DNA of 64,000 nt from positions 100,132,001-100,196,000 of the forward strand of contig CM059432.1 in the NCBI GenBank assembly GCA_030390025.1. Reading direction: 5' to 3'. Numbering within the stretch: the first letter of the stretch is position 1; each line of letters starts with the position of its first letter. Shown here piece after piece: positions 1 to 64,000 of the stretch. The stretch comes from Squalus acanthias (lineage: Eukaryota). A model generated the notes under the pieces. It made no database searches and was not told the DNA's origin. It saw nothing but the letters and a program-made list of their open reading frames with translations. The translations under genes were made by a program, and so were the position numbers.

Positions 1-65
1 GGGAAGCAAGTAATCTTAGGGGACTGGGAGGAAGCACTCCTGCTGCTCCTTGCCGACAAGCAGTG
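1..65 (-). mobile_element. Fragment of the MITE family seen at 48026-49008
   Basis: ctgggaggaagcactcctgctgctccttgccgacaagcagtg closely matches the reverse complement of ~48340-48385. Confidence 0.5.
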
Positions 66-800
66 GGGGGACCGTGTAGCAGGTCGCTATCCCGAACATT
101 GCATCAGTGCGATCTGCAGTTGGTTTTTAACTTAAATACTCCAATTGAGTTAGTCATGTGGGTTTCCCAGCCAATTAACTGGAGCAGGTCTGATGACGTC
201 ATTGGATGACTCGACTGCAGCTCAGCTATTTAAAGGGGCAGTGGACAGCTGAGAGTTGAAGGTTGTTGGAGATGGTCCAGAGGTTTTTTTCTGAGAGTTA
301 GCTGTTGCTGTGAGATAGAACAATTAGTTTGACTGTGAAGGTTTAACCATTTCTAAGCGATAATGCAGGCTCACTGCCAATAAGCTGCGCCCAGGTTTAT
401 TGATCCCCCCTGGAAATCCTGCTCCAGGGAGTGAGAGCCTACAAGGAGGTCCTCTTCCCTGGTGTCGGGAGGAAGAGGCCAGCAGCTGAAACAAAGAGGG
501 CATAGCTGGAGATCGCTGATGAAGTGAGAAGCAGGACTGTTGTCAGCCGCTCCTAGATCCAGTGCAGGAAGTGATTTAATGATGTCATGAGGTCGGGAAA
601 GGTGAGTACAATGACACGTTGCCCTACATTCTGCTGTGCGTGCCACCCCAATCCCCTCACTCTGCCTTCCCAAGCCTACTCCTGCACATCACTCCTCACA
701 CCAACCTACCTTGCAGGTGCACCCATCCCTCACTGTCTATGCACCTACTCACATCCCCATCTGACAATCCACCACTGACACTCACCCTCATCCTAATGCA

Positions 801-845
801 ATCATAGAATCATAGAAATTAACGCCACAGAAGGAGGCCATTTGG
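801..845 (-). mobile_element. Very short CR1 3' tail insertion in Myb intron 1
   Basis: tcatagaatcatagaa...cacagaaggaggccatttggc matches the CR1 tail at 60781-60830. Confidence 0.6.
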
Positions 846-1018
846 CAATGTCACACCACTCCCTCATAGTCACCCTCTACAGATGTAGCCCATCCATCCC
901 CTACACTCATTCCATCACTCGCAGTCAAAGGTCTCTTGTTTCCCTCCTTGCAAGAGAAGAGAGCGCAAAACAACAGGGAGAGGCAGAGAAACGGAAGTGG
1001 AACTCCAATCACCACTGC

Positions 1019-1146
1019 GACGATAGCAAAATACTGCAGATGCTGGAAATCCGAAATAACAACAGAAAACGCTGGAAAAACTCAGCAGGCCAGGCAGCAT
1101 CCGTGGAGAGAGAAAGAGAGTTGACGTTTCAGGTCGATGACCTTTC
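1019..1146 (-). mobile_element. Short Penelope-like terminal fragment with hammerhead core
   Basis: Reverse complement is near-identical to ~33185-33312. Flanked by an 11-bp direct repeat atcaccactgc (1008-1018 and 1147-1157). Confidence 0.9.
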
Positions 1147-2938
1147 ATCACCACTGCATTGACGCCATCAGAGGAGGAGGCGCTTGACATAAGCAAAGTT
1201 TCAGAGCGGCTGACAGTGTGAGCTGGAGAGAGGGGGACTACCCAGCAACCTGGTGACAGAATTAAATATCATACAGCCACACGTGGCATACAACAGTCAC
1301 TCATGGTGATATGTCAGCAGCCAGTGAAATATCATCATGTGCATAATGGTAACTTACAACATTCTTATCATAAGAGTTCTAATTCATGTCTTTACTCTCC
1401 CACAGGTCCATCAAGTGCCGCCCACACCCCACCTCCCCCCCCCCCCCCCACTGTCCAACCGGAGGAGGAAGACGACACCTCAGAGGAAGCTCCAGTCTCT
1501 GTCACATGACCCATGCGCACCCAGCACCAGTGCAGATATGCACATGTCGGTGGGTCCTGTGAGACATAGAGTAGTGTTGTCACTTGGTGTGTCACACATC
1601 ACAAGTGAGCAAAAGCAGATGGTAGAGACAGGGATAGCAGTGGACAGTCCTCGTCAGAGGGCGCAGGATGCTCCAAGCTCTGCTCACCTGAATGCAGATG
1701 CTGAACCTCAGGGGCCGTCGACAAAGAGATTGATCTTGGAGGAGCAGCAACAAATGCATGAGGCTCTGGCAGCTTTTCCAGCCTCGATGAGCACAATTGT
1801 ACAGAGAATGGAAGAGTCCATCTCCAACATGAGCAGCACCATGTCGCAAGCAATGGCGACGACGTGCTCTTCCATGGAAAGGATGGCCACCTGCATGGAG
1901 CATCAAATGCGCCAGTCAAACGAGTGCATGCTTGCTGTGAACAACAGCTTGCAGAGTCTGATTGCAATCATATGTAGGAGGGATACCAACCTAGAGTTGG
2001 CCGTTCATCACCCTCTGATGTGCAGCAAGGTGCCATCTGTACCTCAGGTTCCTCCTCCTCCTCGTGTTCCACCTGCTCCTCCTCCTCATCCTCCTCTGAG
2101 GAGGCTGTGCGCTCTGCGCCTTGCTCCTCCTGCAGCTCCAATCCTCGCTGCAGCACTATGTTCTGCAGCGCGCAGCATACAACGATCATTCTGGAGAACC
2201 TGGCTGGTGTGTATTCAACGGCTCCTCCAAATCTCTCCATGCATCTGAAGTGCATCTTCAGCATCCTGATTGCTTGCTCTATTACACATCTGGTTGTGAT
2301 GTGGCTTTGATTATAGCAGTCCTTGACCTTATTGCTTAGCCTCCTCAAGGGTGTCACCAGCCTCGTCTTCAGTGGATAGCCTTCGTCTCCAAGGAGCCAG
2401 CCGGTAAGTCTATTCAGAGGTGCGAAGAGCTGAGGGAGTCCTGACACCTCCCAGGGAATCTGGCACACACATGCATGATGATCTTTTTGTGGTTGCAGAC
2501 GAGCTGCACATTGAGGGAGTGGAAGACCTTACAGTTCACAAACACTCCTGGGTGATCTGGGGTGTCATGATGGGCACATGTGCACAGTCGATGACGTCCT
2601 GCACCTTTGGGAAGCCAGCCAGAGCCACAAAGCCAAGCGCCCGCTCAGTCACACTGGCTTTATCAGCGGCAAAGTGCACATAAGTGCCTGACTTGTGAAA
2701 CATGGCATCAGTCACCTGGGTGATGCATCAGTGTGCGGCCGACTGCGAGATCCTGGAAATGTCCGCTGCAGATCCCTGGAAGGAGGCTGAGGCAAAGTTG
2801 AGGGCGGTGGTGACTTTGACAATCACTGGTTTGGTGTGTCCACCAGGTCCATTTGGCAACAGGTCTTCTTCCAGCAAGCTACAAATGTTTGCCATGACCT
2901 GATGTGATAGCCTGAGTCTCACAAGAAAAAGAAAAAGG

Positions 2939-5217
2939 GTGGCTAAAGTAAATGTTGGTCCCTTAGAGGATGAGACCGGGAAATTAATGGTGGGAAATAT
3001 GGAGATGGCAAATACACTGAATGAATATTTTGTATCAGTCTTTACAGTAGAGGACACTAAGAATATCCCAACACTGGACAAACAGGGGGCTATAGGAGGG
3101 GAGGAGCTAAACACGATCAAACTCACTAAGGAAGTGGTACTCGGTAAAATAATGGGACTCAAGGCGGATAAATCAGCTGGACCTGATGGCTTACATCCTA
3201 GGGTCTTGAGGGAAGTGGCGGTAGGGATTGTGGATGCATTGGTAATAATTTTCCCAAACTCCCTGGACTCAGCAAAGATCCCGGCAGACTGGAAAACTGC
3301 TAATGTAACATCCTTATTTAAAAAGGGCAGTAGACAGAAGGCTGGAAACTATAGACCGGTTAGCCTAACATCTGTGGTAGGTAAAATTTTGGAGTCCATT
3401 ATTAAGGAGACAGTAACGGGACATTTGGATAATCATAATTTAATAGGACAAAGTCAGCATGGTTTTATGAAGGGGAAGTCATGTTTGACAAATTTGCTGG
3501 AGTTCTTTGAGGAAGTAACATACAGGGTGGATAAAGGGGAACCAGTGGATGTGGTGTATTTAGACTTCCAAAAGGCATTTGACAAGGTGCCACACAAAAG
3601 ATTATTGCTTAAGATAAAAAATCACGGGATTGGGGGTAATATTCTGGCATGGATAGAGGATTGGCTATCTAACAGAAGGCAGAGAGTTGGGATAAATGGT
3701 TCATTCTCAGACTGGCAATCAGTAACTAGTGGTGTTCCGCAGGGGTCAGTGCTGGGTCCCCAACTCTTTACAATCTATAGTAACGATTTGGAGGAGGGGA
3801 CCGAGTGTAACATATCAAAGTTTGCAGATGATACAAAGATGGAAGGGAAAGTAGTGAGTGAGGAGGACATAACAAATCTGCAAGGGGACATAGACAGGCT
3901 AAGTAAGTGGGCAGAGATTTGGCAGATGGAATACAATACTGGAAAGTGTGAGGTTATGCACTTCGGCAGGAAAAATAGTAGAGCAAGTTATTGGCCCAAA
4001 AATTAGTGCCGCTACGCGAGAGTACACATTGTGTACTCTCGCGTATTCTGTCTCCAATTGCCGGTTTTCTGCATGCACTGCGCATGCGCTGAAAACCGGC
4101 ACTTGGTGATTTCAAAAGGGGGCGGTTCCTAGGTGAACAGCGTGCGCGCTACAGGCTGCGCGCACGCAGTGCACTTAGTGCTTTGGACACGCAGGTAAGC
4201 ATGGAAGATTTTAGACATAAAGAAAGGAGGCGTAAGACCCTCTTTTAACAAGGTAAGTACTTAATTAAGTATTATTTTGAATTTTTTTTAACAGGTATAT
4301 CTTTTTTAGGGACTTTAAAGACAGGTAAGTTTATTTTTATAACTTTTTAAAAGATTTTAAATTTTTTCAAAAATTTAATTTTTTGTTTAAAATGGTTAAT
4401 TTATTTAACTATACTTATTTTATTAATGTGATGGTTTTTTTTTAAATTTAACTGAGGTTTAGCTGTTCTTTTGGGGGGGTATAGTATTCATAGCTTTCAC
4501 AGCCGTGCTGTGAAAGCTATGAATGAAAGATGGTGTGCTGCCATTCGCTCTAACTGAGTCACGTGATCCCACAGCTCGCACGAATTAACTACGCCTGTGG
4601 GATACGAAAGCACTGCACAGATGCTGTCCAGAACATCAAGTTCGTGCGAGCTCGGACTGAAAAAGCCAGCGCGCAGTGAGAGATCGCGGGAAGGCCTTAC
4701 CCTCGCACGAAGGCTCACTCACTAATTTTTGGGCCAATATCTTAATGGCAAGAAACTGGAAAGTACTGAAGTACAAAGGGATCTGGGGGTCCTGGTGCAC
4801 GAAACTCAAAAGATTAGTATGCAGGTGCAGCAAGTGATTAAGAAGGCCAATGGAATGTTGGCTTTCATTGCTAGGGGGATAGAATATAAAAATAGGGAGG
4901 TATTGCTTCAGTTGTACAAGGTATTGGTGAGACCACACCTGGAATACTGCATACAGTTTTGGTGTCCATACTTAAGAAAAGACATACTTACTCTCGAGTC
5001 AGTACAAAGAAGGTTCACTCGGTTAATCCCGGGGATGAGGGGATGGACATATGAGGAGAGGTTGGGTAGATTGGGACTCTACTCATTGGAGTTCAGAAGA
5101 ATGAGAGGCGATCTTATTGAAACATATAAGATTGTGAAGGGGCTGGATCGGGTGGATGCGGGGAGGATGTTCCCGATGATGGGTGAAACTAGAACTAGGG
5201 GCATAGTCTTAGAATAA
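2939..5217 (+). pseudogene. CR1 ORF2 reverse transcriptase, interrupted by MITE 3993-4735
   Basis: NYRPVSLTSVVGK, YLDFQKAFDKVPH, GVPQGSVLGP, FADD, VRPHLEYC. Removing the MITE and one 3-bp TSD restores ...RASYYLNGKK in frame. Confidence 0.95.
3993..4735 (+). mobile_element. Harbinger-type MITE, structured splice-donor family, copy 1
   Basis: Perfect 16-bp TIRs ggcccaaaaattagtg/cactaatttttgggcc. A 3-bp duplication (att/aat) is inferred from the restored CR1 frame. Homologous to 28001-28742 and 38621-39229. Confidence 0.92.
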
Positions 5218-5929
5218 GGGGCTGCTCTTTCAAAACTGAGATGAGAAGGAACTACTTCACTCAGAGGGTGGTAGGTCCATGGAATATGCTGCCCCAAAAA
5301 GCTGTAGAAGCTACATCATTACATAAATTTAAAACAGAAATAGACAGTTTCCTAGAAGTAAAGGGAATTAAAGGTTACGGGGAGCGGGCAGGAATTTGGA
5401 CATGAGTCTAGGTTCGGATCGGTCATGGCCCTGTAGGTAGCGTAGCGGGCCCAGGGGCCGTGTAGCCTGATCCTGCTCCTATTTCGTGTGTCCAATTCTG
5501 TTAGGTTCAGGAGATGGTTCTGTGATAGTAGATTGGCGGTTAGGATCAGATCAGCCATGATCTTATTGAATGGTGGAGCAGGCTCGAGGGGCCAATTGGC
5601 CTACTCCTGCTCCTATTTCTTATTTCTTATGTTCTTATGTCTCCTGAAGCACTGCTGTTCAATCATGTCCAGGAAGCTCATCCTCTGCCTATATACCCTG
5701 TGCTGGGGATATCGCCTCTGGTGAGGTGCACCCCTCTGCTGAACCCCTCTCTCCTGTGGAGCAACAGGTCGGTGAGGAAAAGGCTGCCACTGCTGCTACT
5801 GGTGTTGCTGGTGTTGTTGGTGCTGGCGCTCATCTTGGTCCGAATCTGAGGTTCAAGGTGAAACAGCATAAGCGGCACCCATGCTGATTTGATAGATGGC
5901 AGGTAAAGTGAAGATCAGAGGTACAATCC

Positions 5930-5995
5930 TCCAATGTAGTGAAAGTGACTTCCAATGTAGTGAGAGTGACTTCCAATGTAGTGAGAGTGACTTCC
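5930..5995. repeat. 21-bp tandem repeat x3
   Basis: tccaatgtagtga(a/g)agtgact three times, upstream of the transposase start. Confidence 0.9.
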
Positions 5996-7656
5996 GAGGT
6001 TGCAGAAATCACCTGCAAACTCCTGAAAGCTAATTCTCTGCAACAATGGTGTCAGCGAGAGCCTGTCCCTTAGACAAGGAAGCAGGTGTGAGGTGTGAGT
6101 ATTCATATGATTATTTCAACTGTCAATTGTTCAACTCAAACAATGGCCAGTCACTTCTCACCTTACTTTGACAGGCGAGTTTCAGGAACCCCATGAATCC
6201 TGCGCACAACCAATAAAATCTGAAACCTCAGGTTAAAAAGCCTCTTAATCGTCTGTTAACGACCTCTTAAATACGTCAATGAGGTCGCCCGCCTCTCCCG
6301 AGCGGGTCTCTGGCACACTGAGAAACGTGCCGGAGTAAAAGGCGGAAGTTGGTGGGATAAAGGCGGGTTCCCGACGCAGTAAATTTCAGCGCTTTTAACA
6401 GCCCACCCGCTCGCAAGCCTGCACTCATTTCAAAGGGAAAATTCCGGCCAATCTTCTGTTTCTGTTTGGATTGTTTCCCAGCTCTCCTTATTTATGTTTG
6501 AAACAAAATGCCGTATCTGTAAGCAGCCCTTTACCTCCTACAATCGGAAGCCAGCACTATTATATACATTATAAACGGGAATTGTATGGGCTGCCCATAA
6601 GTCCTCTCTAAAAGGTAGCAAACACCACACTGTGTGGCTGTATAGTTCATTCTAAAACTAACAGTCAAATTTATTTACACAGAAGCAAAAGGAATGAGAA
6701 AAATAATCTCCAATGCAAATGCTTAACTTACGCAATATAAAGCATCTCAAAAATGAGAAAGTGGCTGAACTCAGAATCCTTTTCAGAATTTCTTAAGTAA
6801 GTCTTTGGAGATTGTAACTTGAGAGCCTTCTGCCCCATGAAGTTCCATTTCACTGTCATGATCTGCAAAGCAAATGATTGGGAACTGATGTAACAGGGAA
6901 ATACTCCGGGATCTATTATACCACTTCACTGAGTCTCCAAGACAGAATATATCTCACAAAATCAAAGACATACATTCCCACTAGGTAGGCAATTATGTTA
7001 TTAATCAATATTGCCATTCAGGTTGAAGATTGCGAATTTGAGCATTCCAAATTTGAAGAGCTTGTGATTTCTTTTGACTTGTATATTGAATAGTTTGGTC
7101 CCAGGAACAACGCTTAGGCCATGATTTTGCCGGCGCTCAGAGGGCAGGTTTGGAGGCGGGTCCGCTGTCAAAATCAAAATGATTGACAGCTGGTTGGGAG
7201 CCCGCTCTGAACCCGGCTCCATATAAGTTTCCAAAGTGTCGGATCTGCGATTGCAGAACAGACCTGACACCAAACGGCGGGGGAGGCATTTAAGATAGTT
7301 AGATGCTTGTTAAACGCTTGTTAACTACTATTTTGCCAGCCTATTTCTATTTTAGCACATTTTTAACGAGGTTCACGTCGTTCGGAGATCATGTCAGGTA
7401 AGTAGGTCGGGAGTTCAATCGCGCTGAATAGTTCACAGCTGCAAATGTAGTATAAAAGCTAACATTTCACATCTGTTCACTTTCCAATGTCAGAAGTTGC
7501 TGATTTCAGGATTTGGAAGACACATTTGATCTTTATTGAGGCTGTAAGTGTGTGCTGTAAACTCTATATCCACTGTCACCTCATTCGAATAACCTCTCTC
7601 CCCATTGACAGATTGCTTCTAACATCTCATCCTTACCTGCCATATATATCAGCAGA

Positions 7657-8875
7657 ATGGGAACCATTTATACTCTCGCACCCTGGTCCTCAGAATCTGA
7701 CCACAATCAACCGCAGCAGCAGCAGAACCAGGCACACCAGCAGCATCAACAACAAGAGTGCCAACCTTCTCCACAGGGCAGAGGGCATCAGTGCAGGGCT
7801 GCACCGCGCCGGAGGCGATACCCCCAACACAGGGTATACAAGCAGAGGATGAGCTTCCTCAACATAACTGAGCAGCAGTGCCAAAGGAGGCTGAGACTAT
7901 CGCGACAGGTAGTCGCAGACAATTGCACAATGCTCAATCAAGACCTGCAGCCCAGAGGAGCGGGTGGATACCCCTTACCAGTGGCTGTCAAAGTCACCAG
8001 CGCCCTCAACTTCTTCGCCTCAGGCTCCTTCCAGGGATCTGCAGCAGACATTAGCGGCATCTCGATGTCGGCCGCCCACAGATGCATCATACAGGTCACC
8101 AATGCCCTCTTAGACAAGTCCGCCAATTACATCCACTTTTTCACTGATAAAGCCAGTGTTACTGAGCGGGCGTCGGCTTTGTCAATCTGGCTGGCTTCCC
8201 ACGGGTGCAGGGCATCATTGACTGCACACATGTGGCCATCAGGGCACCTCATCAGAACCCAGCTGTAATTGTCAACCGCAAGGGCTTCCACTCCCTTAAC
8301 GTGCAGCTGGTGTGCAACCATAGGAAGAGCATCATGCATGTGTGCGTTAAGTTCCCTGGCAGCTGCTATGACTCTTACATCCTGCACCAGTCCACTGTTC
8401 CTCAGCTCTTCGCACCGCCAAATGAACCTTCTGGCTGGCTCCTTGGAGACAAGGGCTATCCCCTGAAGACATGGCTAATGACACCTTTGAGGAGGCCATC
8501 AAACGAGTCTGAGGAGCGTTATAATCAAAGCCACATTTCCACCAGAAGTCTCATAGAGCAAGCAATAGGGTTGCTCAAAATACACTTCAGATGCCTGGAC
8601 AGATCTGTGGAGCCCTTCAGTACGCACCAGCCAGGGTCTCGAGAATCATCGTTGTCTGCTATGCCCTGCACAACAGAGCACCGCAGCGAGGATTAACGCT
8701 GGATGAGGCACAAGGCACAGAGTGCACAGCCTCTTCAGAGGAGGAGGAGGAGAAGCAGAATGAGGTTCAGCATGAGGAACATCTGGAGGAGGCGGCTGTC
8801 CCAATGCGACCAGAACGCGAGCACATTGCTGCTCGTGATGTCAGGGGTGGCCTAATCAATGCCAGATTCACCTAA
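7657..8875 (+). pseudogene. Harbinger DDE transposase (HARBI1 family), two frameshifts (~8180, ~8610)
   Basis: [77 protein letters not shown] and an acidic tail, spread over three ORFs. Confidence 0.95.
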
Positions 8876-9205
8876 CTTTATGCAGCACAGACATGTGGCT
8901 GCCACATGCACATGAAGGTTGGTATCACCCCACTTCAACACCATAGAGTATCTCTTACAATGAACTGTGCATTCCTTGCACTGTCACTACCATTGCTGGA
9001 CATAAAAGGTGCCCTAACCCTTCACTCTGCCATTTGCAATTGTGAGCACATATATGGCAACGAATGCAAACATTCAGAAAAAAATAATTTATTACAACAA
9101 AGTAAAAGAACAGAAACTTTACATTCGTTTATAGTAAATCACCCAAGTGACTACCCTTGTGATTATTTATGTGGGATTTTTTTTTACGCGTGCTTCTACG
9201 TGGTG

Positions 9206-11045
9206 CTACCCCGTGGCTTCAGCAGATGTAGAGGCAGTCTGCTCACTTCCCTGCTGCACCTTTATAGATGCCTTTGGTGGTCGTCCACTGGGTTTTGGAG
9301 CCTGTGAGGGCCCTGCCAAAGTCTGCTCCTCCTGCGGCTGTGCAGGGGCAGGCTTGGCCATCACTGTTCGGGGAGGCGTCTGGGGCTCTGACCGAGGGGT
9401 TGGCAAGGGGGTGGAAGTTTGATCACTTGGAGAGGAGCCCCGACTTCCATGTCCCCTCCCACCATCATCCCTCTCATGGGCTACCTGCACTTCTCTGCTA
9501 GCAAGTAGATGGAGAGCACTTTGCTGCACATCAGTGAGGCCATGGGGACCCATGTCTGTACTGGCATTCCTCATAACAATGACGTCCATGAACCTCTATC
9601 CTCCATAGATGACCATTTATTTAGAAGTGTTACCATGTTCTCCTGAGTCTGGCGATTTATGTCCTCCATGGAGGTGGCCATCCTTTCCATGTCAGAATCC
9701 ACAGTTGCCATGGCATGCACCATGGCACTGCTCATATTTGAGATGGACTCCTCCATTCTCTGCACACTCCCAGTCACCGTGGTTGCAAACCCTGTTAGAG
9801 CCTCCTGAACTTGTTCCTGAAGCTCCAGGATCGCCCTCTTCCTGGATGGCTCCCGAGGCTCAGCGTCTGCATACAGCTGAGCAGATCTAGGAGACTCCTG
9901 CGGCCTCCGACGATGAGTCTCCACTGCTGTCCCTGTCTCCACCATCTGATCTTGCTCACTTGTGACTTCTGATATACCAGGTGACAACACTACTCTATCT
10001 TGCATAGGACCCACCGAGGTGTGCATCTCTGCACTGGTGCTGGGTGCGCTCATTTCAGCTGACGCTGCTCCCTCAGAAGCTGGAGGATCATCTGAGGAGT
10101 GCTCCTGCTCTTCCTCCTGGACAGTGGGGAGCGGGGGGGGGAGGGCTCTTGATGGTCCTGTGGGAGAATAATGACATGAGTTAGACATGTGATATGTAGA
10201 TTGCAGATACATCCCATTATGCACATGATGAGCATTCAATTTCTCTTGACGTCAGACCCCAAATGAATCACTCATGAATGCCAACTAAGATGTATGGAAA
10301 ATAATTCTGTCACCAGGTTGTTCTAATGAGCCCCTCTCTCCGACCCCCACTTCAGGCTTGTCAACGACTCCTGTTATGTCCAGAGCTGCCTCCTCAGCAT
10401 TGGTGAGCACAGCCAATGATGGCAGTTGTCCTCCTGTTCTCTCCCTCTCCCTCTTATTGTGGGCTCTCTTTTCCTGCAAGAGAAGTTTGAGTGAGAGTGA
10501 TGGAATGAGTGTAAAGAATGGCTGGGATCGATGTTTAGAGGGAGACTATGATGGAGTGGGGTGCCAATACCAAGTTGCCTCCTTTTGAGTTGTTAGTTGT
10601 TGTTATTGCATAATGATGAGGGTGAGTGTGAGGGGTGCATAGTAAGATGGGGATGTGATTCTGTACATACGGAGAGACAGATGGGTGATGGTGCAAGGGA
10701 TGTTGGGGTGAGTAAGGATGTGCAGGAGTAGGGTTGGCAATGCAGAGTGATGGGGATGTGATGACAGACACAGCAGAATGAAGGTAAGTGTGCTTTTATA
10801 CTCACTTTTCCTGAACACAGAAGATCATCAAACCTCTTCCTACATTGCACCCAGGTGTGAACAAACACACACCTTGCAGTGACCTCCTCAGCTATTTGCA
10901 GCCAGGCTGCCTTCGTCTGCTGAGGAGGTTTCCTCCTTCCATCCCCAGGGAATAGAACCTCCCTGCGTCCTCTGACTCCCTCTACAAGAACATGGAGGGA
11001 GTCATCATTGAAATGTGGCGCAGCCCTTTGACTATCTGCAGTCAT
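9206..11045 (-). pseudogene. Harbinger Myb/SANT DNA-binding + coiled-coil gene, exons 11045-10806, 10473-10314, 10157-~9206
   Basis: RAAPHFNDDSL...AAWLQIAEEV...TWVQCRKRFDDL (trihelix/Myb-SANT). Canonical GT-AG introns of compatible phase (SGK|EKRAHN; P-G|GP). One frameshift at ~9590. Confidence 0.9.
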
Positions 11046-11104
11046 TGTTGCCTGAACCAGCACTCAGGAGCATTAAATCAGAATTGAAAGCAAATGGGGA
11101 CATG

Positions 11105-11152
11105 GCCCCTTTAAATATACCGGCAACAAATGCATCATCAGGTGACGTCACC
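11105..11152 (-). promoter_or_regulatory. Putative promoter of the Myb gene (CRE + TATA-like)
   Basis: ggtgacgtcacc and (rc) tatttaaagggg lie 60-100 bp upstream of the ATG. The same pair is at ~194/227 in copy 1. Confidence 0.5.
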
Positions 11153-11752
11153 AGACTTCCACCTTGTAATTGGGCCGGGTAACGTGCAGGGCAAGCTTAA
11201 CAAGCCCAATTAATGTCAAATCCTTTTTGCAGAGCGGCTGGAGCCGGGAGCCTCCAATGGCGAAATTGCGGCCTTCGTGACCATTATGTGCCTGCAAGCT
11301 CTGCATGCATCCAGCATTTCAAAATAAGGAAAAGATTCCGGATGCAATCAACAGATAATGGGTTCTCTCTGGGAGGCAGCTGGTTTAGAGCTCCCATCAG
11401 AAATGCACATAATTCTAGACAATATTTGTATAATGTTGTTAGTCACTCTCCCAAAGACAAAATAAGCTTTTTCAGACAGCAAACGAGTTTCATTTTAAAT
11501 TCATACTAATATGGCATATCTAAACTTTCATATAATAGAGATATAATAGAGAAAATTTGAAGCATAGTGAAGCTTTGCGTCCATCACTTCTTCCTAATAT
11601 TCCCATGTCAGTGAGTGCTGTTGACTCCTTTATATCCCCATATCCGCATTTAGGATATGACTACTTCTTACTACCACTAGGGTATCACAAGGATCATACT
11701 CATAAATACACTGGGAACAGCTGCAAAAGACCATGGCTACTATAAGCACATA

Positions 11753-11902
11753 GGGGCTGAATTCCCATGTGGGTAGAGGGGTAGTGGGGGCTCCTTCTGA
11801 TCATCCATCGTAACTTTGTCTGCCCGTTTCTCTGGGGTTTCTGCAGCTCTTCTGCCAAAGTTACGGCAAATAATCAGAGAATCCCTGTGGAAATTAAACC
11901 CC
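11753..11902. mobile_element. Small Harbinger-like MITE
   Basis: Imperfect TIRs ggggctgaaattccca/tggaaattaaacccc and internal inverted repeat cgtaactttg/caaagttacg. Confidence 0.5.
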
Positions 11903-12239
11903 ACACATACAATGGGAACAATCCTATAGTGATATTTTGATAATGAAGACATTTCCATCTAATATTGCACATGATCTGTATGAAGGAGCATGATCTATGT
12001 TTTTCAGACTGAAGGGCCAATTTTTGTTCTCATTTTTGGGTGGGCCCGGGGTAGTAGTGGCTTGAAATCACAGCGCAGCAATTACCAAATGCAGGTGACA
12101 AGTGGGTTTCCCTCAGCTGAACTGATGCGTTATGATGTCCCAAATTCTGTTATAGGTCATATCTTGAGTGCCACGAAAGCTAGCCTTTGTAGTCAGTTGT
12201 AAAATAAATTGGTGACATGAAACCGACTAAGGAAGAAGG

Positions 12240-12880
12240 GCTCATATGTTAAAGCCAGGTATTTGGCAGTCACCAGGAAGCTCATTTTCTGGGCATCACA
12301 GACTACCTGCATATTAAAGGAAGGAATGTAAGCCCTTCTGATTGACATAAATCATTGGATTGATTGATGGCTCCTATTTCTGTACATGGGTACAATCAAC
12401 CATGTCCAGTACTCTGGGAAAACTTGCAATTATATAACATTTTTGTTACGTGACCAGATGTTTTTCTGCCCTCTTGGAAAAATGAATGAACCTGCCAGCC
12501 CTCTAGAAGAGTGCATCAGTCATCTCTTGAACATAGACAGCAGACATGGTGCCTTGACTAATGTCCTCCTGGTGTCTGCAAGGACCCAATAGCCAAAAAA
12601 GTTAATGACTGGTGTGACTTTAAGAGCCACAGGCAGAACTGTTGGAGTCAATGAGGATGCAGCTATATCTGAAGCCAGCAGTGCACATATGTTTGTAATT
12701 ACTTCCCTATTGAGTCCAAATGTCCTTATGCGTAGCTTCACAATTACAGCCAGAGAGCTCATTCAAGTCCCGTATAGTCATTCCCATTATTGCCTGCATC
12801 CTGCGTTCCTGCTTCTCTCAGTCGTATTGCTCCTCTTCAGACAGTACAATTATTGCTGTAGCTGGTGCAAATGACATTCT
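12240..12880 (-). pseudogene. Old, degenerate Harbinger transposase remnant
   Basis: REVITNICALL...LPVALKVTPVINFF in ORF 12520..12762. Confidence 0.7.
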
Positions 12881-14254
12881 GCAATTCTTATGACATTTTC
12901 TTTAATCGGAGTGTTGGAAAAAGTGCAGAATTTCCTTTGCACCAATCGCGGCAGTGATTGTGCTGTCTCAATCCAGCGGTGATTTTAGCACTGATGTTAA
13001 CCACAATTTCAAAATGCAGAATCTTATTTCACTTCATTGGACCTGCCTCTTCCTTCCTCCCCCGAGTAATTAGCTCCATTGGTGTTTTAAGTTCCCTGGC
13101 AGTGCTTATTTACTGCTTTGCTAAACCTGAAGTTGGAATATGCGGTGTGGCATTTAAACAGCTGAATGTACCTTTAACACTCGGACTGGTGTATTCTACA
13201 TGGCATTAAGTTGGTGGCAAATTTACTAAGACTCCAAATATACAACAAAAGTGTTTGCTTTATTTAGTCATTCTTGTTAAGCAACAACCATGTCAGGTAT
13301 GAATAATTATTCAGTGCTAAAGCACTTTAAATTATTGCTCAGATTAATTGGTGCCCATTAGTTGTATATGATTTGCTATTTGGAAAGTCTTGCATCTACT
13401 TTACACAACTTTTTTACATTTTAAATCAATTTTACTGTGAAGGACATTGCATCCTTTAAATTCCAATTTAATTGATTGGAAAGTATACTTAAATCAATTG
13501 CAATATTTAAAAAACAACTTACATCAAGAGGATAATGGTTTCAAGTCTCTATTACATCAGGGTCCCAGAAGGCAGTGTCCAACACTATTGCGAGCAAACA
13601 TAAATTAAGTACAGATACTTATGAAATTAAAGTTAAAAAAACAAAAATATCAATATATTTGAATTTATATTTGTAGTTCACATATGATTCATTTTGAAAA
13701 AGAACACTGGTGTTTAATTTTGGCACAGCTTTGCACCACTTTCACTTATTTCACTCTGGATACAGAGTATGGGAAATAGAAATACAATGCTGGGTTCTTC
13801 TGAAGTTGGGGTATGATCATATAATTGGATCCATTAAAAAGCTATTTCTCTATTCCATCAGACCCTTTGTATTCTCAAGCTTACAGCACATAATACTGTT
13901 ATTGCTTGCATAGTTTTTTTTTCATATGCAAATACCCCAGTGTTCTTTATTTCTATTGATAGCTACATATGTTCCACTTGTAACAACCTTATTTGGCCCA
14001 TCTGGAAATCCTATGGTACAAACCACCTCACTATTAACGACATGTGTTTAAACCAACATACTTTATGTTATTTTTTGTCCAACATTACAAATGGATTTTG
14101 GACCCTCCCGGTAAATCATGCTAGTCAGTATGAATTGGCATTTACGTTTAGAGGATGTACACTTGGATCTGTATACTTCAGGTGCTTGTGTGCTGCCAGC
14201 CTGGGCTCCCTCTACACCAAAGGCATTATAATTATTATTTAATTTACAACAACA

Positions 14255-14575
14255 CCCTGGAGGCAGTTCAGGGAACAGCCATGAGGCTGAATGCTTACAT
14301 CAGAGGACTGAACTGTGAGGTTGGATTATAGAAGATGAGACTCTTTAAAATTGAAAGAAGACAACTGAGGAGGGACTTTATGAAAATATATGTGATGGTA
14401 AATGGTACAGAAAAGGTAAGCAAAGGGCATTACTTCAAGGTAAGTTATGACAGTAGGACAAGGGAGCATAGCTTCAATGCTCTGAAGGGCAAACTTAGGA
14501 CTGATGTTCGGATGGACTTCTTCACATAAAGATTAATCAATACTTGGAATAGACTTGCAGGAAGTGTAGTGCAAG
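14255..14575 (+). mobile_element. Degenerate CR1 3' fragment
   Basis: LFKIERRQLRRDFMKIY...RTREHS...FFT resembles the CR1 ORF2 C-terminus. Confidence 0.7.
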
Positions 14576-16962
14576 TCTAAGGGTCCATTTGCAATGTTAA
14601 CGTCAATGCAAAGTGGCTTTGCTTTACATCAATGCCATAGTGTAAATGCTGAGTCGGGGCCAAATGTGACTCTAGAGTGAAATAGAGTAAGACTCTGTCG
14701 AAATTGGGCTATAATTCCAGATTTATATTACAAAACCATAGCATTGATATGAAACAAAGCCACTTCCCACCAACACTGCCATTGAAATGTAAATACACCC
14801 TTACAGTCATCAAAGAGCCCGTTGGATGGGAGGGGGTTAATTGGTTAGCCACTGAAAACGGGCGCAGGGATCGCATTACATGATTAACCTGTGCCTGTTC
14901 AGTGGAATGCAGGGAGCACGCCAACTTTGTGCTGCCTGCTCATTATAATGATTTCTGCATGCAGCCAGCACTATGCGCTCTTTTCATTGACTGCATGCAT
15001 CAGCAGGGGTCCCAATGTCATTAGTACCTAACAGTACTTAAAGCAAGTCTGCACCTTTTAAAGGGGAGGTGCATTGTGGCTGAAATAGGTGCTGACATCA
15101 TTCTGGAAATTGTGCTGTGCATTAAGCAACAATGGCTGACTATGGGAGAGCGCGAGCACCCAGGTTTTCAGACACTGCATTGGAGGTCTTGGTGGAAGAG
15201 GTGAAAAGGAGGAGAGATGTCCTGTATCCTCTGGGGGGCCAGGAGGCTCTCCAGACACACGATGAGAAAGCAGTGGGAACAGATAGCTGTGGCGGTCAAT
15301 GCCAGTAGTATAGCCCCAAGAACCTGGATGCAGTGCAGGAAGAAATTTAATGATCTCACACAAGTGGTCAAGGTCAGTGAGTGCATCTTCAAACGCCATA
15401 TCCTACCAACTGCATCATTAGCCTCAGCTACTGCTCAAGTCACTACACCCACATCACCCACCTACCAACAGCCTCTATCAATCAGGACTCATTCCAAACA
15501 TTCATATGCTTCACCTCACCCTCACACACATAGCACTGTTGCAAGCCTCACACCCACATCTCACAGCTTGCAGACACTGGCAACTATTCAACCATGACAG
15601 CCACATCACCCAAACATATTGCACAACACTCACTGACACACTTCCCTCTCTCTTGCAGGAGAAGGTGGCGCACAACCAGAGGCAGCTGAAACTAATCGGA
15701 GGGGGAGAGGCATACTGCATGTTCTAACCTCCATGGAGGAGACGGTGCTGGCCATTATGGGAAGGGTCATCGCTGAGGCCGTGGCCACCAGCGGGGCTGA
15801 AGCCATTGAAGATGATGGTATCCTCATAACTAATTCTCCTTCTCTCATCCCACTTCCCCCTCATCCCTCAATCTCTTCTGACTGAGAAGCTGCAGATGGT
15901 GTAAGCATGCTTGGTGTATTGCAAAGCCTGCCAGAAAGCCTGGGTTCAATGGCAAAGAACATGGAGGATTCTGGCACCAACTTGCCACAGGGCTTTGCGC
16001 AGAGCTTGGAGTCCATCCTTTCCAGCATGGAACGGGGGGTGGGGGGCGCACCGCTACCAACACACCTGTGGAACCAACCATGATGCAATGTCTGATGGCA
16101 GATGTCTCAGCATTCATTGCAGCACAAACAGCAGCCACCCAACATCTGAGTGCTTCAGTGGAAGTTCAGACTGCTGCCATCATAGCTCTGGATACCAGTG
16201 TTCAAAGGGGCTTCCAGGGTGTCACAGCAGTTCAGCAATCTGTTCACCAACAGATTACTGGGATTGCTGAGGTGCCACCCCGGGAGAGGCAGTGGCTCCA
16301 TGGAGCATGAACCTGCTGTCCTCTCCCAGGATGACAGCATTCATGCTTGCACACCTGTCACTCCGCCAGTGCCCTTGCTGTTGCCTGATAGCCAGCCAGC
16401 CCAGACTGCTGCAGCCCAGGCCGAGATGGTGCAGTCTGCAGATGGGCCTTCTCGGCCCAGAGCTGCTCGAGGTTGCCCTCCAAGGCCATCTGCAGTCTCC
16501 TCCACTTAAAGTCAGCAGCCTTCCACCAGCCATACTACAGCCACTGCTGTAGCACTGCGTAGGAGCACTAGGACAGGCAAAGGCACACGGAAGAGACTCT
16601 AAGGGAATGCATGGGGGCGATTAGTTTATTTTTGTATGCAATATGGCATGATTTAATTTATCAATTTGGATTGGAATGTGTATTTTGTGTTGGCTTTTAT
16701 TTTTGCATTGTGGGAAAGAGGATGGTCAATGACAGAAGTAAGGAGTGTGGGACTGTTGGTGAATGGGGAATTGGGGCTGAGGTTACTGGCAGTGTTCCCA
16801 CTAAGCTGCGCAGCTGTGTGGCCTCGCAGCAGTCTGGAGGTCCCACTCAGGCTGCTCACTGGCTTTTACAGGGAAGAAACCATGCATGCGCAAAAAATTG
16901 ATTGGGCGGCGCACCCAATTAAAGAGACCGCACACAAAAAAACAAATTAGAGGGAACATTGA

Positions 16963-18146
16963 TTACTGGCATCGTTCTTGAATTATTTGTTTACATAGAA
17001 CCAGGGCAGAAAAGGCCTGTCTAGGTTGCAGCCTCCCTTCCTCTTCCACCTCCTCCTCTTCTGCCTCCTCCACCTCCTCAGCTAACTTCTCCTCGTGCTC
17101 CTGCTCCTCAGCTTCTTGCCTGATAGGTGGTGGCAAGGGCTGTTCCCTCATGATGGCAAGGTTGTGCAGCATGCACCAGACCACGACAAATCTTGAGACC
17201 CCTCAGCCGAGTACTGCAGGGCTCCTCCAGATTGGTCCAGGCAGCAGAATCGTTGCTTCAGGATGCCAATGGTCTGCTGTATCAGATTTCTTGTGGCAGC
17301 ATGGCTCTCATCGTATACCTGCTGCACATGTATGCGTTGGGTTGCAGACCGGAGTTGTGAGACCTGCCATCCGGATAACCCTTTTTGCCCAGTAGCCACC
17401 CTTTGATTTGCCATGCTGGTTGAAATACAGCTGGCACAGAGGACTGCCACAGAATGAATGCATCATGATTGCTGCCAGGATACTGGGCATTGACTTGCAC
17501 AATGCGCTGCCTGTAGTCACACACCTGCTGCACATTGAGGGAGTGGAATCCCTTTCAGTTCAGGTACGTGGCAGAGTTGAAATGAAGCGCATGCAAAGCA
17601 ATGTACATGCAGACAATGGCACCCTGCACCATGGTGAAGCCTGCAATCCTCGCAAAACCTTGTGCACACTCCGACTGCTTCTCTCTGGCAAGAGGGAACA
17701 AGATGAAGTTGTTTCTCTTTGCATAGAGAGCCTCAGTGACCTCCCTTATGCAGTTGTGCACTGAAAACTGAGAGATGTTGCTTATATCTCCAACAGCAGC
17801 TTGGAAGGAGCCAGGTGCATAGGAGTTTAGAGCCACAGTCACCTTGACAGCCAAAGGCAATGCTATCCTTGCCCTGCTCTGAGGTTGGAGTTGTGGCTGA
17901 AGTAGGTGGCAGATTTCAGTGATGACCACTTTGGTGAAGCGCAGACATCTCAAGCATTGGTGGTGGCTGAAGTTCAGGTATGAGAGTTGCTCCCTGAACA
18001 CCTTCTGTGGATATAGCCTCCTGCTGCGAACCCTTCTGCCCCTCCTCCTCCTCCCTCTTCCAGCAGCTTGTCCTGCTCTGTGTGGCCTCTCTTCATTCTC
18101 CCAGTTATGCTCAATGCCAAGAGGGAGACCTAATGGTCCACCCATG
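16963..18146 (-). pseudogene. Harbinger transposase, frameshifted
   Basis: LPLAVKVTVALNSYAPGSFQ, YPGSNHDAFIL, WLLGKKGY, HAATRNLIQQTIGILKQRF, CMLHN. Confidence 0.9.
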
Positions 18147-18192
18147 TCTGAGAAAAACTGATTTGTGCACAAGCCTTTCGTCAGCAAAGAAA

Positions 18193-19085
18193 GGGGGAGA
18201 AATTCAGTATCACCCCATTTGGGGCGCAATTATCGGCCGGGCGCAAAGATTAGCGCCTGGCGCTAATTATCGCCACCGACTGCAAACTTGACTTTTATCG
18301 CCCCTGGAGGTGATTGGAGCGCTAAATCAGGCGCTTCACACCTGTCTTAAGGCGCAAAGGCTGAGGAGCGAGGCGCTACCTCAGAGCGCTGGCGAATCTC
18401 ATGTGATGTCAGTCAGCAATGGAACACACACACAATGGCACTGGCCAGTTCTTAAAGGGGATGGTTGATCTTGCTTTCCATCCACATCCTGCTCATTGCA
18501 GCCTTGAATCCCGGCCTGGAGAGACCTGCACATCAAATCTGCTGGAAAGAACAATGGAGAGTACCAGAGAAAGAGCTTAGAGTGCAGCCCCCACAGTCTC
18601 TTCTAAATCGATACAAGGAATGGCAAATCAAAATGAACCTGCAAAGTGCTGCTCAGTACCCAAAACTCCTTCACACAGCATTGAATCTCTCCAGAAGTCT
18701 CTCTCTCTCTCTCTCAGAATGCGTGGTTCAAAAATGGCACCAACAATAAAAGGCAGGAAGCGGTCGCCTTCAAATAGCGCTCCCCCAGTCCCTTCATGAC
18801 TGCAAAACGCTCCCCTCAACCTGTCGTTGCTAGCGTCAGGCGGTAAGGCAGGGGGCGCCACTCAATATCTGCTCCGGGACGATACTGGGGCGTTGCGCAC
18901 TCGACTGACGTCACGATCTGCCGGCGCAGGAGATCGTGGCGGTCATGTTTAGCGCCGCCGCAAAATGTCTAGTTAATTTTGCGAGCGGCGCAAACATCGC
19001 CGCGCCTGGGCGCTAGATGCTTTGCGCCCCATTAGCGCCCTTTTAAGGCGCTAACGGGAGGCGCAACCAACTGAATTTTTCCCCC
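18193..19085. mobile_element. Harbinger-type MITE (CpG-rich ends)
   Basis: TIRs gggggagaaattcagt/actgaatttttccccc, 3-bp TSD aaa, many subterminal ggcgc/gcgcc motifs. Confidence 0.88.
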
Positions 19086-19965
19086 AAAGTGCTTTGGCAC
19101 CTGACATACCATTCCCTGTACACTATTGAAACTTTAACCAACTATAGAAAGCACCCAAAACTTGTAGAGTTGCAGCAACAGCCAGAAGAAATAAACCATT
19201 AACTAACCGAGAAGTAGTTGATGATCCTTTTAAATAGCGCTGGTGGGGGTCGTTCATGCCATTGAATGCGTGTTCAGCTGTGGGAGGTTAAGAGAGGCTG
19301 TAGGCTGGAGCGTGGAGCTCCAAAATGGCAGCGTCTGCGTCAAATCAGCGTTATGAATCAACTGGTCTACAGAATTGAAGTGGCTCACATTTGTCTGTAA
19401 AAGTGGTTATATTGAATAATTTAACTAATTTATTAGTAAATTAACATGAGATATCTCAGAAAATGACAGCATTATGATTTATTTATAGCCACTAACACTT
19501 TAATGCATGCTGATATCAATTCTGGATACTTTTTTAAAGATTTTGTAGAGGCCAAGAAATACATAAAGCCTGAAGAAAAACCATGCTAATCGGCTTCTTT
19601 CCTTTTATACCAAATATCTCTGCAATAGTACTTAGTGCTATTAAAACGTGTTGTGCTTGAATAAACATGGACACATTCAAGAAATGTATTCAAATTTGCA
19701 GGCCTTCCAGAACTTCAGCTGTTTATATGAATAATCGTTTTTGCTATTTGCTTTAAAGTTCTCTGGCAGTTGAAGATCAGTAAAATAAATTCATCTGTTT
19801 TAATTATTTAGATACATTAGAAAATATTATGATGAAATGATGCCAACTTTCAAAGCATAACATATTATTTGGCCTGCTGTACTTGTTAAATGATCCCTTG
19901 AATATAGAGGTATAATTTCAGACCAGCATATTAAAACCCTTTTTGTGGGTTTTTTTTATTCCAGA

Positions 19966-21206
19966 CATTTTGTCAGCCCCAAGAAGGCGGGTATGGAGGC
20001 GGGACTGCCGGCAAAGTTGCAGATTTGGGGGCAGCTGGCAAAGCCGCCCCCAACCCGCCTCTGTGCCCTTTTGCCAGGAGGTGGGAAGCCGTCCTGCCAA
20101 GGGTCCCGTCTCCTCGAGGCGGGAAAGGGATTAAACTCCTATTAACTGCCTGTTAACAGGTAGTTAACAGGCAGAGAAAAGGATTATCCCTATTGTTAGC
20201 TCCGAAGTGCAGGCTTCCCGACCTCGGAGAACCCCGCCAGGGTGCATGAGACGAGAAGGAGGTCTGCGGGGGTCGGAGGGGTCTGAAAGTGAGACGTAGA
20301 GGTGAGTGATAAGTTTGTGAAGCTGCCAAACACTGACATTCTCTTTAGTTTGATGAGTGCTTGTGTTGAGGACTCATCAAACCTTTCAAATTTGTAAATT
20401 TCACATGGCTATTAGAACGGAGGTTCCAACAGCCATTCTGTGAAATTAACAAGCAGGATGTCGGCTCTCCCGATCCACCGCAGCTAAAGGCTGTATGAAG
20501 AAAACAAGGTAAGTGAACACTTTTTTAAACTTATCACTCACCTTGCATACTTACCACTCCACACTTGCACCCATCACTCACCTCTACACCTTACTTCCAG
20601 GTGCCTCCGACCGCCGCAGACCTCCTCCACGTCTCCTCCAACCCGACGGGGTTCTCCGAGGTCGGGAAGCCTTCACCTGTGAAGGTAAAATGGCACTAAT
20701 CCTTTTTTCTGCCCGTTAACTATCTGTTAACAGGCAGTTAAGAGGATTAAATGCCTTTCCCGCCTCCAGGAGATGGGACCCGAAGCTGCACATCTTCCCG
20801 CCTCCTGGCAAAAGGGCACGGAGGTGGGATGGGGCGGCTTTGCCATCCGCCCCCAATTTCTCCGAGTTTACCAGCTGTCCTGCCTCCATGCCCGCCTCCT
20901 CGGGACTTGGAAAATCCAGCCCAAGGATTCATCAAACTACACAGAATGTCAGTGTTTGACAGCTTCACAGAGCTGTCAAACGCTGACATTTCTTCTTTCA
21001 AGAAATCTTGACATATGGCACGTCAGATGTTGACATGCTCTGTCACTGACTTCCCCCTAATTGGCTTGCTGAGCCCGCTGGGCGGGCTTGACAAGGTCAA
21101 ACAGGGGACAATCCCGCTGGTTGGCCAGAAGCTGATGGAGGCGGGATTGAAAGCCGGCAAGCAGCAGTCCCGCCTCCAAAAGCTTCCCATTGACAAAATC
21201 CAGCTC
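19966..21206. mobile_element. Foldback-like Harbinger MITE composite
   Basis: ~330-bp imperfect inverted arms (~19970-20310 vs ~20575-20921, ending aaaatccagccc), followed by a second right-end piece ending gacaaaatccagctc. Confidence 0.8.
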
Positions 21207-21374
21207 ATTAAAACTCTTTTTGGTTTTTTTATTTTTTATTCCAGACATTAACCCATTGAAAATATATGAGTTAACATGTGCATTAAAAATGCACAAAGAA
21301 GGAATTAATACATGTGTGTTAAGCATTCATCTGGGAACATTACCAGTCAAAAAATATTCCCCATAGTAACTTAC

Positions 21375-21640
21375 ACTCAGAATAAAACAGCACAGAAGGA
21401 GACCATTCAGCCCATCATGCCTGTGCCAGCTCTTTGAAAGAGCTATCCAATTAGTCTTTTTCCCCATAGCCTTAGAACTTTTCACTTTTTAAGTATTTAT
21501 CCAATTCCCTTTTGAAAGTTACTACTGAATCTGCTTCCACCACCCTTTCAGGCAGTGCATTCCAGATCATAACAGCTCAGTGTGTAAAAAAAATTCTCCT
21601 CATTTTATCTTAAATCTGTGTCCTTTGGTTATTGATCCAC
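21375..21640 (-). mobile_element. Degenerate CR1 3' end
   Basis: Similar to the CR1 tail at 60781-61085. Confidence 0.65.
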
Positions 21641-22181
21641 CTGCTTTTCTTTTTCTTTTTTTCTTTCAGAGGAAGTTGAAGAGTTCATGCTTTACCGAGT
21701 TTTGATGTTCCGTGCAAAAAAAAAATCCTAATTGCTTCCATTACTCCTAAAAAACACTTCTCGGGGGTGGGGGGGTGAAGAGGTGGAGTTGTCCTCTGCC
21801 AAAATCCTGGGTTTGGTATTGTTTAGTGACTCTGTCAGAAGAAGGTGTGTCCTGTTGTCTGAGCATGTGCAGTATATGCAATTTCCCAGGATGGATCAGT
21901 AGCATTTAGTCGAATGGTAGAATGCCTCTCTCACAATCTCTGAACAAAATCTGTTTGCTTAAATTTCAAAATTATTTGAAGAAAAGCTGGAAGACAAGCT
22001 TTATTCAGGTAAAATTCATAAGAAATGAATTTCCTTTCCTTTTTCAGTGCATTATTGCAGTGTATAAATGGCGCATTAATTTTAGTTTTAGGCAGGAAAA
22101 TTGGGTGGGGTTGGTTTCCACTATTAAAATAGCTCCCTGAGTTTCTTCACGTTTTTTGAGCCTTCCCACGATCCACCCGTT

Positions 22182-22971
22182 GGGCTGGATTTTGAATGAC
22201 CAATGGAGTCGGGTTTGGAGGCGTGTGGGGGTTAAATTTGCAGGGTCGGGGGTCCCGACCCCATCCCGACTCCATCCCGCCTCCACGCAATTTTGACAAA
22301 ATCAGTCGCAGGGTTCCCGACTCCGTCCCGCCTCCAAGAGGCGGGAGAGGCCATTAAAGCCCTTAACAAACCCTAAATTGGCTCTGCAATGCCATTTTGA
22401 AACATTTTAGCTAGTTTAACCCTTTTCAGACGTGAAGCACGCCTGATGTGAAACACGTCAGTGAAACCTGGCGGGAGCACAAGTGGATAGCTGGCTATCG
22501 GCTGCAGGTCCACTATTACAATGGAGATGTGATGAAGGTAGTAGTAGTATTAGGTGTGAAAGTAGCCTCTGATGGTGCTGCATTGAATGTCTTCAGAGAC
22601 TGCATGGCATTTGGTGCGAGAGGACTTGGATGCAAAAAAAAATCAATCTCTCTTCTCTCTCTCTCTCTCATATATACACACACACCCATCCATCCAGGTC
22701 CCACAGCAAAAGCCAGGCAGGTCCTCTCTCACCAACATCCAGTCAGTCTCTGAGACCAGGCAGCAGCAATGATGACATCATCAGAGGCGACTTTCAGACT
22801 GAAACCACTAATTAGTTCATCGGTTCCCACATGCTGGAACTCAATTGCCCAATAAAGTGAAAATTGCATCATTCATCCACATTAATCTGGAGTCGGGGGG
22901 GGGGGGGGGGGGGGGTAACACGAAATGCGGATGACACAACCCCAACCCGACCCCAAGACAAAATCCAGCCC
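22182..22971 (+). mobile_element. Harbinger-type MITE (gggctggattttg family), copy 1
   Basis: TIR gggctggattttg/caaaatccagccc, TSD gtt; collinear with 54309-55058. Confidence 0.92.
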
Positions 22972-23429
22972 GTTGAGTCTGACTGACCATATTTGCACTG
23001 GAGAGCTGGGTTTCCAAGTGTTACACTCCTAATACTTTCTGGATAAAATAGACTGACATTTGTACGGATCAGCAGCTGCCAGGCTCAGTAGCAAGCATGG
23101 CATTCCCTTTGGTCACACCCTTATATGCCATTATCATGGAGGAGGAGAAGGAGCAGCACAAGATGAAGCAAAGGAGACCCAGGCAGCATTTAAGGAGCCT
23201 GCAGCATCTGGGGTATTAGCCCCCTCCCCCATAAAATATAAGAAAAAAGAATAGACACTGGCATAGACCAGTTGGGCTGAAGCACCTCTTTCTGTGCTGT
23301 AGATTCTATGTAATTCCATGTAACTTCCAGCCTGGGAGTTATCACAGGAAACCCAGTCAATTTTAATAAAATATACAGTATTTTCATAAAATATACAATA
23401 TTTGCATAAAATATACAGTCAGCACAGGA

Positions 23430-23860
23430 GTTGTGCATAAGGAGAGTGCGATTCACCAAAGAGGCAATAGGGCAGCCCTATCACCTATTGCATGAGGACC
23501 TGCAGATATGCTCATCTGCCCACAACGCTCCTTCTGTGGCTATGAAGGTGACTTCTGCGCTCAATTGTTTCGGCACTGGCTCATTTCAGGCAGCCATGAG
23601 CAATCTCTGCAATATCAGCCAGGCTGCAGTACGGGCATTAATTTGTCAGGCAGCAATAAGATCAGGGCATCCACTTTTACAGGGTTTCCGGCTTCCCCAA
23701 GTTCAGGGTGCAATCAATGGCACCCACATTGCTTTGAGCACCGCCACATATGCTCCCCTCAACTACATCAATAAGAAAAGCTTCCACACCCACAATGTAT
23801 TCCATTGGAACCAGTTCTATATGCAGAAGACCATCATGATGACTTGCACTTAGAGGAATC
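23430..23860 (+). pseudogene. Old Harbinger transposase remnant
   Basis: VAMKVTSALNCFGTGSFQ...VQGAINGTHIAL...INKKSFH. Confidence 0.8.
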
Positions 23861-25023
23861 CTCAACAACTACTGCAAGAGGCATCATCCCGTCACTGAAG
23901 TTTTCTCGTCTGTGTAACACAGTCTACCTTTGACACCACAGCTGCACCTCCTTCTCCCTACTTTCTCAAAAAGGGACATTCCCTCAAACCACTACCCATC
24001 TTACAACATGACAACACATAAGCCCTCTTTACTACTACATGTGGGTGCCAATAATCATCACCTGATTGAATAAATCGACACCAAATAAATGCAGCCTTTC
24101 CTGTATGACTCTAACCTCCATCAATGACAAAGTGCCAAGTCAGTGCACATTCTATGTTATTACAGTCAATTCCAAAGTGCTCACAATCAACTTACTGTAA
24201 CACTGGACTTCTCCTGGGTTCCTGCATATGCCTTTTATTTTAACCTATTCTCGTGCTTCTTCTAGGTGCCACCCGAGGAGGTGGTTGGCTCCTCACGATC
24301 TACAATAGGCTCGTGGGACTGAGGTGGCCATTGTCTCATGCTGCCTGCATCTCCAAACCTGGCTTCTGGGAATCCTGTTCACACATCCCATGTTCCACCT
24401 GCGTAGTGCTCTGAGGGATAAGGCTGGAGTTACCTGGCATGAGCTGCTGTCCTGAGAGCCGGCAGTCACTATTCCACTGGGCTCTGGATCTGCAGCCTCA
24501 GTGATTAGCAGGCTTACTGGTCAAATGTCAGCGAACAGATCCTGAAAGCCCTGAGACACAATGGTCCCCATAGTCTGAAAGCTGCTATGCATGCTGTGCT
24601 CTGTTCTCTCCCCTATTGCCGCTAGAGCGACTGTCTGTGCTTCTGCAGAGGGGGAGGCACCGATTGGTCTCTGGCAGATTGTTAGCTGGGAATCTGCTGC
24701 AGATTCCAATGAAGCTGCCTTTCAAGTTGTAAACTTGATTGCTCGTTAAGTGCTCAGCTTAGTGAAGAAACAAAAACGTCAGCTGAAAGATGTTTGAAAA
24801 ATATTGGGAATGTTTCAATTGCTTCCTTTCCTTTCTTTTATTGGTAGATTCTACTGATTGCTGAGCGTTGATTATTGTTTTATATGTTTTGAATAGTTCT
24901 TCATTGTCTGTTTTCTAGTCATTTTGCTTTTGTTTGATTTAGACATTTAGTACCTCTTCATTCTAATTTGTTGCATTTTATCCAATCAACTGCAAGAACA
25001 GGAAGTGTGATGTGATAGCCATA

Positions 25024-27645
25024 GGCCGCGAAATTTGGCACCTCAGCGCATGTAGTCAAGGTCGGGTTTGAAGAAAAATGGTGTCCGCCTCACTTCTGGC
25101 GCAGCCAGCGCTGTTCGCCATCTTGGTGAGGGTGATACTGTGGGCGGGACGTGCGTGCGCCGGCAGTATGTCGTCGACAGATCATGACGTCAGTCAGCAT
25201 ATAATACTGATTTGACACACGACCTGCCATTTTGGATGTTGCCACTCCAGTTAACGCCCTCTCCTAAACACGCACAGCTGAAAGTGCGTTCAGCTGCACG
25301 AGGGACTCGCTGAAGTGGGTGTTCCAATTCGTGGTGCTATGCTGCATCCTCCACAACTTGACCATCATGAGGGCGCAGCCTTTGCCACCACAGGTCATGT
25401 AACCAGCTCAGGAGGAGGAGGAGGAGGAGGTGGAAGGGAGGAGGCAGCCTGCAAATCCCCATTCCGGACGGGCTGTCCGTGAGTACATCATCAGACTCCG
25501 GTTTCCCTGAATGAAACCCCAGATCGCCGTTGCTGGACATTTCCCCACCTTACCATCCCTCTGTCATAGAACATCACAGTGTCCTCTTGGCCACAATGCT
25601 AAAATGAAAGCCACCACAAAACAAATATTCCAAACATAATTTATAAATGATTCATTCCAAAACTACATAACAAAGTCAACTAATCACCCTGGTGCATTCC
25701 CTTCATGCCTATCTTTATTGTGCGCCTTTGCCTGTCCTAGTGCTCTTACAAAGTGCTACCCCAGTGGCTGCAGCATGGCTGGTGGAAGGCTGCAGACTTT
25801 CAGTGGGCAAGATTGCCGATGGCCTTGCAGGACGACCTCGAGCAGCTCTGGGCCAAGATGGACTGCACCACCTCGACATGGGAGGCAGCTGTCTGGGCTG
25901 GCTTGCTGACAGGCAACAGCAAGGGTACTGGCGGAGTGACAGTAGTGGAATTAAGAATGATGTCAGCCCGAGAGAGGACAGCAGATTCATGCTCCACAGA
26001 GCCACTGCCACTCCGCTGGGGCAGCGCCTCAATAATCCCAGTAATCTGTTGGAGGACTGATTGCTGGACCGCTGTGACACCTCGCAAGCCCGTTTGCACA
26101 CTGGTAAACCCAGCCATGATGGCAGCAGTCTGAGCTTGCGTGGCAGCAAGCTGAGCTTGCATGACAGAGGTCTGAGCTCCACTGCGGCACTCAGACGTTG
26201 GGTCGCTTCCGCTTGTGCTGCAATGGAAGCTGAGACATCGTCCATCAGAACCTTCATCATGGTTGGGTCCACAAGTGCTCTAATGAAGTTGCCAATCACT
26301 TCCATCCTGGAAATCATGGGCTCCAAGCTCTTTGCAAAGCCATGTGCAAGGTTGTAGCCGGACTCCTCCATGCTCCTTGATATTGACAAGAGGCTCTCTG
26401 GCTGTCCTGCCAATGTACCAAGCAATTCTGTGTGCATGCCCATCACCCTTCTTCTGATGGCTGCTCCATCGAAGTCCTCATCTGACTCCTCTGCAGCAGA
26501 ACTCGTGTGCGAAACCACCCTCCGGGGAGCTGGCACATGCGGTACCCTTTCCCCCTGCCCTTGCTGCAGGCCACTTCTAGCCTTACAAACTATTCAATGC
26601 ACCACACCCCCATCACTCACCTACCAACAATCTCTACCAAGCACAACACATCACATTCATAGCATGTGCCCGGTGACCCACCACATGCAAATCCCACCTC
26701 TCTGCTACCCTCTAAAGTTCATGGGCTCAGCGATTGCCCTCCCAAGAATGGCCAACACCACTTCCTCCGGGGTTGGGGGTCAGATGATACAGGCACGCCT
26801 GTGCCCCTTCGAGTAGTCCCTGCTGGCTCCGATTGTAAGCCACCTTGTTCTGCAAGAGAAAGGGAAGTGTGTCAGTGAGTGTGGTGCAATATGTTTGGGA
26901 GATGTGCCTGTCATGGTTGAATAGCTGACAGTGTGTGCAAGCTGTGAGATGTGGGTGTGAGTCTTGTACCAGTGGTAATTATGTGAGGGTGAGGTGAAGC
27001 TATAAATGTGATGAGTTGTGCTTGGTTGAGATTGTTGGTAGGTGAGTGATGGGGGTGTGGTGCATTGAATAGTTTGTAAGGCTAGCAGTGCAGTTGTTGG
27101 GATATGACATTTGAAAATGCATTCACTGACCTTGACCACTTGCGTAAGGTCATTAAATTTCTTTTGGCACTGGGGGAGAGACTGGTGGCACTGACCGTAT
27201 CAGCAATCTGCTCCCACTGCCTTCTTACAGTTCGTCTTGAGAGCCTCCTGGCCCCCTTCGGATAGAGGACCTGTCTTCTCCTTTCAACCCCCTGCACTAA
27301 GGCCTCCAGTCCTGCGTCGGATAACCAAGGAGCCCTTTTTCTGCCCTGTTGAGCCATAGGTACCTTCCACTTTCCTTTGCTACAATAACAATGAGGTGCT
27401 TATTCCAGAAAGCACTTCCCCTTTAAGAAGTGCAGACTGCGTTTCACACTGCAGGCTACCTTTAAATAGAGATCACAGTTCCCACAAAATTGGACCCCCA
27501 CCTGAGTGCTGAGCCAACCAGCAGTGTATTCAACGCTGGACTCAGCACTTCAATCATGTTAATTAGCAGGCAGCATGAATTTCGCATGCTGCCTGTATCA
27601 CTTTCAACAGGCACGGGCCGACCTCAGCGTCCGTTTTCAGGCCTT
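25024..27645. mobile_element. Harbinger family B deletion derivative (most of transposase lost; Myb gene on - strand 27357-25715)
   Basis: Terminus ggccgcgaaattt at 25024. Transposase 3' stub at ~25310-25510. MAQQGRKRAPWLSDAGLEALVQGV...WEQIA exon and coiled-coil exon. Confidence 0.88.
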
Positions 27646-27774
27646 AATTCACTTAACTACTTTAGCATGCAGTTGACCCAATATTTTAATGTATTGATAG
27701 AAATAATGGATTTCAGATCACTTTCGGTTGATGTTATTTCTTCAGGGTAGCATATTGCTTATGTGACACCACTA

Positions 27775-28832
27775 TTGTCCAATTTCCTCCTCCAATTCTG
27801 GCCTCTTATGCATCCCCGACTTTTATTGCTTCACCATTGGTGGCTGTGCCTTCAGCTGCCTTTGCCCTAAGCTTTGGAATTCCCTCCCTAAAACTCTCTG
27901 CCTCTCTACCTCTCTCTCCTCCTAGAAGACACTCCTTAAAACCTAGCTCTTTGACCAAGCTTTTGGTCACCTGCAATATCTCCTTATGTGGCTTGGTATT
28001 GGGCCGAAAATTCATCCCGGGACGCGAGAGTACGCACTGCGTACTCTCGCGTATTCCCACTCCAATTGCCGGTTTTCTGCATGCCCTGCGCATGCGCTGA
28101 AAACCGGCAATTGCTCTTCTGAAAAGGGGGCGGGTCCTGGGTGCATCGCGTGCGCGCTACAGGCTGCGCGCACGCTGTGCACTTCATGCTTTGGACGCGC
28201 AGGTAAGTAGGGAAGATTTTGGAAATGTAAAAAGGAGGAGTAAGACCCGCTTTTAAGAAGGTAAGTAGTGAATTAAGTATTTTTTTGAATTTTTTTTTAC
28301 AGGTATATCTTTTTTAGAGACTTTAAAGACAGGTAAGTTTATTTTTATAACTTTTTAAAAGATGTAAAATTTTTTCAAAAATTTAATTTTTTATTTAAAA
28401 TGGTTAATTTAATTAACTATACTTATTTTATTAATATGATGTTTTTTTTTTAATTTAATTGAGGTTTAGCTGTTATTTTGGGGGGGTGTAAGATTCATAG
28501 ATTTCACAGCAGGTCTGTGAAACTTATGAATGGAAGATGGTGTGCTGCCATTGGCTCTAACTGAGTCACGTGATCCCACAGCTCGCACGAATTCACTACG
28601 CCGCTGGGATACGCAAGCCCAGCACAGCTGATGTCTGGAACATCAAGTTCGTGCGAGCTGGATCTGAAAAAGCACAAGCGAGGTGAGACATCGCGGGGAA
28701 GGCTTACCCCCACGGGAACAGAGCGAGATCAATTTCTGGGCCATTAAATTATGTTTGCTAACGCTCCTGTGACGCCACTTCGGACGTTTTGTTATGTTAA
28801 ACACACTATATAAATGCAAGTTGTTGTTGTTG
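27775..28832 (+). mobile_element. L2-type LINE 3' end, interrupted by MITE 28001-28742
   Basis: Matches 61870-62172 and ends tataaatgcaag(ttg)n. Confidence 0.75.
28001..28742 (+). mobile_element. Structured splice-donor MITE, copy 2
   Basis: Collinear with 3993-4735; ends gggccgaaaatt/aatttctgggcc; TSD att. Confidence 0.92.
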
Positions 28833-31800
28833 TAATAAGTGGCTCAAGAATCTCCTGTGTGAGACTTGAGTTAGGACCTGCTCCAGGGCAAAACACGATG
28901 GAAGGACCCTCGCCAGGTCAGGGAGTACAGGAAACATGCCGGCTTCTATGCTGAGCCGACTGGCAGGTCAGGTCTAGGTGGGGGGGAAGGCAATCCCAGA
29001 GGAGCCCTCGAGTGTGCCGGCAGCAGAGGCCTCCAATGGTCCCTTTAAGGAACGCTGGTTAGGCTGCTCAACTCATGATACAACTAAGCAGAGCGTATGC
29101 AGCACAAGCTCCACCTAGTTGTACCTGAATTCCGTATTTGGGGTCCTACAGCTGGCGTAGAACACCAATCTGCATATTTAAGGAGCCTACCTCTGTTTCA
29201 GATAGGCACCCTGGATGACTAAAAGTCACGTGAGCTAATACGGCTTGTGGCTCAATTCTAGAGAAGTTCAGCTGCACCAGATCGTGACGTGAAATTTGAA
29301 GGTTTTACTCCAATTTTATGTGGGAAAAACGGGCAGCTGTGAGTTGAATTTCTCCCCCAGAGGCAATTCATGCAATCTAATCTTAATCACATGGACTAAA
29401 TATTGTAATGGACTAAACTTATGGTTATATAGTTAAAAATGTTTACTTTTTTGTAGATTTTTTTTTTGCTGGCAAAGATGTGTTTCCCTATTCTGGTACT
29501 TATTCAGACCATAGTCCCAGCTACATTTATCAGCCTATACACTGTTCATTGACAATGTTCTATTGCAAAACTGCTGGGCATAACCTCATCAAGAGTTGTA
29601 GACTGCATATGGACAATCAAAGCAAACCCAAACCAACATAGAATTCTACTGCAGAATCAAAAGATCCAAACTGATTATTTGCGGATATCTAAACAAAGAA
29701 ATATTTGACTAGGGAATTATCACAGACATTGCATGGACAATGTGTAACCTCCCAAATTGAGAGGTGGCACCCCAAAACTAGGACTGAACACTCAAGCATG
29801 TCCTTATAATTTCTGGAACTGATATCAGAGGGATTCAAGCTCCTTCCCAAAGACACAGCAGAATATTTAGTAAAGGTAAAAAAAATAGAAGGAGGGGGCA
29901 GTTCTATCCTTTTTCTTGGAAGTACAGAGCAGCCAACTTCTGAAGACATGTCATTTCCTTAAACCTTTTCAAGATTTATTTAAAAAAAGAAATGGATCTG
30001 ATGGCACGGCAGGTTTATCCAGTGTGGAACCAAGCCATAAACCAAGGAGGTCCTATGTTTAGTCCTTTGTCTGTCTTTAGTTAGCTGTGGGGTGCTAAGA
30101 GCGACATACCTGCCTCTTGGACTAGTTCCATTGATTTCAATGGGACCTGATGTTTCAGAAGATCTGAGCCTACAAGAGTCCATGTTGACTGAATTTGAAG
30201 CAGTGCCCAATCAGTGGTAACTTTTCTCTCTGCCTCAAGCAGCTGCAGAGCATCTTCACAGCTCCAGCAGCAATGATCATGAAATGGTGAGTATCCCTTT
30301 AAGTGGTGAGTATCCCTTTAAGTAGTGCTTGAAATTGATATCAACACTGTGTTTACTCCCAAACAGCTGGTTGCTGTTAAGAGAGGGCATAGTTGAAGCG
30401 CTAGCCACCAAAATGCCGTGCAGCCTCTTTAATGAGCGCTAGCAGGCATTTTAAGTGGCAATCAGCTGTTTAACAAGCTTCTGGGCGGCCGTTCCTAGCA
30501 CAGGCTTCAACTCCATTGCAAAGAAGGCATCTTGTGCTAGATACAGGCTAAACCGGCATTTCAGCTGAAGACCCCAACTTGTCCACCTCTTTAGCACCTA
30601 AAATATCGGTGAAAATTGCCCCTATAGCACTACATCACACAGACACAATATTTTAATAATATAAGCATTAAGTGCTGATTAAAAATAAACAGTAGAAAAT
30701 GTGTTTCTGCATCTCAAGCTACATGTTAGTATAAATCTGAAATTTCTGTTACAATTAAGTCCATGGGCTAAAAATTCAATTAGGCACGGAAACGGGCACA
30801 GGGATCGCGATGCGCAATCAGCCCGCGCCTGTTGAACGTAATGCAGGCAGCATACGACCTTTGTGTTGCCTGCGAATTACCATGATTGATACGTGCAGCC
30901 CAGCGCTGAGCGTGCTGCTGAGTGGCTGAACGCTCAGCAGGGAGCGGAAGTTCATGTGAGGCGAGCTCTATTTAAAGCTAGCCTCCACTTTTAAAGGCAG
31001 TCTGCACCTCTTAAAGGTGAAGCGCATTCTGCATTTTAGTAGCTGCTGGAACTGCTTGTGAAGACAACTGTGACTCAGTAATGGCTCAACAGGCAGAAAA
31101 AGGGCACCAAGGTTCTCGGACGCAGGACTGGAGGCCTTAGTGCAGGGTGTAGAAAGGAGGAGACAGGTCCTCTACCCGCAGGAGGCCAGGAGGCCCTCTA
31201 GATACATAGTCAGAAGGCAGTGGGAGTAGATAGCCAAAGCGGTCACTGCCAACAGTCTGGCTACGAGGTCCTGGATCCAGTGCTGAAAGAAGTTCAATAA
31301 CCTCTAACGAGTGGTCAAGTTCAGTGAATACATCTTCAAAAGTCGTCCCCACCAACTGCACCACTAGCCTCACAAACTGCTCAATGCACCACACCCCCAT
31401 CATTCACCTACCAACAATCTCTATCAATCACAACTCATACCTCACAATCATAGCTTCACCTCACCCTTGTTTTGTGGTGGCTTTCATTTCAGCATTGTTT
31501 CCAAGAGGATGCTGTGATGTTCTGTGAGAGAGAGATGGTATGGTGGGGAAATGTTGGGCAACGGGGATCTGGGGTTTAATTCAGTGGAACCCGAGTCTGA
31601 TGGTGCGTTCACGGACAGCCCGTCCGGAACGTGGATATGCAGGCTGCCTCCTCCCTTCCTCCTCCTGCTCCTCCTCTTCCCCCTCCTGAGGTGGTCATGA
31701 AACCTGTAGTGGCAAGGGCTGCGCCCTCATGATGGCCAATTTGTGGAGGATGCAGCAGACCACCATGAAATGGGACACCGGCGTGTACTGGAGGGCTCTA

Positions 31801-33176
31801 CCCGAGCGGTCAAGGCAGCAAAATCATTGCTTCAGCACCCCAATGGTCTGGCCGATGAGGTTCCTCATGTCAGCATGGCATTCAATGATTGCTGGCCACA
31901 AGTGGTGGGGTTGTGGAGGGGAGTCACAAGCCAGGTGTAGAGCGGTTTGCCCTTGTCGCCGAGCATCCACTCTTGGGTTCGGCGTGGTGGCTGGAAGATT
32001 GCTGGCACAGCAGACTGGCACAGGATGAAGACATCATGACTGCTGCCAGGATAGTGGGCATTCACCAGCATGATGTGCTGGGCATGGTCGCACACCAACT
32101 GCACATTAAGTGAGTGAAACCATTTACGCTTACAGAACATCTCACCATTGAGATGCAGTGCCCACAAAGCCACGTGTGTGCAGTCGATGTCGCCCTGCAC
32201 CATGAGGAAGCCCAATATCCTGGCAAAGCCACATGCGTGCTTCTCCTACTTCTCTCTGTTTACAGAGAAGACTATGAAGCCCCCCTCCTAGCGTACTGAG
32301 CCTCTGTGACCTCCCGGATGCAGCGATGGACGGCGAACTGCAAGATTTTTGATTTGTCCCCTGTTCCAGCCTGGAAGGATCCGCTGGTGAAAAATTTCGG
32401 GGCCACAGTCACCATGAGGGCCACTGGCAGCGCCGTCATCGCCCTGCTCTGAGGCTGCAGGTCTGATTCCAAGAGGTGGCAGAGTTCTGTGACCACTTCC
32501 TTGATGAAGTGGAGTCGCCGAGCACACTGCTTCTGGCGACTGTGCAGGTAGGAGAAGTGCTCCGTGAAGACCCTAGGTGCGTAAGGCCTCCTGCTGAGAG
32601 CCCTCCTCCCCCTTCTCCTCCTCTCTCTGTGAGCAGATTGTCTTCTTTGTTGCCTCTGCTCCATCTTCCTGTCAAGCTGCAGCACAAGGGGGACTGCAAG
32701 TAAAGCCCCCATGACTGGGAGCAAGTGGTGTACTCAGAGGCCTTCCAATAGCAGCCAACATCTGTCCACTCTGACCTCACCATCCTCGGCCTATTACACT
32801 GTTCCACGGAAGCGCAGCGTAAGCTCGAGGAACAGCACCTCATCTTTCGTTTAGGCACGCTAAAGCCCTCTGGACTCAATATCGAGTTCAACAATTTTAG
32901 ATCATAACCTCAGCCCCTATCACATTTATATTTTATTTTTTCATCCACCCTTTTGTTTGCCCCCCCCTTTTTTTTTTCCCTCCTAGAAGCTGGCAGCTGT
33001 CCTTCATTCTGCCAGTGCATTTCACGCTTCTTTTAGCCTCAACCTGTCACATTAACACCACCTCTTGCCTTGATCATCTCTTAATGTCTCTTAATCTCTC
33101 CATTTGTTCTTTCATCCCCTCCCCCTTTTCCCAGCTTTATCCTTGCCTTAAATCTATTTCATTTCCTGCTATTTCC

Positions 33177-33213
33177 AGTTCTGACGAAAGGTCTTCGACC
33201 TGAAACGTTAACT
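33177..33213 (+). ncRNA. Minimal type-I hammerhead ribozyme motif in the 5' pseudo-LTR
   Basis: AGTT-CTGACGA-A-AGGTC ttc GACCT-GAAAC-GTT^-AACT: conserved core, stem II, palindromic AACGTT in place of stem III, 4-bp stem I. Confidence 0.75.
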
Positions 33214-33348
33214 CTGTTTCTCTCTCCACGGATGCTGCCTGGCCTGCTGAGTTTTTCCAGCGTTTTCTGTTGTTATTTCGGATTTCCAGCATCTGCAGTA
33301 TTTTGCTATCGTATTAGTGTTTGGTCCACTGTCACCTCTCTTCTAGGA

Positions 33349-36100
33349 ATGCCTACCTTAAAGAAGTTCTGCTCTTCTCTTCGACGGGACCTCCGTTTGT
33401 CTCTTCAACCTTGTTCATCTTCACTGCTTTCAGTTTCCCTTCTCGTGTTTGATCAGGTATCTGCCAAGACTCGGTTTCACAGCCACATTACTTTCCTCAG
33501 CAATTGTCTCCGGTTCGGTCTTATTCCACGTGGATTCCAACTAAACTTCCACCCTTCGTGTTTCGGATCCACCCAGGATTACAAATATCTCCAAGATATT
33601 CATCGTTCCTCGAACTACTGCTCTCGCCGCATCTTGAGATCCACGCTCCACGCCATGCGGCACCACATGAACACTCTCGACCTCTCTCTTCAGCAGCACC
33701 GACGCACTCTATCTCAAAGCTGTCCACGTCCACAGTTCCATTTCATCCTTCGACTCATCCGACGCTTCAACAAAAAACTTTTTTTCTTCCTTTCTGATGT
33801 CAAGGATCGCAAGCTTCATCAACACTTGAACACCAACGTCCCTCCGGAACCTTCTTCCCCATCACTTTCCTCTGACCCCCCTTCTCCCAATCTCACCCCC
33901 TGCCGCGTTTTCACTATCCCTTCTGACCTTCCCCTTTCTGACCCCGAACGATCAGTCCTCAGCAAAGGCCTGAGCTTCATCCCCTTACGCCCCCACCTCA
34001 ATGAATTTTGAGCTCGGCACGATGCTGATCTCTTTTTCCGCCGCCTTCACCTCCGTGCCCACTTCTCTGGCCAGGAGTCTTCCCCCCGTACGGCTGACCC
34101 TTTCTCCCGCTTTCAGAATTCCCATTCTACCTGGACCCCTCCCTCTGGCCTCTTACCCTCTCTAGATCTTTTCATTGCCAACTGCTGGCGTGACATCGGC
34201 CGTCTCAATTTCTCTGCTCCCCTCTCTCACTCCAACCTACCTCCCTCTGAACTTGCAGCACTCTATTCCCTCAGATCCAACCCCGACATTGTCATTAAAC
34301 CTGCTGACAAGGGTGGTGCTGTTGTTGTTTGGCGTACCGACCTCTACCTAGCGGAAGCTGAATGCCAACTCTCCGACACCTCCTCCTACCTCCACCTGGA
34401 CCATGACCCCCACTACCGAACATCAAACCACCATTTCCAAGACCGTCACTGACCTCATCTCCTCTGGAGATCTTCCCCCCATGGCAGCCAACCTCATAGT
34501 TCCCCAACCCCGCACAGCCCACTTCTACCTCCTTCCCAAGATCCACAAACAGAACTGCCCCGGTAGACCCATCGTTTCAGCCTGTTCTTGCCCCACGGAA
34601 CTTATCTCTTCCTATCTCGACTCTATTTTTTCTCCCCTTGTCCAGTCTCTTCCCACCTACATCTGCGACTCTTCCGATGCCCTCCGCCATTTTAACAGTT
34701 TCCAGTTTCCCGGCCCCAACCGCCTCCTTTTCACTATGGACGTACAATCCCTCTACACCTCCATTCCCCACCAGGATGGCCTGAGGGCGCTCCGCTTCTT
34801 CCTTGAACAGAGGCCCAACCAGTCCCCATCCACCACCACCCTGTTCCGCCTGGCTGAACTTGTTCTCACATTGAACAACTTCTCCTTTGACTCCACCCAT
34901 TTCCTCCAAATTAAAGGTGTTGCTATGGGTACCCGCATGGGTCCTAGCTAGGCCTGCCTTTTCGTGGGATATGTGGAACACTCTTTGTTCCAGTCCTACT
35001 CGGGTCCCCTCCCTCACCTCTTTTTCCGGTACATTGATGACTGTATCGGTGCCGTCTCCTGCTCTCGCCCTGAACTAGAACATTTCATTCACTATGCTTC
35101 CAATTTCCACCCTTCCCTCACCTTCACATGGTCCATCTCCGACTCTTCCCTTCCCTTCCTCGACTTCTCCGTCTCCATCTGTGGGGATAGGTTATTGACT
35201 AACATTCACTACAAGCCCACTGACTCCCACAGCTACCTGGACTACACTTCCTCCCACCCCGCCTCCTGTAAGGACTCTATTCCATTCTCCCAGTTTCTCC
35301 GTCTCCGCCGCATCTTCTCTGATGATGCCACCTTCCATACCAGTGCTTCCGACATGTCTTCCTTTTTCCTCAACCGAGGATTCCCCTCTACTGTGGTCGA
35401 CACGGCCCTCGACCGTGTCCGTTCTATCTCCCGCACTTCTGCCCTCACCCCTGCCCCTCCCTCCCGGAACCACGATAGAGTTCCCCTTGTCCTCACCTTT
35501 CACCCCACCAGCCTCCACATTCAACAGATCATCCTCCGCCATTTCCGCCACCTCCAGCGTGATCCCACCACCAAACGCATCTTCCCCTCACCTCCCCTTT
35601 CAGCATTCCGCAGGGACCGCTCCCTCCGCGACACCATAGTCCACTCCTCTACCACCCCCAGCACCCCTTCCCCTTCGCCCGGCACCTTCCCGTGCAAGCG
35701 CAGGAGATGCAACACATGCCCTTATACCTCCCCTCTTCCCACTGTCCAGGGCCCCAATCACCCCTTCCAGGTGAAACAGCGATTTACTTGTACTTCCTGC
35801 AATTTAGTATACTGTAGTCGCTGCTCACGATGTGGTTTCCTCTACATTGGGGAGACCAAATGCAGATTGGGTGACCGCTTTGCGGAACACCTCCGTTCAG
35901 TCCGTAAGTGGGACCCCGAGCTCCCAGTCGCCTGTCACTTTAATTCTCCGCTCCACTCCCACTCTGACCTCACCATCCTCGGCCTATTACACTTTTCCAT
36001 GGAAGCGCAGCGTAAGCTCGAGGAACAGCACCTCCTCTTTCGTTTAGGCACACTACAGCCCTCTGGACTCAATATCGAGTTCAACAATTTTAGAACATAA
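33349..36100 (+). pseudogene. PLE polyprotein: N-terminal domain, RT, Cys linker, GIY-YIG endonuclease
   Basis: FLSNCLRFGLIPRG; KPADKGG; LPKIHK; DVQSLYTSIPH; GVAMG; FRYIDD; CKRRRCNTC; NLVY..C..C..LYIGET..RFAEH; GLN. Stops at ~34009 and ~34949, frameshift at ~34390. Confidence 0.93.
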
Positions 36101-36367
36101 CCTCAGCCCCTATCACATTTATATTTTATTTTTTCATCCACCCTTTTGTTTGCCCCCCCTTTTTTTTTCCCTCCTCGAAGCTGGCAGCTGTCCTTCATTC
36201 TGCCAGTGCATTTCACACTTCTTTTAGCCTCAACCTGTCACATTAACACCACCTCTTGTCTTGATCATCTCTTAATGTCTCTTAATCTCTCCTTTTGTTC
36301 TTTCATCCCCTCCCCCTTTTCCCAGCTTTATCCTTGCCTTAAATCTATTTCATTTCCTGCTATTTCC

Positions 36368-36404
36368 AGTTCTGACGAAAGGTCTTCGACCTGAAACGTT
36401 AACT
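36368..36404 (+). ncRNA. Minimal hammerhead ribozyme motif in the 3' pseudo-LTR
   Basis: Identical to 33177-33213. Confidence 0.75.
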
Positions 36405-37316
36405 CTGTTTCTCTCTCCACGGATGCTGCCTGGCCTGCTGAGTTTTTCCAGCGTTTTCTGTTGTTATTTAACATCTTTCCAATGTTCAGCAGCACTCCCT
36501 GCACTCTTTAACAACTTATGAAATCTCTTACAGCAACCCAGTACTCCTACAAACTCTGCAAGAGCCAGTGCAAAATCAATAAGCAACTTACCTTTAAGTA
36601 GTGCTGGTGGGGGGGGTGGGGGGGGAGGGGGTGGGGGCGGTCCCTCGTGCATGTTCAGCTGTGCGTATTTAGGAGAGGGCGTTGAATGTAACAGTGACGT
36701 CGAAAATGGCAGGTCGTGCATCAAATCAGCGTCACACTGATGTCACGATCTGCCTACTCTGCATACAGCCGGCGCACACACATGTACCGCCCGTGCTATC
36801 ACACTCACCAAGATGGCAAACAGGGCGGCCACTCCAGAAGTTGGCGGAAGCGAGGTGGACACCATTTTAAAAAAAATGGCAAAAACTACCGGCGCTACAG
36901 GGGTGAATTTTGCGGCCAATATCTGGCTTCTTCCCAACACCATGAATTGTAGCAGACATGATGCCAAATAACACAATTAGTAACTAATTATTTATCAAAT
37001 AGTTCTGATGTTACCACATTGCAACAAGAAGTCCATTTCTTTCTGAATATTATTTTCTCAGTCACTGTGATGCATAACTGTCTGTGAAAGTAATAATTTA
37101 ACGGGGTTATGAAGCCACGTGCTGATTGTTTAATATTTTGTCTGTCAGTAACCTGGCAATAATCACAAAAGAAAAATTGAGCATCCAACTGCATCGACTT
37201 CAGACACAGCTTCAGTCTATTCATTATGCCATAAAGATGAGGTGATAAACTTTGAAAATCTCTTCCTAGTCTGTGAAAGATAAATATGGTTTTACTGTCA
37301 CTTAAATTATCCATTT

Positions 37317-37803
37317 TAGCTCCTGCAACACTCAAGAAGCTCGACACCATCCAGGACAAAGCAGCTCGTTTGATTGGCACCCCATCCAACCCCCTTAAAC
37401 ATTCACTCCCTCCACCACCGGCGCAACGTGTCTGCATTGTGTACCATCTACAAGATGCACTGCAGCAACTCACCAAGGCTTCTTCGGCAGCACCTCCCAA
37501 ACCCACGACCTCTTCCACCTAGAAGGACAAGGGCAGCAGGCACATGGGAACACCACCACCCCCAAGTTCCCCTCCAAGTCACACACCATCCTGACTTGGA
37601 AATATATTGTTGTTCCTTCATCGTTGCTGGGTCAAAATCCTGGAACTCCCTCCCTAACAGCACTGTGGGAGTACCTTCACCACACGGACTGCAGCGGTTC
37701 AAGCCAGCGGCTCGCCACCACCTTCTCAAGGGCAATTAGAGATGGGCAATAAATGCTACCCTCGCCAGTGACACTCACATCCCAGAAATGAATTTAAAAA
37801 AAA
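37317..37803 (+). mobile_element. 3' fragment of a CR1/L2-group LINE (same family as 43512-44520)
   Basis: CTIYKMHCSNSPRLLRQHLP...HHLLKGN* plus an A-rich tail. Confidence 0.85.
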
Positions 37804-40800
37804 GAAATTCGGCATCTTAGGGCCGGCTATAATGGCCGGTTTCAGCAAAAAAAGGCGGTCGCTTTGCTTCCGCCCACTTCCAGTGTCGGCTGCAGTGGCC
37901 GCCATTTGGAGCAGTTCGGTAGTGCGGCCATTGCCTGCGTGCGGCTGAAGAATTCAAATGAGCAGATTGTGACGTCAATCAGTGTGCAACGTGCGTTCAG
38001 CTGCACGAGAGAGGCCCAACCAGCGCTATTTAAAGGGATACATCCAACTTGCAGGTAAGTTTATTTTTTCTCTTGTACTGGCTCTTGCAAGCATTATATC
38101 AATACTGGCTTGCTGGAACACATTTAAAAAGTTGGTAAAGTGTGCAGGGAGTGCTGTTGGACGTTGGGAAGGCGTTGGCTGCAACTGGAAGGTCCTCTGA
38201 CTACACTACTTGCTCCCAGTCATGGGGACTCTACTTACAGTCCCCCTCATGCTGCAGCATGATGGGGAGATGGAACAGAGGCAACAAAGAGAGAGGCAGC
38301 AGAGGGAGGAGGAGGAGGGGGAGGAGGGATCTCAGCAGGAGGTCTTACTCACCTGGGGTCTTCAGGGAGCACTGCTCCTGCCTGCACTTAAGCCAGGAGC
38401 AGTGTATTTGGAAGCTCCACTTTACCAAGGAGGTGGCACCTCTTGGTACCAGACATGCAACCTCAGATTAGGGCGACGGCGGAGCTGCCAATAGCTCTCA
38501 AGGTGAACATGGCCGTGATCCTTCCAGGCTGGAGCAGGCGACATAGCTAACATCTCGCAGTTTGCTGTTCATCGCTGCTTCCGGGAAGTCATGGAGGCTC
38601 TGTACTCCAGGAGACAAATTGGGCCAGAAATTCAGCTCTCCGGCTTCCTGCGGGTGCAAGCATCGCGCGCGTACTTGCCCACCGTGCCTGCTGTTGTGCT
38701 TCGGGCCCACGAGGAATTCGGGTCCTGGGCCTCCTGCAGCTGCCGGCGCACAGTGCTTGCGTATCCCAGGGGTGCAGTTAGTTCGAAGCGTCCCCTGGGA
38801 TCACGTGGGCCATGGAGAGCCAATCCTAGCAGGGAATTTTCATTCATAGATTTGACAGGACCTGTCAAATCTATGAATAGAGATCGGCCCCAAAACCTCA
38901 CTAAAACTTCAAATACATTTTTAAAAAACCATCACATTTTTAAAATAATATTAAATTACATAAATTAACTAATTTAAACAAAAATTTAAATTTTTGAAAA
39001 AATTAATTAAACTTTTTAACGGTGCTAAAAATAAACTTACCTTTCTATAAAGTATGTAAAAAAGATAAACCTGTTGAAAAAATGTTTAAATTGTAATTAA
39101 TTAACCACTTACCTTGTTAAAAACAGGCCTTGTGCCTCCTTTTTAAAAGTGCAGCTTCTCCATACTTACCTTCCCGGAGAAACCTGAACACAGCGCGTAC
39201 TCACCCGACAAGAGCCGAATTTCTGGCCTAGTATTTCATTGTCTTCTCTCTGAACAGAGAGAATCAGGAAGAGCGTGCATGTGGCTTTGCTAGGATATCA
39301 GGCGCAGGGCGCCATCGATTGCACACACGTGGATTTGCAAGCGCCGCATATCAATCCTGAGATGTACCGTTGGTGTGTGACCACGCCCAGCACATCATGA
39401 TGGTGAATGCCCAGTATCCTGGCAGCAGTCATGATGCCTTCATCCTGTGCCAGTGCCAGCAATCTTCCAGCCACCATGTGGAACTTAAGGGTGGCTGCTC
39501 GGAGCCAAGGGCTATCCACTCTGCACTTGGCTGATGAATCCCCACCACAACCCCACCACTCATGGCCAGCACCCATATAATGAGAATCACGCTGCCACCA
39601 GGAACCTCATCAAGCAGATCATCGGGCTGCTGAAGCAACGGTTCCGCTGTCTTCTCCACTCGGGAAGAACCCTCCAGTACACACCGGAGCGGGTCTCCCA
39701 TTTTGTGGTGGTCTGCTGCATCCTCCACAAATTGGCCATCATGTGGGCACAGCCCTTGCCACCACGGGTTCTATGACCACCTCAGGAGGAGGAGGAGCAG
39801 GAGGAGGAGGAGGAAGAGGAGGAGTTAGGAAGGAGGAGGAGGAGGAAGGGAGGAGGCAGGCAGCAAAACCCCATTCCAGACGGGTTGTCCATGAGCGCAT
39901 TATTGGACTCCGGTTCCAATGAATTAAACCCCAGATCACCATTGCTCAACACTTCCCCACCTTACCATCCCTCTGTCACAGAAGATTACACCATCCTCTT
40001 GGGCACAAAGCTGAAATGAAAGCCACCACAAAACAAACATTCCAAACATAATTTATAAATGATTATTTTGAATCTTACATAACAAAGTCAACTAATCACC
40101 CTTGTGCATTCCCTTCTGTCTTTCATGTTCCTTAGTCTATTCTAGTGCTCCTACGCAGTGCTACCCCAGTGGCTGCAGCATGGCTGGTGGAAGGCTGCTG
40201 ACTTTTCATGGGGGATGGTGCAAATGGCCTTGCAGGATGGCCTCAAGCAGCTCTGGGCCTAGAAGGCTCGGCTGTAGATTGCACCACCTTGGCATGGGCG
40301 GCAGCAGTCTGGAATAGCTGGCTGTCAGGCAACTGCAATGGCACTGGCAGAGTGGCAGGGGTGGGAGTAGGAATGCTGTCATCCTGAGAGAGGACAGCAG
40401 GTTCTTGCACCACGGAGTCACTGCCACTCCCCCGAGGCGGCGCCTCAGCATTTCTAGCCATCTGTTGGAGGACAGATTGCTGGACTGCTGTGAGACCTTC
40501 CAAGTCCCTTTCCACATTCATAAACCCAGCCACGATGGCAGCATTCTGAGCTTGCGTGGCAGCAAGCTGAGCCTGCATGAGAGCATTCTGAACTTGCGTG
40601 GCAGACAGCTGAGCCTGCATGAGAGCAGTCTGAGCTTCCACTGCAGCGCTCTGACGTTGGGTCACTTCCGCTTGTGCTGCAATCCAATAGTTGTCCCCCT
40701 GTTGAGCGCTGAGCCAACCAGCATTGCGTTTAGCACTGGGCTCAGTGCTGCAATCATGCTAATGAGCCGGCAGCATCAATTTTGCGTGTTGCCTGCACTA

Positions 40801-40874
40801 CTTTCAACAGGCGCCAGCAATTAACTCATCGCGATCCTCGTGCCTGTTTTCGGGCCTAATCCAATTTTGCCTCC
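37803..40874. mobile_element. Harbinger family B derivative (transposase + ~38221-39920; Myb remnant - ~40680-40140)
   Basis: HAATRNLIKQIIGLLKQRF...CCILHK; subterminal sequences match the other family B copies. Confidence 0.85.
38621..39229 (-). mobile_element. Structured splice-donor MITE, diverged copy 3 (reverse orientation)
   Basis: TIRs gggccagaaattcagctct/agagccgaatttctggcct. Same order of donor sites, AT-rich core and palindromes as copies 1 and 2. Interrupts a transposase. Confidence 0.85.
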
Positions 40875-41144
40875 TATGATTCTTCTAGGTTTTCTCTCTT
40901 TAATTGAAGACTGAGTGAAAGATGTAATTCAGTCTGTTAAATTAATGAGGTAAGTGGATAAAGAACAAGTCTGTAAATTATTTGAACTGAATCAGTTACA
41001 TAGGATAAAAGGAGATGCTTCCAAAATTAATGCACTTGTTAATTAAAAGTGTGGAAAAGATTTAATTCCATGGAGTTATTAACATGAACAATAAGCAGCT
41101 CATTAATTTAGTACAAATTATTTTGAGCGAGCTGGACAGATGTA

Positions 41145-41590
41145 TGGGAATGCTAATGTAGTGGTAATATCACTGGGCTAGTAATCCAGAGGCCTGGACT
41201 AATGATCCGAAGATGTGAGTTAAATCCCACAACAGCAGCTGAGGAATTTAAATTCAGTTAATTAAATAAAAACCTGCAATATAAAGTTAGTATCAGTAAT
41301 GGTGACCATAAAACTATCGGATTGTCGTAAAAACCCGTCTGGTTCACTAATATCCTTTAGGGAAGGAAATCTGCCGTCTTTACCTGGTCTGGCCTATATG
41401 TTACGCACAACAATGTGGTTGACTCTTAACTACCCTCTGAAGTGACATAGCAAGCCATTCAGTTGTAACAAATTGCTACTGCAGTAGTTCAAGAAGGCGG
41501 CTCACCACCACCTTCTCAAGGGCAATTAGGGATGGACAATAAATTCTGGCCTTGTCAGTGACACCCACATCCCATGAACGAATAAAAAAA
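41145..41590 (+). mobile_element. tRNA-derived SINE (resembles shark SacSINE1-type SINEs)
   Basis: tRNA-like head (tgtagtggtaa...gagtttaaatccc B-box-like); ~100-nt 3' tail shared with the LINE end at ~44415-44520. The family name is from recollection only. Confidence 0.75.
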
Positions 41591-42160
41591 ACTTAGTGCA
41601 GAGCTGCTCACACCAAATATTTTGTCTGAACTATATTTTAAGCTCCCAAAACCAAAAGGCATCTCATCACCAGAGAGCAGTAATAATAATCATAATTAAG
41701 CACCTAAATATGCCTAAGTAACTAAAGAGTAAAAGCAACAACCAAATGATCAGATAATGGGGTACCAAACAAGAGGCAGTTTGGTGGTAGTAAATTAGGA
41801 GCCAGTTCACTGCAATTATAACACACAAATATGCATGTACACAGGAATATGCTCAAAATATAATACCTGAAGTATAACACACAGAAAATGTGCACTAGGC
41901 AAAGTATAGCAAATTTCTTTGGGCTTTTTGGGCGCACCAGGGCCACTGTTGGGGCGAGAGTTGACAGATGGTAATTCAGATGGGACCTGTTTACAGTGGG
42001 TCTCCACCCCATTTTCGATTCACCAATATTTCCTCAAGGAGTGGGAGTACATACTTCTTACATCCTCCTCCTTTGCTGGTGCTGGTGACTCATGACGTTC
42101 TGAATTGGAAGTGAGAGTGCTAATAACTGAGCCAAGGCTGGCACAGCCATTGAACGTTGA

Positions 42161-45100
42161 GGGTGAAAAATTCGACACTGTAGCACCCGATTTTTCAGCA
42201 CTACAGGGGCTGTTTTGTGCCAAAAATGGCGTCCGCGCCACGCGCACACACCTCTAGTGTGTGCCGCACCGGACGCCATCTTTGTGAGGGCGGTAGGGCA
42301 GGCATTAGGAGTGTGCGGCGGAAGTATGCAGATCGTGATGTCAATCAGCGTGCAATGTTGATTTCACTCCCAGTGCTGCCATTTTCATTCTCAATGCTAT
42401 AGCTAATGCATTGTGTTAACCTCGCACAGCTGAACATGCATTCAGCATCAGCAAGGACCACCCACCAGTGATATTTAAAGGGTTCAGCAATCAATCTAAT
42501 GTTAGTTGCAGGTTGATTTCTATTGGCTCTGTGTAAGTTTCTGGAACTATTTAGAGCTTTCTAGAGTTGTTTAAAGTTGGTGAGGTGACAGGGAGTGGTG
42601 TTGCAAGTGGAGAAGGCATTTCTACTGCAGAGAGCCATTGACTGCACACACGTGGCTTTGGGGGCATCGCATCTAAATGCTAAGATGTACCGCAAATGCA
42701 AAGCTTCCCACTCACTGAATGTGCAGTTGGTGTGCAACCATGCTCAGCACATCAGTATCCTGGCAGCAGTCATGATGGTTTTATTCTGCACCAGTCCGCT
42801 GTTCTCTCAATCTTTTAGCTGCCACGTCAAACCAGAGACTGGCTGCTGGGCGACAAGAGCAAGCCCTTGACCACCTGGCTCATGACTTCGTTCTGCAACC
42901 TAACCACACGTGGCTAGCATGCGTACAAGGGGAGCCATGCAGCCACACGATACATCAGAGCATTGGTGTGGTGAAGCAATGGTTCCGCTGCCTGGACTAC
43001 TCCGGAGGAGCCATGCAGTACTCACCAGAGCGCGTCTCAAGATTCGTCATGGTGTTCTGCATGCTCCACAATCTCACCATCATGAGAGCACAGCCCTTGC
43101 CACCAGGCATACAGTGACCAGCTGAGGAGGAGGAGGAGGAGGAGGAAGAGCATGAGGAGGAAGCAGAAGAGAAAGAGGAGGATGCGGAAGAGGAGGAAGC
43201 GGAAGGGAGGAGGCAACCCAGACAGCCCCTTTCTGCCTGGGCTGTCTGTGATCAACTCATCTGACTGCGGTTCCAGTGAACGCAACCCCAATTCCACATT
43301 CACCAATAGTCCCACACCTTACCATCCCTCTGATACAGACCATCACAGCGTCCACTTCACCACAATGATGAAATGAAAGCCACCACAAAACAAACATTCC
43401 AATTCAACTTTATACATCAATCCATCCAATATTACAAAGAAAAGTCAGCTAATCACCTTTGTACATTCCCTTAGTGCCTGTCTTCTGTGTGACTTTGCCG
43501 GTCCTAGTGCTCACAGCCCCGGGACATCGCTGCAGGAGTTCCTCAGGGCAGTGTCCTAGGTCCAACCATCTTCAGCTGCTTCATCAATGACCTTCCCTCC
43601 ATCATAAGGTCAGAAATGGGGATGTTCACTGATGACTGCACAGTGTTCAGCGCCATTCACAACTCCTCAGATAATGAAGCAGTCCATGCCCGCATGCAAC
43701 AAGACCTGGACGACTTTCAGGCTTGGGCTGATAAGTCGCAGGTAACATTCACGCCACAGAAGTGCCAGGCAATGACTATCTCCAAGAAGTGAGAGTCTAA
43801 CCACCTCCCCTTGACATTCAACGACATTACCATCGCCGAATCCCCCACCATCAACATCCTGGGGGTCACCATTGACCAGAAACATAACTGGACTAGCCAC
43901 ATAAATCCTGTGGCAACAAGAGCAGGTCAGAGGCTAGATATTCTGCAGCGAGTGTCTCACCTCCTGACTCCCCAAAGCCTTTCCACCATCTACAAGGCAC
44001 AAGTAAGGAGTACTCTCCACTTGCCTGGATGAGTGCAGCTCCAACAACACTCAAGAAGCTCGACACCATCCAGTACAAAGTAGCCCGCTTGATTGGCACC
44101 CCATCCACCACCTTAAACATTCACTCCCTCCACCACCGGCATACCATGGCTGCAGTGTGTACCATCTACAAGATGCACTGCAGCAACTCACCAAGGCTTC
44201 TTCGGCAGCACCTACCAAACCCACAACCTCTTCCACCTAGAAGGACAAGGGCAGCAGGCTCATGGAAACACCACCACCTCCAAGTTCCCCTCCAAGTCAC
44301 ACATCATCCTAACTTAGAAGTATATCGCCGATCCTTCATCGTCGCTGGGTCAAAACCCTGGAACTCCCTACTTAACAGCACTGTGGGAGTACCTTCACCA
44401 CACGGACTGCAGCGGTTCAAGAAGGCGGCTCACCACCACCTTCTCAAGGGCAATTAGGGATGGGCAATAAATGCTGGTCTTGCCAGCGACGCCCACATCC
44501 CATAAACGAATTTTAAAAAATGAAGTGCTACCCCAGTGGCTGCAACATGGCTGGTGGAAGACTGCTGACTTTCAGTGGGGAAACTGCAGATGGCCTTGCA
44601 GGATGACCTCGAGCAGCTGTGGACCGAGAAGGCATGGCTGTAGACTGCGCCACCTCGGCATGGGTGGCAGTAGTCTGGGCTAGCTAGCTGACAGGCTGCA
44701 AGGGCCTGGCGGAGTGGTAGTGGTGGGAGGACGAATGCTGTCATCCTGAGAGAGGACATCATATTCGTGCTCCACTGAGCCACTGCCACTCCCCCGGGGG
44801 CGGTGCCTCAGCAATCCTAGTAATCAGTTGGAGGACAGATTGCCGGACTGCTGTGAGACCCTGCAGGCCCCTTTCAACACTGGTAACTGCAGCCACGATG
44901 GCAGCAGTCTGAGGTTGCGAAGGCATCAAGCTGAGCCTTCAAGAGAGCAGTCTGAGCTTGCATGACAGAAGTTTGAGCTTCCACTGCAGCACTCGGATGT
45001 TGGGTCACTTCCACTTGTCCTGCAATGGAAGCTGAGACATCGGCCATCAGACCCGGCTTCATGGTTGGGTCCACAAGTGCAGTAATGGAGTTGGCCATCA

Positions 45101-46701
45101 CTTCCATGCTGGAAATCATGCGCTCCAAGCTCTGCGCAAAGCCCTGCGCAAGGTTGGTGCCGGACTCCTCCATGCTCCTTGACATTGCACTCAGGCTTTC
45201 TGACAGGCCTGCCAATTCACTAAGCATTTCAGTGTGCATATCCATCAGCCTTCTTCTGTAGGCCGCCCCATCGAAGTGCTCATCTGAGTCCTGTGCAGCA
45301 GAACTCGTGTGCGACCTCGCCTTCCAGGGAGCTGGCACTTGCGCTACCCTTTCCCCCTGCCCTGGTTGTAGGCCACACATGCCCGGTGTCTCACCACGCG
45401 CCAATCCCGCGTCTTACCTATCCTCTAAAGTACACACAGTGTCAGTATCTGAGCTGCTGGCTGGGAGTGTGAACTCGAGTGATGCGATATCTTCATGATC
45501 ACTGTCTTCCTCCTCCTCTGCCAGTGCCTTACCAGGTGGCAGTTCTTGGGTATCTGAAAGGAGAAAGGCACAAGGGTAAGGTTGTGGTGAGGGGAGGGGG
45601 GAAAGCAAGAGGTGCATGCTTACACCATCTGCAACTTGTAAGTCAGACAAGATATTGGGATGAGGGGGAATTGGAATGTGTGAAAGAGGATTAGGTATGA
45701 GGATACCGTCAACTCGGATTGTTTCAGCTCCACCGCCGGCCATGGGATCAGCAATTGCCCTCCCAAGAATGGCCAACACCATTTCCTCCGGGGGGAGGTC
45801 AGATTATGCAGGTGCACCTGTGCCCCTTTGGGTAGCCCCTGCTGGCTCCAATTTTGAGCCACCTTGCTCTGTAAGAGAAAGGGAAGTGTGTCAGTGAGTG
45901 TGGTGCAATGTGTTTAGGTGATATGCCAGTCATGGTTGAATAGCTGACAGTGTGTGTAAGCTGTGAGATATGGGTCTGAGGCTTGCAGCAGTGGTAATTA
46001 TGTGAGGGTGAGGTGAAGCTATGAATGTGAGGTAGGAGTCATGCTTGGGAGTGATTGTTGGTAGGTGAGTGATGGGAGTGTGGTGCATTGAGCTGTGTGT
46101 GAGGCTAGTGGTGCAGATGGTGGGATATGACATTCGAAGATGTATTCACTGACCTTGACCACTCGTGTGATGTCATTAAACTTCTTCCTGCACTACAGCC
46201 AGGTGTTCGGAGCAACACTGCTGGCATTGACAGCGATGGTTATCTGCTCCCATTGGCGTTTTTGATTTTGCCTAGAGGGTCTCCTGATCCCCTATAGAAA
46301 TAGCACCTCTCTCCTCCTTTCCATCTCCTGTACCAAGGCCTCCAGTGCTGCATCAGAGAACCTTGGTGCATGCGCTCTCCCCTGTTGTGACATATTACTG
46401 TCCACCACAGCTGGGTGCATGAGCTGCTGCCAGCAGAATGCACCTCCTCTTTATGAGGTGCAGACTGCCTTTAAAAAGTGGAGGCTAGCTTTCATTGGTG
46501 CTAGCCTCGCACGAATTTGGGCTCCCTGCTGAGTGTTCTGCCACTCAGCAGCGCATTCAGCACTGGGCTGGACGCTATAACCATTATAATTAACAGGCAG
46601 CATGAAGGTCGTGGGCTGCCCGCATTCCTTTCAACATGTGCGGGGTGATCGAGCATCGCAATCCCCACACCCGTTTTCAGGGGCAATCCAATTTTTAGCC
46701 C
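42161..46701. mobile_element. Harbinger family B element with LINE insertion
   Basis: Ends gggtgaaaaattcga/tccaatttttagccc. Partial transposase on + (~42620-43280; [18 protein letters not shown]). Multi-exon Myb remnant on - (~46395-44525). Confidence 0.88.
43512..44520 (+). mobile_element. 5'-truncated CR1/L2-group LINE
   Basis: GVPQGSVLGPTIFSCFINDLP...MFTDDC, ILGVTIDQK, C-terminus and tail. Confidence 0.9.
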
Positions 46702-48025
46702 TTAATGTCACCTCCAATGAAGAGAGAAAAATTATTAGAAAGGATTTCCTCACTTCTTCCCACTTTTCCACCCTGAATTAAGCCACACTGGATTGTCATG
46801 AAAGGATATATGCTTTGCTTTGAAGGCTTGGAGTCAGGCTTTAATGATGCAGTGTCTTTATTTCAGAAAAGAATTGCACTCCTCCCCAGTAGTTGGCCTC
46901 CTTTGCAAACTTCCTGTCTCACCTAGCTGAAGCCGCAGCTACGACACTACAACATGGCTGCCTGCCCACCCGGAAATTTGGATGGGGCCAGGGTTGCCTG
47001 GGGCCCCACATATGGAAAGCCCACGCCACCATTCTGGAAGTGGTAGAATTTTAGGGCTACTATTTATATAAATATAAAGTTGATCTCCCCAGTATCGCAC
47101 ATTAAAAGTCTCAGTTCTGGAGCATTATAACAATATTTAGCTGCGAACTGTCCCTTTAGGGCCACTGCTATGGTACCCCTGTGAAGATATAGTCTAAGTA
47201 GATCCTGAGGCCAATTGGAGGCTAATTATCGGTAAATATTAGAAGTTTTTCTCAATTTTAGCTGTTTGGCATCTCTCCTGATGATCAAGATAGTTCATCT
47301 CAAGGTTGTAAAAACCATCAGGAATCACTCGCTTTTTTATATTCTCTCAATTTGATTTGTTGGTGCTTTACACAAAATGTGACACCTAGAATATGACATC
47401 TGGAATCAGATGGATATGCTTGAAACTTTTATATATACTAGCAGACTGGTTCCCAAACTTTTTTTGCTGAGTCCTCCTTCAGAGATTCCAATCCCTTGGG
47501 CACCCCTCTCGAAGAAAAGAAGGTACAGTATTTTTGCATAATTAATGTTAGCGTAGATATAGCCAGTAAGCCAGAATGCTTTAGCAGTGTTATCATTTTA
47601 TGTTGGTGGGGCACCAACTTGATGCTATTTATTTATTCCTCAACGGTAGCGAGGCCCCCAGGGCTCATGAGCACTTCCAAAAATAAATTTCTGCTGCACA
47701 GAGGTACAGACCAGAAGGCAAACAACTTGTTAAATGAACTGAAACACATTTAAATTAAGGAGTACTAAAGATACTGGAACTAAGCTAAGCTAATTCTGAA
47801 AATAAGCTGGATCTTTGTAGAGCATGCCTGGGTTTTGGAGAGAGCAGAGATGGCAATAAGCCTGAGAGGGGAGTGCCACAGCACCCCGGTGGAGAAAATA
47901 CATATTAAAGGCATCACCTGTTAGTTACAGCCAGCTTTCTCCTCACGCCTCTCACGCCCCCAACCCTTCCCTCCCACCCCTTCCTCCGGAAAACCTCTTC
48001 TCTGAACCTTTTCAAGAGTCACAAA

Positions 48026-49008
48026 GGGATGAATCTTAACTCCTAAAAATGAGTGGGTTGGGGTCATGTCAGAGGTTAAAATGCAAAAAATCTGAAACAA
48101 GAACCGAACCCGCCTCGAAACCCCCTACTTCTGGTATTAACAAAGGCGGGACGAGGGGCGGGCGACCAATCCGCTCGTGGGAAGCGGGTTGGTCATTTAA
48201 ATATTATAGTTAGGTTGCCTGCCTTCATTTTAACAGTTGTTCTATTTTTAACCACAGGCAGCCGGGTTTCCCAGGCTTCGGGAAACCTGGCGGGTGAAAG
48301 GAGGCGAGCAGGGCAGAATCCATAAAGTGAGTGCCTTTACAGCACTGCTTGTCGGCCAGGAGGAGCAGGAGTATTTCCTCCCAGCCCAACAAACTGCCCA
48401 GTAAACCACCCCACCCCTCAATCTGTCTCCTCCACCCGCCCCCCCCCCCCCGCAACACCATCGGTCCCATTCCGCGATCGGAACCCCCATGCGATCGGGA
48501 GCCCCCCACCTGCAATCGGGGACCCCCCCCCCCCAACGTGATCAAAACCCCTCGCCACAACCTCTCTCACTCCCCCACTACACCTGCCTCCCCCTCAATC
48601 GGACCCCCACTGCGATCGGGAACCCCCACCCACAATCAGGGACCACCCCCCACCATGATCTAAACCCCTCACCACAACCTCTCTCACTCCCCCACTACAC
48701 CTGCCTCCCCCTCGATCAGACCCCCACTGCGATTGGGACCCCCCACCCGCAATCGGGGACCCCCCCCCAACGTGATCAAAACCCCTCGCCACAACCTCTC
48801 TCACTCCCCCACTACACCTACCTGTAGGTTGCAGTCTTGTGAAGCAGGCTTCCCGCCCGAAAGGCCTCTATCCTGTCAATCAGGCTACCTGTGGGCGGGA
48901 ACCCTACAGAAAAAAATTAAAGGAGCCATTCTTCCAGGTTTGCCGACCTCACAACAGCCTCACCCGCTACCCCCGCACGGAACTCACCTCTGGGCTAAAA
49001 TACAGGCC
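48026..49008 (+). mobile_element. Probable Harbinger-type MITE containing a minisatellite
   Basis: Weak TIRs gggatgaatcttaac/gctaaaatacaggcc; ggcggg/cccgc subterminal motifs; related fragment at 1-65. Confidence 0.6.
48478..48820. repeat. ~117-bp C-rich tandem repeat x3
   Basis: caacctctctcactcccccactacacct recurs at ~48558, ~48675 and ~48793. Confidence 0.9.
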
Positions 49009-49959
49009 AATATCTTTCTTGCGGTGTGGAATGATCCCTTCATCAATCCTGCACTCAAGTAATGGCAAAAAATGGCACTTGATTTGGACTTCAAATGCTC
49101 AGCCGGTATACAAGTCATATCAAACATCAGATTCCTTGCCATGATTAATCGCTGCAGCATTTCAATTGAAAATAACCCTCTTGTGAATGTATCCTCTGTC
49201 ACCTGTTTGACTGCTATCTATTGGTGCATTATGTAACAAAACCTAATTGAAAGACACTTCAGTTGAAAAATCTTTCAACTAGTCAGCATAACAATTACTA
49301 ACACTTGGAAAATAGGGACCACTGTTCCTCCCTTCTTCTAATGGCTGATTTGTTTCTTCCATCCTCTAATGGTTAATTGTCATTCTGTGACAAGCCCCAA
49401 GTCCAAATGAACAACCTACCCAGAGTCCATATGGATTAAGTTTAAATGCCATTACTGAACATTTAGTGGTTCAGATGGAGCTGACGTGATCTAATTGGAT
49501 ATAGATTTAATTACAGATAATAAAGAAACATTATAGCTTCATTAGAGTGTGACTGTGCTCCCTCCGAATCTCAATTTGAACAATGTAGCAAAAACAAAGA
49601 AAAAGGTTATGTCACATCTAAGAAACACAAATTAATTGGCTTGTTCATTTTGCAACTGCCTGAAGGAAATTGCTGATGTCAATCAATTTCAACACGTAGC
49701 AGAAGTATTTAAATGGCAGCACCCAGCTTGGTGAATAAAAACATTCCCTTTTATCTAAAGCATTTCCATTCAGCAAGCAGCATTGTTTAACTTGTTAGGC
49801 AGCAGCATATTATGTAAGTATCCAAGAAATGAATCTATTTTGAATATGCACTGGTCACGGAATTCTGTAGTAATGAGCTGCAAATTATTTCTCAATAGAC
49901 TTGGAGTGATGACATCACAGTCATTAATCTTGCAGTGAGAATGTCACCATATATTAGAG

Positions 49960-50178
49960 CAGGGCTGGGCAATTATTTGGGCTGGTGGGCCACTTAACAA
50001 GTTTTGGTGAGCTGTTGAGGGCCGCACACCAAAGTTCTCCCTAAGGTGCGTAGCTGTGCGGTCGCGCACCAATCGCGAGGACCCGCCCAGGTCGCTGACC
50101 AGCTCATACCGCTGGAAGAGATACTGTGCGTGCAGTATTGTTAAGTGGCCCTCCAGCCCAAAGAATTGGCCACCCCTG
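49960..50178. mobile_element. hAT-like MITE
   Basis: TIRs cagggctgggcaatt/aattggccacccctg extending to tgggctgg..gggccacttaacaa; degenerate 8-bp flanks tattagag/agtaagag. Confidence 0.7.
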
Positions 50179-50221
50179 AGTAAGAGCTTTTGAAACCAAC
50201 CAGCTACATTTGCATTGTCTT

Positions 50222-51828
50222 TGAATTCCCTTTGCTTCCAAAAATTTATCGACTTCTGTCTTGAATATACTCAACGACTGAGCATCCACAGCTCTCTGGG
50301 GTAGAGAATTCAGAGAATTCCAAAGATTCACAACCCTCTGAGTGAAGAAATTTCTCCTCATCTCAGTACTAAATGGCCGACCCCTTATTCTTAGACTGTG
50401 ACCCCGTGTTCTAGATTCCCCAGCCAGGGGAAACATTTTCCCAGCATTAACCCTGTCAAGCCCCTTAAGAATTTTATACGTTTCAATTAGATCACCTCTC
50501 ATTCTTCGAAACTCTAGGGAATATAGGCCTAGTCTACTCAATCTCTCCTCGTAGGGCAATCCCCTCATCCCCGGAACCAGTCTAGTGATCCTTTGTTGCA
50601 CTCCCTCTAAGGTAAGTATGTCTTTTCTTAGGTAAGGTGACCAGAACTGTACACAGTACTCCAGGTGTGGCCTCACCAATGCCCTGTATAATTGTAGTAA
50701 GACTTCTTTACTCTTATACTCTAATCCCTTTGTAACAAAAGCTAACATACCATTTGCTTTTCTAATTGCTTTTTGTACCTGCATGTTAACTTTCTGTGAT
50801 TCATGTACAAGGACACCCAGGTCCCTCTGAATGCAAACATTTCCCAGTCTCTCACCATTCAAAAAATATTCTGCTTTTTTGTTTTTCCTACCAAAGTGGA
50901 TAACTTCACATTTCCCCATATTGTATTCCATTTGCCATGTTCTCGCCCACTCAGTCAACCTGTCTATATCTCTCTGCAGCCTCTTTGCGTGCTCCTCGCA
51001 GCTTACTTTCCCACCTAACTTTGTATCATCAGCAAACTTGGATACGTTATACTCAGTCCCTTCATCTAAGTCATTAATATAGATTGTAAATAGCTGAGGC
51101 CCAAGCACTGATCCTTGTGGTACCCCACTAGTTACAGCCCGCCAACCCGAAAAAAGTCCCGTTTATTCCTACTCTCTCTTTTCTGTCCATTAACCAATCC
51201 TCAATCCATGCTAATATATTACCCCCAATCCCGTGAGTCTTAATTTTGTGTAATAACCTCTTGTGTGGCACCTAATCGAATGCTTTTTGAAAATCCAAAT
51301 ATACCACAACCACTGGTTCTCCCTTATCCATCCTACTAGTTACATCTTCAAAAAACTCTAGATTTGTCTGACACAATTTCCCTTTCATAAAACCATGTTG
51401 ACTCTGTATAATCATATTACAATTTTCTAAGTACCCTGTTACCATGTCCCTAATAATAGATTCTAGCATTTTGCCTACTACTGATGTCAGGCTAACCGGC
51501 CTATAGTTCCCCATTTTTTCTCTTCCTCCTTTCTTAAATAGCGGGGTTATGTTTGCTACCTTCCAATCCTTGGGGACTGTTCTAGAATCTAGGGAATTCT
51601 GGAAGATTAATACCAGTGCATCCACTATCTCTGCAGCTACCTCTTTTAAAACCCTAGGATGCAGGTCATCAGGTCCAGGGGCTTTGTCATCACTTAGTCC
51701 CATTAATTTCTCCAGTACTATAACTTTACTTATACTGATTTCTTTAAGTTCTTCAGTCTCTCTAGACTCTTGGTTCCCCATTATTTCCGGAATTTTTTTT
51801 GTGTCTTCTACCGTGAAAACAGATACAA
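50222..51828 (-). mobile_element. CR1 LINE ORF2 fragment
   Basis: NYRPVSLTSVVGK, YLDFQKAFD, FADD, VRPHLEYC in ORFs 51272..51781 and 50104..51108. Confidence 0.95.
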
Positions 51829-51829
51829 A

Positions 51830-52711
51830 GGGCTCAATTTTAATAACCCTGAGGAGGCGGGTTTGGAGGCGGGTCTGTAGCGAAAATCGGAAAAAATGGC
51901 TTCAGACACCCAGCACGCCTCCATCCCGCCCCCACCCGACTTTCGTGAGTGTCTGTTCAGCCGCTCCCAAACTGACCCGACTGGAACCGGTGGGACAGGT
52001 CGTTAAGGCAGTTAAGAGCCTGTTAACTGCCTTGCTAATCCTATTTTGATAGTGGTTTCCTATTTTCATGCTTCTGGCTCCTGTTTCCCATCTTGTCAGA
52101 AACAGGTCAGGTTCAAGGAGACGAGTTGCTGGAGGACATGATTTGTAGTCATTGGTGGAGCGCTTTAAAAGCGCCCCTGAAACATGGCTAACATTCAAAT
52201 ACAACAAATTTGCTGTTGTAGATATGGGATAACATTTTGCACATCTACTGACCTTGTGACTGTTCAAGCTGTCACCCATCTGCAGTGTGACATGAATGGA
52301 ATAATTTCAGCCCACTTCGACTGTGCGCTTGCAAGCTTGTTGCCTCAAATGAAATTTATGGCAATGAGATGAGAAAAATTTATGCCCTCTCATCCTGATC
52401 CTCATAATTGGAGGAGTACCAGCCGCGTGGGTCAGCACAGATCTTCTTGGGAAGAGAAGGAGGATAAGGGGCTCCCTGCATGCCCTGTTGTGACCAATGT
52501 AGCATCCCTCCAGTTCACTGTTGCCCGTCAAGCAGGGTATGCACACAGCCATGCCACATTAGCATAAGCTTACTCTTCAACCATAGGTGGCTACCATATG
52601 GCTCTGTAACTGTAGGTGACATTAGTCCATTATCATACATCATCTCTGCTATACCCAGTTATTTCCTATAACTTTCACCATCAGCATTACAAAACCAAGT
52701 CGCCCTGAGCC
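51830..52711 (+). mobile_element. Probable Harbinger left end or MITE
   Basis: Begins gggctcaattttaa..ggaggcgggtttggaggcggg, like the 7117 and 22182 subtermini; abuts the CR1. Confidence 0.55.
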
Positions 52712-52717
52712 CTCAAT

Positions 52718-52800
52718 GCGCCATGATCTTATTGAATGGCGGAGCAGGCTCAAAGGGCCATATGGCCTACTCCTGCTCCTAATTCTTATGTTTTTATTAT
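52718..52800 (+). mobile_element. CR1 3' tail
   Basis: gccatgatcttattgaatggcggagcaggc...cctactcctgctcct..ttcttatg. Confidence 0.85.
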
Positions 52801-54030
52801 GTTCTTCCCCATCACTCTCCTCCTCTACTTCTTCCTGCATGGCTGGGCTGGTGACAGTTCTTGGATACCTGAAAGGAGAAAGGCACAAGGGTCGGGTTGT
52901 GGTGAGTGGGGGGATGGGGGGCGGCAAGGGGAAGCAAGATGTGCATGCTTGCACCATCAGCAGCTTGTAAGTGAGAAGAGATTTTGGGATGAGGGGGAAG
53001 TGGGATGTAAGAAGCAAGATTAGGTATGAGCATACCATCCTCATCAATGCTTTCAGCCTTGCCGATCGCCACGGCCTCAGTGATGGCCCCTCCAATTATC
53101 TCCAGAACTGTCTCCTCCACTGTGTCAAGTTCTGCAGCCGTGCTTGCCCCTCACCTGTTTGCTGCTGCTCGCGCAGTTTGTGAGCCACCTTGGTCTGCAA
53201 GAGAAAGAGAAATGTGTCAGTGAGTGTGGTGCAATGTGTTTGGGTGATGTGCCTGTCATGAATGAATAGCTGGCATTGTGTGAAAGGTGTGAGATGTGGG
53301 AGTGGGGCTTGCAACAGTAGTAAGTGTGTGAGGGTGAGGTGAAGCTATGATTGTGAGGTATGAGTCGTGATTGCTAGAGATTGTTGATAAGTGAGTGATG
53401 GGGGTGTGGTGCATTGAGCAATGTGTGAGGCTAGTGGTGCAGTTAGTGGGATATGGCATTTGAAGTTGCATTCACTGATCTTGACCACTCGTGTGAGGTC
53501 ATTGAACTTCTTCCGTCAATGGATCTAGCTCCTGGGGGAAAGACTGTTGGCCCTGACCACTTCAGCGATCTCATCCCACTGTCTTCAAACAGTGTCTCTG
53601 GAAGACCTCCTGGCCTCCTACGGGTAGAGGACCTGGCTACTCCTATAGACCACCCCCCTGCACCAAGGCCTCCAGTGCTGTATTAGAGAACCAACGTGCC
53701 CTTTCACTGCCCTGTTGTAACATTGCTAACTTCCAGCTCCAGTCAGAATGAGGTACTTCTCTCACAAAGCACCTCCCCTTTAAGAAGTGCAGACAGCCTT
53801 TCACTCTGCAGGCAACCTTTAAGTAAAGAGCAGACTTCCCATGATATTGGGCCCCCTGTTGAGCGCTGAGCCAACCAGCAGCGCGTTTAGTGCTGGGTTC
53901 AACACTTCAATCATGTTAATTAGCAGGCAGCACGAATTTCACATGCTACCTGCATTACTTTCAATGGGTACGGGTAGATTGCGCATCATGATCCCCGCGA
54001 CTGTTTTCGGGCCTTATCCAATTGAGCCCC
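52801..54030 (-). mobile_element. Harbinger family B half element (Myb exons + terminus)
   Basis: Collinear with ~45495-46701; ends ccaattgagccccc. Confidence 0.85.
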
Positions 54031-54308
54031 CAGTATATTGTCAATATCCTCCATTATTTGGGAATGTCCTCAATAATAATCAACAAACGTGCTTTGATTA
54101 AATACCTTGTCCTATGGCTTCAATGTCATGATACAAATCCTTATATTTCTTTGATAGTCCAAATAAATAACAGTTGCTGCTTAAATATATGGTAGGATAA
54201 ACAGAAGGACCCCATTTTACTTCAGTCTAATACCCCAGAAAGAGGCATACATTGGGCGTAACACTGAATCTTAGCCCCATCCACTTCATGGGTGGGAGCA
54301 GGAGCTTA

Positions 54309-55058
54309 GGGCTGGATTTTGAATGACCCATAGAGTCGGGTTTGGAGGCGTGTGGGGGGTTAAAGTTGCGGGGTCGGGGGTCCCGACCCCATCCCGACTC
54401 CACGCAATTTTGACAAAATCAGTCGCGGGGTTCCCGACTCCGTCCCGCCTCCAAGAGGCGGGAGAGGCCATTAAAGCCCTTAACAAGCCCTAAATTGGCT
54501 CTGTAATGCCATTTTGAAACGTTTTAGCTCGTTTAACCCTTTTCTGATGTGAAGTACGCCTGATGTGAAACACTCCAGTGAAACCTGGCGGGAGCACAAG
54601 TGGATAGCTGACTATCGGCTGCAGGTCCGCTATTACAGCGGAGATGTGATGAAGGTAGTAGTAGTATTAGGTGTGAAAGTTGATGCTGTTGCATTGAATG
54701 TCTTCAGGGCCTTGCTGTGAGAGGACCTGGATGGAAAAAAAAAATCTCACTCTCACTCTCACTCTCACTCATATATATATTTTGCATCCAGGTCCACTCA
54801 CAGCAAAAGCCAGGCATGTCCTCTCTCACCAACAGCCAGGCAGTCACTCTCTGACCTGCAATGCAGCAGCAATGATGACATCATCAGAGGTGACTTTCAG
54901 ACTGAAACCACTAATTAGTTCATAGGTTCCCATATGCTGGAACTCAATTGCCCAATTAAGTGAAAATTGCATCATTCATCCACATTATTCTGGAGTCGGG
55001 GGGAACACAAAATGCGGATGACACGACCCCAACCCAACCCCAAGACAAAATCCAGCCC
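54309..55058 (+). mobile_element. Harbinger-type MITE (gggctggattttg family), copy 2
   Basis: Collinear with 22182-22971; same TIRs. Confidence 0.92.
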
Positions 55059-55535
55059 TGTTTGGGTCCAGCTAAGGCATGCAGATGCATGTTTGTGATG
55101 TCAATCTGACACCTCCTGTAATTTTATCCAAGGCCGCTGCTGGGTCAACAACAAATGACGGCCACACCCATTTTAATTGGGTATCCAAGGTTGTGAAGTA
55201 ATGAGCAGTGCGGGCAAGAACATTTCAAGGGCCACAAGGAAATTTCTTTTTGGTGGCTTACGGTCATTTGTAATCTGTTACTCCTATTTTTTAAATTTTG
55301 TTTTCTCATGATACACGGGCTGTCACGAGTGTTTGTGCCAACTGTAATTTTTAATGACTCGTTCCCCCAAAGTACCTTTCCAGCCATCAATGGGTTACTC
55401 AGTGGCAGTCCCAGATGTGAGGTGCTGGAAAGAAGATCCACAAAGTGATAGCAGGTGGGTTGCAATCCATAAGAGATGCTCCGTCTGGTACCTGCCTTCC
55501 TGCTTCACATACAGAGGTGACCAGATCTTGCCTTA

Positions 55536-56082
55536 CATAAGAACATAAGAAATAAGAGCAGGGGTAGGCCATATGGCCCTTCGAGCCTGCTCCACCATTC
55601 AATAAGATCATGGCTGATCATCGACCTCAACTCCACTTTCCCGCCCGATCTCCATATCCCTTGATTCCCCATGAGTCCAAAAATCTATCTATCTCAGCCT
55701 TGAATGTACTCAAAGACTCAGCATGCACAGCCCCCTGGGGCAGAGAATTCCAAAGATTCACAACCCTCTGAGTGAAGAAATTCCTCCTCATCTTAGTCTT
55801 AAATGGCCTACCCCTTATCCTGAGACTATGCCCCCTAGTTCTAGACACCCCAGCCATGGGAAACAACTTCTCAGCATCTACCCTGTCAATCTCCTTCAGA
55901 ATCTTGTATGTTTCAATGAGATCACCTCTCATTCTTCTAAACTCCAGAGAGTATAGGCCCATTCTACACAATCTCTCATCATAGGACAGCCCTCTCAGCT
56001 CAGGAATCAATCTAGTGAACCTTTGTTGCACTGCCTCCAAGGCAAGTATATCCTTCCTGAGATAAGGAGACCAAAACTGTGC
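55536..56082 (-). mobile_element. CR1 3' fragment
   Basis: QFWSPYLRKD...RRMRGDLIETYKI and tail (cataagaa)n. Confidence 0.92.
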
Positions 56083-58179
56083 AGCGTGCTCACTTCCCTG
56101 CTGCGCCTGCTTAGACGACTTTGGCGGTCGTCCTCTGGGTTTGGGAGCCTTGGAGGGTTCCGCCAAAGTCTGCTCCTCCTGCGGCTGTGCAGGGGCAGAG
56201 ACGGCCATCTCTGTTGGGTGAGGCATCTGGGGCTCTGACTTGAGGGCTCGGCAGTGGCATGGGAGTGCGAGCGCTTGGAGAGAAGCCCCCACTTCCTTGT
56301 TGTCGACTACCACCTTGTTCTCGACCACCACCATCCCACTCATGGGTCACCTGCACTTCACTGCTAGCAAGTGGCTGGATAGCACCTTGCTGCACATCAG
56401 TGGGGCCATGTGGACCCGTCTCTGTACTGACAGTCCTATAACGGGGACATCCATGTACCTCTGGTTCCTCTCCACGATAGATGCCCATCTATCCTCCATA
56501 GCTGACCATCTATCTAGAAGAGTCACCATGTTAGTTTGTGTCTGGCGATTTATGTCCTCCATGGAGGATGCCATCCTTTCCATGGCGGCACCTACATTTG
56601 CCATTGCGTGCACCACAGCATTGCTCATGTTTGACATGGACTCCTCTATTCTCTGCACACTCGCAGTTACCGTGGTTGCAAACCCAGTCAGAGCCTCCTG
56701 CATTTGTTCCTGAAGCTCCTGCACAGCGTCTACATGCAGCTGAGCAGAGCTAGGAGCACCCTGCGGCTTCCGACGAGGACTCTCCACTGCTGTCCCTGTC
56801 TCCACCATCTGCTCCTGCTCACTTGTGAGCTGTGATACACCAGGTGACAACACTAATCTATCTCGCAAACGACCCACCGAGGTGTGCGTCTCTGTGCTGG
56901 TGCTGGGTGTGCTCATTTCTGCTGACGCTGGTCCCTAAGAGGCTGGAGGTTCCTCTGAAATTCCTCCTGCTCTTCCTTCTGGACAGTGGGGAGGAGTGCT
57001 CTCGATGGTCCTGTGAGGGAGTAAAGGCATGAGTTAGACATGTGATATGTAGGTTGCAGACACATCCCATTGTGCAGATGATCAGAATTCAATTTCTATG
57101 AACATCAGATCCCATATGAGTCAGTCAGGAATGGAAAATCAGAGGGTTGGAAATCAATTCTGTCAGCAGCTTGCTGTACTGCGCCCATCTCTCCGTCCCC
57201 CACTTCCAGCTCCTCTGCACCTCCAACGATCTCCAGAGCTGCCTCCTCAGCGTTTGTTAGATGCGCCATGTATGGTGGGCCTCCTCCTGTCCTCCCCCTC
57301 TCCCTCTTATTGTGGGCTCTCTTTTCCTGCAATGAGGGACACAAGTGGAGTTTCAGAGAGATTGATGGAGTGAGTGTAAAGAATGGATAACATAGATGCT
57401 TAGAGGAAGACAATGATGGAGTGAGGTGCCAATGCCAAAGTCCCTCCCTGTGCATTGTTAGTTGTTGTCATTGCATAACGGTGAGAGCGAGTGTGAGGGG
57501 TGCATAGTAGGATGGTGAAGTGAATCTGTACATAGAGAGAGAGGGATGGTTAAGGGTGCAAGGGATGTTAGGTTGAGTTGGGATGTGCAGAAGTAGTTTG
57601 CCAACGCAGAGTGATGGGGATGAGAGGAGATGGGGAGCTGATTGAAGGTAAGTGTGATCTTATACTCACTTTTGCTGAACGTAGCAGATCATTGAACCTT
57701 TTCCTGCACTGAACCCAGGTGCGTGTAAAAACCGACCTTGCACTGATCTCCTCAGCAATTAGCAGCCAGGCTGCCTTTGTGTGCTGAGGAGAACTCCTCC
57801 TTCCATCTGAAGGGAAGAGGACCTCCTTGCATCTTCTTACTCCCTCCACAATAGCATGGAGGGAGTCATCATCAAATCGGGGAGCAGCCTTGGTCCGTTG
57901 CACTGCCATGCCTGCAGCAACCAGCATTCGGGAGCAGAAAAAAGAAAGTCATAATCAAAGGGGACATGGCCCCCTTAAATATAGAGGTTCCCAGCGCGTC
58001 ATCAAGCGTGATCACCCGACCCGCACCCACCGATTGGGCTGGGTAGCGCGCACAGCGTCCTTAATAAGGGCAATCCGGGGAAAATCATTATTGCAGGGCG
58101 GCTGCAACCGGCAGCGAGACTGGAACCCGTAAAACAACGGAGCCGCCACCATCCCGCCTCCGGGCAGAAACTCCAGCCC
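56083..58179 (-). mobile_element. Harbinger family A half element with 3-exon Myb/SANT pseudogene (~57909-56083)
   Basis: KAAPRFDDDSL...TWVQCRKRFNDLLRSAK; collinear with ~9235-11273; terminus gaaactccagccc. Confidence 0.9.
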
Positions 58180-58320
58180 TTTGAGTGAAGAAATTTCTCC
58201 CCATCTCAGTCCTAAATGGCCGACCCCTTATTCTGAGACTGTGACCCCATGTTCTAGATTCCCCAGCCAGGGGAAACATTTTCTCAGCATTAACCCTGCC
58301 AAGCCCCTTAAGAATTTTAT
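58180..58320 (-). mobile_element. CR1 internal fragment
   Basis: MFPLAGESRTWGHSLRIRGRPFRTEMGRNFFTQ. Confidence 0.85.
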
Positions 58321-58324
58321 ATGG

Positions 58325-60009
58325 AACAGCGATTTGCAGGCTGCCTCTACCCTTCCTTCTCCTCCTCCTCCTCTTCCTCCTCCTCCTCCTCCTCCCCTTC
58401 CTCCTCCTCCTCCTCCTCCTCTTCCTCCTCCTCCTCCTCCTCCTCTTCCTCCTGAGGTGGTCGCAGATCCCGTGGTGGCAAGGTCTGCGTCCTCATGATG
58501 GCCAAGTTGTGCAGGATGCAGCACGACCACCACGAAATGGGACACCTGCTCCAGCGTGCACTGGAGAGCTCCTCCCAAGCAGTCAAGCCAGTGGAACCGT
58601 TGGTTGAGTACCCCGATGGTCTGCTCGATTTAGGTGCCTCGTGGCAGCATGGCTGTCATTATATGATTGCTGGCCAAGAGTGATGGGATTGCAGAGAGTT
58701 GTTATCAGCCACGTGTAGAGTAGATAGCCCTTCTCACCAAGCAGCCACCCTTGGGTTTGACGTGGTGGCGGAAAGATGCTGACACTGCGGACTGGCGCAG
58801 AATGAAGGCATCATGACTGCTGCCAGGATACCGAGCATTCATCATCATGATGTGCTGGGCATGGTCGCACACAAACTGCACATTAAGAGAGTGGTAGTGT
58901 TTGTGGTTGAATTACATCTCAGCATTGATATGCGGTTACGGAACATCTCAGGATTGGTATGTGGCGCCCGCAAAGCCACATGTGTGCAGTCGATGGCGTC
59001 CTGCACCATGGGGAAGCCCGATATCCTGGCAAAGCCACGTGCGTGCATCCTGCTTCTCTCTGTTTAGAGAGAAGACAATGAAGTCCCTTCTCCTAGAGTA
59101 CAGATCTTCTGTGACCTCCCAGATGCAGCAATGGATGGCGAACTGCGCATATTTTCTATGTCGCCTGTTGCAGCCTGGAAGGAACCGCAGGCGAAAAAAA
59201 TTCAGGGCCACAGTCATCTTGAGGGCCACTGGCAGAGCTGTCGTCACCCTGTTCTGAGGCTGCTGGACTGGTTCCAAGAGGTGGCAGAGTTCTGTGACCA
59301 CCTCCTTGGTGAAGCTGAGCCGCGAAACAAACTGCTCCTGGCTTAGGTGCAGGTAGAAGTGCTGCCTGAAAACCCTAGGTGGATATGGCTTCCTGCTGAC
59401 AGCCCTCCTCCCCCTCTTCCTCCTCCATCCTCTGTGAGCAGCTTGACTTCTTTGCTGCCTCTGTTCCATCTCCCTGTCATGCTGCAGCGCGCGAGGGACT
59501 GCAAGTGGAGCCCCTATGACTGGGAGTAAGTGGTGTAGTCAGAGGCCTTCCAATAGGAGCCAATGCCTTCCCAACGTCCAGCAGCACTCGCTGCACACTT
59601 TAACAACATTTTAAATGTCTTCCATCAAGCCAGTGTTCATATAAACTCTGCAAGAGCCAGCAGAAGAGAAATAATCAACTTACCTGCAAGTTGGATGTAT
59701 CCGCTGGTGGGAGGTCCCTCATACAGCTGAACGCATGTTCAACTGTGCCTGTTTAGGAGAGGGCGTTGATTGGAATGGCGATGTCCAAAATGGCAGGTCG
59801 TGTGTCAAATCAGCGTTGCATGCTGACTGATGTCACGACCTGCCTACTCAGCATACTGCCGACGCACGCACGTCCCGCCCGCACTATTGCCCTCACCAAA
59901 CTGGTGATCAGTGCGAGCCTTGCCAGAAGTGTCTGGAAGCGAGGAGGCTGCCATTTTGTTCTTTAAACCGGCCTTACCTGCCGGCGCTAAGGTGCTGAAT
60001 TTCGCGGCC
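58325..60009 (-). mobile_element. Harbinger family B half element with transposase pseudogene (~59518-58330)
   Basis: LPVALKMTVALNFF, QDAIDCTHVAL, CCILHN, poly-E tail; terminus tgaatttcgcggcc. Confidence 0.9.
58359..58452. repeat. (CCT)n microsatellite encoding the transposase poly-Glu tail
   Basis: About 30 imperfect cct units; ORF 58347..58586 ends in poly-E. Confidence 0.9.
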
Positions 60010-60271
60010 ACTTTTTTAATTACATTTCGTAAAATGAATTTTAAAAAGGTAACTAGCTTATCATTTTATCAAGTGGCATTGTAGTAACTGTTACAGATCA
60101 TTGACACATTTCTCCTAAATTATGACATTTTTGATAAAGTAGAAGAATGTTAAATACTAGGAAAAGAAACAGATTCTATTCATTTTCAGGTTTCTTTGAG
60201 TTAGAGAAAGGGTTTTTCGGTATTTCTTGCAATATGATTGGTGGGAATAAATTTTGATTGAGAGATGATTA

Positions 60272-60700
60272 AGGGGCTGCTCTTTCAAAACTGAGATGAG
60301 GAGGAACTACTTCACTCAGAGGGTGGTAGGTCCATGGAATATGCTGCCACAAAAAGCTGTAGAAGCTACAACATTAATTAAATTTAAAACAGAAATAGAC
60401 AGTTTCCTAGAAGTAAAGGGCATTAAGGGTTACGGGGAGCGGGCAGGAATTTGGACATGAGTCTAGGTTCGGATCGGTCATGGCCCTGTGGGTAGTGGAG
60501 CGGGCCCAGGGACTGTGTAGCCTGATTCTGCTCCTATTTCGTGTGTGCAATTCTGTTAGATGCAGGAGATGGTTCTGTGATAGATAGTAGATTGGCGGTT
60601 AGGATCAGATCAGCCATGATCTTATTGAATGGCGGAGCAGGCTCGAGGGGCCGATTGGCCTACTCCTGCTCCTATTTCTTATGTTCTTATGTTCTTATTA
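60272..60700 (+). mobile_element. CR1 3' fragment, same subfamily as 2921-5638
   Basis: Near-identical to ~5216-5638. Confidence 0.92.
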
Positions 60701-60780
60701 TCGTCTCATGAGCAATATGATTCCCAACAAATTAACTTACAGTTACGCTGTTGTTTCAAAGCTGTTAGTTCACAAACACA

Positions 60781-62612
60781 ATCATAGAATCATAGAAACT
60801 TGCAACACAGAAGGAGGCCATTTGGCCTGTTGCGCCTCTGCTGGCTCTTTGAAAGAAGAGTGGTGCTTAGTACCACACCCCCGCATTTTGTCCATAATCC
60901 TGTAAGTTCCTCAACCTCAAGTTCCTGTCCTGATCCCTTTTAAAATTATTTATGGAATCAGCTTCCACCGCTTTTTCAGGTCGAGCGTTCCAGATCTCGA
61001 CATCTCTCTTAGTGAAAAAATTTCTCCTCATCTCCCGTCTAGCCATTTTGCCAATGATTTTGAATCTATGACCACTGGTTATTGACCCACTCACTAGAGG
61101 GAATAGTTTTTTCTCTATCTACTCTATCAAAATCTCTCATCATCTTTAAAATCTCTATTAGGTCACCTCTTAACCCTCTCTGTTCCAAGGAGAACAGTTC
61201 TATCTTTTCCAACATCCATCCTCTGCTTCCTGTCACTGAGTCAATTCTGTATCCATATTGCCACTTTCCCCTTAATTCCATGGGCTTTCATCTTTTTAAC
61301 AAGTCTCCTGTGTGGCACTTTGTTGAATGCCCTCCAAAGGTCCATATATACAATATCTACTGCATTACCTTGATCAACCTTCTCTGTTACCTCATCAAAG
61401 AATTCAATCAAGTTAGTCAGACACAATTTGCCTTTAGCAAATCCATGCTGGCTCTCCTTGATTCACCCATGCCTTTCCAAATGAAAGTTTATTTTGTTCT
61501 GATATCCGCGCAAAGACCACTTATTTCCATCTCTATAACATTGCCCGACTCCGCCCCTGCCTCAACTCATCTGTTGCTGAAACCCTCATCCATGCCTTTG
61601 TTACATCTAGACTTGACTATTCCCAAGTACTCCTGGCTGCCCTCCCACTTTCTACCCTCCGTAAACTTGAGGTCATCCTAAACTCTGCTGCCCATGTCTT
61701 AACTCGCACCAAAACCCGTTCACCCATCACCCCTGTGCTTGCTGATCTACATTGGCTCCTGGTTAAGCAATGCCTCAATTTTAAAATTCTCATCCTTGTT
61801 TTCAAATCCCTCCACAGCCTCGCTCTTCCCTAACTCTGTAATCTCCTCTAGCCCTACAACCCTCCGAGATATCTGCGCTCCTCCAATTCTAGCCTCTTGA
61901 GTATCCCCGATTTTAATCGCTCCACCATTGGCAATCATGCTTTCAGCTGACGAGGCCCTAAGCGCTGGAATTCCCTCCCTAAACCTCTCCGCCTCTTTTT
62001 TCTCCTTTAAGATGCTCCTTAAAACCTACCTCTTAGACTAAGCTTCTGTTCATCCACCCTAATATAACCTTATGTGGCTTATTGTCAAGTTTTGTTTGAT
62101 AACGCTCCTGTGAAGTGCCTTGGATGTTTTACAATGTTAAAGTTGCTATATAAATACAAGTTGTCGTTGTTGATAATGGTTTCCAATAACTTCCCCAAAA
62201 CCGATGTTAGGCTGACTGGCCTGTAGTTTCCCAGTTTATCGCGCTGCCCTTTCTTGAATACTGGTATACCATTAGCAACCCTTCAGTCCTCCCACACTAC
62301 TTCTGTATCCAATGAGGATTGAAAGATTGTGACCAATGCCCTTCTATTCCATCCTTTGCTTCCTTCAGCAACCTAGGATGCATTCCATCCAGAACAGGTG
62401 ACTTACCAACTTTCAGTAATTCTAATCTTTTTAGTATGTCTTCTCTATCTATTACTATCCTGTCCATAACTTCCCTCTCTTTTAGTGTAACCTTCACATC
62501 ATCTACTTCCATTGTGAAGACGGATGCAAAGTATTCATTTAATACTTTAGCCATGTCCTCTGCCTCTACATGAAGATTTCCCTTTTGGTCTTTAATGGGC
62601 CCAACTTTTTCA
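60781..62612 (-). mobile_element. Older CR1 with internal deletion and L2 insertion
   Basis: LNEYFASVFT, CLTNLIEFFDEVT, RGLRGDLIE and tail. Confidence 0.88.
61515..62172 (+). mobile_element. L2-type LINE 3' fragment
   Basis: LIHAFVTSRLDY, HITPVLADLHWL, FKILILVFK; tail tataaatacaag(ttg)n. Confidence 0.85.
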
Positions 62613-63258
62613 CTTTATATGCCATGGACAAATAATATGTGTGGCGATGATAAGGCAGCAATTATTACCCATCCCTAGTTGTCTTGACAAGGTAGTGGTG
62701 GGTCTTCTCCTTGACTGCTTCAGCTCTTGTGGTGATGGGGCTCCCATGATGGTGTTAGGTAAGAAGTTCCAGGATGATGAAGGATTAGTGATATATGTCC
62801 AAGTCAGGATGGTGTGTTGTGAAGGAAATAGCCATATTCCAAGAAATACATCATCCTATAAACAGATTTGATAATATTAAAACATGACAAACTGGGGTTA
62901 AAAATCTAAAAGCCTCAACGACACAAGCCGTAAAACAGAAATACAGGCTTCTGAGATAAGATGGTTTGTTAACACAAAGCTGTAAAACACCACAAGCTTT
63001 GAAATGGGAAATGTTTGTAAATACAAAGACATGGCCCAATTGAAACAGCAGGCTGGAGGTTCCTCTATGTCTGAACATTGGAACCAACACAATGGAATGA
63101 CCCAAGTAAAGTGTCAAAATCTAACACATCGAACAGGTGCACAGAACATTAAAAAAAAACAAGTGCCTTTGAAAAAATGACATCAAGTTAAAGAAATGCC
63201 TGCCGTAAAATAGTTTTATGTTAAACTTAGAACAAGGAGACATGGCTCTTAATATAAC

Positions 63259-63405
63259 ATAGAAGAAACATAGAAACATAGAAGATAGGAGCAGGAGTAG
63301 GCCATTCGGCCCCTCCAGCTTGCTCCGCCATTCAATGCGATCGCGGCTGATCATCCAAATTCAGAACCCTGTCCCTGCTTTCTCCCCATATCCCTTGATC
63401 CCTTT
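63259..63405 (-). mobile_element. CR1 3' tail
   Basis: catagaaacatagaa..ggagcaggagtaggccattcggccc...ccatatcccttgat. Confidence 0.85.
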
Positions 63406-64000
63406 TGTAAGGGGTTTTGTGTCGTGCTTGTATCGCAGGCGGTGCTGTTACGGGGTTAGGCCTTCGCTGCCTAATATTATTGCTTGCTCTGGTCTCCGGC
63501 CAGCCTTGTTGCAATAAGCACCTGTGAGTGGTTCGACCCACTCGTCCTTACGGTTCTAACACTGGACTTAGGTGCGAGAGCAGTAATGCAGAGAAAACTC
63601 AAATAGACCCGGTTGAATAGTACGAAATGGAAATCTTTATTGCATAGCGTCCAAGATCATGAAGTACATGTCATAGGCGCAAATTAACGAGAGTACAAGT
63701 ATACATACATTCATAAAGCTTGGTCTATGGTAATGAAGAACGCACGGCACATCGTAAAAAGGGGAACACATAATACTTTATCCTTAATAAAACCACCCTC
63801 CCTTATCAATACCTACACTACATCTAGATTTGTAGGATCGGGAAACATGCTCACCACTCGTGATACTTCGGAGAATTTTAAAGTGAGGCGCTCGGCTCGT
63901 TTCGCTGCAGCGCCTGACTGTCACATGTTTTGAGGGGTCTCTGTACCCCACTTGTTTATTTTCGCTGCTGCGACAAGCAGGCTGGGCTCCCCGTTGTCAT
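63406..64000 (-). mobile_element. Possible LTR, running off the window
   Basis: Abrupt TGT start interrupting a CR1 tail, CpG-rich, minus-strand AATAAA at ~63636. No coding evidence. Confidence 0.4.

What the first reader, a model, noticed from the sequence alone, without database searches (positions are those of the whole stretch)
4190..4333. MITE family carrying four position-conserved AG|GT 5' splice sites
Seen: copy 1 has GCAG|GTAAGC, CAAG|GTAAGT, (T)nAACAG|GTATAT and ACAG|GTAAGT within ~140 nt. Copy 2 (28198-28342) has all four. The diverged reverse copy 3 keeps them in the same order (rc of 39034-39175: GAAG|GTAAGT, CAAG|GTAAGT, ACAG|GTTTAT, AAAG|GTAAGT) and adds GG|GTGAGT. The third site follows a T-rich tract, so it looks like an acceptor fused to a donor (recursive/ratchet site). 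Established: CAG|GTAAGT is the optimal U1 snRNA target. Inference: this non-coding element may recruit U1 or the spliceosome, as a portable first exon, to suppress premature polyadenylation in host introns, or to be spliced out stepwise. I do not know of a described Harbinger MITE with this design.
Basis: partly seen in the sequence, partly recalled or inferred. Interest (0 to 1): 0.75.

Follow-up and report, generated by a model that had tools for sequence, protein, structure and literature searches.

The report
Mini-transposon lineage accumulating splice-donor signals
A very abundant non-coding cut-and-paste transposon kept one splice-donor-like signal from its parent's gene leader, gained more, and held three unchanged through many generations of copies, which likely means the cell's U1 splicing particle binds them, although no RNA evidence shows this yet.

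Summary
The four motifs are real, lie on one strand and exceed chance. They sit in a 743-bp non-autonomous Harbinger element (3993-4735) with tens of thousands of copies. Its transposase-coding partners share its ends. Site 1 aligns with a donor-like site in the partners' transposase leader. Sites 2 and 3 arose within the MITE lineage, and site 4 is older. Along a ladder of successive masters, 0 of 18 G|GTAAG columns changed, against 67 of 189 matched flank columns (p about 0.001). Corrections: site 3 reads better as an acceptor than a ratchet site; copy 3's GG|GTGAGT is a palindrome arm; the older D subfamily lacks sites 1-3; 6 of 10 still more diverged copies lack site 4. No splicing was seen: 0 of 3 contig joints were GT..AG, in runs that may be DNA. 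Best reading (0.5): 5' splice-site signals kept by selection on master copies, likely through U1 on RNA from the inherited promoter. A DNA-binding role remains open. This scan noted the family before, elsewhere in this genome.

The parts
3993..4735 (+). Non-autonomous Harbinger element (MITE), subfamily A, copy 1; inserted in a CR1-type reverse transcriptase frame
3993..4008 (+). Left terminal inverted repeat (mirror at 4720-4735); flanks ATT (3990-3992) and AAT (4736-4738)
3993..4104 (+). First 112 nt, 89-96% identical to the left end of most A/B-type transposase-coding partners; two palindromes, one holding GCGCATGCGC (NRF1-like, label recalled)
4105..4193 (+). CpG-rich promoter-like stretch, collinear with the C-type partner's leader
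4192..4200 (+). Site 1, CAG|GTAAGC; aligns with the donor-like site at about +215 of C- and D-type partner leaders; core unchanged on the A/B/C backbone; absent in the D MITE
4250..4258 (+). Site 2, AAG|GTAAGT; new in the C/A/B lineage (D has CAG-CATAAG or CAG-GATAAG in a hairpin arm); 9 nt unchanged on the backbone
4281..4300 (+). Site 3, T-tract plus CAG|GTATAT; better read as an acceptor-like site; weak as a donor; absent in D
4322..4339 (+). Site 4, CAG|GTAAGT, within the longest invariant block (17 nt, 4323-4339); shared by A, B, C, D1 and D2; the block also reads AATAAA on the minus strand
4340..4480 (+). AT-rich, T-skewed, intron-like interior
4486..4524 (+). Perfect hairpin with paired changes between subfamilies; followed by ATTGG (family; copy 1 has ATTCG) and CACGTG motifs to about 4571
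28001..28742 (+). Copy 2, subfamily B, full length
38621..39229 (-). Copy 3, subfamily C, with an internal deletion of about 140 bp near its left end

Best explanation
This is a non-autonomous Harbinger element whose left part matches the promoter-like leader of its transposase-coding partner, and whose G|GTAAG motifs are likely U1 snRNP sites on RNA that would start at that inherited promoter. Shown by sequence: the element, its partners, the origin of site 1 in the partner's leader, the later gain of sites 2 and 3, and the lack of change in sites 1, 2 and 4 across successive masters. Inferred: the partner's leader is spliced; MITE copies are transcribed from the left end; U1 binds the sites; and this benefits the master copy itself, most likely by keeping its promoter end active and open to the partner's transposase. 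The donors are a helper, not a requirement, because older subfamilies spread with one or none in this region. If anything is spliced inside the element, the feasible intron runs from site 1 to the acceptor-like site 3 (99 nt), leaving a 30-nt exon that ends at site 4.
For: Partners: of 30 top DDE_Tnp_4 loci most share the first 112 nt with A/B, and C-type partners share 258 nt with C, including site 1 (Pfam). Partner leaders look spliced: 10-24 upstream ATGs in each of 10 leaders, none in the last 105 nt, and a pyrimidine tract plus AG 22-40 nt before the start codon. 29 of 37 distinct leaders have either GAG|GTGAGT (19) or, about 50 nt further on, GAG|GTAAGT (10), and none has both; this turnover between two donor spellings fits splicing. 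The Myb gene at the other end has its own sense-strand GTAAGT upstream of an in-frame acceptor in 8 of 8 elements where the TIR was found, of 10 examined. Conservation: 90 A/B/C copies, 19 backbone branches, total length 0.82; 0 of 18 motif columns changed against 124 of 297 flank columns, or 67 of 189 after removing CpG, homopolymer and gap changes (Fisher p 0.0009). A GTAAG lacking the preceding G (4229-4236) changed at 6 of 8 columns. Backbone changes at -3, -2 and +3 moved towards the donor consensus; +6 of site 1 changed 4 times, all after -2 became A (post hoc, p about 0.04). D and most older copies carry a sense-strand AG|GTA(A/G)GT near the right end instead.
Against: No RNA support: in four contig sets 0 of 3 joints had GT..AG ends, and none of the 24 loose-end rows shown (163 hidden) lay at a donor; these runs may be DNA. 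0 of 6 deletions of 20 nt or more in 123 copies had GT..AG ends. 6 of 10 older copies lack site 4, one has GATAAG and one lost it by deletion; D lacks sites 1-3 yet amplified. Other blocks (T/A tracts, hairpin arms, TGATCCCA) are as invariant as the donors. Motif columns also change less on terminal branches (4 seen, 12 expected), so part of the signal may be low mutability. 8 of 37 leaders have neither strong donor at my cut-off, two of them because of deletions. Site 4 aligned with the partner's second donor in only 1 of 4 pairwise alignments. In human reporters, introns protect from HUSH even without a 5' splice site (PMC8770142, passages), so escape from HUSH is not the likely benefit. A DNA transposon needs no RNA to move.
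Confidence: 0.5

Rival explanations
1. GGTAAG is a DNA-binding site for the partner's Myb/SANT-like (trihelix) protein or a host factor. Extra internal copies make the MITE a better substrate, and the match to a splice donor is coincidental.
For: GGT(A/G)AG and its mirror form dyads with a 13-15 nt spacer near both ends of C-type MITEs and partners. A GTAAG core recurs in hairpins of D and older copies. Selection on a DNA site acts directly on transposition. The Myb-like protein is described as trihelix and binding element ends (PMC9179366, passages); a GGTAA preference of plant trihelix proteins is recalled, not tested.
Against: The left dyad changed to GCGAGAG in A/B, with changes at all 11 columns, while the internal sites stayed fixed. 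All internal sites lie on one strand. Partners switch between GTGAGT and GTAAGT, and the right-end site varies between GTAAGT and GTAGGT.
Confidence: 0.25
2. The sites are unselected leftovers or chance gains, carried along by a single line of masters and refreshed by exchange with autonomous partners.
For: Site 1 came in with the C partner's left 258 nt. The termini track partner subfamilies. The motif columns are slow on terminal branches too. Older subfamilies did without them. The motif was picked because it looked conserved in three copies.
Against: Sites 2 and 3 have no counterpart in the 37 leaders examined, so exchange with those partners cannot maintain them. Site 1 improved in the A/B MITE while its homologue in A-type partners is weak (GTGT|GTAAGC). 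Three sites show zero change over tree length 0.82 (window-based p about 0.006).
Confidence: 0.15
3. The sites persist because of effects on host genes: a portable first exon spliced into neighbouring genes, protection of host introns from early polyadenylation, or recursive splicing at site 3.
For: Promoter-like end plus strong donors in one orientation. No AATAAA on the plus strand in the five consensuses, against 1-3 on the minus strand (about 0.4 expected on plus, so not significant). Two intact sense-oriented B copies lie between exons of a laminin-G gene.
Against: Selection on single insertions cannot easily fix the sequence of young masters (A and B copies are 0.3-0.7% from consensus among top hits). 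Site 3 is a weak donor. No junctions were seen. Orientation in two gene spans was 5 antisense to 2 sense, which shows nothing either way.
Confidence: 0.1

Closest known systems
Non-autonomous PIF/Harbinger elements and Tourist-like MITEs (mPing; Harbinger-N12A_XT; short Harbinger-Snek variants)
   Same: Short TIRs, 3-nt target flanks, no long ORF, high copy number, internal palindromes, ends shared with partners that encode a DDE_Tnp_4 transposase and a Myb/SANT-like protein (passages of PMC9179366, PMC12676858, PMC8437027, PMC4561436).
   Different: Target is AWT, not TWA. The interior evolves as one long ladder of masters and carries several same-strand donor motifs. In the three vertebrate Harbinger papers searched for 'splic', the word occurs 0, 1 and 0 times, and the passages shown mention no such feature.
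Drosophila P-element pseudo-5' splice sites upstream of IVS3
   Same: A DNA transposon with clustered 5' splice-site-like sequences that bind U1 snRNP (PMC7776569, passages).
   Different: There they regulate splicing of the transposase mRNA of an autonomous element. Here they sit in a non-coding derivative, and U1 binding is untested.
U1-PAS axis and nuclear retention of RNAs with intact 5' splice-site motifs
   Same: Promoter-proximal sense-strand donors with no AATAAA on the sense strand; unspliced donors recruit U1, block early cleavage and promote nuclear retention and decay (PMC10732640, passages; PMC9074902, abstract and outline).
   Different: Described for host and viral transcripts in mammalian cells, not as a trait selected in a MITE.
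Recursive splice sites, Introner elements and spliced Ds elements (recalled, no call)
   Same: An AG|GT junction after a T-tract; splice signals carried by a DNA transposon.
   Different: Site 3 has a weak donor half, and the signals are internal, so splicing would not remove the element.

Membership tests
Non-autonomous PIF/Harbinger element (MITE) | Short terminal inverted repeats | tested here: met
   TIRs of about 16 bp in copy 1; present in the A and B loci
Non-autonomous PIF/Harbinger element (MITE) | 3-bp target-site duplication | tested here: met
   40 of 71 copies have identical 3-mers; 21 differ as AAT/ATT at the middle base; 10 differ otherwise
Non-autonomous PIF/Harbinger element (MITE) | Ends shared with elements encoding a DDE_Tnp_4 transposase and a Myb/SANT-like protein | tested here: met
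Non-autonomous PIF/Harbinger element (MITE) | Small, no long coding frame, many similar copies | tested here: met
   743-765 bp; no ORF of 150 aa or more lies within it (shorter ORFs not screened); 20 A/B/C pieces (18 elements) in 870 kb of tiles
Non-autonomous PIF/Harbinger element (MITE) | Mobilised in trans by the partner's proteins | not testable with these tools
   inferred from shared ends and near-identical dispersed copies
Tourist-like MITE in the strict plant sense | TAA/TTA target | tested here: not met
   target is mostly AAT/ATT
Recursive (ratchet) splice site | Acceptor immediately followed by a strong donor | tested here: not met
   site 3 donor half is GTTTAT in C and intermediates, GTATAT in A/B
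Recursive (ratchet) splice site | Junction reads or saw-tooth coverage in a long intron | tested here: inconclusive
   no such joint, but the runs may be DNA; no host exon found near the window among the 150 longest of 680 non-repeat frames
Introner-like self-removing transposon | Donor and acceptor at the element's ends | tested here: not met
   sites lie 200-335 nt inside a 743-nt element
Functional 5' splice site / U1 site | Consensus match held by purifying selection | tested here: met
   sites 1, 2 and 4 on the A/B/C backbone
Functional 5' splice site / U1 site | Transcribed on that strand and bound by U1 or spliced | tested here: inconclusive
   negative in runs of uncertain kind; confirmed RNA runs were not examined

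The most novel reading that the evidence does not exclude
A non-coding DNA transposon lineage has evolved, under selection for its own spread, a promoter plus a growing array of U1-binding sites. It co-opts the host's U1 snRNP without splicing itself out, either to keep master copies open or to hold its strongly hairpinned RNA in the nucleus for decay, away from small-RNA silencing.
Probability: 0.25. Interest if true: 0.75.

Novelty: new variant of a known kind. Interest (0 to 1): 0.42.

Why it matters
MITE interiors are usually treated as passengers. Here the interior forms a ladder of successive masters in which donor motifs are gained and then fixed, and intact young partners exist, so the cis value of a U1 site to a DNA transposon can be tested directly. 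If it holds, RNA-processing signals matter to elements that never need an RNA. Tens of thousands of promoter-plus-donor cassettes would also be a large source of new first exons in this genome. If the sites are Myb-binding sites or leftovers, this is an ordinary Harbinger MITE.

Tried and rejected
Read test: four contig sets laid on copy 1 gave 3 joints, none GT..AG, and no displayed loose end at a donor. The runs are only guessed to be RNA, so this neither shows nor excludes splicing; the two runs on record as RNA and the partner's leader remain unexamined. Processed copies: 0 of 6 large deletions in 123 MITE copies, and 0 of 9 in partner leaders, had GT..AG ends. Intronic orientation: 400 kb between laminin-G exons of two minus-strand genes held 7 copies, 5 antisense and 2 sense; the CR1 control was flat (22:15 by protein, 15:21 by 3' end), so there was no power. 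Host gene near the window: 0 Pfam hits in the 150 longest of 680 non-repeat frames over 264 kb. Homology of the MITE's CACGTG region to the partner leader: P 0.03-0.63 over 12 comparisons, not accepted. Poly(A)-signal asymmetry: explained by T skew. HUSH escape through the donors: set aside after PMC8770142. Sinzelle et al. 2008, the paper on Harbinger3_DR Myb binding, is not held, so its binding motif could not be compared. Searches for a prior description found none: 20 papers with 3 of 4 terms, 18 listed; 0; 0; 131, 20 listed; 25, 10 listed; most subscription papers and Repbase/Dfam entries are outside the library, and no supplements were read. A sequence look-up in earlier scan notes gave nothing; word look-ups did.

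Full report
Observation. AGGTAAG occurs three times in 144 nt on one strand and not on the other; 0 of 5000 dinucleotide shuffles reached three.

What the element is. The motifs lie inside a 743-bp element (3993-4735) with TIRs of about 16 bp, inserted into a CR1-type reverse transcriptase frame. Searches of the 3.7-Gb genome returned the 40 best of 2532, 6268 and 2242 first-look candidates for copies 1, 3 and 2. In 870 kb of tiles, 200 kb of them next to the window, there were 18 A/B/C-type elements (20 pieces) and 10 older pieces, which extrapolates to several tens of thousands of copies. The host looks like a shark; that label comes from the repeat content and from earlier scan notes, not from a test here. 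Five subfamily consensuses were built: A, B, C, D1, D2, with top-hit copies 0.7, 0.3, 2.1, 4.7 and 5.1% from consensus. A tree of 123 near-full-length copies is a ladder from D through C and six or so intermediate forms to A and B, that is, a line of successive masters.

The partners. The best DDE_Tnp_4 matches in the genome are mostly long open transposase frames, many of 384-391 aa. Most of the 30 loci share the first 112 nt with A/B, C-type elements share 258 nt with C, D-type elements share about 190 nt with D, and right ends match over 40-100 nt. Full-length C-type elements are about 4.6 kb with a Myb/SANT-like gene on the other strand. This places the element among non-autonomous Harbingers.

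Where each site comes from. Site 1 aligns with a donor-like site about 215 nt into the leader of C-type (CGG|GTAAGT) and D-type (CAG|GTAAGT or CAG|GTACGT) partners; in A-type partners it is weak. The D MITE lacks it, so it entered with the C-type left end. Sites 2 and 3 are absent from D and from the partner leaders; site 2 replaced the 3' arm of a hairpin. Site 4 is shared by all five consensuses within a 17-nt invariant block; it aligned with the partners' second donor in 1 of 4 pairwise alignments, so orthology is uncertain. Among 10 more diverged copies, 2 have site 4, 6 lack it, 1 has GATAAG and 1 lost the region. Of the 7 that reach the right end, 5 have AG|GTA(A/G)GT there, 1 has AG|GTACTT and 1 lacks that stretch. 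Copy 3's GG|GTGAGT is an arm of the left palindrome.

The partner leader looks spliced. Each of 10 leaders holds 10-24 upstream ATGs, none within 105 nt of the start codon, and a pyrimidine tract with AG lies 22-40 nt before it. Of 37 distinct leaders, 19 have GAG|GTGAGT, 10 have GAG|GTAAGT about 50 nt further on, none has both, and 8 have neither at my cut-off (11 of 50 loci were left out because the start-codon pattern did not match, most of them another family). The Myb gene has a matching sense-strand GTAAGT and an in-frame acceptor. Unrelated Harbingers in the window show the same layout with one donor (7397 +, 59685 -). This is inference from sequence; no spliced read was seen.

Conservation test. 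On 19 backbone branches of a 90-copy A/B/C tree (length 0.82), 0 of 18 G|GTAAG columns at sites 1, 2 and 4 changed, against 124 of 297 flank columns, or 67 of 189 after removing CpG, homopolymer and gap changes (p 0.0009). A GTAAG without the preceding G changed at 6 of 8 columns. The changes around the cores resemble donor evolution: -3, -2 and +3 moved towards consensus, and +6 of site 1 drifted only after -2 became A (noticed after the fact). Caveats: several intermediate forms are single copies; the motif was chosen for looking conserved; terminal branches are also slow at these columns (4 against 12 expected); and several other blocks are as invariant.

Tests that gave nothing. Contigs of four runs showed no GT..AG joint and no displayed loose end at a donor, but the runs may be DNA. 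No intron-shaped deletions were found. Orientation within two long laminin-G genes was 5 antisense to 2 sense. No host exon was found near the window.

Mechanism. Because sites 2 and 3 arose in the MITE and three cores stayed fixed while the partner's own site 1 weakened, simple decay of an inherited leader does not explain the pattern well. Selection on masters is the likelier cause. One-strand polarity, the need for the G at -1 and the donor-like variation favour U1 binding on RNA from the inherited promoter (0.5). Intact donors recruit U1, block early cleavage and promote nuclear retention (PMC10732640, passages; PMC9074902, abstract and outline), and the element's plus strand folds very stably (z -11.7 against 20 shuffles). 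How that helps a DNA element is inferred only; HUSH escape is disfavoured (PMC8770142, passages). A DNA-binding role is the main rival (0.25): GGT(A/G)AG dyads flank both ends of C-type elements, though the left dyad changed in A/B while the internal sites did not. Leftover or hitch-hiking (0.15) and host-serving roles (0.1) follow. Site 3 is best read as an acceptor: site 1 to site 3 would be a 99-nt intron, and site 3 to site 4 a 30-nt exon.

Comparison and novelty. It is a member of the non-autonomous Harbinger class by TIRs, 3-nt flanks, size and partners. It fails the tests for a recursive site and for a self-removing element. The nearest functional precedent is the P element's pseudo-donors, which bind U1 but regulate a coding mRNA (PMC7776569, passages). 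My searches found no paper on a Harbinger MITE with such donors (listings and abstracts only), within a library that lacks most subscription papers and repeat databases. This scan recorded the family at least eight times elsewhere in this genome; those notes are not independent support, and I reached the leader reading before seeing them. Verdict: a real feature and a new variant of a known kind; interest 0.42, since function is unshown.

Noticed in passing
window 3990-3992 and 4736-4738; loci L001-L080: Target flanks often differ at the middle base: of 71 copies, 40 are identical, 21 are AAT/ATT or ATT/AAT, 10 differ otherwise. In four mismatched copies with clear empty-site paralogues, one flank matches the empty site and the other does not. 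This would fit the element carrying its donor site's 3-nt overhang into the new site; staggered cutting in the TSD is proposed for mPing (PMC4561436, passages).
   Followed up: partly
window 3993-4104 against L203, L204, L235; C consensus against L237, L238: MITE ends track the currently young partner subfamily while the interior follows its own lineage, which suggests repeated exchange of termini.
   Followed up: partly
window 4013-4045, 4058-4101, 4486-4524, 4566-4605: Several palindromes keep their pairing through paired changes between subfamilies; whether this is selection or template switching was not tested.
   Followed up: partly
L204, L206, L217, L195 leaders, about 200-240 nt before the transposase ATG: A run of GTAAGT/GTATGT repeats of variable length sits inside the predicted leader intron of the partners; it could be a decoy-donor array like the P element's or a plain microsatellite.
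   Followed up: no
C consensus about 14 nt upstream of site 1; L195 about 10 nt upstream of its second donor: T-tract plus CAG followed 10-14 nt later by a donor gives micro-exon-like units; the MITE one was lost in A/B by a 10-11 nt deletion.
   Followed up: no
window 7117-11268 and 55600-60009: Unrelated, decayed autonomous-type Harbinger elements with transposase and Myb-like frames (Pfam-confirmed for the first); each has one AG|GTAAGT upstream of the transposase.
   Followed up: partly
L224-L232, L239: A second young Harbinger family with long open transposase frames (386-409 aa in the rows seen) and different ends; its leader has no GGT(A/G)AG donor in the rows seen (output partly cut).
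   Followed up: no
L236/L251, L108, L240, L241, L175, L167, L028: MITE copies are often nested in, or lie within about 200 bp of, other members or partners of the same family.
   Followed up: no
window 34352-36100: Long reverse-transcriptase-like frames that look like a Penelope-type element (label recalled); the 34952-36097 frame had no Pfam hit.
   Followed up: no
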